IMG/VR virus record: IMGVR_UViG_3300042295_001683
Coordinates: 1-64,000 of that record
Direction: 5' to 3' (one strand)
DNA length: 64,000 bases
From: a virus
Lineage: Duplodnaviria; Caudoviricetes
The first letter of the stretch is position 1; each line of letters opens with the position of its first letter. Below, piece by piece: positions 1 to 64,000 of the stretch. The notes beneath the pieces are model-generated. The model ran no database searches. It was not told the origin of the DNA and saw only the letters and a program-made list of their open reading frames with translations. The translations under genes and the position numbers were made by a program.

Positions 1-123
1 TCTACCTCATCAGTGTATCGACTAGAACCACAAGGTTATCAGTACTTTGATGACTACACTGGTATTGTCAGTGGTATTTGGGCTAGCGTTAATGGCAACA
101 TGAGAATAGAGGAGGGTACATAA
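1..123 (+). CDS. 3' end of a truncated phage protein, probably structural
   Basis: Frame 1 is open (STSSVYRLEPQGYQYFDDYTGIVSGIWASVNGNMRIEEGT*); TAATG couples it to the next ORF. Confidence 0.55.
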   Translation, partial: STSSVYRLEPQGYQYFDDYTGIVSGIWASVNGNMRIEEGT

Positions 124-659
124 TGGCAACTATTTTATCTAATCCCTTCATTATCCCTGACGCTTCAATAGTGCCAGCAAAGTTAGCCCAGCCTTACACC
201 AAAGGAGGTTCGGTTTCTTTAAGTGGCGTTAGTTACGATTTCACAGCCATACCTTCATGGGCGACCGAAATTGATATAGGGATTTCGGCTGTAGGATTTA
301 ATGCTTCATCAACTATCCTTTTGCAAATAGGGGATAGCGGAGGGATAAGTACTTCTGGGTACTTAGGTGGAAACGCAGTTTTAGCAGCAGCCCCTACCTA
401 TGCAAATCAAACTACTGGACTGCTGATTTACACTACTTTTAGTTCAGGTATTCGATTCATTGCAAATATAAACCTTAGAAGAAATGGGACTACAAATACT
501 TGGGTTTTATCTTCTTATGGGTATTTTGAATCTAATGCGATTGGTCAAATATCAGTAGCCTCAAGAACTCTATCTAACGCATTAGATAGAGTTCGCCTTA
601 CTAGTGTAGCTGGTACTGCAAGTTTTGTTTCTGGTGTCGCGTCTATTTCTTGGAGCTAA
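123..659 (+). CDS. Putative tail fibre / receptor-binding domain protein
   Basis: G/S/T-rich beta-type composition, C-terminal LDRVRLT...SISW; followed by a chaperone-like ORF. Confidence 0.55.
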   Translation: MATILSNPFIIPDASIVPAKLAQPYTKGGSVSLSGVSYDFTAIPSWATEIDIGISAVGFNASSTILLQIGDSGGISTSGYLGGNAVLAAAPTYANQTTGLLIYTTFSSGIRFIANINLRRNGTTNTWVLSSYGYFESNAIGQISVASRTLSNALDRVRLTSVAGTASFVSGVASISWS

Positions 660-665
660 CTAATC

Positions 666-986
666 ATGTTTAGAATTGAATTAGATTTATCAACAGGCAA
701 AGAGGTTAAAGTATACCTATCACAGCAAGAGATTGAAGCATTGCAAAACATTATTCAGCCTACAGTCATTCGCGAGATTGATGCAAGGCGTTTAAGGCTT
801 GCGTTGCATCAATTAAATCTTTTGAATACTGTCGAGACAGCGATTGCCACATTAGGTCGTACTGCCCAAATCGAATGGGAGTATGCAACCATAATTAAAG
901 AGAACTACCCTTTGGTGATTTCCTTATCAACTGATCTGGGCTTAAATGTTAGCGAGATTTTTGATATTGCGATCGCAATTAAATAA
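666..986 (+). CDS. Putative tail fibre assembly-associated protein
   Basis: ARRLRLAL...QIEWEYA...IFDIA pattern typical of small proteins downstream of tail fibres. Confidence 0.55.
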   Translation: MFRIELDLSTGKEVKVYLSQQEIEALQNIIQPTVIREIDARRLRLALHQLNLLNTVETAIATLGRTAQIEWEYATIIKENYPLVISLSTDLGLNVSEIFDIAIAIK

Positions 987-1854
987 AGCTTAGTTGTACT
1001 TGTTTGCTTGGCATTTTAGCGATCGCCTGTAAGTCTGCGCGGATATTCTTCGAGCGATCGCATATCCATAATTTCTCAGTGCGCTTGATATCGTGCTTAG
1101 TCCGCGATCGCCCATTTGATGCGGACATAGTTGTCTCTATCTCTACGCATTTTTGCGCTGATTTGGGCGCGATATCCTGATGATAGTTACTCAGTACATA
1201 GCTAGATTCACAAGCGTCAAGAGCATCACATAAAGCTTGATAATCGTCTAAGGTATAGCCGCCGTAGTGACCTTGGTTAGTATTTGGGTATGGCGGATCT
1301 GCATAAACTAAACCGTGTGGACAATCCCAACGCTTAATAAAGTCAAGAGCATCTTCGCAGCCAATATACACATCTCGCAGTCGCTCAAAACATTCTGGCA
1401 ATCTAGCGGCGCGATTTACCCATGTTGCTGCTTTGCTTTCATTAATTACTTGCGCCGCCCATCCGCATCCAATTTGACTAGCAAAACTCATATTGCATTG
1501 GATGTAAGTAGCCCAAGCAACTTTTAGATCGCTGTATTCAGATGGATTGTTATAGATTTTTCGCGCCTCACGATGTTCTTCTTGGCTGTAAGGCGTGAGT
1601 TCTATCCATCGCGCTAACTCATCAGGCTGCTCTCTTGCCACGCGCCAGAACGTGATTAATTGCTTATTCAGGTCATTAATTGCTTCGCGGTAATAGTCAC
1701 TATTACCGCGATCTATTTTGCCTTTGGCATAGAGTACAGCCCCGCCACCAAAGAAAGGCTCTACATAAACGGTGTGTGGTATCGCCATGATGTGAGGGAC
1801 TATTTGAGTGGCGATACGACTTTTGCCCCCATAATAAGAACAGGGTGTTTTCAT
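979..1854 (-). CDS. DNA adenine methyltransferase (D12/Dam class)
   Basis: YYGGKSR, YVEPFFGGGAV, INDL and YADPPY motifs; likely start MKTPC at 1854. Confidence 0.92.
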   Translation of the reverse strand: MKTPCSYYGGKSRIATQIVPHIMAIPHTVYVEPFFGGGAVLYAKGKIDRGNSDYYREAINDLNKQLITFWRVAREQPDELARWIELTPYSQEEHREARKIYNNPSEYSDLKVAWATYIQCNMSFASQIGCGWAAQVINESKAATWVNRAARLPECFERLRDVYIGCEDALDFIKRWDCPHGLVYADPPYPNTNQGHYGGYTLDDYQALCDALDACESSYVLSNYHQDIAPKSAQKCVEIETTMSASNGRSRTKHDIKRTEKLWICDRSKNIRADLQAIAKMPSKQVQLSFI

Positions 1855-2402
1855 ATAGTTACAGATACATTGCCAAGATGCCCACAGCAAGCCTTAAACT
1901 TTTTAGCTGTGAACTTACCAAAATAGAATAAAGTCTGGCTTGTGTCATTGCCAGATTTTTTCTTTTTGCCATCGTTCTTAGGGTTTGTGAACTCAAGCCG
2001 ATGGTTAAAAGTTAGGTAACACGCAGAATAATTTTGAGCGTCTAGAAACCAATTAGAGCTTGTATTAGAGTTAGTCAGTAAGAAGGTATTACCTATGTGT
2101 GCATAGGTCAAAACCATCTCTACAGCCCTCTCAATGTTGCCTTTGGAGTAAGGTGGGTTAACCCACTTATTTGGGTAATGACTCCAATCCTTACTAAATG
2201 CGTCATCAGCTTTAGTCCAAAAGGTTTGAGCTTGGATGACTTGATTTGCTCTTAAGCAAGAAAATGGATCAAGATGGAAGCCTTTAACTAATTCTCGAAA
2301 TGGCTCCACAATGTAACTCGCTGTATAGTTCTCATCGTTTGATTCATCGTCATTTGTAAGAACATAATCTAGAGTAAATAGGTTTTCTTGTATTGCGATC
2401 AT
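1851..2402 (-). CDS. Phage N6-adenine DNA methyltransferase
   Basis: DENYT, FHLDPFS, WVNPPYS and TSSNWF motifs. Confidence 0.85.
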   Translation of the reverse strand: MIAIQENLFTLDYVLTNDDESNDENYTASYIVEPFRELVKGFHLDPFSCLRANQVIQAQTFWTKADDAFSKDWSHYPNKWVNPPYSKGNIERAVEMVLTYAHIGNTFLLTNSNTSSNWFLDAQNYSACYLTFNHRLEFTNPKNDGKKKKSGNDTSQTLFYFGKFTAKKFKACCGHLGNVSVTI

Positions 2403-2571
2403 TACAACCCTCCTAAAAACTCATTTTTCGCAATCTTGACCATCAATGCTTGCTGCCCCAAATACAGCAGATGTAGCTCAATGAGTAGCTGCTTAGCTGA
2501 GTCAATGTCAATGTTTTGGATTTGTTGGCAGAATAGAGCGTGAGTAAACGCTTTTTCGGGCGGTAAGTCGC

Positions 2572-3327
2572 TCATGGCAATTCACTCCATACTTTCCCAT
2601 CCAATTCAGGCAATGAAATCTTTTTACCATTGACTGCCCTTTGTTTATAAAAGAAAGCCTTGTTAGCAGCTTTGACTTCATCCCGCAGCGATCGCACCCA
2701 GTCTTCATCCATCGGTCTAGCACCCTTACCAGATTCAGCGCCGACGATCGCGAGGTCAATGTATTGGGCATAAGCGCCGATATAAACTTCTTCTAGTAGT
2801 GGCTCAAAACTGACAAAAGTATTGCCTCCAAGCTGTTTAATTGCAGCGATCGTATCAAGGCGTTTCAACGCCGTGCCTTGGCTCTCAACCGAAACACCTA
2901 ACCATATATTGCTAGGGAGAAAGGGAAAATCAGATCTAGCACACCAATCATTTACAACTTGCAAAAGGGTGTCAGCACGTTTGGACAAGAGCATAAACGT
3001 CTGATTGTGAGAGGAAGCCATAGCTTGAATCATCTCTAATTGCCACTCTCTAGGAATCCAATCACCGCACCAATCTGTCATAGAGCAAACAAAATGACGT
3101 TTAGGCGATCGCATTCTCGCCCACTTAGCAAGCATTTCGTAGTTAAGCTCTAGTTCTGGAGCTTTGCCTGTATAGGTCAATCCACTAGCAAAGTCAAAGC
3201 GATTACCTGTATTAATTGCTTCAGCATAGCAGTTGGCGCATCCTTCCGATATTTTCCTACACCAATGACCACCGCCTTTGACGGTGATTGGGTTATCAGT
3301 TACATCAGTCCATTCAATTTTACTCAT
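2572..3327 (-). CDS. Phage Gp37/Gp68 family (DUF5131) radical-SAM-like protein
   Basis: SKIEWTD, CRKISEGCANCYA, FVCSMTD, NIWLGVSVE, SFEPLL, GAESG, FFYKQ. Confidence 0.9.
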   Translation of the reverse strand: MSKIEWTDVTDNPITVKGGGHWCRKISEGCANCYAEAINTGNRFDFASGLTYTGKAPELELNYEMLAKWARMRSPKRHFVCSMTDWCGDWIPREWQLEMIQAMASSHNQTFMLLSKRADTLLQVVNDWCARSDFPFLPSNIWLGVSVESQGTALKRLDTIAAIKQLGGNTFVSFEPLLEEVYIGAYAQYIDLAIVGAESGKGARPMDEDWVRSLRDEVKAANKAFFYKQRAVNGKKISLPELDGKVWSELP

Positions 3328-3835
3328 GATTCCACACCTTCCACAAACTACAACGCTGATTCAATTCTCGCCATGCATTCTGTAACGGAGAGCGATCGCA
3401 TGAGTTGCGATGTGCGCACTGGCTGCAATCGTGAGATGTTTGCATGGTGGTGGTGATTGTGTCGATTATTTTATTCATGATTTTGGTTTAGGTAGAAACT
3501 TCCAACATGCATCAAAAAAATGATCGTTCCATCTTTCTTCTTTGCCATCTATAAAAAGAATGTGGACGCGAACAGAATTAGGATAATTTTTGACGTTTTC
3601 AGATCTTAAATACTCTACAATTTCGCCTGTGTGCTTATTTTTACACTGTGTCATAATCCTTTCAACTCCTTCCACTCTTCCTTTAACATTCTGAATGCCG
3701 CCAAGTCCTGATTTATTTGGCGATCAACTACAGCTTTACCAATACCGTGAACTGCCATGCGATCGCGTACCGATTCTACAAGCTTATCAATGGCTTGTTC
3801 TGTTCCTGCGATCGCATCTTGTCTGATTTGTGCGT

Positions 3836-4117
3836 TCATATCTTTTCACACCTTACTAATCGTTTGTTTCTCGCAGTCAAAATAACCGCATCGTACCGTT
3901 CAATTGCATCTAGAAATTCAGACTGATTTCTAACAACTTGAACAAAACTTCTATCTGGTATTGATGGCTCAATCTCATCATTTTTGAGTTTCACTACCTT
4001 GAATACAGGTTGCTGGTGGAATGTCACGATCACTTCCTTTTTACCAGCTTGCACAGCACGACATATCGAGGTTAGAGAAGCACGAAATTTGGTTAGGGGT
4101 TTATATTCTGCAATCAT
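3836..4117 (-). CDS. Phd/YefM-like antitoxin, tandem domain, orphan
   Basis: Two Phd-like halves (FRASL...VIVTFHQQPVFKVV; VRNQSEFLD...VILTARNKRLVR). Confidence 0.55.
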   Translation of the reverse strand: MIAEYKPLTKFRASLTSICRAVQAGKKEVIVTFHQQPVFKVVKLKNDEIEPSIPDRSFVQVVRNQSEFLDAIERYDAVILTARNKRLVRCEKI

Positions 4118-4387
4118 TTACACCCTCTTGATGTCTACGATGTGACCAATAGCAACTTGAGATGGTGTATACCCTTGACTTTCCACATCAGCTTTGATTG
4201 CGTTAGTCAACCTTCCAGCACTAGCCATGCTAGGTAAACCATCAGTAGCTCCAATGAGTCCCGAAACAATGATTTGATCTATATCATCAGATACTGCGCT
4301 TTCAATATCTATTAGATATTTATAAAAAAATAATCCACTTAATCCCATGATTCTCTCCAAATAATTTAATAATGCGATCGCGCTCAC
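4118..4387 (-). CDS. Hypothetical protein
   Basis: 89-aa ORF in a leftward operon. Confidence 0.45.
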   Translation of the reverse strand: MSAIALLNYLERIMGLSGLFFYKYLIDIESAVSDDIDQIIVSGLIGATDGLPSMASAGRLTNAIKADVESQGYTPSQVAIGHIVDIKRV

Positions 4388-4636
4388 AACTTGATCGCGT
4401 GATTTTGCTTGTTAGCTTTAGTGAGAGTGTGATCGCGCCTTGCAACCTTGACCACAGGTGATAATTCTTTGCAAGAGAATAGGTATTGCTACCCGATTAC
4501 ATATGCTTTACCCTCAAATTTAATAATGTTTGATCCGTCATCTAACTGATAAACAGTATATACCGAATATACTAAATATACTAGCCCCAAATCATAACTA
4601 TCCATCACAATAAACCCGCAAAGCATAGACTAAAAT

Positions 4637-5800
4637 CTATGACTGAATATCGCGATACCGTAGCAGACTGCACTCGTTATCAGGGGCGGCTTTACGGAAC
4701 TCTAATCCGTAAGCGCTGTAATCGAATCTGTGGGTTTTTCTAAAGGTATTCCTAGCAAATGGACACCCTCTAGATATTGCAAGCTGATAAGCCATCTCTA
4801 GCGTCATCCATTCATTCTCAAACTCTGTTGCTTGCACCCGTGAGAAGAAAGAAATCTCATGATGATCACGATTGTAGCGATGGATTTCCCCTGCTACAGA
4901 GCGATTGTAGAGAAGTTTGGATAATTTTCTTAGCTCAATATTCTCGCCTAGCAGATCATTTAGCTTGTAAGCAATTGTTACGGCATCCTGCCATTTATCG
5001 GTAAGCACTGAGTTAATCTGCTCAGTCGAGATAATCCGCTTAGCGACTCCCTTCTTTTTATCTGATTCAACTTTCTTACGGGTGCGGGTGCGTTTTGGAT
5101 TACTCCAATCTAATAAAAGTTTCTGAACATCAGGGTGCATCCTATACCGTTTTTTGAGCGATGGTAGATACACTTTTAGGCTGGCATATTCACCTCCGCT
5201 AGCCTTATAAGCAAGCAAAGCTTTTATACGCTGACCATCGGGGCGATCGCAGATCGGTGGTTTTTGTCGTGGGCATAACGGGGCACTGTAGGCAAAAAAG
5301 CTGTATAGATTCAGTATTGATAGCAAACCACTCAAACAGGGCTTTAAACACGCAAAAATATATAGGTACGTTGGTGATTTGCGATCTGTTAGCCTTTCGC
5401 GGTTACGAATCCGCTTACGTTGCTTTTTGGCTTTCGGCTTTGCAACATTCTTGGGCGGCTTGGTCTTTGGGCGATCGCTTTTCGGTTTTGGCGGTGGAGA
5501 TGCGATCGTCTCTAACTCTGGTTCTGGTCTAGCTTTTGGCGGTTGTAATTTTGGCGCATCACCAATATGCAAAACGTTGCGATCTAATAGCGACTGCCAT
5601 AGGCTAGACCACTGATTTTTATACACCAAATACCGAGCTACGAATAACGCATTAGTGGCAATAGCGCGATCATCTTTGAGCTTGCGCCTTTGCTCATGTT
5701 CTGCGATCGCACTTAGGATCGGCGCAACTTGTCGCCATATTTCGGGGCTGGTGTCAGGGGAGGGAATTGCGGGGATGCAGATGGGTATGGTGGGTTTCAT
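4637..5800 (-). CDS. Hypothetical basic, probably DNA-binding protein
   Basis: 387-aa ORF with Pro/Lys-rich linker, coupled to the replication operon. Confidence 0.6.
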   Translation of the reverse strand: MKPTIPICIPAIPSPDTSPEIWRQVAPILSAIAEHEQRRKLKDDRAIATNALFVARYLVYKNQWSSLWQSLLDRNVLHIGDAPKLQPPKARPEPELETIASPPPKPKSDRPKTKPPKNVAKPKAKKQRKRIRNRERLTDRKSPTYLYIFACLKPCLSGLLSILNLYSFFAYSAPLCPRQKPPICDRPDGQRIKALLAYKASGGEYASLKVYLPSLKKRYRMHPDVQKLLLDWSNPKRTRTRKKVESDKKKGVAKRIISTEQINSVLTDKWQDAVTIAYKLNDLLGENIELRKLSKLLYNRSVAGEIHRYNRDHHEISFFSRVQATEFENEWMTLEMAYQLAISRGCPFARNTFRKTHRFDYSAYGLEFRKAAPDNECSLLRYRDIQS

Positions 5801-6002
5801 TTTGTGTACTGTGAAATAAAATATCTTAGCTTTAGAGTCATGTAATAGAACTGATTGTAGATACCTTGATCATCGGTTTCACCCCATTGTTTAGCAGCCG
5901 TTCGCCAATCAATGCCATAGCGATCAAGGATGTAATCGTTGACTTCACGAACAAGACGTTCATAAAATTGTTGATTGGTTTCTTTGTAGAAAGGTATTAA
6001 AT

Positions 6003-6446
6003 TCATAGTAAAGATTTTAAAGAGCTAATTAGTTTTTCGATCGTGGTAATATCTGCAATTTGGGAAACAGTCTCAACCTCAGAGCCAGTTCTCAACTTGT
6101 ATTTAGAGAGCCAAGCAGCAAGGCGATCGCTTACTGGTATTTCACCAAGTTTCGCTTCAAGTAAAGTTAGATTTTCTTTGAGTTCTGTATCTAAATCTTT
6201 GCGCTGATTCACTAAAGTTTTACGCTTTTCTACCAGCTTTCCAGCCAATAAAATATAGTCGTAAGGATCTTTAATCATTGCAGTAGTAGTCACCACAGGG
6301 GGAGAGATTTCGCCTATCTCTTGCAGTGCTGTTGTTAGGATTTTTTGTGATTCATCTTTGCCAACGTAAGCGGCGATTAATTCCAATTCTGTTTGTTTGG
6401 CAATGATGAACTGTGAGAAATCAGGGGCTAGGGTGTTAGTATCCAT
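6003..6446 (-). CDS. Hypothetical protein
   Basis: 147-aa ORF overlapping the dnaB stop. Confidence 0.6.
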   Translation of the reverse strand: MDTNTLAPDFSQFIIAKQTELELIAAYVGKDESQKILTTALQEIGEISPPVVTTTAMIKDPYDYILLAGKLVEKRKTLVNQRKDLDTELKENLTLLEAKLGEIPVSDRLAAWLSKYKLRTGSEVETVSQIADITTIEKLISSLKSLL

Positions 6447-7794
6447 GATTTGCTCTCAGATTAGAAACTGTAGAGTTCGCACCATCCCACAATAGTTTTA
6501 CTGTTCCAGTTCTCCCATAGCGATTCTTTAAAGTGATTAACTCTAAAATGCCTGTGTCTACTGTGTCTTTGTTGTAGTATTCATCTCTATAGCAGCCAAT
6601 CATTAGATCGCTAGCTTCTTCTACTCCACCTGATTCCTTGGCACTATAAATCGTTGGGCGCTTATCTCCTGATTGCTTAGTATCGCGCCCAATTTGGCAT
6701 AAAACTACGATGCGAGTATCTAACTCTTTTTTGAGTTGATTAAGCTCTTCTAACACATAATCTACACGCTCTCTAGTTAGCATGTTTTGATTTGTACGAA
6801 CCAATGTTAAGTAGTCAATCCCAATCATCCCAATAGAGCCATGCTCAGCATAAAACTGTCTTGCAATAGAGACAATATCTTCAATCTTTCGGGCGCGATC
6901 GTTGACCTTCATAGGTAAACCCGAATAGTTCTCTTGAGCTTCCATCAATACGCCCCATTCTTCAGGCTTAATGTGACCGTTTTGCAATGATCCTGTACTG
7001 ATTTGAGCGTGTTTAGAAAACAGTTTCTGAGCTTGTGCTGAGCTGCTCATCTCAAGAGAAAAGAACAATGATGGCTGTCTCATCACGTAAGAAGTGTAAG
7101 TCAGTAGCTCAAGTAGTACGGTAGTTTTACCCATGCCAGTGCTACCAAGTATCGTTACAAGTCTTTGCCTTGGTAGTCCACCTGATAGCAAGTAATCAAG
7201 ATCTTTGAATCCAGTCGGCAGGATCGATTCGTGAATATTGCCTGTTTCCCTAGCCTCTGCAATCTTGGTTAGGTTTATAAACTCTTCTCCCATGACATCA
7301 AACATTAAGCGGGTGTGACTCTCATCACCTTGCAATGCCCGAAATTCTACGAGTTTTTGCTCAAACCATGAAAGCGAGTCTGCAAATTCACGCTCTTGAA
7401 AAATGCCTTGAGCCTCTCGGCAAAAGTCGCGATACTTTCGAGATTTATACTTTTCTCGGATTAGCTCGGCATATTCGACAATGCTAGGAGACGGTAAATG
7501 ATTCTCGTACAGGGCAAAAATGGCGGCGCGATCGCTTAGGTTTGGCGGTAAACCTTTCATTTCGCGCTTGGTTGCCATGTGCTGATACACAGATTCAGGG
7601 CTAATATAACCACCTGAATTAAATAATTCTACGCAGGTATTAAAAATTTGACCGTGAAGGGCTGTATAAAACATCTCGCTAGTCAGTATAGGGGTAACAG
7701 CCTTTATCACGTCCTGAGAGCTTAATACTGTGGCAATGACGATATTTTCTGCTACGACTGAGCATAGACTTTCACCAGTTGATAGATCTTTCAT
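6436..7794 (-). CDS. dnaB: Replicative DNA helicase, DnaB family
   Basis: PTGFKDLD, Walker A GSTGMGKT, FFSLEMS, IDYL, ESGGVEEASD, KNRYGRTG. Confidence 0.95.
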   Translation of the reverse strand: MKDLSTGESLCSVVAENIVIATVLSSQDVIKAVTPILTSEMFYTALHGQIFNTCVELFNSGGYISPESVYQHMATKREMKGLPPNLSDRAAIFALYENHLPSPSIVEYAELIREKYKSRKYRDFCREAQGIFQEREFADSLSWFEQKLVEFRALQGDESHTRLMFDVMGEEFINLTKIAEARETGNIHESILPTGFKDLDYLLSGGLPRQRLVTILGSTGMGKTTVLLELLTYTSYVMRQPSLFFSLEMSSSAQAQKLFSKHAQISTGSLQNGHIKPEEWGVLMEAQENYSGLPMKVNDRARKIEDIVSIARQFYAEHGSIGMIGIDYLTLVRTNQNMLTRERVDYVLEELNQLKKELDTRIVVLCQIGRDTKQSGDKRPTIYSAKESGGVEEASDLMIGCYRDEYYNKDTVDTGILELITLKNRYGRTGTVKLLWDGANSTVSNLRANHGY

Positions 7795-8804
7795 GATGCT
7801 TTCCTAGCTAATTTGGCGGCGTATTCTCTTGCCATGCTTGGCATTGGTGCGATGATTTCGGGTTCTTGCACTGCGATCGGGGCGGGCTGCTGTTGCGATC
7901 GCTGGGTTTTGGATTCTAAAAAGTCTTGATAGCGATCACGGGATTCGTCCCATCGTGAATCGCACTTGTCGTTTTTGGGTTCTATAGCAACCCGCACCCA
8001 TTTCCTAGCATCCGATGAGTCGCAAGATGTTTTGTAAGCGTCCCATCGCTTCATCAAGGGAATTAAGAATTTTAAAAATTCTTTGTCGCCTATCATCTTC
8101 TTAACTTCAGGTTCACGTTGCCTTACTTCCATCGCTCGTTGATACGGATCGATAAATTTCAGGTTTTGCGGGGCGGGGGGATTAAGGGGGGTGGGGTCTT
8201 GATTTTCGGATTTGTCTTCAAGAGCGATAGTTTCTTTTTTTTCTTCAGGTAAAGAAATTTCAATTTTGCAAGACGCTTTCATTTTTTTTTCTTGCGCTCT
8301 TAAAAATGAATTTGGATCTGAGTTTGGATCTGGATCTGCATATGGATCTGGATCTGCAATCGGGACATTGAGGGACAGGTCATTTGTCCCTAATGTGTCC
8401 CTAGGGACAGGTAAGGGACATTCAATATTTAGTAATGCCTGAGCGCGTTGATTTCGCTTCTTTTCAGCCTCTTTTGCTTTACGTTGCATGTAAGCATCTG
8501 CACGTTCCATGACACCTGAACTGTAAATAATATGCTCTTGCCATAGCTGCTTATTTATCAAACCCAAATCAGCCAATGTGTCGAAATATCTAACCAACGT
8601 TCGATCGTCTGTGAGGTTTAGAGATCGTGCCAATCGCTTCATCCAAACATTAGTAGCCTGAATCTGAAAGCCAGTATCTTCAGCTCCGTATAACTCCTCA
8701 AGAATTACCCAGAAAAAGCCATATCCTGCTAAACCGTGAATGTCGATTAGCTCAAAAATCTGGTCATCTTTTCGAGAGCCAATCTCATGATTGAAAAATT
8801 TCAT
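7791..8804 (-). CDS. Phage replication initiator (DUF4373/Lin1244-like N-terminus)
   Basis: FFNHE...HGLAGYGFFWVILEELY N-terminal signature; directly upstream of dnaB; internal iterons. Confidence 0.75.
   Translation of the reverse strand: MKFFNHEIGSRKDDQIFELIDIHGLAGYGFFWVILEELYGAEDTGFQIQATNVWMKRLARSLNLTDDRTLVRYFDTLADLGLINKQLWQEHIIYSSGVMERADAYMQRKAKEAEKKRNQRAQALLNIECPLPVPRDTLGTNDLSLNVPIADPDPYADPDPNSDPNSFLRAQEKKMKASCKIEISLPEEKKETIALEDKSENQDPTPLNPPAPQNLKFIDPYQRAMEVRQREPEVKKMIGDKEFLKFLIPLMKRWDAYKTSCDSSDARKWVRVAIEPKNDKCDSRWDESRDRYQDFLESKTQRSQQQPAPIAVQEPEIIAPMPSMAREYAAKLARKAS
8311..8421. repeat. Iteron cluster / putative replication origin within the initiator gene
   Basis: Five GGATCT units (8314-8355), then six GGGACA/TGTCCC hexamers (8362, 8372, 8385, 8396, 8404, 8415), next to T-rich tracts at ~8230-8310. 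Confidence 0.7.
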
Positions 8805-9568
8805 TATGAGATACCGCCTTGCAATCTAAAAATACGTGAATGAAGCGCGTTAATTTCTTTGGAATAATAGTCTTGAGCGTCTTGTACCGCTTTCTCGTAG
8901 CCATCATTAAACCCTTGATGGTAATGAGATTGAGTTACATCATTAGGGTTAAAGCCGACAATTTGGCGATCGTTAAACTTTGGGAAATACATTGTGATGT
9001 AAAGTCTCTCAAGTATATTTATATCTGCATCAGATAGGTCTGAAACATTTTGATACCGAATCTCATCTACTCCAACAGCTTTTAATGGGTTGAACTTGTG
9101 ATGATTCTTCCATCTAGCATTAAGGTTTTGAGTCTTGCCTATATACCACAATTCAAACGGCTCCATGTTTATAGCTTCACAGCAAAAATAAATAGCAGGA
9201 AAGCTTGGTAATTCTCGCAGACCATGAGGCAAACTTTCTAAATCTAATTGATGAGTAAATAAACTCTCTTCACCAAACATTGATTTAGTAAAGCTTCGAT
9301 CAAAAATCTGCCTCATCCTGTACTCATAAGTAGTGCGCTCTCCGAAAGCACATAAGCGTAATGCCCTTGCAGTAAAATCATCTTGTTCCACGTAGTCATA
9401 TCCAATGACATAATCTTGAGGTTTTACGGATAGATTCCCTATGAGTCTAAGTACCTCGTCTTTGTGCTTTTGCGCTCTTTCAGCAAATTTAATCCTATGC
9501 TTCCCACCGTTGGTAGCAGGATCGGGCGGGTTAGTACCATCGTCTTCATAATCCAAAAATTGCATCAC
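8804..9568 (-). CDS. GIY-YIG domain protein
   Basis: PAIYF...WYIGKTQNLNARWKNH...LERLYI...PKFN. Confidence 0.75.
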   Translation of the reverse strand: MMQFLDYEDDGTNPPDPATNGGKHRIKFAERAQKHKDEVLRLIGNLSVKPQDYVIGYDYVEQDDFTARALRLCAFGERTTYEYRMRQIFDRSFTKSMFGEESLFTHQLDLESLPHGLRELPSFPAIYFCCEAINMEPFELWYIGKTQNLNARWKNHHKFNPLKAVGVDEIRYQNVSDLSDADINILERLYITMYFPKFNDRQIVGFNPNDVTQSHYHQGFNDGYEKAVQDAQDYYSKEINALHSRIFRLQGGIS

Positions 9569-9773
9569 GCCGCCACCTCATCAGACTTAGCGATCGCCGC
9601 TTTGTAGAACTTTTCGAGATTGCGTTGCATCGCGCCATGATGATCGGCTTTGCGATGACCTTCGAGAAAATCAATCAAATCAGCGCCAGAAATTTTAACG
9701 CTTGGTTTTGAATTTTTGCTCTTATCAAAAATACGAACCCATCCACTGCGATCGCCGCCAATAAAACTGTAAT

Positions 9774-10262
9774 TCATCCCACACGCTCCTTAGCTTTTGC
9801 CATTTCACCATTACCTAATGCTTTACGCAAATCTTCCATTGATTGCAGTTTTTCTGCTGGCGGTTCAGTAGCTGCAAAGCTAAGCAAATTATCGCGCCAT
9901 CCCATACCATCAAGTGATATAGAAATATCTGTAAAGCGCAGCACTGAGTTAGCCTGAATCAATATGGTTTTGTCAATCCAATCACGAATAAGAGCGTCGG
10001 CAACGCTATTAGAGAAAATAGGAAGATCGTAAGGAAACAATCCTTTATATTCGAGCCAATCTAGATTGAACTGAGCTTCACCATAACCATACTCAAGGGT
10101 AAGGGTTAAATGCTTTACCGTGTCTAACACGTAGCCGACAAAACGCTCAAAATCTTGCCTATACTCGTCACTGTGGATAGTTCTTAGTGCTAGTTCGCTG
10201 GTTGAACGATTAGCTTGGAATATAGTGATTTGTTGCTTAGTGGCTTGATCTAATACACTCAC
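9774..10262 (-). CDS. Hypothetical protein
   Basis: 162-aa ORF in a coupled operon. Confidence 0.6.
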   Translation of the reverse strand: MSVLDQATKQQITIFQANRSTSELALRTIHSDEYRQDFERFVGYVLDTVKHLTLTLEYGYGEAQFNLDWLEYKGLFPYDLPIFSNSVADALIRDWIDKTILIQANSVLRFTDISISLDGMGWRDNLLSFAATEPPAEKLQSMEDLRKALGNGEMAKAKERVG

Positions 10263-10447
10263 GCCGACACCTCAGACTTAGCGATCGTCAAACCTTTAAT
10301 ATTTGCTCTAGCAATCAAATCATCGATCGCTGTTTCGATAGTGTCGTTAATCGTTTCTCCCAAAACCTCAGACGCAATTCGGGCGTTACGGTGTTTGTCA
10401 GGAGGGATATAAGCCTTAACTTGGCTGTGTGTAGCTGCTTTGCCCAT
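10259..10447 (-). CDS. Small ribbon-helix-helix-like DNA-binding protein
   Basis: QVKAYIP beta-strand then two helices (TINDTIETAIDDLI). Confidence 0.5.
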   Translation of the reverse strand: MGKAATHSQVKAYIPPDKHRNARIASEVLGETINDTIETAIDDLIARANIKGLTIAKSEVSA

Positions 10448-10817
10448 CGCTTTTTTTTGTTTACCTAAACTTGATTACCTAATAAGTATAGTACGATTGT
10501 ACACAAATAAACCATTAATTTACAAATCCCAACCCGCAAAGCATAGATATTTCTCTATGCAACGAGAGAGATAAATTCTTGATGTGTCATTATTTTTTAG
10601 AATGGGATTTCGTCTGTGCTTCCTTCAAGTTCTTGATCGATGTGAGATTTAGCCTCTGCAAGCGCTATTTGCAGATCAGCGCTGTAGCTAACAAATTGTG
10701 TTCTGCTCAGGCAGTCAAGTACTCTGATAGCTTGCCCTTCATCAGTTTTATAGTTTTCAAGTCGGTGGCTTCTATAAAACTCAGTGGATAGTGCGACACC
10801 TCTAAGAATTGGATTAC

Positions 10818-11159
10818 TCATGATTTCACTCCGCACCATTTCATAGCTATTGCGCCAAGTCTGTTAATAAGCGCATTCCTCAATTCACCAGAGACAGTTG
10901 CTAAATTAGGATGTACATATCCAAAATTCCGATAGCACCATAAGTTTTTACTATTCCAGCAAAGATCAATAGAGAATCCATAGCCTCTACATTCACTAAT
11001 TGACATCTGGAAACCATACTCGTTTTCGCCATGAAACGAATAGTCACTAGGATCTAGCGACTCTAAATACTCAATCAAATCACTCATAATTTGATTTTGC
11101 TCATCTTGTGTAAGGAGTTTACACTTTTGCTCGTCCAGCAATAAAGATTCATGCTTCAT
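10818..11159 (-). CDS. Hypothetical protein
   Basis: 113-aa ORF with RBS-like upstream sequence. Confidence 0.5.
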   Translation of the reverse strand: MKHESLLLDEQKCKLLTQDEQNQIMSDLIEYLESLDPSDYSFHGENEYGFQMSISECRGYGFSIDLCWNSKNLWCYRNFGYVHPNLATVSGELRNALINRLGAIAMKWCGVKS

Positions 11160-11199
11160 GATTTCACCTGTAATTTTTTAATCTCGCGCTCAATTTTCC

Positions 11200-11514
11200 T
11201 CAACTCTTGCCCTGCTCTAATTTCCGTTCAACCTTTGCAACGACTTGCCTGATGTTCTCAGGATCGCGCCCTAGCTTTTCGGCTGTTGCGATGACCTTGC
11301 GATCGCACTCGATCCAAGTTGTGTATATCTCCCATTGCAAGGGAGTAATCCCAAAATACTTAAGCACAATTGCTTGTATTGACTGCGATGCGTTGTCACC
11401 AAGGGCGGCGATCGCATCTCCTAAGATTGGGCTAAAACAGTAGGAATATGTTTTAGCCTTTATTTCGGGCGGTTTCTTAGGTCTACCGCCGCCGTGGTTG
11501 CCTCCTCTAGGCAT
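11200..11514 (-). CDS. Small DNA-binding regulator (GRPKK arm plus C-terminal HTH)
   Basis: MPRGGNHGGGRPKKP; ATAEKLGRDPENIRQVV. Confidence 0.65.
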   Translation of the reverse strand: MPRGGNHGGGRPKKPPEIKAKTYSYCFSPILGDAIAALGDNASQSIQAIVLKYFGITPLQWEIYTTWIECDRKVIATAEKLGRDPENIRQVVAKVERKLEQGKS

Positions 11515-11806
11515 TTATTAGCTCCATAGCTCTTTTTGTCGCTCCACAATGCCCAAACTCATTAATTGACTCTTGAAGAATCAATTTAAAAGCATCAATA
11601 GACATCTCGAAAGTATGAGATTCTTCAATATCAATGACCTCATCTAGCCCACACGCTTCGATGCTGTCTGAATCAAGAAAGAACCCATCATGCGTATGCT
11701 CGTAACTTACAGAGCATACGCCGTTAGCATACTGGTAAGCCTCAAAGGTATAAGTCCCCTTTGCGTTATATTCTTGCGCTGTAACCGTTAAAACTGTGAC
11801 TTGCAT
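11507..11806 (-). CDS. Small acidic hypothetical protein (anti-defence candidate)
   Basis: 99 aa, acidic; first gene after a strong promoter and coupled to a regulator. Confidence 0.6.
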   Translation of the reverse strand: MQVTVLTVTAQEYNAKGTYTFEAYQYANGVCSVSYEHTHDGFFLDSDSIEACGLDEVIDIEESHTFEMSIDAFKLILQESINEFGHCGATKRAMELINA

Positions 11807-11844
11807 TGCCTTGATTTCCTTTGCTTTGTTTAACTCAATAACCT

Positions 11845-11873
11845 ATTATTGATCGACCTATAGGTTTTGTCAA
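11845..11873 (-). promoter_or_regulatory. Sigma70-type promoter with palindromic operator
   Basis: TTGACA-17-AATAAT; palindrome ACCTATAGGT at 11856-11865 in the spacer. Confidence 0.7.
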
Positions 11874-11902
11874 CAGCAAAACCAAACTATTTTTATAGAC
11901 AC

Positions 11903-11930
11903 AAAAAAAGCCGTCGCGAGTGCGTCGGCT
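11903..11930 (-). terminator. Intrinsic terminator after cas6
   Basis: AGCCGACGCACTCGCGACGGCT followed by a T-run on the minus strand. Confidence 0.65.
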
Positions 11931-11988
11931 GGGGATGCGAAGTGGTCACTCTATTTTAAGCGATCGCTCCGCCGAGTGATTTTGTTAT

Positions 11989-12576
11989 TTATTCAAAAAA
12001 TCCGCATCCTAGATGTTTGCGACCTCCCAACCCTTTCTCTTGTAATATTAAAGACTCGTTAGGGCGCAAATCTGAAAACATTACAGGGTATACAGCACAC
12101 GGTTGCTTTTTAATAATTAGCTGCTCCTTGCGCCCTATTGTTGGCAGTGTATTAATATCAAACTTTGTTAGTTGCTTGCCTAGCGACACCGCAAACCTAG
12201 TAAGATCGGGTTCACGATTGTTGTCGGTTTTAATTGATACCCAAGCCGCTAGATTCTCTTGAGATTTTAGCTCTGTGCCATTAACCAGCTTGAGTTTAAT
12301 CAACTCTTTGCCTAAATGGATTTGACAATCAAAAAGCATCGTTAGCTCTGTAATTAAATCTTTGGAGCAACGTAGCTTTATAGTGCTTTGAGTTAAACGT
12401 AATGTGCGATCGTCAAAAATATTTGTGTTACTGATTCTACTGATCGCCCACTCAGGGTTATCTTTGAGCTTAGGAGATAAGCTGGTCAGCGCTGAATATA
12501 AGCAATAGTGATAATTCCGTGGGATTAACACCCCTTCAATACTGAATAAAAATTCTATAAAATTGCAGTTAGGCAT
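11989..12576 (-). CDS. cas6: CRISPR-associated endoribonuclease Cas6 (Myxan/Cmx6-like)
   Basis: N-terminal F-x-I-x-G-x-x-IP-x-x-Y-x-Y-x-LYSAL; C-terminal SLILQEKGLGGRKHLGCGFF G-loop. Confidence 0.88.
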   Translation of the reverse strand: MPNCNFIEFLFSIEGVLIPRNYHYCLYSALTSLSPKLKDNPEWAISRISNTNIFDDRTLRLTQSTIKLRCSKDLITELTMLFDCQIHLGKELIKLKLVNGTELKSQENLAAWVSIKTDNNREPDLTRFAVSLGKQLTKFDINTLPTIGRKEQLIIKKQPCAVYPVMFSDLRPNESLILQEKGLGGRKHLGCGFFE

Positions 12577-12928
12577 TGATAATCACCAATCTTTTTTCAC
12601 TATCTACAGGTTGATGCTTGTTTGCAATAGATAAAAGAAAAAGCCCGTCATTTCCAGCCCTTACCCTATGAGGTTGCGAACCGTCTATAAAGTAGCAAGT
12701 TCCTTTGATGATTGGTTGTGTTTCATCGCCGCAATCAATCCATCCAGACCCCTCTACTCCAAACAAAATATGATCACCCTCATGGGTATGAAGAGAAGTT
12801 TTTTCGTTAGGTGCGAAATTCAACATGTCAGCAGCAAAGCCGTCTTTTTTTACCAGTGGCAATCCGATAGCTTGACTGCCATACATCTGATACCAGTAAT
12901 CAGCATCTAAATAATTTTTAATTTGCAT
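12569..12928 (-). CDS. Cupin domain protein
   Basis: LHTHEGDHILFGVEGSG and IDGSQPHRV metal-binding cupin motifs. Confidence 0.85.
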   Translation of the reverse strand: MQIKNYLDADYWYQMYGSQAIGLPLVKKDGFAADMLNFAPNEKTSLHTHEGDHILFGVEGSGWIDCGDETQPIIKGTCYFIDGSQPHRVRAGNDGLFLLSIANKHQPVDSEKRLVIINA

Positions 12929-13586
12929 ACAATAATCCTTTTAGGTATTCAAAATATTCTGGCGAAATCTTGCGAAACTCTTCTAATCTTGTAGCTTGAT
13001 ATTGATTGTTAGTATTTTTGCTGACATGATCTGTAGTTCGTTTTGCGCCTAAATCATAGGCTTTTAGGTATGGTAATTCATGGGAAAGCGTATAAGCCCA
13101 AATATCGTTTTCACTCCAATTAAAAACAGGGCAAGCTCTGTAATCTCCTTTTTTGTATTGATAGATAGCGCCATTTTTTAGCAAGGTTGCTTTACGTTTT
13201 GCGCTTTCTTCTATCCGCAATCCAACAAAAGCGACAGGATAATCAATCCATAATTTTTGTGACTTAACTTTGTTAGGGACATGATCGCCTTGCATCAAAA
13301 TAGTTTGAATGTTTAGCCCAAATTTGTCCTGATATTTTGATTCTGTTTCAGCATAATTACTAATCATTTCTCTTTCATAATGTCCAAAAGAAATAGCCAA
13401 AATATTAGGACAAATCGACTGCACCAAATGAAGCATTACGACTGAATCCTTACCCCATGACACCGCAACATAAGAAGGAGCGATCGCTAAAGCCTCTCGA
13501 ATAATCTCTTTAGCTTTCTCAACTTTGCGCTTAAATGTTGGCAGTGTCGCATGAGCTAAGAATGCATCGCGTTCTATTCTCTCCAT
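12918..13586 (-). CDS. cysH: CysH/PAPS-reductase family protein (type IV-B accessory)
   Basis: PP-loop SWGKDS, FVGLRIEESAKR, PVFNWSENDIWAY. Confidence 0.9.
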   Translation of the reverse strand: MERIERDAFLAHATLPTFKRKVEKAKEIIREALAIAPSYVAVSWGKDSVVMLHLVQSICPNILAISFGHYEREMISNYAETESKYQDKFGLNIQTILMQGDHVPNKVKSQKLWIDYPVAFVGLRIEESAKRKATLLKNGAIYQYKKGDYRACPVFNWSENDIWAYTLSHELPYLKAYDLGAKRTTDHVSKNTNNQYQATRLEEFRKISPEYFEYLKGLLYAN

Positions 13587-14260
13587 ACATTATCCGTTGG
13601 CATATAGCATATAGTTCTATTGGATTGCAGAAAATACGGTGTTCGCCACCCCCAGTTCATCATATTGATAGATTGAGGTTGTGGAATCATATTAATTGGC
13701 ATTGGTCGGGCTAAACTTTCACCTCTCCACAAATGCCAATCATGTTCAAAAGGAAGTACTTCCCATTTGTGTACCTGCCCGCAACCTTGCGATCGCTTCT
13801 TACCAAGATGCGTAACATTTAGAATTAGTTCGCTAATCTTGTCAGCATTGCCAATCGCAAACCAGTGTATAGTCTGCATTTCGCGATCATATCGTGGTAA
13901 ATCATAGGCTTTAAAATGCCCTTGCGAACTATCAACCTTAGCTTTCTTTTTACCCCAATCAAGGTGTAGTTCTTGCTTGTCCCATCGCTTACGGTAACGC
14001 TGAGTTTGTTGATGATTTTCGATGTAATGTGGTGAACTCACGGCCCAATACCACTCGCCTTTAAGCGTCTTCCGAGCGATCGGCATTTCATCAAAAATCA
14101 AGGGCAGATTCTTTTCAGCATCCGCAGCCGTTGGATTAGGCGTGATTAACCCTAATTGGTCTAACAATTGATACTCAATCAGGGCATCAAAGCTAGGGGA
14201 CCAGTCATCATAGGCAACTAGCGGCGTTGCCATGTGTGCAATTATTTGGAGGTTATCCAT
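13574..14260 (-). CDS. csf3: Type IV CRISPR Cas5-family RAMP Csf3
   Basis: LQIIAHMATP...FDALI, WFAIGN, LGKKRSQGCGQVHKWEV, RPMP, RTPYF. Confidence 0.85.
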   Translation of the reverse strand: MDNLQIIAHMATPLVAYDDWSPSFDALIEYQLLDQLGLITPNPTAADAEKNLPLIFDEMPIARKTLKGEWYWAVSSPHYIENHQQTQRYRKRWDKQELHLDWGKKKAKVDSSQGHFKAYDLPRYDREMQTIHWFAIGNADKISELILNVTHLGKKRSQGCGQVHKWEVLPFEHDWHLWRGESLARPMPINMIPQPQSINMMNWGWRTPYFLQSNRTICYMPTDNVWRE

Positions 14261-15461
14261 TCAATAAACTCCTAATATCGCTTTTAGAATCAGCAAGAAA
14301 TCCTTTGTAATCTTCGAGATATTCTTTATACCTTGCATGAGATTCAGAGGCGCGATCGCTTAATTTCTGAGCATGAGGTGTAATCGTCATAAACTCACCG
14401 CGATCGCCCTCCGCAGTCTCAAACCAGAATTGCATAGAACATAGTCCGCAACCCGTTCCTGATTGACCGCCTAAGTATGGCGATTCAGCAAACTTGAGTA
14501 AAGCATCAGCAATAAATCCTTCTTCGATTCTGGTGACGTTTGCGCTCCAATAAGAGTACAAAGTAGCACCTGTTTGAAGTAGCCAATTACCCATGATCAT
14601 CTGTTGGCTTTTCTCTCTTTCGGGCTTTGCTTTGTCACCTTTCCCTTTCTTAGTTTCTTCAGAAACTATGCCAAATAGATCGCCTTGAGAAATCATCTTT
14701 TGAGGTTCTGGAGTAGCGCCGATCAAATGTTTTGCAAAGTTAGGATCGTGAAGTGAATCGCGCCTTGTCTTTTGGCTATAGGTAAGCCAATCGGAATAAT
14801 ATCGAAGCCTTTCTCCCAAGAACGGCATCCATTCAGCAAGCAATGCCTTTAGATCGTAATTATTAACATCCGAAGGAGAACCATGATGTAGCCATTGATT
14901 CACTCGTTGACTATGCTGTAAGTCTTTGCCATCGATAATCTGCTCTAGTGCTGGTATGACTTCGATTGGCAACGCAGGGGGGAACATCTGATAAAGATAC
15001 TTAGCGCTCTCTACACAAGCCAAATAAGCATCACCAACAGCGATCCGACCGTGCACCATTTGAGCATCGGATACACCAAACAATCCTTTAGGTTTGGCGG
15101 TTCCTAGTACTGAGAGGCATGGCAAAAGCTGACGGATTTTTCTATCCAAATCCAAATCATTACCCGTGCCACCATCAATCGCGCCGCCACAAAATAGAGC
15201 GTGATGCATCGTTGGCGATACTTGCACACCAATCTGAGATAAGAAAGAATCAATACCACACCGCCTTAAAATTCGATTGCGTAGTGAGTTGCCAGAAAGT
15301 GTGAAAACTTCAGAGGGATTGCCTTCTAAATCCGTCACCTTCATTGTTCGCAAGTTTGTTTGATTGCCTACGGACTCACTGATATGGGACAAAGGCTGTA
15401 GCAAAGTAATCTGCAAATGTAGTTTGATATTATGGCGATCGTGTGGGTTGTAATTAAGCAT
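14253..15461 (-). CDS. csf2: Type IV CRISPR Cas7-family backbone Csf2
   Basis: ITLLQPLSH, SGNSLRNRILRR, LFCGG, LSVLG, TRRD, G-loop LGGQSGTGCG. Confidence 0.88.
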   Translation of the reverse strand: MLNYNPHDRHNIKLHLQITLLQPLSHISESVGNQTNLRTMKVTDLEGNPSEVFTLSGNSLRNRILRRCGIDSFLSQIGVQVSPTMHHALFCGGAIDGGTGNDLDLDRKIRQLLPCLSVLGTAKPKGLFGVSDAQMVHGRIAVGDAYLACVESAKYLYQMFPPALPIEVIPALEQIIDGKDLQHSQRVNQWLHHGSPSDVNNYDLKALLAEWMPFLGERLRYYSDWLTYSQKTRRDSLHDPNFAKHLIGATPEPQKMISQGDLFGIVSEETKKGKGDKAKPEREKSQQMIMGNWLLQTGATLYSYWSANVTRIEEGFIADALLKFAESPYLGGQSGTGCGLCSMQFWFETAEGDRGEFMTITPHAQKLSDRASESHARYKEYLEDYKGFLADSKSDIRSLLNG

Positions 15462-15978
15462 TGATAGTAGCCTCTACATCTAGAGTATTTTCTGTTTCTT
15501 CTGGAATATTCAAAGCGCGATCGCTTTCAAAGCGAACACGACAATAAGTAGTAATAATGTGCGGTCTTGATTTGCACAAACCGAGGATATGGCGATCGCT
15601 TATCCCGTGAGGTTTAAGAGAGTTGAGAATATCTTGCCATCCGAGCCATTGCAAATGTTGATCGCTATCAATTTGCTGAATGTCTCCCATACTGCCATCA
15701 TCATTCACAGTAGCCCGTAAAACCACTTGTTTTGGCGCGATTATGCGAGTCCATTCTTTTGGGTTGAGGTGTGCAACAATAAGCTTCTTGGCTAAATTCT
15801 CAATGTAGTCGTCGATATTGCGAGAGGGAATAGCAGCATTTTGGATACTGCTTTGAAAATATTCCCATGTTTTTAAGCCCATGGCAGGGCTTTTGCCCTT
15901 GTCTCTACAGCGAAAAACCCAGTAACTAAGCGCACTGGCTAAAGCTGTAACCCTGTCTTCCGTTTCTATTCCATACAT
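15454..15978 (-). CDS. Putative Cas11-like small subunit
   Basis: Helical 174-aa ORF (WEYFQSSIQNAA...IDDYIENLAKKL) coupled immediately upstream of csf2, the position of cas11 in type IV-B. Confidence 0.55.
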   Translation of the reverse strand: MYGIETEDRVTALASALSYWVFRCRDKGKSPAMGLKTWEYFQSSIQNAAIPSRNIDDYIENLAKKLIVAHLNPKEWTRIIAPKQVVLRATVNDDGSMGDIQQIDSDQHLQWLGWQDILNSLKPHGISDRHILGLCKSRPHIITTYCRVRFESDRALNIPEETENTLDVEATINA

Positions 15979-16006
15979 AAATATTTCTCGTACATCTACG
16001 GTGTTT

Positions 16007-16348
16007 TTATTCTAGATCACAAACAGCATTCCAAGCCGCCAACTTAGCTTTACCGACAGACACACCACGCGCCCTAGCATGGTCAAAAGCTTTATTACGC
16101 AGTCTACTTAACTCACGCGCCCGCATCTCCTTTGGTGTCGCCTTACGCAGTTTAGGAATAGCGCGATAATTACCCTCAACGCATTCAATATGCAAGCGCC
16201 TGTTACCGTATGCGATCGCGCCTTGGTTAAGAAGTAAGCGCAATGCGCTCGTATTGATTTGCGTGCATATTTCGATATAGCGCAGAGAGTAAGAGCCGCG
16301 ATGGGTGGTAAAAAAGCCGATGAGCTTAGCTCGTTCAATTTCTTGCAT
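16007..16348 (-). CDS. Hypothetical basic protein
   Basis: 113-aa ORF; no Csf1 Cys motifs visible. Confidence 0.55.
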   Translation of the reverse strand: MQEIERAKLIGFFTTHRGSYSLRYIEICTQINTSALRLLLNQGAIAYGNRRLHIECVEGNYRAIPKLRKATPKEMRARELSRLRNKAFDHARARGVSVGKAKLAAWNAVCDLE

Positions 16349-16734
16349 TAATCATGCTCTCCATCATCATCAATAATCGCAACCTGTGGCGGTGCGATTG
16401 GTGTGGGGTTTATGGCTAGTAGGAGCTTACAGAGTGCGAGTGCTGGTGATAGCGCATCATACTCAATAGGGCTGGTCAAAGTTGTTGCTCGACAAGCTGA
16501 CCCTGTTCCATGCATAGCAGGAAGATAAATAAGGCGGTAGCATATCTTAAATGACTCAAACACCTTAACAATCGCATCCAAGCTCTCGACATAATTAGGG
16601 ATAAACTTACGTAGCTCTGGATGTGTTGCGTTAGTGCCGATGTACGTTTTCTTGGTTGCGCTGGTATTCCAGTTTTCGATCTCAGTCCATCCTGCGATCG
16701 CTGCAACTGCGCGGTTAATTTCTTCGTTAGTCAT
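16348..16734 (-). CDS. Phage protein, NinX/ABA-sandwich-like
   Basis: EINRAVAAIAGW...PNY...SPALALCKLLL. Confidence 0.55.
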   Translation of the reverse strand: MTNEEINRAVAAIAGWTEIENWNTSATKKTYIGTNATHPELRKFIPNYVESLDAIVKVFESFKICYRLIYLPAMHGTGSACRATTLTSPIEYDALSPALALCKLLLAINPTPIAPPQVAIIDDDGEHD

Positions 16735-16937
16735 TTTTAATATTGTATTTATTCAAAAGATCAATAAAATCACGAGAAGCATCAGCGCGTTTTTGCTGTA
16801 TAGTCGCCAGTTGATCTTCAGTGTAAAAGTTCCTATTCATCAATGCCGTATCGTATTGAATAATTTTTACTTCAAGATTTAGCATTAACGCCATATCTTC
16901 TCGAACGCGATCTAGAGCGTGATTATATCCAGTCGCC

Positions 16938-17687
16938 TTATACATTGTTTACCTCCAAATAATCTTCAACAAATTTCACCCGATCACCCAAATCCATGCA
17001 GTCTTTTGGCAACTCCTTATAAGGCAAATCCAAATAATAGAGCATCCCTAAAAGCTGAGTATGCAACTTGAATATTAACGGTTGATTAATCGCCGCTTTG
17101 TACTCACGCTCGACAAAAGGGATAGCGGGCGGGATTAATACAATCTTGCCAAAATACCGAGCCGTAACATTAAAGCAATCTTGCAAATACTCCATAACCT
17201 CAGACTGTGTATGCTTATCTAACTCACCATTGACAACATCAGTAAGCAAGTAAGCAGCCATATCCAACGGTGTGCGATCGCATATAAAGCTAGGCTCGTC
17301 AACTTCAAACCAGATATCTTCAGCTTTAGCCAAAATCTTTTGTTGCAAAAACAACCTAGTGCGGATATCCAATTTGTCGGACGGGTGGAAACCATGCTCC
17401 AAAAACACACTACTCGCATCAATAGGGATATATGGAATCCCTAGCTTTTGCGATAAGGCGTTTGCCAGTGTGGTTTTGCCCGTGCCATGTGCACCGCAAA
17501 GTCCTATTCCTATACAGGACTTTGCGGTGCGATAATCTGGATAAACAACCAATCTATCGTCTGGGATAAGCATTGCATAGCTAACCCTTCCACCAAACAT
17601 AGCTTTCGCTTCGTCTTCAGTGTCAAATCCGCCATAAGCAATGCAGTTTAGGCCTCGGTCCTCAAACATCGCGTACCATTTTTTCAT
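16938..17687 (-). CDS. AAA_28/NadR-like P-loop nucleotide kinase
   Basis: GLCGAHGTGKTTLA Walker A; ICDRTPLD. Confidence 0.8.
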   Translation of the reverse strand: MKKWYAMFEDRGLNCIAYGGFDTEDEAKAMFGGRVSYAMLIPDDRLVVYPDYRTAKSCIGIGLCGAHGTGKTTLANALSQKLGIPYIPIDASSVFLEHGFHPSDKLDIRTRLFLQQKILAKAEDIWFEVDEPSFICDRTPLDMAAYLLTDVVNGELDKHTQSEVMEYLQDCFNVTARYFGKIVLIPPAIPFVEREYKAAINQPLIFKLHTQLLGMLYYLDLPYKELPKDCMDLGDRVKFVEDYLEVNNV

Positions 17688-17904
17688 TGTCTTCACCACC
17701 AATATCAATTACTTCCTTGTCCAAGCACTGCATTATCAGTGCTAACTCGCCTTTTAGATCTTCTAGTGTTGTGCCAACAGGTGTTACTTCTTCGTGGCCC
17801 CAACTGGTTAATTTGCCCTTACTATTTGGGTAAAACTCGCGGATAGCAAACAACTCATCGCCATTTTCAAGGGTTTGCTTTGAGATTCGATACGTCCAAC
17901 TCAT
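17662..17904 (-). CDS. Phage hypothetical protein
   Basis: MSWTYRI...FAIREFY...G-x-TLEDLK pattern. Confidence 0.6.
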   Translation of the reverse strand: MSWTYRISKQTLENGDELFAIREFYPNSKGKLTSWGHEEVTPVGTTLEDLKGELALIMQCLDKEVIDIGGEDNEKMVRDV

Positions 17905-17986
17905 TATTTAACCTCAGTTAAGTTCTGGCTATCCCAAAGAGCTTTTTGCGCTAGCCATGCTTGGATGTCTTCAATTTTGACGATCA

Positions 17987-18229
17987 TTATCCTTTACGCT
18001 CCTTATTCCTTAATCCAGCTTCTCTAAGCGTGCTTAGAACTACTGCCGCAGTCCAAACGCATGTAAACACTGCAATAAATAGCAATCCCTTACCTAATGG
18101 CTGCCATACGAACCAGAAAAAACCCGCGATCGGTATCAGAAAAACAAAAGTTAAAGCGAAACAACCGCCAAAAGTTGATGCTGTTGCTTGTAGTTCTTCC
18201 TTACTGTCAGACTCAAATAATCTAGCCAT
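17987..18229 (-). CDS. Small membrane protein
   Basis: Two hydrophobic segments, basic C-terminus. Confidence 0.55.
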   Translation of the reverse strand: MARLFESDSKEELQATASTFGGCFALTFVFLIPIAGFFWFVWQPLGKGLLFIAVFTCVWTAAVVLSTLREAGLRNKERKG

Positions 18230-18759
18230 TATCCTTTACTCTCCTGTGTGTCTAAATCACCGTTGTATCTTCCAGTCTCTGAGTAATCATGCCTTGGGTA
18301 AGCCGTCTCAGCAAAAACAATTTGACCGATTCGCATCATTGGATAAATAGGTTGCCAAGCCCAAAGACGATGATTTAGTAATTCTAAAGTCAGCTTTGAA
18401 TTATTAAAACCACCATCAATCCATACTGCCAAAACGTGCCCCCATCCTGATCGCCCTCTACTTGACTTAAGTCTAAACTCTGCTGAGTAATTACTCGGCA
18501 TATTGAAAGTCTCGTAGGTACAAGTCAGAATAAAACTTAGTGGCGATACCAAAAACGGGTTTGATTCTGAGTATTTGGTTAAGTCATGAGTAGTAAACTC
18601 TTGACCTGTTAGACATCGTTTAAGCCAGTTATTCTCAGTTTTCAGTGTGTAGCCTATCCGCACATCGAGTGATTGTGGGTTAAGCATTGCTTTGTCAAAT
18701 GGCACGATAACGCCTTTTTCTTCGCAAAGCTTTTCGATTTCGTGGTCAACTAGCGTCAT
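18229..18759 (-). CDS. dcd: dCTP deaminase
   Basis: NPQSLDVRIG, LKSSRGRSG, WIDGGF, LTLEL, MRIGQIVF, GRYNG. Confidence 0.92.
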   Translation of the reverse strand: MTLVDHEIEKLCEEKGVIVPFDKAMLNPQSLDVRIGYTLKTENNWLKRCLTGQEFTTHDLTKYSESNPFLVSPLSFILTCTYETFNMPSNYSAEFRLKSSRGRSGWGHVLAVWIDGGFNNSKLTLELLNHRLWAWQPIYPMMRIGQIVFAETAYPRHDYSETGRYNGDLDTQESKG

Positions 18760-19363
18760 TCGTAACTCTCGCTTTCCAAAATAGTAATCAATCCAGTGTC
18801 AATCATTTTCATCATCAAAGGATTTGTTTGCACTAAATCCCAGTTATACCAAGTAGGCTTTTGATTAGCCAAAAAAGATTCTAAAAGCTTCCAGTTCTTT
18901 CCTGCTAATTTGCGAATCCATCGAAAGTTAGTTAAAAATCTATACATTGTTTTACCCTGTAAATTTACTCAAATAACCTCAAAATCCTAGAACTAGCACC
19001 CATCTTCTGAGCTTTTGCGCGAGAAGCTTCTACCCTATACCGATCTTCCATCTGCTGTGATGAAATGGCGATCGGGATACGCTGTTTTTCTGGCTGTTTT
19101 TCTGTGTCACTCATGATTATTTTTACTTATAAATTCTTGAACAAGTGCCAATCGATCTTCATTGTTTAACAATGGGTTAGCGGCGATCGCCATTTCTATG
19201 GCTCTTAATTCTTCAAAAGAATATTTGGTAGCGCTAAGCTCACATTCAAAACCCCTCAAAAGCTTTTGCCATTCAGGAATAATGACAATTTTGCTGACTT
19301 CTTCATTGGCTTTTTCTAGGTACAACCTATTGTTTATACTAACTTCAGTCTGACTTGTAGCCA

Positions 19364-19600
19364 TCAAAGCCTCCTAATCTTCTGTAAATCATCAGCATTG
19401 CAATTAAGCACATTGCAAAGCGCGTCAATTAGGTCAAATTCCAAGAACCTGTAACAACCCTGCTCTAACTTTTGGATTTTGCGTAGATTGCATCCCTGTA
19501 GCTCTGCAAAATTAGCTTTTAGCCAAGCATCGCACTGCTTAGCTAATTCTTTTTGTGTTAGCGATCGCGCTTTGCGTAAGCGCTTTAGGTTTAGCTGCAT
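19364..19600 (-). CDS. Cro/C1-type HTH regulator
   Basis: LKRLRKARSLTQKELA...IDALCNVLNC; likely start MQLNL at 19600. Confidence 0.8.
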   Translation of the reverse strand: MQLNLKRLRKARSLTQKELAKQCDAWLKANFAELQGCNLRKIQKLEQGCYRFLEFDLIDALCNVLNCNADDLQKIRRL

Positions 19601-19959
19601 GATTTTAGTTCTTGGTATTTGCGTTCTAATTCTGGTAGTTCGCATTCGAGATCCCCGTTGACGGTTAACTCGTACCATTTACCAGTAGATTTAGAATACT
19701 CATATGAATATTGATCCAACTCTTTATTCCACCAAATACTAGAGTTATCTTCATTACGGACATACGCCGCACCTTCAAACTCTATCAAGGTTGTAGTTCT
19801 TGTGGTTTCTCTAATTATTTCCACATTGTTACCTCATTAACTACTAATCACTATACTATCTACTACCCCCTAAAAGGATACTTTTTACTTATATAATTAG
19901 ATGAGAAGCAGTGACAATACTAATCATTTGTGTATTGACTATCCCTCAAAAGGGTAGTA

Positions 19960-20382
19960 ATGTATATACAGAAAGCAATAACACAGGAAAAAGCAATGAC
20001 TACAGCAGCACAACTCGCACCAATCAAAAACGCAATCGCATTAGAGTTGCAAGACTTGAGAGAAAACCACGAATATGAGAAAACCCAATGCCAATCGGCG
20101 ATCGCTAAAGGCGACTTTGTAAGAGCTTCACGCTCTATGCATGAGTGCATGATTTGGGAATACAATCAAAATTTTGCCAATCAATTCAATCTCGATAAAA
20201 TCGAATGTGCCGCAAAATTTACTAATGAGATTCAAACCGTTATGGGTTCTCTCATGGCTAACATCCTTTGCACAGTATCGAATCCACGCGCCGCCGATCT
20301 TGCTTTGCAAGACGCTCAAAAGGAGCAATACAAGTTTTTGGTTAAGGTGCAAAAGATGATCGCTCGTAGAGAGGCTGCTTAA
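19960..20382 (+). CDS. Hypothetical protein
   Basis: Divergent ORF after TTGACT and the near-palindrome ACTATCCCT-CAAA-AGGGTAGT (~19938-19958). Confidence 0.6.
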   Translation: MYIQKAITQEKAMTTAAQLAPIKNAIALELQDLRENHEYEKTQCQSAIAKGDFVRASRSMHECMIWEYNQNFANQFNLDKIECAAKFTNEIQTVMGSLMANILCTVSNPRAADLALQDAQKEQYKFLVKVQKMIARREAA

Positions 20383-21478
20383 CCCATGACAGAAATCCAA
20401 TATTGCGAAAAATACTGGATTTCTCGCAATATCGCAATAGCGAGTATTCCAGTATTTCATTATGGCAATAAGGTAAGCCGAAAATACCTATTTGTGATTG
20501 AATCGCAACCAATTGTAGGAATGACTGAGGTTTATTGTGAAAATAATTGAACTAGCCAAAACCGTTTTAAAAGAAAAGGCTGAGCTAGCAGCACTCAGGC
20601 AAACGATCGCAGATTTGCAAGAGCAAGAAAATAGATTACGCAATGAAATCGCAAGCCTTGATCGTCAATTCTCTCAAGAGTTTGGTCGCCTAGCCGACAT
20701 TGCTGATGAGAAATCTATAGACCATTCTGTAGTTGTAGAAATTGATCAGCAAGTTTACACAATTCGATATAAAGAGTTTAAAGGGCTTGTTATATCAGCT
20801 AATCAAATCTTAAAAGAGGAAGAATAAACAATCATGAAACCCGTAAACCACTACGCATCAACCACGCCGATCCCTGATTGGCTTGAGGCTGAGATTTTAG
20901 AACTATCAAAAGATGTTGATGAGATCGCCTTATTAGTGACCGACTTAGGGGGATCGTTATGGCTTCTTAGTTGGTTGAGTCATCCATCAGCAAAAATATC
21001 TGAACAAGCTAACGAATGGCTTAAAACACAATCACGCGACACATTCAAAGCGCTACTCCAATGGGTAGCGATGGAGTTGATTTAGGCATGAAGATTTTAG
21101 TATTCGCGGCTTACAAAGTAAACAAACAAGGAATTTCAGCACAAGGATCATGCGGCTTTGACATAGATATAGCCCATCCTTCAGAATTCGCAGAAGCGCT
21201 AGCAGAAGCTGAGAACAGGATTAAAACTCGCACCAAATCAGATTCAGTAACGTTCTTAAATCTGACAATGCAAGAATGGAAAGAACCATGACTACCGCAC
21301 AACAAATCACCATCTGTCAAACCCCTGAAGGGTATCTGCACACAGGCTACAGCGAGGATTACATCAAGCGTAATCCGCAATCATTCTGTAAGGTTTGTAA
21401 GCGATGGCAATTTAAGAGGCGGCGGTGTAAGTTATTTGTTGAGGGTAAACAAGATTAATTAATAAAGGAGTAAACATA

Positions 21479-21937
21479 ATGGGTCGTGAAGTTCGTAGAG
21501 TTCCCCCTGATTGGGATCATTGGAGTTATTCGGATCAGCCATTGTTTGACTGCTATAACAAGGCATTGGCGCGATGGGTTGAACATAACGATAAATGGAA
21601 TCAAGGATTTGAGCTTAATTACACTACTAAGCAATGGGAACCTATCGCAGACAAATACAAGAATATTTCATACAGTGAATATGATGGCGATTGCCCTGAT
21701 CCTAATGACTATATGCCAGATTGGGAAAATTCAGAGCGTACACATTACCAAGCTTATGAGAATACAACTGAAGGTACTCCTATATCTCCAGTGATGGCTA
21801 CTGAAGATGATTTGATTGATTGGCTTGTAGATAACAAAGCTTCTGCTTTTGGAGATATGACTGGCGATCGTGATTTTTGGACATCCGTAGTTAAGCAAAA
21901 TAGTGGCGGCTTGATTACAATTACTAAATTAAAGTAA
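21479..21937 (+). CDS. Phage hypothetical protein
   Basis: AAGGAG RBS; MGREVRRVP, YQAYENTTEGTPISPV. Confidence 0.7.
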   Translation: MGREVRRVPPDWDHWSYSDQPLFDCYNKALARWVEHNDKWNQGFELNYTTKQWEPIADKYKNISYSEYDGDCPDPNDYMPDWENSERTHYQAYENTTEGTPISPVMATEDDLIDWLVDNKASAFGDMTGDRDFWTSVVKQNSGGLITITKLK

Positions 21938-21942
21938 CCAAC

Positions 21943-21987
21943 AGCAAAAAGAGAGAGCGATCATTGAGATCACTCTCTCTTTTTGCT
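21943..21987. terminator. Bidirectional intrinsic terminator
   Basis: AGCAAAAAGAGAGAG...CTCTCTCTTTTTGCT between convergent genes. Confidence 0.75.
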
Positions 21988-22077
21988 TACTTATAAGGCT
22001 TAGGCTTTGGCTTACCTTTGGGCTTAGGTTTCATTTTCATGGCAGTGGTTTTGTGGCTTTACACTTTTATTATTGCA

Positions 22078-22757
22078 GATTGTCCTCAAGATTTAATTTA
22101 ATAGATCATCTCTGACAAGGCGATCGTAAAACTGTTGATGGGATTCTCTGGGAAGTGGTGTTAAGTTCATGCCTTCACAAAGTTAAATATTCAGTGCTAG
22201 GCAAACTGTCCAAATCGACAGTAAATTTTTCTTTAAACCAATTTGGAAAACCTTTAGGATAAGCTCGTTTTAAATCTCCAACAGTAAAGCCTAAAACACC
22301 GCCGACCCAAGGTTCTGTTACCACATCAAAGGCAACGTGCAAACAACAAGAAAAAGCATTGCTTACCCTATCTGCTATCTCAAAGCGCAAATTATCGTAA
22401 GCCTCTAGTTCCTCTTCGGTACAGTCTTCTGACTGGCTCCTTGTATCAACAAAGCGATCTAACTTTGCTCGTTCAAGCCTATTACCCATTAAATGAGCAT
22501 AATCCACGACCTCAGTGGAATACTCAGAGATAAGGTCGTAGACATCCTCTAGGTTATTCCATTTGGGGTAATCGGTCGCATATTTAAAGAAAGTGTGCAG
22601 TTGATTAACCGTCCAGCCGTAGTAGCGATCATGTTTAAAACTAGCCTTAGCCAAGCAAAAAGCGAGGTCTTTTAATCGTTTGAGTTGTAGTTCTGTCATG
22701 GTTTTCTCCGATGTGGTCTGGGGTGATTGTCCTCAAGATTTAATTTAATAGATCATC
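22078..22757. repeat. Perfect 33-bp direct repeats flanking a 174-aa gene
   Basis: GATTGTCCTCAAGATTTAATTTAATAGATCATC at 22078-22110 and 22725-22757. Confidence 0.9.
22175..22699 (-). CDS. Hypothetical protein in a repeat-flanked cassette
   Basis: 174-aa ORF with GGAGA RBS. Confidence 0.65.
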   Translation of the reverse strand: MTELQLKRLKDLAFCLAKASFKHDRYYGWTVNQLHTFFKYATDYPKWNNLEDVYDLISEYSTEVVDYAHLMGNRLERAKLDRFVDTRSQSEDCTEEELEAYDNLRFEIADRVSNAFSCCLHVAFDVVTEPWVGGVLGFTVGDLKRAYPKGFPNWFKEKFTVDLDSLPSTEYLTL

Positions 22758-22916
22758 ACTCAATTCTAGTATTAGTAACAACGATCGCCGCTAGCTCGCG
22801 GTTGATTTTGCTGCGTAGTTCAATCAATTGAGCGCGTAACGCTCTTTCGTCTAAACCCTTGTTTTGGGCGGCGTATTTCATTTCGTCAGTCAATGCGTAT
22901 ATGCGGGTTAAATCGA

Positions 22917-23132
22917 TCATTTTGCTAACCTCTGGAAATAGTGGCAAGTGTATCTGTTACCAGTCTTAATCACAACGTTACCGCCCTTTTTGCGACATAG
23001 CCTAGAAGCCTCTTGATTGCTTCTAGCTGTGATTGTGCCAAGGTCTGAGAAGCCATTACCAACGGTGCGGTTAACTTGAGCAATAGCAGGGGTGGAGATA
23101 GAAAGCAATGCGAGGATTAGTAGATATTTCAT
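22917..23132 (-). CDS. Small secreted protein
   Basis: Signal peptide MKYLLILALLSISTPAIA; two Cys. Confidence 0.6.
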   Translation of the reverse strand: MKYLLILALLSISTPAIAQVNRTVGNGFSDLGTITARSNQEASRLCRKKGGNVVIKTGNRYTCHYFQRLAK

Positions 23133-23203
23133 GGTTTAATATTTGGTAGAAATGCAGTTTTTCGGGTTTCAGCGATCGCTTGTCATGGGGCGATCGCTGA
23201 TTT

Positions 23204-24090
23204 TTATTGGAGCAATGACGCTAAATATTTAACTCTAAGCAATGGCACAACAGCGCACTGAGGGACGATCGCATTACCTAATGCTGAAAGTCTGTCCAGC
23301 CTATTGGGAAGCCCTGCATCCACTCCACAAACTGGGGGCTCAATACTTGCCCAGTGGCTAAGCCTAGAATGTGATCCAATGTTGGCTGATTTCGCAATGC
23401 TTCGCTCGGCGCTCCTGTCTCCTTGGCTAGATGTGCTGTTGGTGTCGGTAATAGCTTTTGCAATGCAGTTACTAGACCGTCTCCGCTTGTTTTGCTTGAC
23501 CCCTTGCGGTTGTGGTTCCCGCAAACTGAAGGGGTAGGTAGAAGCAATCGCAACTTGACATCTAATTTGGTCTGCCCAGGTCGATGGCTCTTTTGAAAAC
23601 TGTAAGCCTGTGGGGTAGGCAATGAGAAATATTCGCTCTCTAAGGTGTGGCGCTCCAAGGGCGGCTGCGCTGATAACTTGCCATTCCGCATCATACCCGC
23701 TTTCGGAAAGGCTCCTGAGAACTTCTCTAAATCCGTTGCGAAAAGCTCCTGCGACGTTTTCCCAAATAAGGAAAGTTGCTCTACTCTCTTTGTAGATTCG
23801 TAATTGTTCAAACCATAGACTTGACCTTTTGCCCTCGATAATGCCCTTCTGAACTCCTGCGATAGAAAGATCTTGGCAAGGCGATCCCCCGACAACAAGA
23901 TCGCAGTATGACGTAGGTTTATAGGTTGTGACATCATCATAAATTGGTGTATTTGGAAAGTTTTTCTTTAATACTTTTTGACAGAACGGATTAATTTCTA
24001 CTGAGACGATCGTCTCAATTCCTCCAACCCAATCGCTGGCTAGTCTAAAGCCGCCTATTCCTGCAAATAGCTCGATCATTTTGAGTTTCA
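23204..24090 (-). CDS. DNA (cytosine-5) methyltransferase, large subunit
   Basis: ELFAGIGG (I), GGSPCQDLS (IV), WENV (VI), HLRERIF (VIII), LGNAIVP (X); start approximate. Confidence 0.92.
23278..23940 (-). CDS. Nested alternative-frame C5-methyltransferase small subunit (motif IX)
   Basis: 220-codon ORF inside the MTase gene with repeated LPTP and C-terminal LSPQFVEWMQGFPIGWTD. Confidence 0.65.
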   Translation of the reverse strand: MMMSQPINLRHTAILLSGDRLAKIFLSQEFRRALSRAKGQVYGLNNYESTKRVEQLSLFGKTSQELFATDLEKFSGAFPKAGMMRNGKLSAQPPLERHTLESEYFSLPTPQAYSFQKSHRPGQTKLDVKLRLLLPTPSVCGNHNRKGSSKTSGDGLVTALQKLLPTPTAHLAKETGAPSEALRNQPTLDHILGLATGQVLSPQFVEWMQGFPIGWTDFQH

Positions 24091-24859
24091 TTGCACTAGC
24101 TCCACTAACTCGCAATCATAAGCAAAAATATTTTCAGCAATCTCACCCTGCGATGATCCGCCTTTAGTAAGGAAATCAAAACAACGCTCTGATGCGATCG
24201 CTGGTTCTGGCAATGCATAAACTTTGTTGCCGATATATGCAAAATGTTGAGTGACGTGGGTATCGGTATATCCCATCTCTCGCAGGGCAAGAGCTAATGG
24301 TGACTTACTAGGATACTTTGCGACGGCGATGTGCGCGGCGGTTACAGATACTTTGATTGTACTTAGCATCGCTTCAACCTCTTGACTACTTCCTTTTTGT
24401 ACTGCTCTTTCTTCTCTTCCTTCACCCGCTTAGCTTTAGTCACGGGATGAGCTAGCTCTGATTCAAGAAAATCAGCTAGTTCGGCGGGGTTACCTTGTTC
24501 GTCTACGATCGCATAATCGTAATCAGGATTGTCGGTCTGATGGCGTTCCATCATAAGACGCAATACATCAAGTCGGGCGGTGTACTTGGTTACATCTTCA
24601 TCTTTGCGGATGGTGCGGATGAGTTTAAATTTCTTATCGCTCATCTGCTTCTTTTGCCAATAGCGTTTCTTTTGCCAATAGTGTAGCCAAGGGTAAAACA
24701 AGAAATACATAAAGACGCTAGACAACAAATCACAGTAAAAATAGATACTCCGATCATAATTAACTCCTCGCAACCGCAATCTTAATAGTGAGGTATAGAA
24801 CTTGTTGTAGTAGTTCTTGCATAATGTTTAGGCGGCATTGCGCCGCCTGTGAGTGTGGG

Positions 24860-25768
24860 TTAGAAATCGTCAGCGTCTATGCGGCTTTGTTCTTCTGGAG
24901 TAGGATCTGATTCATCCAACTCATGTGCAGACTTTACGGGTTGAGGGGCAACTTCCTGATTAAACTTCTTAGTCAAATCACCCAAAATATTAGTGATGAT
25001 TGAGAGCTGATCTTGACTTGGCTCGTACTTGCTAGAGCTTTTCGCAACCCATGCTATAAGCTTTTCCAGATCCTCAATGGTTGCGCACTTATTTACGCCC
25101 TTTTCAAAGATTGCCCATAGCTTTTCATCCCATCCCGTTGCGATTTCTGGCTTTGGAATGCTGACTGGTTGAGTCTGTGGACTGACATTGCTAGCTTGAT
25201 CCATCTCTTCAGATGCATAAAGCCCAGCGGTTTGCTCTGGAAATGCTTTGCGAAGTGCTAAAGCCTCGGAACATTTACCGATCATGATGTCGGGCATTTT
25301 CTCCCATAGTCCTGAAAGCTTGCCTTTAAAGTCTTGTTTGTAAGCATCAAAACGAGCGACGGCTGTGAATGGTTGCCCACAACCTTTACGATATACAACA
25401 GTTTTAGCAGCGCTTGGCGGTGTTGATTTTAACCACACTTCCAACCATTTACCATCTTCTCCACACCAAAAAGTTGTAGAGCCGTCATAGTATCCAGAAT
25501 TAGCAGCGCGTTTGCGAAGTCCATCAATCGATACTTGGATCGACATTTTTGGCTCTTTGCGCTGTGTCTCTGGGTTCCAAGTCTCCCTAGAGATTGCGTA
25601 AATCTCACGGGTGAAAGGGCTTAAATTAGTCTGTTTGCAAACTTCAATGAAATAATCAAGTTCTGTGTCAGAGCATTTAGGCGCAATCTGTTGCTTGAGA
25701 ACTTTCAACTGCTCAGGATTGAAATGCTGAGTGATGCTTGATTGAGATGTAGTTGTGATAGCTGACAT
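24860..25768 (-). CDS. bet: Phage recombination protein Bet (single-strand annealing)
   Basis: LSPFTREIY, QVSIDGLRKRA, WEKMPDIMIGKCSEALALRKAFP, GLYASEEM. Confidence 0.92.
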   Translation of the reverse strand: MSAITTTSQSSITQHFNPEQLKVLKQQIAPKCSDTELDYFIEVCKQTNLSPFTREIYAISRETWNPETQRKEPKMSIQVSIDGLRKRAANSGYYDGSTTFWCGEDGKWLEVWLKSTPPSAAKTVVYRKGCGQPFTAVARFDAYKQDFKGKLSGLWEKMPDIMIGKCSEALALRKAFPEQTAGLYASEEMDQASNVSPQTQPVSIPKPEIATGWDEKLWAIFEKGVNKCATIEDLEKLIAWVAKSSSKYEPSQDQLSIITNILGDLTKKFNQEVAPQPVKSAHELDESDPTPEEQSRIDADDF

Positions 25769-26345
25769 TTGTTTTACCTGTGCGGATTAATGTTAATAGC
25801 GATCGCCCAAATAACAGGCGACAAGAATGCAACGCATAGCCAGTATGTTAGTTGCTGGTGGAGATAGTCGTATGGGGTCATACCACCTCCGCAAAATCAG
25901 TTAGCTCGGCATAAGCCTGATCCGCGATTGCCTCTGATTCTTGCAACCGCATCAAAGCGATTTTGCATGACAAGTAAGCGAGAAAACCTGTCTGATCTTC
26001 TGGCTCCCAAAATTTAAATACAAGCCAATGGCTAAAATCAATTAGATCAGGTTTCATCTCATCATGATTACCGTATAAGTAGAGCGCTTGCAAATCTACG
26101 GAGATTTCTTCTAACTGCTCTCTAGAGTATTTTTTGAAAATGTTAGCTAGACTTCCCTCAAATTCAAACTCGTTTACTGTCTTTTGAAGTGAATCGATAA
26201 TTTGTTGACGCATTTTAAAAATCATCCTCGTAGTTAGGGTTTGGTGTAGCCATCGGATAGGCGGCGATCATCATCAGATATAGCGGGGCAAAGCGCCAAG
26301 TTAGGCGATCGCAATATTCGATATATTCTTGCTCTTCGTAGTTGC

Positions 26346-26711
26346 TCATACTCCTAATAGCTCCCTAGCAACGATCGCGTCAGCAACAATGTCAGCGATG
26401 CTCATCTCATCCAACTCCGATTGTTTCTTTTGAGCATGGATTTGTTCGCAGTAGAGTTGCACGTCTTTGTAACAAAGCAACTTGTAGGGATTGGTACTAA
26501 TCATTACATTGCCATCCATCAGCACCAATCTGGGTTTGCTACCTAGAAGCTCTAACCCATATTCTTTAGCAATGCTTTCGGCTGTAGCGCGTGAGATGTC
26601 TTTTGTCTCTTTGCGCGTTGCTTTTACCATTGCGTGTGCATCTTGTGCGCTGATCGTAGATGTGTTGCGGCGGCGATCGTAACCGCCAATGATTTGAAAT
26701 GTGTCTGACAT
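26346..26711 (-). CDS. Hypothetical protein, first gene of a leftward operon
   Basis: 121-aa ORF divergent from an HTH gene. Confidence 0.6.
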   Translation of the reverse strand: MSDTFQIIGGYDRRRNTSTISAQDAHAMVKATRKETKDISRATAESIAKEYGLELLGSKPRLVLMDGNVMISTNPYKLLCYKDVQLYCEQIHAQKKQSELDEMSIADIVADAIVARELLGV

Positions 26712-26863
26712 GATGCGTTACCTTTGCTTGCTTGTGTTTTACCTGTATGTGAAACAGTATTACATAGTATTTCCTAAAATGCAATACTTTTTTTGATTAA
26801 ATATTCTATTGACTTGTAAAAATATTTATGCTTTACTAAGGATCGAATTACATAGAGGCGCTT

Positions 26864-27064
26864 ATGGCTTTATCAAAAATTTCAGAGCTTAGGCAAAGAA
26901 AAGGATTGACTCAAAAAGCTTTAGCTGACGAGTTAGGAATGACTGTCGCTGGTTTCCAAAATTGGGAGAAAGGTAAAAACAATAAGAAGTCTATTGAACG
27001 CTTTGCAAAATTATGCAAAGCATTAGGATGTAAACCTGAAGATTTAGTAGAGGTAGATTCATGA
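26864..27064 (+). CDS. Cro/C1-type HTH regulator
   Basis: LRQRKGLTQKALADELGMT...NWEKG...LCKALGC. Confidence 0.9.
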   Translation: MALSKISELRQRKGLTQKALADELGMTVAGFQNWEKGKNNKKSIERFAKLCKALGCKPEDLVEVDS

Positions 27065-27828
27065 GTGAAATTACAGTACAGAATGATTCTCCATTTGATG
27101 CGATCCGCCGCTTTGATGAAAGTGGAAAAGAATATTGGATTGCTAGAGAGTTGATGAAGCTTTTGGGTTATACCAAATGGGAGAGGTTTGGGACTAAAGA
27201 AACCCAGTCTAACCGTACATCGGTAATTAAAAAAGCAATCGCAGCTTGTCATAATGCAGGGTTTAACTCTGAAGAGCATTTTAACCATTTCCCCACATGG
27301 GGAAACACCCGTGAAGACTGGTTTCTAACTCGTTACGCTTGCTATTTAATTGCTCAGAATGGTGATCCTGAAAAGCAAGAAATTGCTATGGCGCAAAGCT
27401 ATTTTGCAACTAAAACCCGTGAAGCTGAAATTGCAGAAATCAAGATCGAACCATCAATAAAGGCATTGCCAACTCGCGACGCGATTGATTACATTGAAGC
27501 TGCTGACAAGTTGGCTAAACTTCCAGATAGTCGCCTTACTCGATTACTATCTCAGATGTTTGTATCTGAAGTTGCTTTAATCAGCGCTAATCAGCGTCAA
27601 ATAGCACCTGCAACAGAAGTCCAAAAGCAATACACTACAGCAACTGTAAGAGCTTCTCAACTTGGCTACACCGCTAAACAGATTGGCAATGGGACATCAT
27701 TGGGTAAATTCGTAAAGGCTGTGATAGAGCCTGACTTTGTGGACTGGCAAGGGCAATATAAGGTTAATCACTTTGAAGTGAATGAAGTGCTTGACGCTCG
27801 TATCCACTTATTCTTTGCGAGAGGTTAA
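27061..27828 (+). CDS. DinD/BRO-like antirepressor
   Basis: SPFDAIR, EYWIARELMKLLGY, LTRYACYLIAQNGDP, AQSYFA. Confidence 0.85.
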   Translation: MSEITVQNDSPFDAIRRFDESGKEYWIARELMKLLGYTKWERFGTKETQSNRTSVIKKAIAACHNAGFNSEEHFNHFPTWGNTREDWFLTRYACYLIAQNGDPEKQEIAMAQSYFATKTREAEIAEIKIEPSIKALPTRDAIDYIEAADKLAKLPDSRLTRLLSQMFVSEVALISANQRQIAPATEVQKQYTTATVRASQLGYTAKQIGNGTSLGKFVKAVIEPDFVDWQGQYKVNHFEVNEVLDARIHLFFARG

Positions 27829-27832
27829 CAAC

Positions 27833-28270
27833 ATGCACCCCGTAGAAAACCTTACGATCCTATACCGCGCCCGTGGTTTCTGGCACACACCCGAACTCAA
27901 CCAAGCGATCGAGAAAATCATTAATCACTTTGGAGATCGCGCATCTATTCCCCCTGAATTTATTGCTGAGTTCATGAGTGGAATTAAGCGTCATGGCTTG
28001 CCAAGTGGCGAGGGTTGGAATGTTTGGTATGAACCATGTCCAGTTGTTAAAACTACTGCAATGGAAGTAGTTGTTACATCACAGGATCTATCGCCAGAAA
28101 TCCTAGAAATATTCCCAGACTTCTACAAGGGCGGTAAATTCCACATCAACAAAGCTAAGCTACAGCGCGACGGCAGGGCTTATCACTCGCGGCATGGTGA
28201 GTATTTTTATATTGATGCGCCTGATAGCGCGATCGCATTGGTGGAAAGTAAAGAATTATTGGAGGTTTGA
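27833..28270 (+). CDS. Hypothetical protein
   Basis: GAGG RBS before MHPV. Confidence 0.55.
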   Translation: MHPVENLTILYRARGFWHTPELNQAIEKIINHFGDRASIPPEFIAEFMSGIKRHGLPSGEGWNVWYEPCPVVKTTAMEVVVTSQDLSPEILEIFPDFYKGGKFHINKAKLQRDGRAYHSRHGEYFYIDAPDSAIALVESKELLEV

Positions 28271-29064
28271 TTATGGTTAAAGAGTGTAAAGCCATCGATT
28301 TTCCCGTAGGAGCTTATTACCTTAATGGTGATGACAAGCCCTTGGAAGTAATCAAAAAAAGTGTAAGCAGAGAGCGTGTACTAGGATCTAATCAAGTAGA
28401 TTATTTTGTGTTACTGAACACTGCACAGTCTAGACCAAATGGGGAAGACTATCTGTATTTTGGTGCTGACTGCATTCTTCAGTTTCAGGAGGCTATCTCA
28501 TGACCCAACAAATCAAGATCGCTTACCTACTCCAGCGATTTATCTCAGATCGCAACGAGTGGAAAACACTACGCTCCAACAAAAAAGAATCTGATGCAAT
28601 CAAATTATTGAAGCGGATGCGGTTGAGACATCCTGAATTACAGTATCGGGTTGCGATTGAAGAAGAGACTACTACGATTGCGGTTGTAAAGGTTGTTAGA
28701 GGTATTGAATTATGATTTACGAATTAAGTCGCAATTACGATCGCGCATGGAAATTGATACAGCAAGGCGAAAAGCTTGCGTGTTGGGTTGATTACGATTC
28801 ACTTTTTAGAGATATTGCTCAGGCTTACAAATGGTTTGGAGCGACAATGATTGTAGCGAGAGGGACTCAGTATGTTTATTTGTTTGAAGAGCAAAATAAT
28901 TTTGATGATTTTGCCAAGCGTTGCACAGAGCTTAATGCTGAATTTTATCTACCACTTGCTGACAATATGATCGTGATTTCTGAGGAGCGTTTAACAGAAA
29001 TAACCTCAAAAGTCATTGACAGGAATTTTGAAAATTTAAAAAAATATCGTAAGGGAGAAGCATC

Positions 29065-29652
29065 ATGAAAACACCGCCGCTAGGCATGACTGAAGCTAAC
29101 TTCTGCGCGATAGTTGATCCGCGATCGCCTAATCCTAAGACTGAAACGCGGCGATTATCTAATGGTAGTGATAAGCCTAAGTATAATGTGGGCGATCGCT
29201 GCTACCTAACAGAGCCAACGCAAAATCTAGCTGGCGCTGATTACACAAACAAAAAACTGCATATTCAGTATTTTTGGCATAGTCCAGAATCTAAGTGGGT
29301 AACTCCTACTGAGCAAGATTTGATAAAAATCAACAACCGCAAAACTGGCTTATACTCAAAACAAAACGCCCGTTTCATGCTGAAGTCCTTTGCCCGTTAC
29401 TGGGTTGAGATTGTTGATGTGAAGTTAGAGCGATTGCTTGATATCACGGCTGAGGCGGCGATCGCTGAAGGGATTGAGTATGACGATTACTGGGATCGTT
29501 ATTGGGATTACATGGCAGAAGATTACTCTTTTAAGTCTCCCATTGATTCTTATATCTCAGAGATCGAGATGCTGCATGGCAAGGCGATCGCTAATTCAAA
29601 CCCTTGGCTATGGGTTTATAAATTTAAGCTTATAGGTAACAACAATGAGTGA
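29065..29652 (+). CDS. ASCH/PUA-like phage protein
   Basis: KTETRR, YNVGDRCYLTE, ARFM, ERLLDITAEAAIAEG, NPWLWVYKF. Confidence 0.75.
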   Translation: MKTPPLGMTEANFCAIVDPRSPNPKTETRRLSNGSDKPKYNVGDRCYLTEPTQNLAGADYTNKKLHIQYFWHSPESKWVTPTEQDLIKINNRKTGLYSKQNARFMLKSFARYWVEIVDVKLERLLDITAEAAIAEGIEYDDYWDRYWDYMAEDYSFKSPIDSYISEIEMLHGKAIANSNPWLWVYKFKLIGNNNE

Positions 29653-30013
29653 ATTAGAACAGATTGAAGACATGATTTTAGAATGCAATGAAGAGTGTGG
29701 TAATTATTACCAGATTCAAGAACTGCAAGAAGAGGCTGAAAACATTAGAAATGAGCTTGAATCAACTAAAACCTACAGCGAATTACTAGCAGAAATACAG
29801 CCTCAAGTCATCACCAATGATGCAGAAAATGACGCAAACCTAGCGCACATTGAGAGGCTATGGAGCATTAAAAACCGCACACCAGAAGAAGAAAAGCTGT
29901 TTGATTTACTGCTTTTGCTTTCAGAGCAATTTGAAGAAAAGGCTTATCCGATGAAATCACCTTGGTATGCGGGGCTTTGGTATCGGATTCAAGCTTTTAT
30001 TTTTAGGTGGTAA
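29645..30013 (+). CDS. HigA-like antitoxin N-terminal domain without HTH
   Basis: YSELLAEIQPQVITNDAEND...RTPEEEKLFDLLLLLSEQFEEKAYPM resembles the N-terminus of cyanobacterial HigA. Confidence 0.6.
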   Translation: MSELEQIEDMILECNEECGNYYQIQELQEEAENIRNELESTKTYSELLAEIQPQVITNDAENDANLAHIERLWSIKNRTPEEEKLFDLLLLLSEQFEEKAYPMKSPWYAGLWYRIQAFIFRW

Positions 30014-30172
30014 TTATGGCTAGAAAATCAGCACCCAAAAAAGAACTGACGGTTGAGGCAACGCCGATCATTGAGCGATACCGATCGCGCCACACTTGGG
30101 CGGAGTTCGTTGCGCTGTATGTTCCTGCGGATGCGGATAAGTACCCGACGATGCATAGGGAGTATTTGAGAT

Positions 30173-30215
30173 AAAAAAATGAACTGCTCGAATTATTTGA
30201 GCAGTTCATTTTTTT
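30173..30215. terminator. Bidirectional intrinsic terminator
   Basis: AAAAAAATGAACTGCTC...GAGCAGTTCATTTTTTT. Confidence 0.8.
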
Positions 30216-30950
30216 ATTTGACCGTCATTTGACTACACCCGCAAATATTCGCTTTTAGTCGATTAGCGTTAAAGCACTTTTTTCTATACAGCGCAAAGCT
30301 TTGAGTAATTGCGATGGTTTAAATCAGATTAGCTTTTAAACACTTTTATTTTGCCAATCGTGGCAATCGTTAGGCACATAGAAACTAGCGCTATCCCGTG
30401 GCGGTACTTTGGTGCAGAGCCGCCAGTTATTAAATCGGCAGTTGTGGCAACCTTTCAGCGATCGCACATCATGGGTGTTTTCCAATAGGACGGGGTAAGA
30501 CTCTTGTACTTGATATTCGGTAAGTTGTGGCGACATGTTTTATTTTGTGTTTTAACAGTTATAATTTAAAAGCATTGTTACCTTTGTTTAACCTGTTGCC
30601 TTCTTGATCAAAGGCGGATCGCACTCCCTACAGCGATCCGCCTTTTTTATTTGCTTGTAACAGTTTGTAGGCATTACTCCAATCTGAGTAATGCCTAATA
30701 TCCACAACAGTGGTTATAGGGAAAACAAAGGCATCAGGATAGTCCCCTAGCTCTTTTGCATACTCTAAAGCGATTGTAGCTACTTCGTAGGTAGTGGAAA
30801 AATCAGCATCAGCAATATTGCTTACAGGCGTTTGGTTTTCACTGCCCAAAAACATCCATTGGGATGTTATGGGTGAAGTTTCTATAATTTGTAGGACGAC
30901 CACAAATCTTTCAAGTGTGTAGGAATGTTCTTGATTAGGAGGCATAAGGG

Positions 30951-31226
30951 TTATCCGTATTTTTGCTCACATTCGTAATCGCGATCCGACTCTAATCGCG
31001 CCTCGATATCGTTTACCTTCTGCTCTAATTTTGTGACACGGTTGTTTAGCTTATCCCAGATATGTATAGGCATTTGTAACCGCAAAGACTCATTTATTAA
31101 ATCAATAATAGTGATTCGCTCTTTGCTGCCCTCAGCTTCAAACCTAGCATTACGCGCCGCTACGCATTGAATTAGTGCGCTGTAGATATCATCATCAATT
31201 CTAATATTGCGGGGTTGCCCTGCCAT
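30951..31226 (-). CDS. RHH-like regulator
   Basis: RNIRIDDDIY...TIIDLINESLR plus coiled coil. Confidence 0.55.
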   Translation of the reverse strand: MAGQPRNIRIDDDIYSALIQCVAARNARFEAEGSKERITIIDLINESLRLQMPIHIWDKLNNRVTKLEQKVNDIEARLESDRDYECEQKYG

Positions 31227-31297
31227 AAATTACCACTTAAGAAACAAATATAAATATAGCACTTGACGTTACTCGCTACAGCGCTGTAGTATAAGCC

Positions 31298-31564
31298 ATG
31301 ACGCACACGATCGCTTACGCTATGACGCACACTGAAAGCCATATAGAGCTTAGCGTTAAGCAGATTATTGAAGCATACGGATTTGCAAGATCAACTTTTG
31401 AGGATTGGCGCGATGCTGTTTATTCAGGAGTTGGCGATCCGCCTTATTCACAAGATGAATTGAAAATCATTCTTGAGTATGCTGAAAAGAGGTCTGCTAA
31501 AGCGTTTGGAGCTTCTAAAAACAAAAACACTCGTAAAATATCAAGGATCTTAAGATCGTTATGA
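31298..31564 (+). CDS. Putative HTH protein
   Basis: LSVKQIIEAYGFARSTFEDWR. Confidence 0.5.
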   Translation: MTHTIAYAMTHTESHIELSVKQIIEAYGFARSTFEDWRDAVYSGVGDPPYSQDELKIILEYAEKRSAKAFGASKNKNTRKISRILRSL

Positions 31565-32046
31565 CAACCCAATACAAGACTAAAGAACAAGTAAAAGCGG
31601 AACAATCCGCATCTCAAGATAATCAATCTCAAGATGTGTCACCCCAGAATCTAAGCATTACTGATGGTGTAACCAAATTCTATGAGACTCGTTGTGAGTT
31701 TTACGAGAACGTTTTTTTGCAAGCAGATCAGCAAGCGGCAAAAGATGTAATGGGAAAGTTCTTGACCTACGACAAAAGCAATCGCGAGGCAGTAGGCGGC
31801 GCTTTTTTTGGCAACCTTGCAACCAAGAGACAAGCTCTGAGCTTTGGGCTATTGCCATCGCTCTTTCTACCCTCCCATGTTGAAGCTGAAGCAGTTGAAT
31901 CCGAGCCATCAAACATCGAAACACTTACCGCCCGTTTTGACGAGCTTGTTACTTTGGAGCAAAGCTCAGAGATTAGCGATGAGTTGCTAACTGAGTTAGA
32001 TGAAGTTGAGGCAAGGCTTAAGGAATTGGGAGTGCTAAAGCGATGA
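31561..32046 (+). CDS. Hypothetical protein
   Basis: 161-aa coupled ORF. Confidence 0.6.
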   Translation: MTTQYKTKEQVKAEQSASQDNQSQDVSPQNLSITDGVTKFYETRCEFYENVFLQADQQAAKDVMGKFLTYDKSNREAVGGAFFGNLATKRQALSFGLLPSLFLPSHVEAEAVESEPSNIETLTARFDELVTLEQSSEISDELLTELDEVEARLKELGVLKR

Positions 32047-32887
32047 CCTCACGCGATTTAGCTACTCTCTCGTCCGTTGAGCTAATCGAGAGATTACAAA
32101 GCAAAGACAAAATAATTGCTCTGCTTGTTCTATCAATAATCTTTAGCTTGATTACTGGCGTATCAGTTGGATTTGCGATTGGGTTTTCTTCAGGCTGGAC
32201 ATCCGCACAAATACAGAGGGCAAAATGAGTATATTTTCTGCGATCGCTGAAGCTATTGTTGGCACTTCACAGCAAGAATGGGATTCTGAAGATTATCAGT
32301 TTATCTATTGCCGAGAAGAAGACCCCGCACTAGTCGAGCCTTTGACCTACTCCGATCATGTTAATAGCTGTGCCGATTTAGATGATTCAGGCAGCGAAGA
32401 TGACAGCGATCTAGAAACTTCTAGCAGTTGGATGTCATGGCTAGGGTTATAAGCATTGTTTTAACTATTGCGAGTTTAGGGTGTATCGGTTCTGTAGCCT
32501 ACATCCTGAACTCGCTACCAGATCAAATAACAGAATCAAAAGCAGCTTTCAAAAAGAATCAATTATTGCGAGAGATCCGCGATGTCTACAACCAGACAGC
32601 ACAACCTTAACCATGTACGAGCGATCAGCACTTCCTTTTTAGTTGCCATGAGTTCTTGTGTTTTGTCTGGTGTTTGGCTTACTGGTAGTTGGGTTTACTC
32701 TACCTATCTACAGCCAAAAGTTGCAGCAGTAGAGATTTCGGAATCTCGCAAAGAATTAGAGAAAAAGCATCGTGAATTGCTTGAGAAATCAGGATTTAAA
32801 AGCGATGTCAATCTTAGATCTGTTACTGATGAAAATTTAAAAGCTGCTAACCGCAAACTGGAAAAGGCACTGAGAGCAGGGCAATGA
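32043..32887 (+). other. Cluster of small, mostly single-TM proteins (32043-32228, 32225-32452, 32428-32610, 32582-32887)
   Basis: Translationally coupled ORFs, three with hydrophobic segments. Confidence 0.55.
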
Positions 32888-34209
32888 ACTTAACGAAAGA
32901 TTTCCATGTATCGCAGGTAGCGCTAGTTCTAGACTCTAAGCGCTACTCGTCTTATGGGAGTCGTGCGTGTAGTTTCACAACCTTAGTGCTTGCCTTAGCA
33001 ATCCCCTTTCAGTCGAGCGATTTTGCTAAGGGATCTATTTTTTTAGGTCAGCTAGTTTCAACTGTAAATTGTTTTTACTTATCAAAATTCAGATCGCGAT
33101 ATGCAGCAGAGAATCATGCAAACGTAATTCATAGAGCCAATGAGGGCTTATCTAATCATTTAGCGGTGTCCTATGCGCCGCCTAAGCGTGAGGTAACGAT
33201 TGCCCAATTAGAGATTGTTGAAAAGCCTAATTATTATGATTGGAATAATATTGCTGATGAGGCTGTTGGATTCCTGATTTGTGGCAATTCTGGCAGTGCT
33301 AAAAGCTCTCTTGCTACTTGGCTGGCTGGGCATTTGTCCAAAGATGAGCCAATGGCTGTAATTGCCCTTGACCCACACTGGAATGATTGTTGGAAACTAG
33401 CAGGGATTACTAGTATTGGCAAAATCGAAAAGATTGAAGCTGCTTTAATTTGGCTACTTTCTGAGCTAGACGCAAGATGCGATCGCAAAGGCAAAGGTGA
33501 ACCATTAGGAGATCCTTTATTTGTAATTTGTGATGAGCTAAACGCGGCGCTAGAACGATTCAAAGATAAAAAGGTAGTTGAATCAGCTTTAAAAAGATTA
33601 GGCAGTGAGGGACGCAAATTTGGACTTACCTTTTGCGGATTAAATCAAAGCTCAAATGTAAACGCGATCGGTATTGATGCCAAATACCGATCTAACTATG
33701 CATTGATTTTGCTAGGTCAATCAGCAAGAAGTCATGCTCAATTAGGCAAATCTTTTACTGATGTGGCTTATCCTTGCTTGCTTGATGGCAGTATCGCGCC
33801 ATCTATAGCAATTCATCCTACGCATGGGCATTATTCTACTTTCAGGAAGAAAGGTAATCCACCTAAAAACTTAATGCAGATTAATCAATTGCCTATTCCT
33901 AATGGGCTGCTAGCAATTATTAACAATGATTGCGATGATTTATCGCAGCCTACAGTATCGGTAAAATCTAGCGAGATTGTGGATACCCCTAAATCGCAAA
34001 TTACCGCGCCAACATTAAAAGCAATTATTAATTATTTGGATGGGCGCGATTGGGTGCGTGATAATTTAATCAGTCAATCAATCACTGAGTTTAAGGTAGC
34101 CAAAACACCGATCGCTGAAGTCCAAGGCTATCTGCAATATTTGGAGGTGCAGGGCTATGTGGAAACTCGTAACGCTGGAAGAAACGGATTAGAAGCAAGG
34201 AAAATATGA
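32884..34209 (+). CDS. Membrane-anchored FtsK/HerA/TraB-like P-loop ATPase
   Basis: N-terminal TM segments, Walker A GNSGSAKS, Walker B FVICDE, EGRKFG...NQS, possible C-terminal winged helix. Confidence 0.75.
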   Translation: MNLTKDFHVSQVALVLDSKRYSSYGSRACSFTTLVLALAIPFQSSDFAKGSIFLGQLVSTVNCFYLSKFRSRYAAENHANVIHRANEGLSNHLAVSYAPPKREVTIAQLEIVEKPNYYDWNNIADEAVGFLICGNSGSAKSSLATWLAGHLSKDEPMAVIALDPHWNDCWKLAGITSIGKIEKIEAALIWLLSELDARCDRKGKGEPLGDPLFVICDELNAALERFKDKKVVESALKRLGSEGRKFGLTFCGLNQSSNVNAIGIDAKYRSNYALILLGQSARSHAQLGKSFTDVAYPCLLDGSIAPSIAIHPTHGHYSTFRKKGNPPKNLMQINQLPIPNGLLAIINNDCDDLSQPTVSVKSSEIVDTPKSQITAPTLKAIINYLDGRDWVRDNLISQSITEFKVAKTPIAEVQGYLQYLEVQGYVETRNAGRNGLEARKI

Positions 34210-34380
34210 CATTAAATCAAAACATCCCATCAAGACTAAAAGAAGAACTTACTGAGCTTTTGATGCAAGTTTGCAACCCTCACAAAGTCGTTATTTCGCC
34301 AAAATTTGATGACGTTAACTACAAGTATTATTTGTTACCCGATGGCACGTACAGACAAGATAAACGGACTTTTGGAAACA

Positions 34381-34932
34381 ATGGAAAACTCAACTAATTT
34401 ACTTCTAATTCCAATCGCTCTAATCGTCTTCGCTTTTGTTTGCCGATGGCATACGGCGTTTGTGGAATCACAGCTCAAAGAACAAGATCGCACTATCTCC
34501 AATCTCAAAGACCAGATCGACGGAAGAGATGCGGCCCTTAGAGGTAGTGCCAAAATAATTCAAGGGCTAAATCAAGAAATCGAAAGGCTGCAAGAAGCTT
34601 CAAAAAGCGTTCAGCCTATAGCCCATAGCAGTGCTGAAAGGATTGACCAACTACGTGAAGTTATCGATCAGAATAACAAAGCTTTTGCTCAAGAGAATGA
34701 ACGGCTTTTAGCGGTAATTGAAGAGCGTTGCAATAAAATCGACATCCTAGAAGATAATCTTGACCGTTCCGACAGCGATCGCCTATCAGAGCTAACATCA
34801 ATCATGCGTATGGTGCAAGCCCTAGAATCAATACCAATGCTTGATAGACTTAGCGGCGCTATACACCTAATTAAGCGAGTGATTTACGATGCAATCTGTA
34901 AGCTCGATCCTAGCCAAGCTGTTGACCCTTAA
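34381..34932 (+). CDS. Membrane-anchored coiled-coil protein
   Basis: TM segment LLLIPIALIVFAFV then long heptads. Confidence 0.55.
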   Translation: MENSTNLLLIPIALIVFAFVCRWHTAFVESQLKEQDRTISNLKDQIDGRDAALRGSAKIIQGLNQEIERLQEASKSVQPIAHSSAERIDQLREVIDQNNKAFAQENERLLAVIEERCNKIDILEDNLDRSDSDRLSELTSIMRMVQALESIPMLDRLSGAIHLIKRVIYDAICKLDPSQAVDP

Positions 34933-35704
34933 TCACTTTCTCTAAATCCTTTATCTCAACCCGCAACTGAGCAATCGTACCTGTGTACTGTTCAATGATG
35001 CGGGTTTCTGCTAGCTGAATAATTTTTTCGATTCGCTCGTACCCCACATGCTTAATCTGATTGCTTTCCTCAATCCTGCGATCAATACTATTTAAGGCAA
35101 TTCTCAATTCTGATGCATGAATTTCTAATATAGAAGCTGTCTCTGTGGGAATGCTAGCGATCGCTTGTTCCAATGCTTGCACAGCTTCAGTATTGTGCCT
35201 AGTGGCATTAATCAAATCCTCATGCGCTTTATTTACCGACTCGTTAGCCTTAGCCAATGACTGTAAGGATTGAGCGTTTGCCGATGAAGTTTGGATTGCA
35301 TCAGACACTAAATGCAATAAGTCTTTTGTGATGGCTGTAGTGGTATCCATTCCCCTTGTAGCAAGTTGGGATACGGTATCGGACAGACCTTGATTAATAT
35401 CAATCTCTGCTTCTAGCTCTTGCCCTTTGCGGTTTTCGGATTGCAGTATCCTACTAGTCTGCGATCCTGACCATTGTTTCCCAATCTCTTTCCAATCCAC
35501 AAAGCCAGATAGCTTAGTCAAAATTACAGACAAAACAACTAGTCCAGTCCCTACAGCCCCTGTCCCTAAATTTATAGGTATTTCATTACTAGATCCGCTA
35601 TTTGGCGTAGACTGCGATTGTGGCTGCGATGTAGCCACTGCGATATAAGATTTCATTATTGAAACAATAGGGAAAGTATTAGAATGATTATGGCACTTTT
35701 TCAA
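34910..35704 (-). CDS. Membrane-anchored coiled-coil protein
   Basis: TM GTGLVVLSVIL followed by coiled coil; start uncertain. Confidence 0.55.
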   Translation of the reverse strand: MKKCHNHSNTFPIVSIMKSYIAVATSQPQSQSTPNSGSSNEIPINLGTGAVGTGLVVLSVILTKLSGFVDWKEIGKQWSGSQTSRILQSENRKGQELEAEIDINQGLSDTVSQLATRGMDTTTAITKDLLHLVSDAIQTSSANAQSLQSLAKANESVNKAHEDLINATRHNTEAVQALEQAIASIPTETASILEIHASELRIALNSIDRRIEESNQIKHVGYERIEKIIQLAETRIIEQYTGTIAQLRVEIKDLEKVIKGQQLG

Positions 35705-35714
35705 GGAATTTCAA

Positions 35715-35870
35715 ATGAACTCTACACAATGGCTAACTGTTTTGGGTGTTGTCGCTGGAGCATCCGAGCTAGCGATCTCGAAAAATATCTATCCCGAATA
35801 TGCGTCATGGGCTTTTGGCTTAAGCATTATCGGGATGGGTGCGTTAGGTAAGGGAGTGGAGAAAAAATAG
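35715..35870 (+). CDS. Holin-like 51-aa membrane protein (not in the ORF track)
   Basis: AAGGA RBS; MNSTQWLTVLGVVAGASELAISKNIYPEYASWAFGLSIIGMGALGKGVEKK, two TMs and a basic tail. Confidence 0.55.
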   Translation: MNSTQWLTVLGVVAGASELAISKNIYPEYASWAFGLSIIGMGALGKGVEKK

Positions 35871-35909
35871 AAACAAAAAAGCGCTCTGACTTAGAGCGCT
35901 TTTTTGTTT
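35871..35909. terminator. Bidirectional intrinsic terminator
   Basis: AAAAAAGCGCTCT-GACTT-AGAGCGCTTTTTT. Confidence 0.8.
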
Positions 35910-36162
35910 AAGAAATCTTGCTAGTATAAGTGCCGATCGCTGAATGGATCGGAAAAGTACAAATCACTGATTCCCCGATCAATACTTCTTTTGTACCTTG
36001 GTTGTAGGCTGTACGGATATCGCCATTAGCAAGCTGTACTTTATTAGCTCCCAAATAAGTTGCACTTACATTTCGTTGCGCGTCATCAATTGTGAGCTTT
36101 CGGTTGATAGCTAGCACTGAATCCATGAATGCTGTTGATAGTAAGTTTTCTATGCTCATAGT

Positions 36163-36987
36163 TTAGCTAAAAGTAATACTGTTTATTTCGATGTTGACCC
36201 AAACTTCAAACGGGATAGCCCCGACAGCATAGGAACCTGTAAATATTTGAGGGCTTTCGGTCAAAGTTTCGTCAAAAGTCCAGTTAACAGGCGGGGTAGA
36301 TTCTTCGGGAAACCCTTCTATTTTTATATAGCCAGTAATGGTAGTTACAATTGCAAAAGTTGAAGCAGTTAACAAAGGACTTTCAGTGCCCAAACTTATT
36401 TGTACACCCCTTTCTAGCGTTATTTCTATAGATGTATTTTCAAAAGCGATCGCATATTTAAGATAGGGGATTGAATTTCTAAAAATAGCTTCCCCTGTAT
36501 ATGCGTAATCGATATTATCTGAGGATATTACCTCTTCGCGTTCGGTCACTGGGATATAATCACCCTCCAAATTATAGCCAGCACCTTGGATACTATCAAA
36601 ACCTGTTAGTGTACTCCCCCCTGTGTAGGTAATGAGGACTTCATAAAACAGCCCAAGGAAAAATGCAGGGATTATAATATCGGGTTCAGTAGCTGATACT
36701 GCTACCAACCTATTCCTAGCGTCAACTCTTTGCAGTCCGCCTTGCTTATTTTTTCGCAAATATACTCGCTCACCAATTGGTAAAGGCGCGTTGCAAATCA
36801 GTTTAAATCCGCTATTTATTTCGCCATTTATTGCCACTCGATCCGTGCCATCAATAGGATCAATTCCCTGATAAGTTGCAAATGGATTTAGTAGCCCGTC
36901 ACGCTTTTCTTTTGCGTATTGATTACGCAATCGGTCGATTTGTGATTGACTAGCATTGCCAGCTACTGCATCAAAAAAATCTGTCAT
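36163..36987 (-). CDS. Putative tail-tip protein
   Basis: In the tail operon; N-terminus paralogous to the upstream 91-aa ORF (FF...ASQxQIxRL). Confidence 0.55.
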   Translation of the reverse strand: MTDFFDAVAGNASQSQIDRLRNQYAKEKRDGLLNPFATYQGIDPIDGTDRVAINGEINSGFKLICNAPLPIGERVYLRKNKQGGLQRVDARNRLVAVSATEPDIIIPAFFLGLFYEVLITYTGGSTLTGFDSIQGAGYNLEGDYIPVTEREEVISSDNIDYAYTGEAIFRNSIPYLKYAIAFENTSIEITLERGVQISLGTESPLLTASTFAIVTTITGYIKIEGFPEESTPPVNWTFDETLTESPQIFTGSYAVGAIPFEVWVNIEINSITFS

Positions 36988-37259
36988 TGTGGCGCTCTAA
37001 AGTCTGCAAAAGTTGTGTAACTATTTTTAGTAGTAGACAAAGAAACTTGCGACGGCGGCGCTCCAAAATTACCAAGATTGGCGGCTTGTATGCCGCCGTC
37101 AGCAGTCGTTACGATAAATTCACCTGTACTAGAATCAAACCCTGTTACCGAGCCAATCTGTATTGGTTGTGGTAAAGACGCTTTTTCGGATACAGATTTT
37201 AATCGATTGATTTGCGCTTGGGAGGCGCTTGCGATGACAGAAGTAAAAAAATTAGGCAT
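36984..37259 (-). CDS. Putative minor tail protein
   Basis: Coupled ORF in the tail operon. Confidence 0.55.
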   Translation of the reverse strand: MPNFFTSVIASASQAQINRLKSVSEKASLPQPIQIGSVTGFDSSTGEFIVTTADGGIQAANLGNFGAPPSQVSLSTTKNSYTTFADFRAPQ

Positions 37260-38079
37260 TTCCTAAACTCACTTTAAAATTACCAGATGGAATAATTAGT
37301 TCTTGACCAACAGTAATATTTTGGGTTGACACTGAACTAAAAACAATTAGATTAGTGGAATCAAACAAAGCGACAGAATTAAAGCCAGTAGCAGCGGCGA
37401 TCGCATTGCCATAATTTATATTATTTACAACCTGAATTTGGCGAGTATTACCTACAGTGCTAATTGCAGACCATCCACTGCTAGGGATTGAGAATCTCCC
37501 GCCTGTAGCAACTGTAGCTGTAATTTCAGTAATAGTGCCATTGGTAGCAATCGCTGTTGCAAGCGCTAATTGATTGGATGTTGGCGCTGTACCTGCGCTT
37601 GATCCTTTTAACCAATTTAGTTGCAAGTCTCTGGCGTAAATACTCCAGAATAGAATATCCAAATCAATGACTATATTGCCAGACGCTCTCGAAACACTAT
37701 CGCCACTACCAAAACTTAGAAGCTCTGTTACTCCTAATGCGTTACGGAATGGGAACCCGCCTAAAAAATTACCACTGGTAGAAGCGTCCCAAAAACCAAA
37801 GAAAGGCAGATTGGAGCCAGCCGCGATCGATGTCCCAAAATTCAAAGATGCTGTGCTAACAATCCTTCGATTATTCCCTACAGTAGCAGGAGTGCTAAAG
37901 TTACTGGAAGTGTACGAAGCTCGACCGCTAAAGTAAGTACCTGTTACCTCATTTGCGCCTGTAAGAGCGGGATCGGCGCTGTGAATACTTGCGTATAAAG
38001 TAGTAGGGGCTGTACCCGCGTTGGTTCCCTTAAAATGATGATTAAGGAATTTGTCGATAAAGTAGCTGGAAAGTCCCAT
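37252..38079 (-). CDS. Phage tail protein with a duplicated domain
   Basis: Two repeats (GTNAGTAPT...FGFWDASTSGNFL; GSSAGTAPT...ALFDSTNL). Confidence 0.7.
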   Translation of the reverse strand: MGLSSYFIDKFLNHHFKGTNAGTAPTTLYASIHSADPALTGANEVTGTYFSGRASYTSSNFSTPATVGNNRRIVSTASLNFGTSIAAGSNLPFFGFWDASTSGNFLGGFPFRNALGVTELLSFGSGDSVSRASGNIVIDLDILFWSIYARDLQLNWLKGSSAGTAPTSNQLALATAIATNGTITEITATVATGGRFSIPSSGWSAISTVGNTRQIQVVNNINYGNAIAAATGFNSVALFDSTNLIVFSSVSTQNITVGQELIIPSGNFKVSLGNA

Positions 38080-38089
38080 GATTTTTCAC

Positions 38090-39976
38090 CTATAAAGTAG
38101 CTAATCCGATCATTGTATTTGGCTTAATTGGATTGTAATTAATATACAAATCTGCTAAGCCGATCATTGTAGAAGGGGCGATCGGGTTGAAATTTATACG
38201 TAAATCTGCAAGCCCGATCATATTAAAATTGCCTAACGTAATCGCAACGGGGCGCGATATTACCGTAGGGGTGCTAGCGGGGGCTGTACCAACTTCGATA
38301 CCGTTAAAAACTAACCATGCTTCTGTCCCATTTAATCCCCATTTAATGCAATCTAATTTTAAGTAATAAATTAAATCTGCGTCTGTCACCGCTACATCCG
38401 CAAAAGGCTTAAAAGCACTACTTAAAGCTGTGTCAGTAATCGCGCCGCCAAATTGCTGACCATAAGCACGCCCTGATAATATGCGATTAAATCGAGAGCC
38501 ATAATCAACTAATTGAGACTGATCAACTGTGTAGGGTACATCTATTGTTCTTTGCCTTGGTCGGTACGGATCGGCGGCTAATTGCTGTGCAAATATTTCT
38601 GCTTTTAGCTGTACTTCTTCTGTAGTGTTTGTGCTTGCATCACCAAAATTTGTAGGTGGGCCAGACGTATCTTTATCGTCGCTAAAGTTTGCCGCTGTAA
38701 ATAGCACAGTAGGATTTTGATCGCCTAATGCCGTCCCTTTAAAAATTACTCCTGCTGGTTCATGTCGAGTATAAGTTTTAATCCATTTTTGCGATCCTGT
38801 GTTTACCCATTCATAATCTTCTCTTTTAGCCGTAATTAGTACTGAAGGATTTTGATCGCCAAAAGTAGTTCCTTTTATAATTACCCCTGCTGGTTGAAAA
38901 GATGTTACAGTTTGAGCCGTAACAATCCCATTGACAAGAGTATAAGTATTTATGGATTTGTCAGATATAAATAGCACAGTAGGATTTTGATCGCCTAATG
39001 CCGTCCCTTTAAAAAGTACCCCTGCTGGTTCGCGTGTTTCTATGGTTTTTTCAAAAAATGTTGAACTTATCTCTGATGTGGTTATTGTCCTTTTAGCCGT
39101 AAATAACGCGGTAGGATTTTGATCTCCAAAAGTAGTCCCTTTAAAAAGTACCCCTGCTGGCTGTGTGTCAATTACTTCGCTAGGTGCGGTGTCTACAGGT
39201 ATTATTTCTTTTACCGTACCTGTAACTATTAATTTTTCAATTGGTTGTTCTGCGATATCACCGATCGCGTCCCATAATTTTTCGTCAGAGCCAATTATAT
39301 AAGAAGCGATAGCACTGCCAGAATAGATGGCACTGATAGGCTCTGCGATTACCGTACCAGCGCTATTGCATCGCAAATAGTACCCTGCACTATCAGCGAT
39401 CGCCCCTGCAAATCCAATAAAATTACCAGTTTGCTTTGGCAGTGGATAGGCGATCGGATAGGGGATAGAGTCAATCGAATTAGCAACGTCGATATAGTTA
39501 AGGATATTTGTGATTACGGTATTTCTTGCTAATGGTGTACCCGCCGTAATACCAGATATATCTTGATTTGGTTCGGGTGGAAAATTCTCTAAAGCTAATC
39601 GACAGCCAATTTCCAAAGATAATTCTAATATGCCATCCATATTCCTTTTTGGTTTTTGAGGCATTTTTAGCAAATGCAAAGCTTGCCCACTACAAGGCAG
39701 ATAAGTAAGCGTTCCTGATGTATTTGCAGTTCGGATCGTGACTAGTTGACCCCGTTTCCATTGACTAGGGTTAAGTCTAGGATTAGGTGAACTTGGCACG
39801 GTTGAATCGTAGCGAGAAATTTTAAGATTAATGGAGCCTGTGACTGGCATTAATCCAGTCCCAACCTCATATTCTGGATAACCCAAAATTATTCCAGAAT
39901 CAAAGCTAATCCAGTTAGTCCAATTTTGCGATCCTATAATTAATTCGCATCTGCGAGATGAGAGATTAAGCGTCAT
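38090..39976 (-). CDS. Putative tail hub/baseplate protein with internal repeats
   Basis: Four PAGV(L/I)(F/I)KGTxxGDQNPxxL repeats and three MIGLA repeats; position in the tail operon. Confidence 0.65.
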   Translation of the reverse strand: MTLNLSSRRCELIIGSQNWTNWISFDSGIILGYPEYEVGTGLMPVTGSINLKISRYDSTVPSSPNPRLNPSQWKRGQLVTIRTANTSGTLTYLPCSGQALHLLKMPQKPKRNMDGILELSLEIGCRLALENFPPEPNQDISGITAGTPLARNTVITNILNYIDVANSIDSIPYPIAYPLPKQTGNFIGFAGAIADSAGYYLRCNSAGTVIAEPISAIYSGSAIASYIIGSDEKLWDAIGDIAEQPIEKLIVTGTVKEIIPVDTAPSEVIDTQPAGVLFKGTTFGDQNPTALFTAKRTITTSEISSTFFEKTIETREPAGVLFKGTALGDQNPTVLFISDKSINTYTLVNGIVTAQTVTSFQPAGVIIKGTTFGDQNPSVLITAKREDYEWVNTGSQKWIKTYTRHEPAGVIFKGTALGDQNPTVLFTAANFSDDKDTSGPPTNFGDASTNTTEEVQLKAEIFAQQLAADPYRPRQRTIDVPYTVDQSQLVDYGSRFNRILSGRAYGQQFGGAITDTALSSAFKPFADVAVTDADLIYYLKLDCIKWGLNGTEAWLVFNGIEVGTAPASTPTVISRPVAITLGNFNMIGLADLRINFNPIAPSTMIGLADLYINYNPIKPNTMIGLATL

Positions 39977-40052
39977 ACAGCTAACCCTCCATCAAATAAA
40001 GTTAGCTGCCCTTTTGGTGCTGCTTTTGGTTTTTTAGTTTTCACAGGTGCGA

Positions 40053-40784
40053 TCATATCTTAACCCCTGTCTCTTGCAACTCAAACACTGCCATCACATT
40101 ACCAACCCCCGTATCTGGGCTAAACGTTGGCTCAATAGGCATTTTTACCTGTAACTTAGGGTAATAATTTACCCCGCCGTTTCGCTGGAAGGGCGTGCCA
40201 ACAGATGAACGGGTTTTAGTTGACGATGTTTTCCCCTCTTCAAAATACAGTGTGATTTCGTCAGTCAACTCTAAGTATGGCGAACCTGTTAAAGTCTGAG
40301 CACGCCGTATATTATTAGCTGTAGACCACATTGCGCTTAACTTTAGTGAATCAGCGATACTAACTTTTGCTTGAATATTGTATTGTTGCGGATCTTCAAA
40401 ACTAATGCCCGTATCGATGAAATTTCCGTTTACGCTAAAAGTCCCATTTCCTGATAACCGAGAACTTTGGCGGGGCGGGGGAGAATCAGAACTAAAATTC
40501 CTGAATACAACACTCAGATAAACGCGGATCGAGTGCGTACCACTTCCACCGCTAAGACTTATAGCCGATCCCCCTTGCGTAGCTGACACGGTAATAGTCG
40601 AGCCTACACTCACGACATAATAGCTAGTATTAAGTGCTAGACCCGTTGGCAATGTGCCTGTGGTAGTAAAGCGCACGATATCGTCAACCGCAAATACTTG
40701 CGTGAATGGTGTTATGGCGCTACCACTAAAAGTAAAAGTATAGCTACGCCCAAAATATACGAGTGTTAAGTCGCCAACAGCCAT
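40053..40784 (-). CDS. Putative distal tail protein
   Basis: DDIVRFTTTGTLPTGLALNTSYYV...SATQGGSAI insertion domain typical of tail proteins. Confidence 0.6.
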   Translation of the reverse strand: MAVGDLTLVYFGRSYTFTFSGSAITPFTQVFAVDDIVRFTTTGTLPTGLALNTSYYVVSVGSTITVSATQGGSAISLSGGSGTHSIRVYLSVVFRNFSSDSPPPRQSSRLSGNGTFSVNGNFIDTGISFEDPQQYNIQAKVSIADSLKLSAMWSTANNIRRAQTLTGSPYLELTDEITLYFEEGKTSSTKTRSSVGTPFQRNGGVNYYPKLQVKMPIEPTFSPDTGVGNVMAVFELQETGVKI

Positions 40785-40945
40785 GAGTGAGTTAGGGGAT
40801 TTTGATTAATTATCGCACATCACAAAAATAGTACTTGACAAATAATATTAGTGTGTAGTATATTGATTTACATCAGGACACAACACACCCGCAAACGCCG
40901 CAACCTGATAGCGGTACTCAGTTAAAGAGGGGCTGAGAGAAAGAA

Positions 40946-41473
40946 ATGGGATGGATTCACGCAGGTAACAGTGAAAGCACTAGTGATGGCGGTGCTGGCT
41001 ACACAAGAAACGCGGCGGCTGTCCGTGACATCGTGAAACATCACGATGTTGACGAGAAAACAGCATGGGCGCTAGTAGCTTTGTTTTCGTGGCAGAAAAA
41101 CACCACGATCCCTGATCAGGTGGCAGACAGTGACTATGTAAGAAAGTGGATCGAATTCCCCTACTTTCAGGCTTTTCTTCCCGTATTTTTGAAATACGGA
41201 TGGACTTCCAATGTCGAAAGATTCTTGGAGTCGTGGATATACCACAATCAGGATTTCCATCAACTGATGGAAAAGTACTTCCCTGAGATCGCTGCACCCG
41301 CCCCCGCACCTGTTCAATCTGAATGGGTTGACTATGAGGCTTTGTACGAAGCAAAGCACAATGTCAACCTCCGCGACAAAGCGGAAAATGACGAAAACTG
41401 GTACATGAATGAAGTGTACCCCCTTAGTCTAAAAGATTGGGCTAAGGTGCAACTAGAAGCAGTTAGCTTTTAG
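40946..41473 (+). CDS. Hypothetical acidic accessory protein
   Basis: Downstream of promoter TTGACA(40835)-18-TATATT. Confidence 0.65.
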   Translation: MGWIHAGNSESTSDGGAGYTRNAAAVRDIVKHHDVDEKTAWALVALFSWQKNTTIPDQVADSDYVRKWIEFPYFQAFLPVFLKYGWTSNVERFLESWIYHNQDFHQLMEKYFPEIAAPAPAPVQSEWVDYEALYEAKHNVNLRDKAENDENWYMNEVYPLSLKDWAKVQLEAVSF

Positions 41474-41481
41474 GCTAGGCA

Positions 41482-41673
41482 ATGGTAAACCGACCTGTAG
41501 GCAGACCGCGAAGTAGCGATCGCATCAGGAAACAATTTTTGCTTACTCAAAAGCACATTGATATTCTTGAGGCAATCGCTATAAAACAGACTCTTGTAAC
41601 CTCGCAAGGTTCTTATAAAGGTCAGCCAAATATCAACGCGGCGATCATTTGGTTGATTGAAAATTATCAATAA
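41482..41673 (+). CDS. Small AT-hook/RHH-like regulator
   Basis: RPVGRPRSSD arm; paralog of 43303-43497 (shared KGxPNI). Confidence 0.65.
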   Translation: MVNRPVGRPRSSDRIRKQFLLTQKHIDILEAIAIKQTLVTSQGSYKGQPNINAAIIWLIENYQ

Positions 41674-41735
41674 AAAAGAGTTCATTCAAGGTTAAACATA
41701 TAAAAAGTATGTAGTTCTATTTGGAGATTAAAATT

Positions 41736-41966
41736 ATGACTAAGATTGAAGTTGTTGAAGCGATTAACCAAGCATCTAAAGCTTGGGAGGATGACTACGA
41801 AGCAATGAAAGCTTTGTTTATTCCAGTGTTTAACTTCATCAAGAGCGATGTAGACTTCCGCTCGTTTGTCCCTTGGTATCACAACTACTTCTCTAACAAC
41901 AGAGAGGTCAATGACACTACTGTTGTCAAGTTCATGACTATGACAGCAGCGGTTCACGAGTGCTAA
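41736..41966 (+). CDS. Small accessory protein
   Basis: GGAG RBS; MTKIEVVEAINQASKAWED N-terminus shared with the 42122 ORF. Confidence 0.65.
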   Translation: MTKIEVVEAINQASKAWEDDYEAMKALFIPVFNFIKSDVDFRSFVPWYHNYFSNNREVNDTTVVKFMTMTAAVHEC

Positions 41967-41968
41967 CC

Positions 41969-42547
41969 CATTACCCAATAGTCTAGCCATAGTGCTACGT
42001 TATAAGGCGATCGCGCGATCGCCTTTTTTGTTGGATAAATTAGTTGTAAATAGTACTTGACAAATAATATTTAAGCGTTTAATATTATATTCAAGGTTAA
42101 ACATACAAAAGGAGCAAGACCATGACTAAGATTGAAGTTATTGAAGCGATTAACCAAGCATCTAAAGCTTGGGAAGATGTATACTATATTGTTGTCTGTC
42201 GATACATGACAAATAGGAAATACGGGGGCTTAGTAAGAACTTACAGCTATTTTTACGAAGGCCCGTCACTAGAAAGAGCTTTTGTAAATGCACAAGATGC
42301 GTTTAAGGAAAGAGATGCAAAGGTTACTTTAGTGACGCTATCTCATGCCAATTCTTTTCTTGGGGTAGAAACCGAACTAAGCAAAGAAGCTGTTGTCTAA
42401 CAGATCATTACCCAATAGTCTAGCCATAGTGCTACGTTATAAGGCGATCGCGCGATCGCCTTTTTTGTTGGATAAATTAGTTGTAAATAGTACTTGACAA
42501 ATAATATTTAAGCGTTTAATATTATATTCAAGGTTAAATATACAAAA
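41969..42547 (+). repeat. 142-bp direct repeat (terminator + promoter unit) flanking one gene
   Basis: 41969-42110 vs 42406-42547 with one mismatch; contains the hairpin AAGGCGATCGCGCGATCGCCTT+T-run and TTGACA-17-TAATAT. Confidence 0.9.
42122..42400 (+). CDS. Small accessory protein with a chimeric N-terminus
   Basis: AAGGAG RBS; first 19 codons nearly identical to the 41736 ORF. Confidence 0.65.
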   Translation: MTKIEVIEAINQASKAWEDVYYIVVCRYMTNRKYGGLVRTYSYFYEGPSLERAFVNAQDAFKERDAKVTLVTLSHANSFLGVETELSKEAVV

Positions 42548-42563
42548 AACAAAGGACAAACAA

Positions 42564-42776
42564 ATGACAAAAAAATTGTTCGGGTATTGGGAAGAAGACA
42601 TGGATGGGAGCACTTGCGGATACTTCGTAGTATCCGCATACCAACCAGAATTTTTTGCAGATTGCGAAGAAAATTTTAACGATGAGCATGAGCTTGTCGG
42701 AGCGTGGTGTGACAGCCATGCTTTGAAAACCAGGATCAAAGATCTTGGTTTGGATTTGGAAGTTTCAGAGGATTAA
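42564..42776 (+). CDS. Small highly acidic protein (anti-defence candidate)
   Basis: 70 aa, D/E-rich, first gene after the repeated promoter. Confidence 0.6.
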   Translation: MTKKLFGYWEEDMDGSTCGYFVVSAYQPEFFADCEENFNDEHELVGAWCDSHALKTRIKDLGLDLEVSED

Positions 42777-42787
42777 GGTAAAAAAAT

Positions 42788-43306
42788 ATGTACGCATTTG
42801 ACAGAGACGGAGTATTGGTGGGTGAGCTAGGCAATTTCGCTGCCAGTCACCCGAAAAACTACAAGGGCGCTGAGATGCCCCTTATCAAAGAGGTGCTAGC
42901 CAAAGTACCGCCTCATTCGATCATTATCAGTAATCAAGCTGGCATTGATCGCGGCTATACCACACTCAAAGTGGTACAAGCTCAATTTGATTGGCTCATG
43001 GCGCAGCAGCCTAATTTTATCGGGGCTTTCTTTTGCCCTGATGAAGGGGAAAGTTGCTGGTTTAAGTTTTTTTGGGCAGACGAATGGACAGAGCAGTTAG
43101 CGATTGCCCCATACTTCAGAAAGCCTAATATAGGCTTGGGAGACTCCGCCAACGTGTATCTAAATCATTATGGGCTTGGCCAGATCACCCATTACATAGG
43201 AGATCTTTCTGGCAACCCCGCCTATGCTGAGGGTAGAGACAGCGATCGCATCTTTGCGCAAAATCTGGGCTGTGAGTATTTGGATGTGAATGATTTTTTA
43301 GCTTGA
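42788..43306 (+). CDS. HAD-family phosphatase (polynucleotide 3'-phosphatase/GmhB-like)
   Basis: AFDRDGVL, ISNQAGI, FCP, RKPNIG, YIGD...SDRIFA. Confidence 0.85.
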   Translation: MYAFDRDGVLVGELGNFAASHPKNYKGAEMPLIKEVLAKVPPHSIIISNQAGIDRGYTTLKVVQAQFDWLMAQQPNFIGAFFCPDEGESCWFKFFWADEWTEQLAIAPYFRKPNIGLGDSANVYLNHYGLGQITHYIGDLSGNPAYAEGRDSDRIFAQNLGCEYLDVNDFLA

Positions 43307-43497
43307 GCCTACAGGAACGCCGCCCTGTAGGCAGACCACGAAGTAGTGATCACTATGCTCAATTAAATTTACGTTTGCCAATGGCAATAATTGAGAAGAT
43401 GAGAGCGATCGCCCTATCTGAAGGATTTATCACTCAGATAGGCAAGCACAAAGGAGAGCCAAATATTAGCGGATGGCTCTCTAATAAATATAAGTAG
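43303..43497 (+). CDS. Small AT-hook/RHH-like regulator
   Basis: RPVGRPRSSD, QLNLRLP; paralog of 41482. Confidence 0.65.
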   Translation: MSLQERRPVGRPRSSDHYAQLNLRLPMAIIEKMRAIALSEGFITQIGKHKGEPNISGWLSNKYK

Positions 43498-43738
43498 CTC
43501 CTCTCTATGCTATATTTTGATTGCGTTAAAAATTTGGCTGATCTAGATCCTAAGGAGCTAAGGAGAACCGAAAAGCTAAGATTTGTGGATTTGTAATGAT
43601 TTTTTGAGAGTTTGAAGGCGATCGCGAGGTCGTCTTTTTTTGTGGGTAAAATTATTTTTAAAACATGGTTGACATTACTAACGTAATCAACTATATTTAA
43701 ACACATCAGGAAAACGCAACACGCAAGGAAACAAAGCA

Positions 43739-44179
43739 ATGACTACACTACTAGGAATCACAGATGAGAATTTAGGTTGCGCTTGCTGCGGTCGTACGGA
43801 TTTAAAGCGTTATGCAGTTATTCAAGATAATGAAGGCGAAATTGCTACTTACGGTAGTGACTGCGCTACAAAAATCTTAGGTAGAAAAATTTCTACTCAA
43901 AGAAATCTACCTAAGATTCAAACTGAAGACATCAAAAACATTACTCCTTTTGTAGAAGTAACTGTTTATAAAATGCATATCAGCCGACGTTACAACTTTG
44001 TAACCCGAAGCTATGAATGGGGATTAACCCTTCCTGTCAGCCCTAAACAAGTTTTAAAAACACTCAAAGAAGACTACGAATATTACGTTGAAGAGAATAT
44101 TCAAAACCGTCCCCTTGATGCTATTAAAACTGCCATTAATCTTTTAACTGAATACACGACTCAATATGCCCAAACCTAA
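43739..44179 (+). CDS. Cys-containing accessory protein
   Basis: CACCGRTDLK...YGSDCA; promoter TTGACA(43669)-17-TATATT. Confidence 0.65.
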   Translation: MTTLLGITDENLGCACCGRTDLKRYAVIQDNEGEIATYGSDCATKILGRKISTQRNLPKIQTEDIKNITPFVEVTVYKMHISRRYNFVTRSYEWGLTLPVSPKQVLKTLKEDYEYYVEENIQNRPLDAIKTAINLLTEYTTQYAQT

Positions 44180-44387
44180 CCCCGCAAACCCATACCATTG
44201 CGATCGCCCTATGCGTCGCAATGGTAAACAAGCCAAGTCAGGGGCAGTGCAATATCGCTGCAAATGTGGCTTTACCTGTACCGATGGCGATCGCCCCGCA
44301 CACCGCCCCCTATTAGGTGATGCGCCTTTGACGCAAGTTGAGCGTAATCGTAGGTATAGAGCTAAGAAGAAAGCTAATTTAAATTAG
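44166..44387 (+). CDS. InsA-like zinc-ribbon DNA-binding protein
   Basis: HCDRPMRRNGK...QYRCKCG; GDAPLTQVERNRRYR; paralog of 59127-59396. Confidence 0.65.
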   Translation: MPKPNPANPYHCDRPMRRNGKQAKSGAVQYRCKCGFTCTDGDRPAHRPLLGDAPLTQVERNRRYRAKKKANLN

Positions 44388-44462
44388 TTGCAAATAGTAG
44401 TTGACAAATACAGGATATCGATCAATAATAGATCGTTGAGTTAAACAAGCAAGGCAAAAACA

Positions 44463-44783
44463 ATGACACATTCTTTAGATGAAAAACAACCAACTCTTGA
44501 CAAGCTTATTGCAAGCCATCCAATGTTTGAGGAGCTAAAAACTATTATTGATTCTTTGATCTCAACTCGATATAAAAAAGTTAGAAAACTAGCTGGTCAA
44601 TCGTGGAAAGGCTACAGGTCAAATGCTCAGTATTTGAGTGAAGTCACTAAAAACAACAATCTTGGCAATAAAATTGCTGCTATGCAACGTCAAATCTTGG
44701 TTGATATTGATTTACTAGATGAAACTGGTTTTGCGTTTTTTAGAAACTATTCTGTTGACTGGGATAAAGTTAGAGCTTGGTAA
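44463..44783 (+). CDS. Hypothetical accessory protein
   Basis: After promoter TTGACA(44401)-17-AATAAT. Confidence 0.6.
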   Translation: MTHSLDEKQPTLDKLIASHPMFEELKTIIDSLISTRYKKVRKLAGQSWKGYRSNAQYLSEVTKNNNLGNKIAAMQRQILVDIDLLDETGFAFFRNYSVDWDKVRAW

Positions 44784-44784
44784 T

Positions 44785-44997
44785 ATGCCTAAATCACGCA
44801 CCGAAATCTATCGCGATTGCTATCTCAAGCGTACAGCAGACAAACTCCGCTACTACTGTACGCAATGCGATCGCCAACTCAGATCAGACTCACCTCTCAC
44901 TATTTGCCGCGCCTGTTGGCTTAAAACGGATGATGGCAAGCTATACATGCGACTGAAGCAAGCGGAATCAAGAGCTAAAAAAGTAGTAAAATATTAA
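44785..44997 (+). CDS. Small basic zinc-finger protein
   Basis: CTQC...CRAC; likely start MPKS at 44785. Confidence 0.6.
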   Translation: MPKSRTEIYRDCYLKRTADKLRYYCTQCDRQLRSDSPLTICRACWLKTDDGKLYMRLKQAESRAKKVVKY

Positions 44998-45058
44998 TGC
45001 GATCGCGGATGCTAGTCCCGATCGCGTGATCAACCTTATCCATTAATCGCAGGTCAAT

Positions 45059-45919
45059 ATGACAAGTTTAACTCAATTTGCATTTAATTCTCAACAGGTT
45101 CGTATTGTTTCCATTAATAACGAGCCTTGGTTTGTCGCTCAGGACGTATGTGACATTTTAGATATAAGGAATGTCAGCAAGGCTTGTAACCCATTAAAAG
45201 ATCGCGAAAAGCAAGTTTTAAATTTGCATGAGATGGGTATAACTTCAAGTGATGATCCAGACACCACAAGGCTTTTAGCGGTTTCAGAGTCTGGTTTGTA
45301 CCGCTTAACCATGAAATCTCGCAAACCTCAAGCTGAACCTTTTCAGGATTGGGTATGTGAGCAAATCTTGCCAATCATCCGCAAAACTGGCAAGTATGAG
45401 TTAGCCCCATCTCAACCCGCACTACCTCAAAACTATATTGAGGCTCTAGAGGCACATCTACAATCTGAGAAAGATAAAAAGGTACTTGCTGAAGCTAACC
45501 AGAAATTGATCGCCGCCAATCAATCCCTAGAAATCGAAGTACAGACTTTAGAACCAAAAGTCGATCGCTATGATTTGATTTTGGCTACCGATGGATGGAT
45601 GACTGGGGAAGAGATTGTTAAGCAGTTGAATATTTCCAAGTTTTCTGTTCGCAAGCTTTACGACATTTTGCGTAAGGAGAAAGTACTATTTAATAGCGAT
45701 GGCACTAATTTACCTTATGCCAGTTGGCAAAATGAAGGGCTTGCTACGATTCGTGATGGTCAATGTTTTGATGGACGCATGAGATTTAGCCCTGTATTCT
45801 CTTGGAAGGGATTGGATCGCATTCTTGACCTATTGCGTAAACATCAAGTTATCCCAAGGGATAAGCAGTATCGATTTAACTTTGATTCTGACAAAATCGT
45901 AGCGATGAAGAGGGCTTAG
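45059..45919 (+). CDS. BRO-N / KilAC phage antirepressor
   Basis: QVRIV...EPWFVAQDVCDIL, SESGLYRL, SRKPQAEPFQDWV...LPIIRKTGKY, LPQNYIEAL. Confidence 0.92.
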   Translation: MTSLTQFAFNSQQVRIVSINNEPWFVAQDVCDILDIRNVSKACNPLKDREKQVLNLHEMGITSSDDPDTTRLLAVSESGLYRLTMKSRKPQAEPFQDWVCEQILPIIRKTGKYELAPSQPALPQNYIEALEAHLQSEKDKKVLAEANQKLIAANQSLEIEVQTLEPKVDRYDLILATDGWMTGEEIVKQLNISKFSVRKLYDILRKEKVLFNSDGTNLPYASWQNEGLATIRDGQCFDGRMRFSPVFSWKGLDRILDLLRKHQVIPRDKQYRFNFDSDKIVAMKRA

Positions 45920-45921
45920 TT

Positions 45922-46557
45922 ATGTTTGACAAAGTTTACACAACTGAAGAGCTAACTAAAATTCTAGAAATAGAGAGAATGGCTTGCGTCAAAGGTCAGG
46001 GCACATTCCCTATGCCTGATAATGCCGATGAAATTGCAAAGCAAACACCACTAGGCTCTATTTTGGGGGCGCAAAGATTATTTGAGGTTGGTTGTTATCA
46101 TGAGTTTCGCGATCAAGTTCAAAAGTATCAAATTGAAAATAATATTTCTGGGCTTGAAGTTGATGTTTGTATTATTGGTGACAAGCTCTATAGATTCCCT
46201 ATCCCTGTCTGCCAATTAGAGCTAACTAAGGATGATTACCAAGTCTTGAAGTTAGCCAAAGACGCTGTAGTTGACGCATTCCTTAGTGCTGTTGATGAGC
46301 TTACCTATTTGAGCTTTAGCCATGAAGACAAATCTCATGCTCAATTTGATATCGAAACTACAAGCCAATATATTAGACACCTTTCTGAGTTTTGCGACTG
46401 GGCAGAAATTACAGTCGCTAAAGAATTTGAAATAACTCTTGTTCTTGGCTATGGTGATTATCACGAATCTGCATATATTGCTGAGCATTCAGAAGCTGCA
46501 AAATATTCTGATTCTATGTATTTCTGTGCTGCTAAAGCTTGCAAAATTAACGGGTAA
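45922..46557 (+). CDS. Hypothetical protein
   Basis: 211-aa ORF coupled to the antirepressor. Confidence 0.65.
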   Translation: MFDKVYTTEELTKILEIERMACVKGQGTFPMPDNADEIAKQTPLGSILGAQRLFEVGCYHEFRDQVQKYQIENNISGLEVDVCIIGDKLYRFPIPVCQLELTKDDYQVLKLAKDAVVDAFLSAVDELTYLSFSHEDKSHAQFDIETTSQYIRHLSEFCDWAEITVAKEFEITLVLGYGDYHESAYIAEHSEAAKYSDSMYFCAAKACKING

Positions 46558-46613
46558 ACCAATGTCTATCAAAATCAAATTCTCTTTGTTGCCTGAGTTG
46601 AGAAGAGCATATG

Positions 46614-46914
46614 CTTCCAATCAGCCGATCACTTAACCAGAAGTTTCACCACTATCGCCTCTCTTCCAATCAGCCGATCGCTTAACCAAAAGTTTCACCA
46701 TTCTGAGTTTCCAAAAATTGCAAATAACCTTGCCTTCCAATCAATTGATCGTCTAACCACTAGTTTCACCATGAACTAGAGCGCCGCTTTACAGCCTGTA
46801 TCGGTACTTCCAATCAGCCGATCGCTTAACCAAAAGTTTCACTGGACAAAATGACAATTTTATATGTCAGCTACCTTCCTTCCAATCAGCCGATCGCTTA
46901 ACCAGAAGTTTCAC
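46614..46914 (-). CRISPR. CRISPR mini-array: five 36-bp repeats, four spacers
   Basis: Repeat GTGAAACTTCTGGTTAAGCGATCGGCTGATTGGAAG (minus strand) at 46879-46914, 46807-46842, 46734-46769 (degenerate), 46663-46698, 46614-46649; spacers 36, 37, 35 and 13 nt from the leader end. Confidence 0.95.
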
Positions 46915-48643
46915 CTAACAGATCCCAAAAACCAAGCTGAGAGCCAATATTAGGATCGATTTGCGCGGATCGCTTACGAGATTGCAATTTAGAGTCGGCT
47001 TTAGATAGTGATTTTAAATCTTGCCATAGCTCAAAGTCTTGTGGTGATTGGTTTTCAGAGTTTGCGCGAGTGGTTAGGTTGCGATCTAGCTGTAAATCAT
47101 TGTCTGGTAAGGGCTTAAGCTTATCAGCTTCCAATCTTTTATCAGTACTATTTACAGCCCCGCTTTCGCGGTTGATTGCGGGAGTTGTTTCTCCTCCCGA
47201 TCCTTTCTTACTCTTGCGAGTCTTACTCGGTTGGCGCTTCTTCCCATGCGTTGCATGATCCACGCCCTTAAATTCCCCCGATGAAGCGGGGTATGGTATC
47301 AGTACCAAGCCTTTAAAAGCAACATTACGGATAACGGTTGAGGCGTTGTTATCTGCGTTGTCACCATGACCACAATTCAAGCATTTAAAAACAGCTTGAG
47401 ATGGTCGAAACTTTTCGGAATAGTAGCCACACTGAGAGCAACCTTGAGAAGTGTGCGGTGCGGGTACTTTCACAAATATTCTTTCTGATGCTTTAGATTT
47501 AGTCTCTAGCATCGTCTTTGTTTTACCGATCGCCACATCATGAAGCGATTTATTTAAACCAGCTTTAGCAGCCGATCCGTTGGGTAGAAAAGCGCCATTT
47601 TCACCAGCTTTCGCCTTTGGTGCGCGTACCATATTTTTAACTTTGGTATCTTCAATGGCGATGCTTTGATATTCACTTACATATTTTGAAGTGAGCTTAT
47701 GGATAAAGCGATCCCTTTGCCTAGCGATTTTAAGATGCGCTTTAGCTAGTTTAGAGCGTTTAGCTTTTAGCCTGTTAGAGCCATCTTTTGAGCGAGAGAT
47801 AGAGCGCTGAATACGAGCTAATTTCTTAGCTTGCATCTTTGCGTAACGCTTAGATTTGTGTAGTCTCCCATCACTATCTGCAATAGGAGCGACTACACCA
47901 AAATCTAAACCTACTTCTTGCTTTTTTGCTGGTTTAACGGGCTTTACATCTACCGTGCTAGTGAATTGCACATAATAACCATCAGCTTTTTGGACGATGC
48001 GTACAATCGTATGATTGCCAGCATAGCGACGGTAGAATCCCTTGCATTTGATTTGTCCTAGTCTTGGATAATCAATTAATGCATTGTCATTACCCAAGGG
48101 CAAAATATTAACGTATATCCGACCGTTGCCATTAGAAAAGCTTTCTAATTTATCAGCTTTCTTTTTGTAACGTGGTCTGCCTTTTTTTCCCTTGCGGTAC
48201 TGAGTCCATGCATCAATTAGGTTATCCACAACAGATCGCCGTGATTCGCCATCAATAGAGTGTAGAAAATCAGGACACCGCATATTAGCGATAAAGCGAT
48301 AATTTTTAACGTGCTTAAATGGCTCTTCAATATCCCGATGTTTGCGGATGTCGCATTTATCAGGATAGTAAGCACAGCAAAGCCCGTATTGATTATCAGG
48401 ATTTACATACTCAATCCCGTCGATTTTGCATGATTTTCGCCATTGCCATACTTCAGGACTATACTCTGCCCATTCTTGTTTTGCCCTCCAATAACGTTGC
48501 TGATCTTCCTCAAGCAGACTTAAACCAACATTCCATACCCATTTAAGTTGAGTAAGCCACAAATCAATTTGTGTGCTTTGCTCAATCGTGGGAGACAACT
48601 TAAATTCAGTTATCTTTTTAGTAGTGGCTTCATTGCTAGTCAT
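46898..48643 (-). CDS. TnpB-family RNA-guided nuclease, type V-U2 (C2c8)-like Cas12
   Basis: EFKLSPTIEQSTQIDLWLTQLKWVWNVGL N-terminus; RuvC VGLDFG / IAIED / NADNNA; zinc finger CSQC...CLNC; adjacent array; no tnpA. Confidence 0.85.
   Translation of the reverse strand: MTSNEATTKKITEFKLSPTIEQSTQIDLWLTQLKWVWNVGLSLLEEDQQRYWRAKQEWAEYSPEVWQWRKSCKIDGIEYVNPDNQYGLCCAYYPDKCDIRKHRDIEEPFKHVKNYRFIANMRCPDFLHSIDGESRRSVVDNLIDAWTQYRKGKKGRPRYKKKADKLESFSNGNGRIYVNILPLGNDNALIDYPRLGQIKCKGFYRRYAGNHTIVRIVQKADGYYVQFTSTVDVKPVKPAKKQEVGLDFGVVAPIADSDGRLHKSKRYAKMQAKKLARIQRSISRSKDGSNRLKAKRSKLAKAHLKIARQRDRFIHKLTSKYVSEYQSIAIEDTKVKNMVRAPKAKAGENGAFLPNGSAAKAGLNKSLHDVAIGKTKTMLETKSKASERIFVKVPAPHTSQGCSQCGYYSEKFRPSQAVFKCLNCGHGDNADNNASTVIRNVAFKGLVLIPYPASSGEFKGVDHATHGKKRQPSKTRKSKKGSGGETTPAINRESGAVNSTDKRLEADKLKPLPDNDLQLDRNLTTRANSENQSPQDFELWQDLKSLSKADSKLQSRKRSAQIDPNIGSQLGFWDLLGETSG
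46915..47140 (-). promoter_or_regulatory. Cyanobacterial-type CRISPR leader embedded in the nuclease ORF
   Basis: Two CGCGCAAA motifs on the minus strand (~47061-47068 and ~46960-46967), as recalled for cyanobacterial leaders. Confidence 0.55.
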
Positions 48644-48707
48644 ATACTGATAGTATCATAGTATTGATACTATTGACAAGCTTTTAATACAAGCTTTTAA
48701 TTGTGAT
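48644..48707. promoter_or_regulatory. Divergent promoters with operator repeats
   Basis: Inverted repeat ATAGTATCA-6-TGATACTAT (48650-48673); tandem ACAAGCTTTTAAT x2 (48676-48701); TTGACA(48673)-17-TTTAAT. Confidence 0.7.
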
Positions 48708-48917
48708 ATGGCTTTAAGAAATATAGTTAAAGAATTTCTGGAAGAAAGAAAAATAACCGCTTATCAGTTCGTCAAAGAAACGGGGATAAGCGGTACAACT
48801 GGCTATGAGTTAGCGCGTAACCCTTGGCATATACCATCTACAGGCTCAATCGCTAAAATCTGCGATACCTACAAAATTCAACCATCTGAAATTGTTGTTT
48901 GGGTAGGGAATGAATAA
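48708..48917 (+). CDS. Cro/C1-type HTH regulator divergent from the nuclease
   Basis: VKEFLEERKITAYQFVKETGIS...IAKICDTYKIQPSEIV. Confidence 0.85.
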   Translation: MALRNIVKEFLEERKITAYQFVKETGISGTTGYELARNPWHIPSTGSIAKICDTYKIQPSEIVVWVGNE

Positions 48918-48982
48918 CAGCCGCATAAGCTAAAATCATGAAGCAAGGTTAAACACTATCTTTAGCGTTGAGTCAGCCCCTT

Positions 48983-49024
48983 GCAACAAAAAGCCGATCG
49001 CTTGTTGGTCGGCTTTTTTGTTGC
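48983..49024. terminator. Intrinsic terminator hairpin
   Basis: AAAAAGCCGATC-GCTTGTT-GGTCGGCTTTTTT. Confidence 0.75.
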
Positions 49025-49293
49025 GTAATCTCCTATACAAAAACCTGCGAGATACTTGCAATAATTAACCAACGTATCAAGTAAGAATATTATGCAAGTT
49101 TGCGATATTTGCGGCGCTCAAGAAACTAACGGTAATATCTCCTTATCAGCCGACCGCAATCGGCATATATCTGTATCTAATAAGGATTTGCATTATACAA
49201 GATGTTGCCAGATCGCTATCAGTCGAGGTCGCAAAGGTTGTTTGAATAGATTAGGAAAAGTTATAGATCTTTCTACTCTGTTTGGTGTTTAGA

Positions 49294-52200
49294 TTACATA
49301 CTCAACGCCGCCGATCGTGCCATCTCCCTTTGAATTTGCAAAGCGATCTCAGTAGCATTACCGCTACCAGTCGTCACATTTACGTTATAGGTTTTGTTAC
49401 CGCCCGAATTGTTCAATACGTTCTTAGTCTGATTTGCAGGTAGGACATTAGAGCCTCTAGGCAATGTCACAAGCTCAGCACCTCGTTCTCCTACCAATGC
49501 AATACCGCCGCGGAAGTTTGTAACACCACTAGCAAAAGCAGGAACTTTTCCTACCCCTACAGCGCCGCTAAGTGGTGAAGCCCCTTTGGCGACTGATAGA
49601 GCGCTGATAATTTGCTGTGCAGACTTACCTAAAATTTGCTGTATCTCAATCGCAGACGCTTTATCTAGCGCCCTTTGTTGCTCTTTAAATACTCTCTCAC
49701 GTTCGATTTTCTGATCCTCAAACGCCCGATCAAGCGCTAGCTCTTTCTCTTTTTGAGCTAACTTAATCGTCTCTAGCTCAGCATCAGCAGCTTTCCTGAG
49801 TGCTAAGTCCTCGTTAGTTTGCTGTAGTTTTAAAGCACGTTCTTCATCGGCTTGCTGCTTTTTAATTGTTGCAAGTTCACCTCTCTCGAAAGCTAATTTA
49901 CTAGCCTGTAATTCAGCTTCGATTCTTTGTTTTTCAGGTTTGAGTACAGTGTTCTCAAAGTTCAACTTAGCAGCGTTTTGCTCAGCATCAAAAGCCAACT
50001 TAGCAGCGTTTAATTCAGCTTCAAAAGCCTTGTCACTAGCTCTCTTGACCTCTGTGCGCTTTACATCTTCAGCTTTATCGATTTCAAGCTGCTTGGCTTT
50101 GTTGGCTTTCTCTAATTCGTCCAATGCAAGTTGTACTTTTTTCTGCTCTTCACCCGTAGCGATCGCGGATACTTGAGCTATTTGCTTGGCTTGAGCAACT
50201 AACTGTTCTTGGCTTTGTACTCCGCCCTGTCCTTGGGTAGCTGCTTGTGCTCTAATGCGATTCTCTTCTTCGATTTGCGCTGCAATCCTAGCCCGATCTT
50301 CGGGCTTGGCAGTAGCGATCGCGCCTTCATTACTGATTAATTGCTTAGCTTTTGACAAAGCCTCAGATGCTTGTTTATCACGCTGAGCGCGTTGCGCTGC
50401 AAAAGCTTCATCGTCTTTACGTTGCTTTTCTGCTCTCTGTTCCTTAAGTGCATTTTGCTTGTCATCAAAATCCTGCTTGAGTTTGTTTAGTTTCTCCTCG
50501 TTTGCACGTTTCTTGGCATCAAGAGCATCCTCAAGTTGTAGTTTTTTGGCATTCTGAGCGTCGTCAAATGCGCGTTGCTTATCTTGTAAAGCTAGGGTTT
50601 GCTTTTCCTTTAGTACCTCTGTTTCTAGCGCTTGCTTGCGATCTAGCTCACCTTTTGCGAGTGCATTTTTTTCTTCAATTGCTTTGATTGCATTGGCATT
50701 CTCACGATCTCGCTTGGCTTTGGTGTCTTCAAAGGATCTCTTGATATTTTTTTCAGCGTCTTGGTTTTGGGCTTCCCTGATTCTTTCAGCTTGCTTGCGT
50801 TGTTCATCGGTTACTTCAGCTTCCTTTGCTGCTGTACTATTTACCGCAGCAATTCGATCTTCTAAAAGTTTTTTGCGTTTGGAGAATATTGCAATCTCAT
50901 TGTTTAGAAGTTTTTGTAAAGCAGGGTTATCAGAAGCGCCTTGAGCTTGCGCTTTCAAGGAATTAATAGCTAAATCAATATTTTCAACCTGCTCCTTGGT
51001 TTCTTTATTAAATTTCGCTACTCCTTCGGCACCCAATCTATTTTTAGCCCCTGTAGCGTCAATGGCTACACCGTATTTATTCAATACGTTGAGTGATTCG
51101 TCAAGGTCTTTGGTATATTCCTTTTGATTTTCAGCAAATTCAATTACTTCTTTTTGTCGCCCCCTTTGCGCCCCAAAAATATCAAATGTTGCGCCTTGTC
51201 TTCCTAATCCGTCGTCAGTAGTTTGCTCAGGTGGCGCTAGCTTACCGCGTAGCGCTTGTAATTCTGCTAATTTTTGCTTGTAATCCTGCAAGCTTTTTGT
51301 CGATTCCGAAACATTAAAAGCTGATGATAATTGCTTACCTACTGCAATTAGTGGAATCGCAGCAATAGCAATTAACCCCAATGGCGTTGTCAGTGCATAC
51401 GCCGCTACACTAGCAGCCGTGAGCGCACCTGTTAGCACTCCCGTACCTACAGCAAGTGCCCCTTGAGCGATCGCCGCTAATCCCGCTTTAGTGGTTAGCA
51501 GTGTAAAGGCATTACTAGCTAGGGTAGTCGCAAAGGTGAGGGCTTTAGTACCAAAAGCTGCAATACCAGCCGCCCCACCAAATAACTTTAACCCCTCAAC
51601 AAAAGCTGGAGCCGCCGCGCCGATCGCTGTAAGAGCCGCACCTAATGTAACAATACCGCCAACTAGTCCAATAATCGCGCCTAAACCTACTTGAATTGGT
51701 GCGGGTAATTGGTTGAATACATCAACAGCCGCGCCTACAACCGCTATTAATGGCGCAAAAGCTGTTTGTGTACCACGTCCTAAATTTACTAAAGCTTCAT
51801 TGATTTTGTTGATTGCTGTTGTTATTTTCCCTTCAGCAGATTTAGCAACAACATCAAAACCAATTTGCGCTTTGCCCGAAGCATTGCCAACAGCTACTAG
51901 ATTCTCATTAAAGTTCTTAAGGTCGTCGTTAAGTAAAGGGACAACAGCAGTTAAACCATCAATATCTGTAAAGATTTTAGATAGCTGACTACTGGTGGTT
52001 AAGCCAGCCACTTTTAATCGATTGAGTACACCTGTTAATCCTTCAGTTTTAAGCGTTGTAGCAGCGTTAGTGATCCCAATAGCCTTCAATGCTTCTTTTG
52101 CGGATTGCGTGGGCTTAACCAAGTTGACGATCGCCTGTCTAATACCACTAACCGCAGTCTCGGTTTTAACGCCTTTAATCGTAACGCTTGCTATGGCAGC

Positions 52201-53229
52201 GTTTAACTCGTTTAGTGTTACGCCCGCACTTGCAGCAATTGGCGCAACTTTACCAAGCTGACCAGCAAATAATCCAATTGTAGTTTTACCTTTATCTTGG
52301 ACTACTGCTAATTGGTCTACTACCTTAGCAGCATCGCTAGCAGCTAAACCATAGGCATTCAAAATTGAGGTAGTTGCATCAGCTACCGTAGCTGTGTCAG
52401 TAAAACCAGCCTTAGCACCTAATACCGATACTCTGGCAATCTCTGAAGCATCAGCAGCATTAATAAATCCACTAGATAGAATTTCGTATTGTGCTGTTAA
52501 TATTTCGGTGCTGGTTACTTGATTGTTTAAATCCTTTGATAGCTTGATAGCTGTATTAGCAAAAGCGTTAGATTGAGTAGATAATGTCGCTACTTTAGTT
52601 TTGGCAGTATCAAAAGCCAAAAAAGCTTGATTAGCAGCACTAGAAACTTGATTGAAAGTAGTACCAATCCGTTCTAATGTCTGCGATGTATTTTGTAGTT
52701 GCTCAGCTAAATCTCGCGCTTTCTCAGTAGTAGCGCCAATGAACTGATTAAAAGTTACAGGACTCGCATCGTCAAAACCTTTCTTGATTTTGTCGAGATT
52801 AAGTTTATTGATTTCACTCGCTAGAGCTTTAGCGTTAGCAATATCAGCAGGATTAATCAGCTTTGCATCTATAGCTGCTAATTGCTGTTTGTATCGTAGT
52901 AATTCTTGTGCAACTCGCGCCGCCTCTTTGTCAGCGCCATCTGATACCCGTACAGCGCTAGCTGCTTTTTGTTTTTCTAGTTGCGAGATAAAAGCAGCCG
53001 ATCTAGTTGCGTCGTTTGCGCCGCTTTGTGCCTTTTTCTTCTCTAAAGCATCAACTTCTAGCTGTAGTTTTTTGAGCGAAGCTTCAGCAATTTTTGCTGA
53101 TTCCGCGCCGCCCAAATTTAAGACGGGTGCTTTGATATTACCGATCGCAGATTGCAAAGTTTTGATGTCACTGATCGCCTTGTCGATGCCATCAAAACTT
53201 ACTCTAATTGCGTAATTCTCATCAGCCAT
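49294..53229 (-). CDS. Phage tail tape measure protein
   Basis: TP901-type core (ADATTSILNAYGL...DKGKTT...LGKVAPIA), Ala-rich coiled coils, FASG...ALVGERGAELV C-terminus. Confidence 0.93.
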   Translation of the reverse strand: MADENYAIRVSFDGIDKAISDIKTLQSAIGNIKAPVLNLGGAESAKIAEASLKKLQLEVDALEKKKAQSGANDATRSAAFISQLEKQKAASAVRVSDGADKEAARVAQELLRYKQQLAAIDAKLINPADIANAKALASEINKLNLDKIKKGFDDASPVTFNQFIGATTEKARDLAEQLQNTSQTLERIGTTFNQVSSAANQAFLAFDTAKTKVATLSTQSNAFANTAIKLSKDLNNQVTSTEILTAQYEILSSGFINAADASEIARVSVLGAKAGFTDTATVADATTSILNAYGLAASDAAKVVDQLAVVQDKGKTTIGLFAGQLGKVAPIAASAGVTLNELNAAIASVTIKGVKTETAVSGIRQAIVNLVKPTQSAKEALKAIGITNAATTLKTEGLTGVLNRLKVAGLTTSSQLSKIFTDIDGLTAVVPLLNDDLKNFNENLVAVGNASGKAQIGFDVVAKSAEGKITTAINKINEALVNLGRGTQTAFAPLIAVVGAAVDVFNQLPAPIQVGLGAIIGLVGGIVTLGAALTAIGAAAPAFVEGLKLFGGAAGIAAFGTKALTFATTLASNAFTLLTTKAGLAAIAQGALAVGTGVLTGALTAASVAAYALTTPLGLIAIAAIPLIAVGKQLSSAFNVSESTKSLQDYKQKLAELQALRGKLAPPEQTTDDGLGRQGATFDIFGAQRGRQKEVIEFAENQKEYTKDLDESLNVLNKYGVAIDATGAKNRLGAEGVAKFNKETKEQVENIDLAINSLKAQAQGASDNPALQKLLNNEIAIFSKRKKLLEDRIAAVNSTAAKEAEVTDEQRKQAERIREAQNQDAEKNIKRSFEDTKAKRDRENANAIKAIEEKNALAKGELDRKQALETEVLKEKQTLALQDKQRAFDDAQNAKKLQLEDALDAKKRANEEKLNKLKQDFDDKQNALKEQRAEKQRKDDEAFAAQRAQRDKQASEALSKAKQLISNEGAIATAKPEDRARIAAQIEEENRIRAQAATQGQGGVQSQEQLVAQAKQIAQVSAIATGEEQKKVQLALDELEKANKAKQLEIDKAEDVKRTEVKRASDKAFEAELNAAKLAFDAEQNAAKLNFENTVLKPEKQRIEAELQASKLAFERGELATIKKQQADEERALKLQQTNEDLALRKAADAELETIKLAQKEKELALDRAFEDQKIERERVFKEQQRALDKASAIEIQQILGKSAQQIISALSVAKGASPLSGAVGVGKVPAFASGVTNFRGGIALVGERGAELVTLPRGSNVLPANQTKNVLNNSGGNKTYNVNVTTGSGNATEIALQIQREMARSAALSM

Positions 53230-53231
53230 AT

Positions 53232-53651
53232 CTAGTCACCCGCTAATAATTCAATCGTCTCGTAATCGCAAATTTCTACAACCCAATTCGGGATCTTGCC
53301 TTTCTTAAACAGCAAAGCAAACTTCTTGGCAAAGGTTACAGACATCCGCTTTTTGGCTTGCATTCTACGCAATGCTTGCAGTGAAGGGGTAAGCGATCTA
53401 AAGGCTTTCTCACGGTCTTTAAAATCACCAGTAGCTAACGTATTTCGCGCCGCAATCACCTCTAGTTCTGCCGATCGCTGTAACTCTTGCTCGTTAATAT
53501 AAGCAAGATATTGCCTAATTACGCTGATTCGAGTAGACCCGAAATTTCCACTAAATTTGTCTCGGAATCTTGATCCTGTGAGTTTGAGGTAGATTTGATT
53601 CCACTCTTCCTCAATGTCTTTAACGGTACGGTTGGACTTCCGTCCTTTCCC
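53232..53651 (-). CDS. Tail assembly chaperone, -1 frameshift extension (gpT-like)
   Basis: Frame open from the slippery GGGAAAG (53651-53645) through the 53459 ORF to the stop at 53232. Confidence 0.75.
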   Translation of the reverse strand, partial: GKGRKSNRTVKDIEEEWNQIYLKLTGSRFRDKFSGNFGSTRISVIRQYLAYINEQELQRSAELEVIAARNTLATGDFKDREKAFRSLTPSLQALRRMQAKKRMSVTFAKKFALLFKKGKIPNWVVEICDYETIELLAGD

Positions 53652-53980
53652 TCAGTCACGGGTTCATCAAGTTCATAGTTTTCAGTAATTCCCTCGCGTT
53701 CAGATACAAAAGTTAGCCACAAAGCCTCGATCAAAAGTATTGACTTTTTGAGCTGTGCTGTAATTTCTTCACGGCTTACAGATAATCGCACTGCCAACCA
53801 TGCCGATACCTGTACGATTTTCCACTCAGTATTGGCACTAGTCGAGCTTAAATCAATAGCGATCGCTTTATCGACTGCAATCGCTTCATCTACGGTTAAT
53901 TCCCCTAGTAAAGGAATTTCAACACCAAAAACGGTTTTAGATTTAAAGGGAGGCTTTTGCTCAATCTCAAAAATTAGCAT
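53519..53980 (-). CDS. Tail assembly chaperone (gpG-like)
   Basis: Between tail tube and tape measure genes; in-frame G GGA AAG. Confidence 0.75.
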   Translation of the reverse strand: MLIFEIEQKPPFKSKTVFGVEIPLLGELTVDEAIAVDKAIAIDLSSTSANTEWKIVQVSAWLAVRLSVSREEITAQLKKSILLIEALWLTFVSEREGITENYELDEPVTEGKDGSPTVPLKTLRKSGIKSTSNSQDQDSETNLVEISGLLESA

Positions 53981-54185
53981 ATTTGCAAAGTGATATTTTG
54001 ATGTGTATTAATGTCAGTCTTTGGGATTAATACAGTGGCAACCAAAACGCGATCGCCACTGTATAAATCTACTTTTGTTTCTTGCGTAAACTCTTCCCTT
54101 AGATAAAGCATTTCGGCAATAAGCTGCTTGCCGTCTAGCTTGCAGCTTATTGCGTATGCTTTAGGAGAGATTAGATATTCGTGCA

Positions 54186-54965
54186 TTAAGTTACGACTGC
54201 GGGATCTGTGAATACACTTCCATTAGCTTTGAAAGGTAAGTTTTGCTTGCTAATCGCTCCAGCCTGTACGTCAATAGTCTGGTCTGTGCAATAGCAGATA
54301 GCACGACGAACCGATCCCGATGTATAACCAGCCGCAGGGGGCGGAGTAGTGATAACTACCCACATATAATTCCCTGGAGTTGAAATCACGGTAGTGCCAT
54401 CGATCGCAGTTGCGCCGATCGTCAAGTTGGCTACGGTAGTTAGCCCAGCATCGATAGAACTAAACGCACCATCACAGCTAAATTCACCCGCGCCGCTAAC
54501 GATTTGACCTTGATCGAACAAAGTGCTATCAAAGGTTCGTAACTGTTCATCAGCGAGGGTTACTGTACCTGTAGCTGTTGAACGCGCCCCAAGAGGAATA
54601 AAGTTAGAGCTAGTGCTGTTGTTTGGGATCGCTAGATGGTTCGCATCGAGTGCAATTGAGCCAGTGGCAGTATATGGCCCCGACCCAGTGCTTAACGCCG
54701 TGCTGACAGCAGTTGTAACCGTTGCGCTAACTACGTTTCCAGTTACTGGATCGGTAAATGGCAGACAAGTTCCAGCGGGGATCTTAATGGTTTGCCCAGC
54801 CGTTGCAACGCTATAGGAAACAGCAACAGTAGTCGCGTTCTTAATAGCAGCCGTGGTAACGGTGATCGCAATGCGCTTGGGGTAATCGGTGTCGCCTTTA
54901 CCTAAAGGCACGATCTCGACTTTAGCGCCATTACCCGTCTCAAATGTCGTGAGCTTCTCACCCAT
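54186..54965 (-). CDS. Major tail tube protein
   Basis: Thr/Ala/Gly-rich, upstream of chaperones and tape measure; C-terminal FKANG. Confidence 0.7.
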   Translation of the reverse strand: MGEKLTTFETGNGAKVEIVPLGKGDTDYPKRIAITVTTAAIKNATTVAVSYSVATAGQTIKIPAGTCLPFTDPVTGNVVSATVTTAVSTALSTGSGPYTATGSIALDANHLAIPNNSTSSNFIPLGARSTATGTVTLADEQLRTFDSTLFDQGQIVSGAGEFSCDGAFSSIDAGLTTVANLTIGATAIDGTTVISTPGNYMWVVITTPPPAAGYTSGSVRRAICYCTDQTIDVQAGAISKQNLPFKANGSVFTDPAVVT

Positions 54966-55064
54966 GATTTTAATCCTAGATACTTTACCCTCTAGGATTG
55001 CATCAAAAAATAGCTATAATATTGAGTACGGACTGATCGCGGACTAACTACGGACTGAGATTTT

Positions 55065-56486
55065 ATGAGCGAAAATATTGAAGATTTGAAAGAGTTTCGC
55101 CGTAGCATTAGCGATATTTTTGACGGCGATTTTTTGAGCGATAGAGCTATCATCAACAAGGTTAAAAGGGTTGCAGAAAACAATGATATTTTGTTTGAAA
55201 TTTCGTGTATGTTTGACAACCCTAAGAGCTTGAAAGTTAAAATCAAAGAGCTAGCAGAATTTCGCGACCGCGTGAAAAGCCTTTTACATGTATCGCCTGA
55301 AGTTAGCGACCCTGATTCTATTGGTTTTATTGAGTACCTCATGGGACGATACAAGCGCTGGGAACGCGATCATGAGGTTACTCAATTTGCGCTTGAGGTC
55401 AAACAGCTTTTAATTGATCTAGTTGGCAAAGACATTAGCAATGATGAAGCGATCGCTGAGATTAAGCGCTTGCAAGCCAATCAAAACAGAAGTGACAAAA
55501 TCATCCTTGATAGGCTTGCAGAACAAGAGGAGTTTGAAAAGGCTCCACGCTATGATCCGCAAGAAGTCTCAGAAATCTGTGATGATAGCGATCATAAATC
55601 TGCCAAGGATCGCGAAATTGAGAGACTAAATCGCTGTCTATCGGAGATTGTTGACATTTTAAATAGGGCTAATACAGAATGTCTTGACCATTACAGATCC
55701 AAGCAAGAAGAAAAAATTGTTCTTACTGGATTCCGCCGATTATGCGACATTCACGCAGCCCTTTTTAAAAAGCGTAGTGAGTATGAGATTTATGGCAGTC
55801 GCATTATTAATGATTTGCTGAACTCAGTAAATCTACAAGCCCAAAAGCACGCCTATGATCAGGAAGAAATCAAGTTTCGCAGTCAGATCAAACAAGCGCT
55901 ATATGAAGGAGTCAGGAAAGACAAATATCCGTCTATTGATGAGTTCCCTGACGATGACGCTATCAGCTTTGTAGAGCATTTAATAGATCGTCACAAACAC
56001 TGGGGGCGCGATCATGAGTTTACTCAATTTGCGCTTGAGGTTAAACAGCTTTTAATTGATTCAGTTGGTAAAGATATTAGCAATGAAGAGGCGATCGCTG
56101 AGATTAAGCGCTTGCAAGCCAATCAAAACAGATTTGATTCTGCAACTTACGATCCTTTTCAAGATAAATACAAACTTGAAAATATAGAACATGCCATTAG
56201 CTTTCGCGCTACAGTAGCGTCATATTTGGGCTGTTCCTATGACAGGAATGAAGCGATCGCCAAGATTGAACAACTTACAGGAGACAAGGATCGCGAAATT
56301 GAGAGACTAAATCGCTGTATATCTGGTATTGCCTCATTCTTGGACTTGCCTAGTGATGCCAAGCAACCTGACATTTGTTTTGCAATCATGGAGCTAAGGC
56401 AGAAATACAAAAAGATTAGTCGAGAGCCTTCATCACATGAGCAGATCGTCATAGTTGATTGGATCGCCCGTCTCGTTGGTAAGTAA
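55065..56486 (+). CDS. Helical accessory protein with internal duplications
   Basis: ~126-bp near-identical repeat 55365-55490 / 56007-56132; KDREIERLNRC twice. Confidence 0.7.
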   Translation: MSENIEDLKEFRRSISDIFDGDFLSDRAIINKVKRVAENNDILFEISCMFDNPKSLKVKIKELAEFRDRVKSLLHVSPEVSDPDSIGFIEYLMGRYKRWERDHEVTQFALEVKQLLIDLVGKDISNDEAIAEIKRLQANQNRSDKIILDRLAEQEEFEKAPRYDPQEVSEICDDSDHKSAKDREIERLNRCLSEIVDILNRANTECLDHYRSKQEEKIVLTGFRRLCDIHAALFKKRSEYEIYGSRIINDLLNSVNLQAQKHAYDQEEIKFRSQIKQALYEGVRKDKYPSIDEFPDDDAISFVEHLIDRHKHWGRDHEFTQFALEVKQLLIDSVGKDISNEEAIAEIKRLQANQNRFDSATYDPFQDKYKLENIEHAISFRATVASYLGCSYDRNEAIAKIEQLTGDKDREIERLNRCISGIASFLDLPSDAKQPDICFAIMELRQKYKKISREPSSHEQIVIVDWIARLVGK

Positions 56487-56488
56487 GC

Positions 56489-56704
56489 ATGGAAGAAGGT
56501 AAATCAATAGAAATAAAAATCGTCATCACATCTGCTTTTCTCGCAGAGCTTAATAAACTTATGCCAGATTGCGAGAAGGGCAAGGGATATCGCACTGAGA
56601 TAATCTATTTTTTTATCAGAGAAGGTTATCTTGCAACTAAAAATAAATCACAGCAAGAGCCACGCCCGAATTATGGCAGTAATCGAGATTATTTAAGGAG
56701 ATAA
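56489..56704 (+). CDS. Small RHH-like protein
   Basis: IEIKIVI...RTEIIYFFIREG. Confidence 0.5.
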   Translation: MEEGKSIEIKIVITSAFLAELNKLMPDCEKGKGYRTEIIYFFIREGYLATKNKSQQEPRPNYGSNRDYLRR

Positions 56705-56798
56705 TAAAAAATGATCGCCATCCAATTAACTCAGGACAGCGATCGCATTCAAGACATAGTAAAGGAGTAAACACGCGGTCAAGCGATTTACACTGTGA

Positions 56799-57077
56799 TT
56801 ATCGCATATTTCGTAAATATTCTAATCTAATCAATTTCCGAGCATTCTCAAAATTAACCCGCTGCTTGTTATCTCTCACCTCACGCGATTCCACTGGTCT
56901 CTCAACAGGCTTTTGCTGCACTGTGATAATTTGTTGCACACCTTTACCAGCTAAGTGATCGAGGTTGTAGACTACGCCGCGCCATTCGATGAAGTTGGCG
57001 GGATAGTTGAGAGGTTCAATGGCAATCGCGGGGGATGGGATTGCGAAAAGTAGGATGGGGAGTATGTATTTTTTCAT
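56799..57077 (-). CDS. Small secreted protein
   Basis: Signal peptide MKKYILPILLFAIPSPAIA; GVVYNLDHL. Confidence 0.55.
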   Translation of the reverse strand: MKKYILPILLFAIPSPAIAIEPLNYPANFIEWRGVVYNLDHLAGKGVQQIITVQQKPVERPVESREVRDNKQRVNFENARKLIRLEYLRNMR

Positions 57078-57300
57078 GGGTTTGTTTTATTTGGTTTAAT
57101 TCCTATTGTCCTGATTTCTGCGTTTCCTTTAGCCCAGTACCAAGTATTCACCCAATTTTTAATATGTATTTGTACGAATCTAACTCCATTTATTGATTGA
57201 GTTAGAACTTCATTTATTTGCGCTGATGGATAGACTCTTGCAAAATTTAAAGCCGTAACCCATTCAGGACGAGTATGCCTTATTCGTCTTAGTTTCCTTT

Positions 57301-57711
57301 TCACGCAACCACTCCTTTAAAAGCTCCGATTACAAACTGAAAATTGCTAGGCACAAACGGATGTGCCATCGGCACAGGACGAAGTAAACCAACACGCTTA
57401 CCGCCTAAATCTAACTCACAACGCACGTTATTAAATGACGCAAAATTAGCTGGTAAACATTTGGGATCTTGAATCCATATCTTGATCGGTGTTTCCTCCA
57501 CACTAGCGCCGATCGTCTCAAGTAATTGCGGATTACTTTCACGTACAGCCCAGCCTTGCACCGCTCTTGTATCGCTATCAATCACAGGATTACCTAGCGC
57601 GTTAACCGTGCCTGTATCTATGCTATTGCGTACCCAAAACGTGCAGTTATATTGGTAACTGCCATCGGGGTTCTTGGGCGCAAATGGGGGGATGAGGTTA
57701 GGGAGTTGCAT
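57301..57711 (-). CDS. Putative head-closure / head-tail joining protein
   Basis: NALGNPV motif; position near the morphogenesis gene. Confidence 0.5.
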   Translation of the reverse strand: MQLPNLIPPFAPKNPDGSYQYNCTFWVRNSIDTGTVNALGNPVIDSDTRAVQGWAVRESNPQLLETIGASVEETPIKIWIQDPKCLPANFASFNNVRCELDLGGKRVGLLRPVPMAHPFVPSNFQFVIGAFKGVVA

Positions 57712-57895
57712 GATGTCTCTCTTTCTTAAATCTTGGAGGCTCGTAGCTTTCGCACAAATTCCGATACCGTTCAGCAGGTGTTGTTAAGTGCGCTAATTCT
57801 GGGAAAGTTGAGGGATGATGACTAATAAATTTAGACTGAGTATCTCGCAAATGATTGTAAAACTCTAGTTGATCAGGTGTCATTCGTCTCATACA

Positions 57896-58312
57896 TTACT
57901 TACCCTTCAAATGCTTGCTTAACTCAATTTTAGCGCGTTCTTTCGTCTCTGGACTCATGCCTAAAAACCGCCGCGCCTCATTGGCATATGCAAAGTACCG
58001 TTTAGCCTCACCAGTGACGCTGATCCGATAACTTCTGTCATCGCTTGATATTACTGTTATTCCTTTACGCATCGCATCAGTACGCCGCAAAATCGTAAGG
58101 AACGCGCCAATTAAGCGCTTGTGTGCGATGTACTTAGCGCTGAGTGTTTTCCACGCCGCACCCGTATTAGGATCGCCACCCTCACGAATAATATTATCTT
58201 GCAGTGCAACCACATGATCCGCGCTGACAGTCTTTATCACAGGCTCTATGTTTTGCAGCTTGGATAGGAGCTTAGCGGCGATCGGTGTGTTGGGCAGGGT
58301 GAATTTAAGCAT
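57896..58312 (-). CDS. Phage virion morphogenesis / tail completion protein
   Basis: DPNTGAAWKTLS...ILRRTDAMRKGI...ARRFLGMS. Confidence 0.75.
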   Translation of the reverse strand: MLKFTLPNTPIAAKLLSKLQNIEPVIKTVSADHVVALQDNIIREGGDPNTGAAWKTLSAKYIAHKRLIGAFLTILRRTDAMRKGITVISSDDRSYRISVTGEAKRYFAYANEARRFLGMSPETKERAKIELSKHLKGK

Positions 58313-58749
58313 AATGGCAACAAAAAGCGCTTACGGTGTATTGTAAGCGCTTTTTAGCTTTGGTTTCTGAAGATGCTATTCGTTAGTGAGTAAATCGTTT
58401 AGTAAATCAAGGCAGTCTCTAGTGACGATCCTGTTAACTCGATCATTTATATCTGGCAATCTATCTGAGATCCCAAAATCGTGAATCCTAGAAACTACGG
58501 AAGCTCTAGCTTTTTTAAGCTCGTCATTACAATTAGGGCTGGTCAAAACATCTTCTCTAAGATACCTGCCAAGCCTTTGACATTCACAGAAAGCCATCGC
58601 TTTAAGAATCTGTTCATCTTGCAGGCATCCAACAGAAAAATCTGTCATAGCTTGCATATATTTGTCATAGTGGCGTTTGTATCGAGACTCAAAATATTCA
58701 ATGTGTTCAAGTGATTGAGTTTCCATCGTGTTACTTTCCTTTGTTTTGT

Positions 58750-59040
58750 CTATTTAGCTTTACGAGCCGTTGTCATTTCGCCACCTGCGATAAGTGGCTG
58801 TGCATTCTGCACCTCATCAAAATAGCTGATGCAGTCGCCATCCTCAAAGTCTACCGTCACAGTCACGATTTCGGTGAAGTAGAACTCAAAGCCATCTGCT
58901 TGGCTGCCTGAGTACTCAAAGTTCTTGACATTTGGTGACAAGCTTTTAGCCAGTGCGATCGCCGATGGCTTGTCAGCTAGATCGGGGTGTGTTTCGCTGT
59001 CCCATGCGTGATTAAAGTAGCAGTTAATTTGTGTTTGCAT
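58750..59040 (-). CDS. Small acidic accessory protein
   Basis: First gene after a repeated promoter/RBS unit. Confidence 0.6.
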   Translation of the reverse strand: MQTQINCYFNHAWDSETHPDLADKPSAIALAKSLSPNVKNFEYSGSQADGFEFYFTEIVTVTVDFEDGDCISYFDEVQNAQPLIAGGEMTTARKAK

Positions 59041-59126
59041 TGTCGTTTACTCCTTTGTCTATACGAGTAATAGTATCAGTACTAGACGAAAGATGTCAAG
59101 ATATTTGTAATATTTGTTTACAATTA

Positions 59127-59396
59127 CTACTCACCTTTAGTTTTTGGCTTGTACTTATGCACTTCCTTATACTTCTCAGGATGTGCCAATCGATAACGCA
59201 AATCATACTCAGCCTGACTCATGGGCTTATCGCCTATTGTTTGACCGCCACGCTTGCGATCGCTGTCAGTCATGGTGACTGTTTTTCCTTCAGGAGTGAG
59301 ACAGCCACGCCTACAGCGATATTGTTTCGCTCCTGATGATTTTGTACCGTTAAAGCACATTGGTTTATGGCAGTAGGGGCAGTCTGGGTTAGGCAT
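59127..59396 (-). CDS. InsA-like zinc-ribbon DNA-binding protein
   Basis: CPYCHKPMCFNGTKSSGAKQYRC; GDKPMSQAEYDLRYR. Confidence 0.7.
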   Translation of the reverse strand: MPNPDCPYCHKPMCFNGTKSSGAKQYRCRRGCLTPEGKTVTMTDSDRKRGGQTIGDKPMSQAEYDLRYRLAHPEKYKEVHKYKPKTKGE

Positions 59397-59901
59397 TCTT
59401 TAAAGCCTCCATATGTGCGATATCTTGCGGTGTACCTGCGAAATTAATCCAGTTAAACCATTCAACTTTTTCGTCATCGGAAACAGGTGTATCGTATTCA
59501 CAAAGCCTATAAGCTGTAACCCAATGGCGGTTAATTTGCCCTGCATAATCTTTCGGGAGATCATCACAGTAATAACCACAGAAATCAAAGCCGCCTTGTA
59601 CATACTCAATAAAAGCGCTTAAACGCTGCTTTCCGTCAATTACTTGGTAAGTATCGCCAAGAGTTTGAACAACGCTAATAGGCGGAATAGATCGGCGAAT
59701 CAGAATACTCTCAATTAGCGATCGCTTTTGGTCAAGAGTCCAAACTAAGGGGCGCTGTAGATTCAAACCTTTTGTTGGCAGATATACATCAAAGTCCCAT
59801 CTTTTGCGTAATACGCTTTTACCTTGTGCAATAACAAGATTTCCAGATCCGATCTCTTGACGCTCTAAAAAAGAACTGCGTAGGGGTGGTAATTTACTCA
59901 T
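59389..59901 (-). CDS. DUF262 (ParB-like/GmrS) single-domain protein
   Basis: LQRPLVWT, SLIESIL...IPPI, VIDGKQRL, FNWIN. Confidence 0.85.
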   Translation of the reverse strand: MSKLPPLRSSFLERQEIGSGNLVIAQGKSVLRKRWDFDVYLPTKGLNLQRPLVWTLDQKRSLIESILIRRSIPPISVVQTLGDTYQVIDGKQRLSAFIEYVQGGFDFCGYYCDDLPKDYAGQINRHWVTAYRLCEYDTPVSDDEKVEWFNWINFAGTPQDIAHMEALKNA

Positions 59902-60194
59902 GGCTTAGTAATCTTTTTAACTCGCTTACTGTTTCCAATGCGTGCCAAATACCTTCAGACTGCCGTAACCATGAGTATTCGTAACCCTCATCAGCCATGC
60001 GTACAGATAAAATGTCGTCTTCCCATAAATCAAAGATGTACTCTTCGCCGATCTTGCCATCGATATTGTCAGGATGTAATTCGGCATAGCGTTGTAGGAA
60101 CGCTTGGATCATGAATAATTTTTGCATCGTCGTTACCTTTGTGAATGTTAGTTGAGAGAGGGTCGCAACTCCCTCGTTTGCGCGGGTGTGTCGG

Positions 60195-60440
60195 TTAGAT
60201 TGCGTCTACTTCAGGGTTTGCTTCTGTTTGCCAAATATCAAAAATGGTTTCAATCTTAAAATCTGAATGCCAGTAATGTTTAAACAGGCACTTTACGGAA
60301 TCCTCAATATAATGAATTTCTACTTCATTTGTTTCGTTGTTGTACTTTGCGAACCCACTGCCAACAACCCCGTAGTCTCTTTTTACTACTGCATACCAAT
60401 CTTGAAGTCTTGCGTTGATATGATTTACTACTGCGTTCAT
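60195..60440 (-). CDS. Small accessory protein
   Basis: After a repeated promoter/RBS unit. Confidence 0.6.
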   Translation of the reverse strand: MNAVVNHINARLQDWYAVVKRDYGVVGSGFAKYNNETNEVEIHYIEDSVKCLFKHYWHSDFKIETIFDIWQTEANPEVDAI

Positions 60441-60574
60441 GGTCGTTTACTCCTTTGTTTTGTCTGTATGAATAAAATAGTATCAGTACTAGTCGAAAGA
60501 TGTCAATAGGGTAAGCAAATTATTTTTTAGAATGTTAGTTGAATGAGGGGCGGTTAAGCCCCTGATGTGTAATA

Positions 60575-60874
60575 TTAAAAAGCGTTGTAAGCATCGTTAT
60601 ACGCTTTGTCCAATTCCGTAAAAATGGCTTTTGCTGCCAAAAACTCAGCTTTAGAAATCGCGTCTTTTTGGTAGTAGTCGTTTTGAGCTTTAGTCCAGAT
60701 AGGGTAGTAATCATCCCAAGCCTTCTTGGCATTGTCATAAGCGATTTGCTCTTCAGACTTACCACAAACACTAGTCCACAAAGCCTCTAATTGTTCTGCG
60801 GTTTCGATCAAGATAGTATTAAGTTCAGTAGTTTCTTCGTCTTCGCCAAATAGATCGAATTGGATAACAGTCAT
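60575..60874 (-). CDS. Small acidic accessory protein
   Basis: After a repeated promoter/RBS unit; QFDLF clamp-binding-like motif. Confidence 0.6.
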   Translation of the reverse strand: MTVIQFDLFGEDEETTELNTILIETAEQLEALWTSVCGKSEEQIAYDNAKKAWDDYYPIWTKAQNDYYQKDAISKAEFLAAKAIFTELDKAYNDAYNAF

Positions 60875-60975
60875 GTCGTTTACTCCTTTGTTTTGTCTAT
60901 AAGAGTAATACTATCAGTACTAAACGAAAGGTGTCAATAGGGTAGGCAAACTATTTTTTAGATCGTAATATTCCG

Positions 60976-61485
60976 TTACAAATATCCTGCGTAATCAAAC
61001 TCAAAAATAATGCTATCCAGTAGCGGCGCTTGATCGATCTGCTTTGGAGGTGGAAGTTGCTTGTATAGATCTAAAAGCTTGGCAACTTTCGCCGCCGCTA
61101 GTGATAAACCCTCACTTAGGTTTGTCTCAGTAATCGGATCAAGTCCTGCTACGTCTCTATATGCATTGATTTGATTTAGCGTAAGCCTATCTGTATTCAT
61201 GTGATCCTTTAGCAATACCCAAGATTTTTTCCTAACGTCAACTTGACGATTGAGCATCTTGGTAAACTCATCCATCGCAATATTCCGATAAATAATTATC
61301 TCTATGCCTTGATACTTGACTGGATTACCATTGATAATCGCAGGAAAATTGATGCCGCCTTCTTCTAAATCTTCATCTGGCAACATCAAGATAGAGGGTT
61401 GCACAATGTCGCCAAAATACCTGATGCCAATTAGATCGGGAATAGCAGCGAGTATGGCTGTTCTGATTTCAAGCGGTGTTTTCAC
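60976..61485 (-). CDS. Putative virion (tail terminator-like) protein
   Basis: 169-aa ORF on the structural strand; assignment by position only. Confidence 0.4.
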   Translation of the reverse strand: MKTPLEIRTAILAAIPDLIGIRYFGDIVQPSILMLPDEDLEEGGINFPAIINGNPVKYQGIEIIIYRNIAMDEFTKMLNRQVDVRKKSWVLLKDHMNTDRLTLNQINAYRDVAGLDPITETNLSEGLSLAAAKVAKLLDLYKQLPPPKQIDQAPLLDSIIFEFDYAGYL

Positions 61486-61646
61486 GATGGCAACCGATAA
61501 AGCTTTGTGCTAATATTGTAAACGCGATCGCGCATAGAGCAGATCAAGTGTTGGTGCAAGCCCAAAGGTTTAGGGTGTGGATAGTCGCCTTGTAATCGTG
61601 CCGCCTAAAAGTCTCGTCCTCCTTGTCCTAAACGCGATCGCTTTAA

Positions 61647-61764
61647 CCGAGAGTAGCTCTAAGTGGATAGAGCATCGTGAAGGTTCTGATGTCATATAAG
61701 TAGCTCTTATACTGACTAAATGGCTTGTAAGCGAAGGTTATAGGTTCAAATCCTATCTCTTGGA
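61647..61764 (+). ncRNA. tRNA-like RNA with an expanded anticodon arm
   Basis: Acceptor CCGAGAG/CTCTTGG, D-arm GCTC-TAAGTGGATA-GAGC, T-arm ATAGG-TTCAAAT-CCTAT; ~60-nt insert replaces the anticodon arm. Confidence 0.75.
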
Positions 61765-61766
61765 TT

Positions 61767-62375
61767 TTAATTAAACACAGTTTCAGCTACACAATGCGCG
61801 ATCGCTTTCTGAGTTTTAGCTAACTCTAATTTGAGCTTATCCACTTTCTTAGTTCCAATCTTTGACCACTTAAGCTCATCAACTATCTCAGCAATCCTAT
61901 CGGCGCGTAATTCGCCAAGTGTGGCGATGAGAGAGGCTTTGTCATGCAATATGGGATTATGGCCCCATTTAATCACCACGCTACTATATGGTGATGATTG
62001 CGGCATCAAGCTAATCGTAATCACAATGGTATCCGCAAAAACAGGATCAGGCGCTTTGCATTGCGAGTAAACAAAGTGGAATAAATCTTGATTACCATCG
62101 TCAAACTTTTGCCCAAAGTACTGAGATAGGCTGTCAATCAAACCATCTCTCACAGGTTTAAAAGCGATCGCCAAGCCGTCATCATCCATCGGTCTATTAG
62201 CAGCAGCAAAGCGATGAAAGTGTATGCGTAATTGTGATTTGGTATCCCAATCAAAAGCAGACTCAATCGCGCCGCCTTGCTTCAGTGATTGCTTTTCTTT
62301 GAGGTGTAGTATCCAGTTACCACGCCCGTTACTTGTGTTTTTGGGCGGTTCGTCTATGATGTATTGGATTAGCAT
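61767..62375 (-). CDS. RusA-like Holliday junction resolvase
   Basis: PPKNTSN, RPMDDDGLAIAFKPVRDGL, FDDG. Confidence 0.65.
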   Translation of the reverse strand: MLIQYIIDEPPKNTSNGRGNWILHLKEKQSLKQGGAIESAFDWDTKSQLRIHFHRFAAANRPMDDDGLAIAFKPVRDGLIDSLSQYFGQKFDDGNQDLFHFVYSQCKAPDPVFADTIVITISLMPQSSPYSSVVIKWGHNPILHDKASLIATLGELRADRIAEIVDELKWSKIGTKKVDKLKLELAKTQKAIAHCVAETVFN

Positions 62376-62940
62376 GACGCAACCTCAAAATTAACAATTT
62401 CAGACTCAATCATGTAATCAATTCCTAACTGATGTAGTGGATCGCTTGGATCGCACCAAAAGCGCCATGTAATCCAAACTTTACCAGAGCACCGAACATC
62501 AAACCAAACACGCGCAAAGTTTTCGCCATTTCTAGCAATAAATCCGTCATTACTCTTAGTAAATTTACGGCACTTGTAACCCGATTCAATCAGCTTATTT
62601 CTGATTGCTTGCAGCATTGGCTGTGCTTCTTCCTTCTCGATCTCGTATGTTGGGTTCATGGTGAAAAACTTAATATTTTGGGCGGCGCAAATCTTGGATT
62701 TTTGCATTCAAACTTGCAACTACCGAGCAAACCCAAAACTCAAAATGTTGCCAGAAATTAGGCGCAACTTGTACGCAATCATTGGCATCAACATATTCGC
62801 CAATCTCATCTAGGAATAAGAGTGTTTTACCATAGCCATAGGAGCTATCAGCGCCATAGAGTTCAGCTTCTGCTGTCACATCAGAGCAGTGGTATATTTT
62901 GCCTTGATATAGGTAATAGTCGTTAGTGTCGTTCATGATT

Positions 62941-63315
62941 CTATCTAAAAGTCTCTTTCATATTTTTTGCGAACTTCTCTGAAACTTTAGCCAGATTTTC
63001 ATTAAACTCAGTGCGGTTTAATTCGATTTTGGGCTTGCAATACCCATTATCAAAATGTTCGCAAGCTTGGCATACTTTTTTAGGGACATTAAACGTGTTG
63101 GGTTTTGAGCTTTCGGGATATATGCCAGAAAAATCTTTGATGCGACATACGGTAGAAGCGCCCTTAATCAATACTTTCAATCCGTCTTTACTGATGATAG
63201 GCTCACCAGATCCAAGGGTAAGGACGGGCTTTTTATTGCCATCTTTAAAAACCCAAATGTTTCGCATCCATCGGATTCTGCCAAAGTCAAAAACATCAAA
63301 AATGTTACTCATCAT
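62941..63315 (-). CDS. Hypothetical protein
   Basis: 124-aa ORF with a CQACEHF...C motif. Confidence 0.55.
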   Translation of the reverse strand: MMSNIFDVFDFGRIRWMRNIWVFKDGNKKPVLTLGSGEPIISKDGLKVLIKGASTVCRIKDFSGIYPESSKPNTFNVPKKVCQACEHFDNGYCKPKIELNRTEFNENLAKVSEKFAKNMKETFR

Positions 63316-63404
63316 CTATCTCCTGTTTCTTTGTTTACACCCAAAACCACTTTAATAAATACAAGTGGTGAATCAGGCTTGGTTGTTCCCTTATGTCTAG
63401 CCAT
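63312..63404 (-). pseudogene. Truncated duplicate of the 63568-63744 regulator
   Basis: MARHKGTTKPDSPLVFIKVVLGVNKETGDR*; ~80-bp near-identity to 63666-63744. Confidence 0.65.
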
Positions 63405-63567
63405 CAATCAAAAAGCTTTTGAAGCTCCCATAAAATTTTATTTGCAATAGATCGGCGATCAATCAATCCAGAGTAAACAAGGAAAAACGAAAGCCTTAAA
63501 ACAATAAGTTGAAATTGCAGTCTAACCATTTTTTTTACTTTGTTTGTAATTGCGTAGATTCCTTGCG

Positions 63568-63744
63568 TCATAGTTCTTTAGTTTTGTTTTGATTACGATA
63601 TAAAGAGATCGCATCGCGCATAGTTTTGGCTTTTGTTCCTTCAGGGAGTGATTTATACCACTCCTCTGTTTCTTTGTTTACGCCCAAAACCACTTTAATA
63701 AATACAAGTGAATCGGGCTTGGTTGTGCCTTTAGGTCTAGCCAT
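63568..63744 (-). CDS. Small RHH-like regulator (58 aa, not in the ORF track)
   Basis: MARPKGTTKPDSLVFIKVVLGVNKETEEWYKSLPEGTKAKTMRDAISLYRNQNKTKEL. Confidence 0.65.
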   Translation of the reverse strand: MARPKGTTKPDSLVFIKVVLGVNKETEEWYKSLPEGTKAKTMRDAISLYRNQNKTKEL

Positions 63745-63919
63745 TGATTTGTTTTTTTCCGTTTGCGTCGTAACCTTTAGCAGCTAGCCATTTTTCAGCA
63801 CCTTTGCGGGTTTTGAATGACTTGGATTGAGTAAGTGTCAATGCTTCAAATGTTCCGTCACTATCTTCAAAAATTCCAGTGGTTAATGATTCGTTATTGC
63901 CTAAATCTAAAACTTGCAT
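63737..63919 (-). CDS. Small phage protein
   Basis: FEALTLTQSKSFKTRKGAEKWLA; AAAGGA RBS; promoter TTGACA(63982)-17-TAATTT. Confidence 0.7.
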   Translation of the reverse strand: MQVLDLGNNESLTTGIFEDSDGTFEALTLTQSKSFKTRKGAEKWLAAKGYDANGKKQING

Positions 63920-64000
63920 CGCTTTTTCCTTTGTGTTATTTGCTATAAATTAAAAATTACCACTAATAAATAATTTTGTCAACCACCAAATAATAAATAC

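What the first reader, a model, noticed from the sequence alone, without database searches (positions are those of the whole stretch)
61647..61764. tRNA-like RNA whose anticodon arm is replaced by a ~60-nt hairpin
Seen: intact 7-bp acceptor stem, D-arm with GG and canonical T-arm (TTCAAAT). Between them is a long insert closed by TCGT/GCGA with an inner hairpin GTCA-TATAAG-(TAGCT)-CTTATA-C-TGAC. There is no 7-nt anticodon loop and no encoded CCA. The insert is too short for a group I intron. Inference: a tRNA mimic (decoy for anticodon nucleases, or a tRNA scaffold presenting a hairpin), or a tRNA with an unusual protein-spliced intron. The phage also carries a 3'-phosphatase-like HAD gene.
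Basis: partly seen in the sequence, partly recalled or inferred. Interest (0 to 1): 0.7.

Follow-up and report, generated by a model that had tools for sequence, protein, structure and literature searches.

The report
Non-decoding tRNA-shaped cassette gene in cyanophage
A freshwater cyanobacterial virus carries a gene shaped like a transfer RNA whose decoding arm is pushed aside by a 45-base insert, one of a small family of such odd tRNA look-alikes that related viruses swap in and out of the same spot.

Summary
A canonical loop CTTGTAA (a tRNA-Thr UGU loop) lies directly 5' of the GCGA strand, so ARAGORN with introns allowed reads tRNA-Thr(UGU) plus a 45-nt insert.

Removing the insert leaves only a 4-bp anticodon stem. 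Nothing in the window suggests self-splicing. I found no RNA ligase among the 131 ORFs scanned, and one RNA-library contig crosses the element unspliced.

The gene lies between two minus-strand genes. In 16 related loci this slot holds canonical tRNA-Pro, tRNA-Met or tRNA-Tyr, other aberrant tRNA-likes, remnants or nothing.

The aberrant relatives keep acceptor, D and T arms, with compensatory changes. Each carries a different plain hairpin or long insert where the anticodon arm should be.

The identical cassette sits in phage backbones whose flanks are 9-30% diverged. Its mosaic borders fall at HIP1 octamers (GCGATCGC).

My odds: 0.4 a non-decoding tRNA-body RNA still under selection (a decoy or scaffold); 0.3 a decaying relic; 0.15 a protein-spliced hairpin mini-intron.

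This scan has noted hairpin inserts in phage tRNA-Thr genes on other DNA before.

The parts
61647..61764 (+). Whole tRNA-shaped gene (118 nt), no encoded CCA
   Evidence: Sequence; ARAGORN -i calls tRNA-Thr(UGU) with a 45-nt insert; 0 hits in 30 shuffled genomes; cloverleaf-like minimum-energy fold, z -2.4
61647..61653 (+). Acceptor stem 5' strand CCGAGAG; pairs with 61757-61763 CTCTTGG; G3-U70 wobble
   Evidence: 7 of 7 pairs. In the L074 variant position 3 is A, giving A-U
61656..61673 (+). D arm GCTC-TAAGTGGATA-GAGC with GG
   Evidence: 4 of 4 stem pairs
61675..61678 (+). TCGT, 5' strand of the residual 4-bp anticodon stem; pairs with GCGA at 61731-61734
61679..61723 (+). 45-nt insert; holds an AU-rich hairpin and a second copy of the 9-mer AGTAGCTCT, which also lies at 61652-61660
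   Evidence: ARAGORN -i; 9-mer duplicate and hairpin energy z -1.0; no other copy in the window at up to 3 mismatches or in IMG/VR by exact 22-mer
61691..61716 (+). Inner hairpin GTCATATAAG-TAGCT-CTTATA(C)TGAC
61724..61730 (+). CTTGTAA, a canonical 7-nt anticodon-loop sequence of tRNA-Thr(UGU) type, displaced to the 3' side of the insert
   Evidence: partly paired with the insert (AGGUU/GGCUU) in the minimum-energy fold
61735..61756 (+). Variable loop AGGTT and T arm ATAGG-TTCAAAT-CCTAT
   Evidence: Only part matched by Rfam tRNA RF00005, 15.2 bits; 5 of 5 stem pairs
61757..61764 (+). Acceptor 3' strand CTCTTGG and discriminator A, followed by a TTTTAAT trailer
61522..61805 (.). Mosaic cassette identical between the window and L082: upstream module plus tRNA-like gene plus 41 nt, bounded by HIP1 octamers at 61524-61531 and 61798-61805. 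A third HIP1 at 61634-61641 marks the start of the L074/L076 patch
   Evidence: Difference maps; HIP1 positions
60976..61485 (-). Flanking gene, 169 aa, no family found
   Evidence: PHROGs and Pfam give nothing; no PDB sequence match; used to find related loci
61767..62375 (-). Flanking gene, 202 aa, no family found; its stop codon abuts the element
   Evidence: PHROGs and Pfam give nothing; no PDB sequence match; used to find related loci

Best explanation
This is a tRNA-derived gene that cannot decode as encoded.

Shown:
- It keeps a complete tRNA body (acceptor stem, D arm, T arm), and a tRNA-Thr(UGU)-type loop sequence is still visible.
- Its anticodon arm was remodelled by a 45-nt insert that includes a duplicated fragment of tRNA 5' sequence.
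- It is one allele of a cassette-like tRNA slot in a clade of HIP1-rich freshwater cyanophages.
- The cassette is exchanged between diverged phage backbones, and the recombination borders fall at HIP1 octamers.

Inferred:
- The RNA is transcribed from the + strand like the true tRNAs in the same slot.
- Host RNase P and RNase Z mature it, and it receives CCA.
- It folds into an L-shaped body with an over-long, interrupted anticodon arm.
- It then acts through its tRNA body rather than by decoding, most plausibly as a decoy or sponge for a host factor that binds or cuts tRNAs. The arm would be the free or diversifying part.
For: Family anatomy: 7 distinct sequences (window, L074, L004a, L004b, L008, L033, L016).
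- 48 of 49 acceptor pairs and 34 of 35 T-stem pairs are standard.
- All seven have a GG in the D region and a TTCRANT T loop.
- The stems show compensatory changes. Pair 49:65 is A-T, C-G or G-C. Pair 1:72 is C-G or T-A. L004b has changes on both sides at 50:64 and 51:63. Pair 12:23 is T-A or G-C, and by my reading of the L005 sequence printed, A-T.

Central domains: they run from 22 to 66 nt and cannot be aligned with one another. Each is a clean hairpin or a long insert without a canonical loop.
- L033: CCTTC-ATGG-GAAGG.
- L005: CCCAG-AGTTGAT-CTGGG.
- L004a: 6-7 bp stem with loop AGCCATA.
- L008: 9-nt loop.
- L016: 36 nt between GCCG and CGG.

Rfam's tRNA model still scores three relatives above its 29-bit cut-off: L016 type 46.6, L033 42.4 and L008 33.3 bits. 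The body is therefore tRNA-like by an independent measure.

True tRNAs (Pro UGG, Met CAU, Tyr GUA) occupy the same slot in the same orientation in sister phages.

The window-type cassette is identical in backbones whose flanks differ by 9-11% (202-aa gene) and roughly 25-30% (169-aa gene).

The L016-type element has 0 differences in 98 nt between L016 and L035, where the downstream flanks are about 94% identical.

One 188-nt contig of an RNA library covers 61616-61803 without a gap.
Against: - No function, target or + strand transcript is shown.
- The RNA-library contig has no strand, runs about 30-40 nt beyond both ends of the gene, and could be read-through of the minus-strand operon or carried-over DNA.
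- Decayed copies exist: L005/L006 have a broken T arm and lack the 3' acceptor strand, and L077 keeps only CTCTTGG plus the trailer.
- 3 of 17 slots hold nothing that ARAGORN calls a tRNA (L007, L078, L080), so the element is dispensable.
- Two of the seven family members (L033, L016) were found with a pattern that demanded the T arm and 3' acceptor strand. This inflates apparent conservation.
- Identity across backbones could reflect a recombination hotspot rather than selection.
- In L074 the graft weakens the base of the residual anticodon stem (GGCGT against GCGAA).
- Only about 7 distinct sequences exist, too few for a statistical covariation test.
Confidence: 0.4

Rival explanations
1. 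Decaying relic. A former phage tRNA-Thr(UGU) gene was inactivated by an insertion or by illegitimate recombination between neighbouring tRNA cassettes. It persists only because the slot is shuffled faster than it is purged, and the RNA has no role.
For: - Excision does not restore a normal anticodon stem (4 bp).
- The insert holds a duplicated 9-mer of the gene's own acceptor/D junction, which hints at a recombination scar.
- The hairpin energy is unexceptional.
- The same slot holds broken copies and remnants (L005/L006, L077) or nothing (L007, L078, L080).
- The L074-L076 allele is a chimera with a grafted 5' part.
- The phage has no other tRNA, so tRNAs are not needed for its growth.
Against: The model would need at least five separately altered anticodon arms while 48 of 49 acceptor pairs and 34 of 35 T-stem pairs stay intact, with compensatory changes. 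The anticodon stems of the sister genes are perfect helices, not eroded ones. The identical cassette occurs in several diverged backbones.
Confidence: 0.3
2. Hairpin mini-intron. The transcript is a pre-tRNA-Thr(UGU). A host or phage nuclease cuts the insert out and an RNA ligase rejoins the halves, as proposed but never shown for the 'enigmatic' introns of other phage tRNAs.
For: - The canonical loop CUUGUAA with U33 and A37 lies next to the insert, and the rest of the tRNA is intact.
- Insert-bearing tRNA genes recur in unrelated phages. In L088/L119, removing 51 nt gives, by my reading, a perfect tRNA-Thr(UGU) with stem CGAGC/GCTCG and the same loop CTTGTAA. L120, L132 and L110 are further cases.
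- Devoto et al. 2019 report introns in Lak phage tRNAs, including a tRNA-Thr(TGT) (PMC6784885; passages read).
- A PNK3P-type 3'-phosphatase gene is present at 42788-43306.
Against: - Every excision register I tried leaves at most 4 stem pairs, one of them a T-G wobble.
- A G3-U70 pair would invite mischarging with alanine (recalled identity rule).
- I saw no bulge-helix-bulge in the fold, and there is no ribozyme or group I match in Rfam.
- No RNA ligase, kinase or endonuclease partner was found in 131 ORFs.
- No insert-free homologue appeared in any of the viral, genome and metagenome collection scans.
- The RNA-library contig that crosses the site is unspliced.
- The sister genes have no decodable loop to restore.
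- L088 and L120 also carry a separate intact tRNA-Thr(UGU).
Confidence: 0.15
3. A DNA-level or antisense element. The conserved acceptor and T-arm ends serve as recombination sites for cassette exchange, or the reverse complement acts as a structure in the minus-strand mRNA between the 202-aa and 169-aa genes.
For: - Mosaic borders fall at HIP1 sites flanking the cassette.
- By my reading of the slot sequences printed, 9 of 10 cassette starts lie 2-8 nt after a HIP1 or a near-HIP1 octamer.
- The flanking genes are transcribed on the opposite strand, so the RNA contig may be that mRNA.
Against: The T loop TTCAAAT and the D-loop GG read correctly only on the + strand. True tRNAs share that orientation. 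No integrase or other recombinase was found apart from RecT and a TnpB-like ORF. The borders lie at HIP1, not inside the tRNA ends, apart from one patch end at 61675.
Confidence: 0.08

Closest known systems
Phage-encoded tRNA genes and tRNA regions with aberrant members, such as the T4 tRNA region with the small RNAs RNAC and RNAD of unknown role (PMC3014915, one passage read)
   Same: It sits in a slot that holds true tRNA genes in sister phages, in the same orientation, and it has a tRNA body.
   Different: It has no decodable anticodon arm. The phage has no canonical tRNA at all. I did not compare sequences with RNAC or RNAD.
'Enigmatic' introns in Lak megaphage tRNAs, including a tRNA-Thr(TGT) (Devoto et al. 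2019, PMC6784885; passages read; supplements not seen)
   Same: A short non-group-I insert in the anticodon region of a phage tRNA-Thr(UGU)-type gene, with no known removal mechanism.
   Different: Here excision does not restore a 5-bp stem, and I found no insert-free allele. The host is a cyanobacterium and the phage is a 73-kb virus carrying a tape-measure gene. I could not compare intron sequences because Supplementary Table 6 is closed.
tRNA-like domains that work without an anticodon: the tmRNA tRNA-like domain and mascRNA-type tRNA-like RNAs (recalled)
   Same: Acceptor/T-arm minihelix with a D-region elbow, and an arm that does not decode. A G3-U70 pair as in tmRNA and tRNA-Ala.
   Different: At 118 nt it has no pseudoknots or tag reading frame. 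ARAGORN finds no tmRNA. Rfam lists no tmRNA match (RF00023) at gathering scores over the window or at E up to 10 over 61500-61900. The G3-U70 pair is replaced by A-U in the L074 allele.
Phage tRNAs that counter tRNA-cutting defences through altered anticodon loops (eLife 2023, PMC10264068; Nature 2024, PMC11464382; Nat Commun 2024, PMC11555353; search listing and abstracts only)
   Same: The anticodon arm is the fast-changing part of phage tRNA genes, which fits a conflict with host nucleases.
   Different: Those tRNAs still decode. These could only act as decoys, and no defence system or cleavage is shown here.
Group I introns in cyanobacterial tRNA-Leu(UAA) and tRNA-fMet genes (recalled; review PMC3984707 seen in the search listing)
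   Same: An insert in the anticodon region of a tRNA gene in the cyanobacterial world.
   Different: The insert is 45 nt against roughly 200 nt or more. Rfam lists no group I intron match at gathering scores over the window or at E up to 10 over 61500-61900.

Membership tests
Canonical tRNA (Rfam RF00005) | 7-bp acceptor stem, D arm with G18 G19, T arm with a T54-T55-C56-R57-A58 loop | tested here: met
   7 of 7, 4 of 4 and 5 of 5 pairs; GG present; loop TTCAAAT
Canonical tRNA (Rfam RF00005) | 5-bp anticodon stem closing a 7-nt loop with U33 | tested here: not met
   52 nt lie between TCGT and GCGA. After notional removal of 45 nt only 4 pairs remain, including one T-G
Canonical tRNA (Rfam RF00005) | Score at or above the family's gathering cut-off (29 bits); detection by default ARAGORN | tested here: not met
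   15.2 bits, T arm only; 0 genes by default ARAGORN
Group I intron in a tRNA gene | Intron of about 200 nt or more with a P1-P9 core; Rfam match | tested here: not met
   The insert is 45 nt; no Rfam match at gathering scores or at E up to 10
Archaeal/eukaryal protein-spliced tRNA intron | Bulge-helix-bulge motif at the splice sites | tested here: not met
   By inspection of the minimum-energy fold: a 2 x 4 internal loop, a 5-bp helix with three G-U pairs, then a 5 x 5 loop. There are no 3-nt bulges separated by 4 bp. Inspection only; alternative folds were not enumerated
Archaeal/eukaryal protein-spliced tRNA intron | Splicing endonuclease and ligase available | tested here: inconclusive
   None among 131 phage ORFs by Pfam; the host is unknown, so host enzymes are not testable
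Phage 'hairpin mini-intron' / Lak 'enigmatic' tRNA intron | Insert inside the anticodon arm of an otherwise intact phage tRNA gene | tested here: met
Phage 'hairpin mini-intron' / Lak 'enigmatic' tRNA intron | Exact removal restores a canonical tRNA | tested here: not met
   4-bp stem. By contrast, L088 gives a perfect tRNA-Thr(UGU) by my reading
Phage 'hairpin mini-intron' / Lak 'enigmatic' tRNA intron | Alleles with and without the insert among homologues | tested here: not met
   No insert-free homologue. The 5 window-type loci all carry the identical insert
tmRNA | tRNA-like domain plus tag reading frame and pseudoknots; ARAGORN or RF00023 match | tested here: not met
   No tmRNA by ARAGORN; no RF00023 match at gathering scores over the window or at E up to 10 over 61500-61900. 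Only the G3-U70 pair and the T arm resemble it
Small self-cleaving ribozymes (hammerhead, twister, pistol, hatchet) | Conserved catalytic core; Rfam match | tested here: not met
   No Rfam match. CUGAUG is present, but by my reading the helix-flanking GA/GAAA core is not. RAGATH-12 at 14.8 bits, E = 2, is chance level
Miniature mobile hairpin repeat (MITE/SDR-like) | Further copies of the insert elsewhere | tested here: not met
   1 match (itself) in the window at up to 3 mismatches; 0 exact matches of a 22-mer in IMG/VR. Cyanobacterial chromosomes were not searched
Phage attP copy of a host tRNA 3' end | Identity to a host tRNA gene and a nearby integrase | tested here: not met
   10 matches to the T-arm/acceptor pattern among 185,579 species genomes, none cyanobacterial; no integrase domain in 131 ORFs

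The most novel reading that the evidence does not exclude
A clade of cyanophages maintains a natural 'tRNA scaffold'. The tRNA body supplies processing, stability and recognition. The former anticodon arm has become a free, fast-diversifying display hairpin that serves as a decoy or bait for host tRNA-directed nucleases or tRNA-binding factors. These cassettes are traded between phages at HIP1 octamers, which would also give HIP1 a visible role as a recombination junction.
Probability: 0.2. Interest if true: 0.8.

Novelty: new variant of a known kind. Interest (0 to 1): 0.55.

Why it matters
If the RNA is made and stable, it would be a natural case of a virus using the tRNA fold for something other than decoding. 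The part that normally reads codons would be left free to vary. That connects to the current question of why phages carry tRNA genes and how they answer tRNA-cutting defences.

The cassette borders at HIP1 octamers give a concrete place to test what this very abundant and unexplained cyanobacterial palindrome does in recombination.

If instead the insert is spliced out, it would add a cyanophage to the still unexplained short introns of phage tRNA genes.

If it is a relic, it shows how quickly phage tRNA slots turn over.

Tried and rejected
- Rfam. Gathering scores over the whole window gave nothing. At E up to 10 over 61500-61900 the only matches were Plastid-rps12 (18 bits), RAGATH-12 (14.8 bits) and the tRNA T arm (15.2 bits). 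I treat the first two as chance.
- Hammerhead idea. The insert contains CUGAUG, but I rejected this because the GA/GAAA core is missing by my reading and Rfam gives no match.
- Mobile hairpin repeat. No further copy in the window or in IMG/VR.
- attP. No cyanobacterial genome holds the 3' end pattern, and there is no integrase.
- tmRNA. None in the window. L035 768-862 gives a weak 22-bit tmRNA-model match in a relative, below the 47-bit cut-off.
- Alanine identity via G3-U70. The pair is present in 5 of 7 family members, but L074 has A-U and L004b has G-C, so it is not a fixed feature.
- Known phage genomes. Blastn against 50,697 records matched only generic T-arm pieces.
- More family members. 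Searches found none beyond the same phage group. The exact 3' end pattern gave 0.
- Flanking proteins. No PHROGs, Pfam or PDB sequence match.
- Promoter and terminator scan. Nothing near the element on the + strand beyond chance.
- RNA runs. No joint that skips the insert was seen in any of the 4 runs, but these are contigs, which drop rare forms, so this is no evidence of absence. X18 and X19 do not cover 61647-61764; their contigs carry other slot modules as loose ends.
- DNA run X2. It shows a joint 61641->61767 (depth 9 against about 46-55; side 30; laid at 90% likeness; 'between: not known'). I read it only as a probable relative with another cassette.
- Targets of the insert by complementarity in the phage genome. 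Only chance-level 9-13-mers.
- Isotype from body similarity. The best matches among the 478 ARAGORN calls were split between Thr(UGU), Gln and Arg, and the sample was biased by my own search patterns. I rejected this as a test.
- One search was a mistaken alignment and holds no result.
- MAFFT misaligned the D arm of the long members, so I counted pairs by script instead of using count of structure pairs or a covariance model.

Full report
**What the window is.** The window is the first 64 kb of a 73.4-kb IMG/VR virus record estimated 95% complete. It holds 79 HIP1 octamers (GCGATCGC) in 64 kb. It encodes a tape measure protein, RecT, a DnaB-type helicase, three DNA methyltransferases and anti-repressors. 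Its terminase is closest to those of isolated Leptolyngbya, Microcystis and Anabaena/Nostoc phages, at 27-35% identity. Seventeen lake-water DNA runs hold at least half of the sampled words of the region. I therefore read it as an uncultured freshwater cyanophage whose host is unknown.

**Checking the observation.**
- acceptor stem CCGAGAG/CTCTTGG with a G-T at 3:70;
- D arm with GG;
- T arm ATAGG-TTCAAAT-CCTAT;
- discriminator A and no encoded CCA;
- TCGT/GCGA closing a long insert that contains the hairpin at 61691-61716.

One statement is wrong. A canonical 7-nt loop sequence, CTTGTAA, lies directly 5' of GCGA. ARAGORN with introns allowed reads the gene as tRNA-Thr(UGU) with a 45-nt insert at 61679-61723.

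That call is not chance. It is the only hit in the genome, and 30 dinucleotide shuffles of the genome give none. The whole element folds better than its shuffles (z = -2.4). The insert's hairpin alone does not (z = -1.0; 16% of shuffles are as stable).

Default ARAGORN and Rfam gathering searches find nothing. The Rfam tRNA model matches only the T arm, at 15.2 bits.

**Is it an intron?** Several results argue against it:
- The insert is far too short for a group I intron, and no ribozyme or intron family matches.
- The minimum-energy fold has no bulge-helix-bulge by inspection.
- Removing the insert leaves a 4-bp stem with a T-G pair. No other register I tried gives 5 pairs with a U33 loop.
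- Pfam scans of 131 ORFs found a PNK3P-type HAD phosphatase at 42788-43306, but no RNA ligase, kinase, splicing endonuclease or integrase.
- One contig of a metatranscriptome library covers 61616-61803 with no gap and no differences, so the unspliced form exists in an RNA library. Strand, ends and DNA carry-over cannot be judged from contigs.

**The slot in related phages.** I found relatives through the two flanking proteins, which belong to no known family. That gave 7 viral loci and 10 metagenome loci. I dropped L083 because its match touches the contig end and the slot is not on it.

Together with the window this makes 17 slots:
- 5 hold the window-type gene. L082 is identical to the window. 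L074, L075 and L076 have the same insert and 3' half but a different 5' part.
- 4 hold other aberrant tRNA-likes of the same acceptor family: L004 with two of them, L005 and L006 with a broken T arm followed by small ORFs and a true tRNA-Met, and L008.
- 4 hold only a canonical tRNA: Pro UGG in L003 and L009, Met CAU in L079, Tyr GUA in L081.
- 1 holds only a remnant, CTCTTGG plus trailer (L077).
- 3 hold nothing that ARAGORN calls a tRNA (L007, L078, L080).

All tRNAs and tRNA-likes lie on the strand opposite to the flanking genes.

Pattern scans added L033 in the same slot of another phage. They also added a 98-nt 'TCGAGAG' type at a second slot in four contigs. In the window a 226-nt stretch with a small ORF occupies that second slot.

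No cyanobacterial genome among 185,579 species representatives holds the 3' end pattern. Two further scans found no more members.

**Anatomy of the family.** I compared seven distinct sequences:
- 48 of 49 acceptor pairs and 34 of 35 T-stem pairs are standard.
- All have a TTCRANT T loop and a GG in the D region.
- The stems carry changes on both sides. Pair 49:65 is A-T, C-G or G-C. Pair 1:72 is C-G or T-A. The D-stem pairs vary.
- The central domains are 22 to 66 nt long and cannot be aligned with one another.

Each central domain is a clean hairpin or a long insert with no canonical loop:
- a 5-bp stem with a 4-nt loop (L033);
- a stem with loop AGTTGAT (L005);
- a 6-7-bp stem with loop AGCCATA plus an extra arm (L004a);
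- a 9-nt loop (L008);
- 36 nt between GCCG and CGG (L016 type).

Rfam's tRNA model still scores L016 type, L033 and L008 above its cut-off.

This pattern of a constrained tRNA body with an unconstrained arm is the main argument that the family does something that needs the tRNA shape but not decoding.

Three caveats apply. Two members were found with patterns that required the T arm. Broken copies exist. The sample is too small for a formal covariation test.

**Cassette behaviour.** Three comparisons show that the gene travels as part of a cassette:
- Window and L082 are identical from 61522 to 61805. They then differ by 11% in the 202-aa gene, starting at 61806, the base after the HIP1 at 61798-61805. 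On the left, differences stop at 61521, just before the HIP1 at 61524.
- Window and L074/L076 are identical at 61508-61641 and at 61676-61805. A patch of 11-12 differences at 61642-61675 begins at the base after the HIP1 at 61634-61641. Their flanks differ by 9% to roughly 25-30%.
- By my reading of the sequences printed, 9 of 10 cassettes in the slot begin 2-8 nt after a HIP1 or near-HIP1 octamer.

The gene is therefore part of a HIP1-bounded mosaic unit that has recently moved between diverged backbones. The grafted 5' part of L074 still pairs perfectly with the 3' acceptor strand (A3-U70 instead of G3-U70). It weakens the base of the residual anticodon stem.

The insert contains a second copy of the 9-mer AGTAGCTCT from the gene's own acceptor/D junction. 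This suggests that recombination between tRNA cassettes made the insert.

**Reading.** The following are firmly shown:
- a tRNA-derived gene that cannot decode as encoded;
- no match to any self-splicing intron or ribozyme family, and far too short for a group I intron;
- not a repeat family;
- not an attP copy;
- a location in a hypervariable, recombination-shuffled tRNA slot.

What the RNA does is inferred. I give these odds:
- 0.4 that it is matured like a tRNA and acts through its body, for example as a decoy for tRNA-binding or tRNA-cutting host factors. In that case the arm is the free or diversifying part.
- 0.3 that it is a relic.
- 0.15 that it is a protein-spliced mini-intron.
- Under 0.1 that it is a DNA-level or antisense element.

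**Comparison with what is known.** Phage tRNAs with altered anticodon loops that escape host nucleases are described (listing and abstracts only). Devoto et al. 2019 reported unexplained introns in Lak phage tRNAs, including a tRNA-Thr(TGT) (passages read; supplements closed). T4 makes two small RNAs of unknown role from its tRNA region (one passage read).

My searches for 'tRNA-like' with 'cyanophage', for tRNA introns in bacteriophage, and for tRNA pseudogenes in bacteriophage found no description of this family.

Earlier notes of this scan report hairpin inserts in phage tRNA-Thr genes on other DNA. They gave me the Devoto lead. I tested the mini-intron criteria on this element, and it fails two of three.

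**By-product of one scan.** Unrelated phages also carry insert-bearing tRNA genes (L088/L119, L120, L132, L110). In L088 removal of 51 nt gives, by my reading, a perfect tRNA-Thr(UGU). That phage also has a separate intact tRNA-Thr(UGU).

Noticed in passing
window 46663-46904 and 46898-48643(-): A 36-nt direct repeat occurs three times with period 72 (46663, 46807, 46879; one unit in between looks degenerate). It resembles a CRISPR mini-array and lies directly beside a 581-aa ORF with OrfB_IS605 and Cas12f1-like TNB domains. This may be a phage-borne type V-like system or a TnpB with guide repeats.
   Followed up: no
window 11989-12576(-): A Cas6 endoribonuclease gene (Pfam PF09559, E = 7e-33) in the phage, far from the repeat array.
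   Followed up: no
window 61522-61805; HIP1 at 61524, 61634, 61798: Borders of identical and diverged blocks between related phages fall within 0-2 nt of HIP1 octamers. This suggests that HIP1 marks recombination junctions. The phage also encodes one C5 and two N6-adenine (Dam/D12-type) DNA methyltransferases.
   Followed up: partly
L088 about 10686-10811 (same in L119); L120 about 4975-5100; L132; L110: Unrelated, HIP1-free phage contigs carry tRNA genes with 25-52-nt inserts in the anticodon arm. In L088, removing 51 nt gives by my reading a perfect tRNA-Thr(UGU). The inserts of L088, L120 and L132 share the motif ACAGCAA. L088 and L120 also have a separate intact tRNA-Thr(UGU).
   Followed up: partly
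L105 and L124 (listing): tRNA-like genes of about 61 nt in which the D arm is followed directly by the variable region and T arm, so the whole anticodon arm is missing. L092, L099, L135 and L145 hold an 85-nt tRNA-like with an odd anticodon region.
   Followed up: no
L016 8411-8508 (also L025, L030, L035); window 57084-57309: A second variable slot. Four related contigs hold a 98-nt tRNA-like (acceptor TCGAGAG, 46.6 bits on the Rfam tRNA model, 36 nt in place of the anticodon loop). The window has a 226-nt stretch with a 76-aa ORF there instead.
   Followed up: partly
L035 755-870: Just upstream of the TCGAGAG element lie a degenerate tRNA-Met-like gene (loop CTCATAA), then an orphan T arm with a 3' acceptor piece, with repeated spacer motifs TTTATGATAAAT between units. 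A weak tmRNA-model match of 22 bits also falls here, below the cut-off.
   Followed up: no
window 41969-42101 and 42406-42538: A 133-nt direct repeat containing two adjacent HIP1 sites, plus further 24-48-nt repeats at 38698/38968, 41755/42141, 55449/56091 and 63340/63683.
   Followed up: no
L005 3634-4074 and L008 3911-4204 (locus coordinates): Small ORFs lie inside the slot of relatives, beside the tRNA-like genes: an 86-aa and a 44-aa Cys-rich ORF in L005, and a 97-aa zinc-ribbon-like ORF in L008. They were not scanned against family libraries.
   Followed up: no
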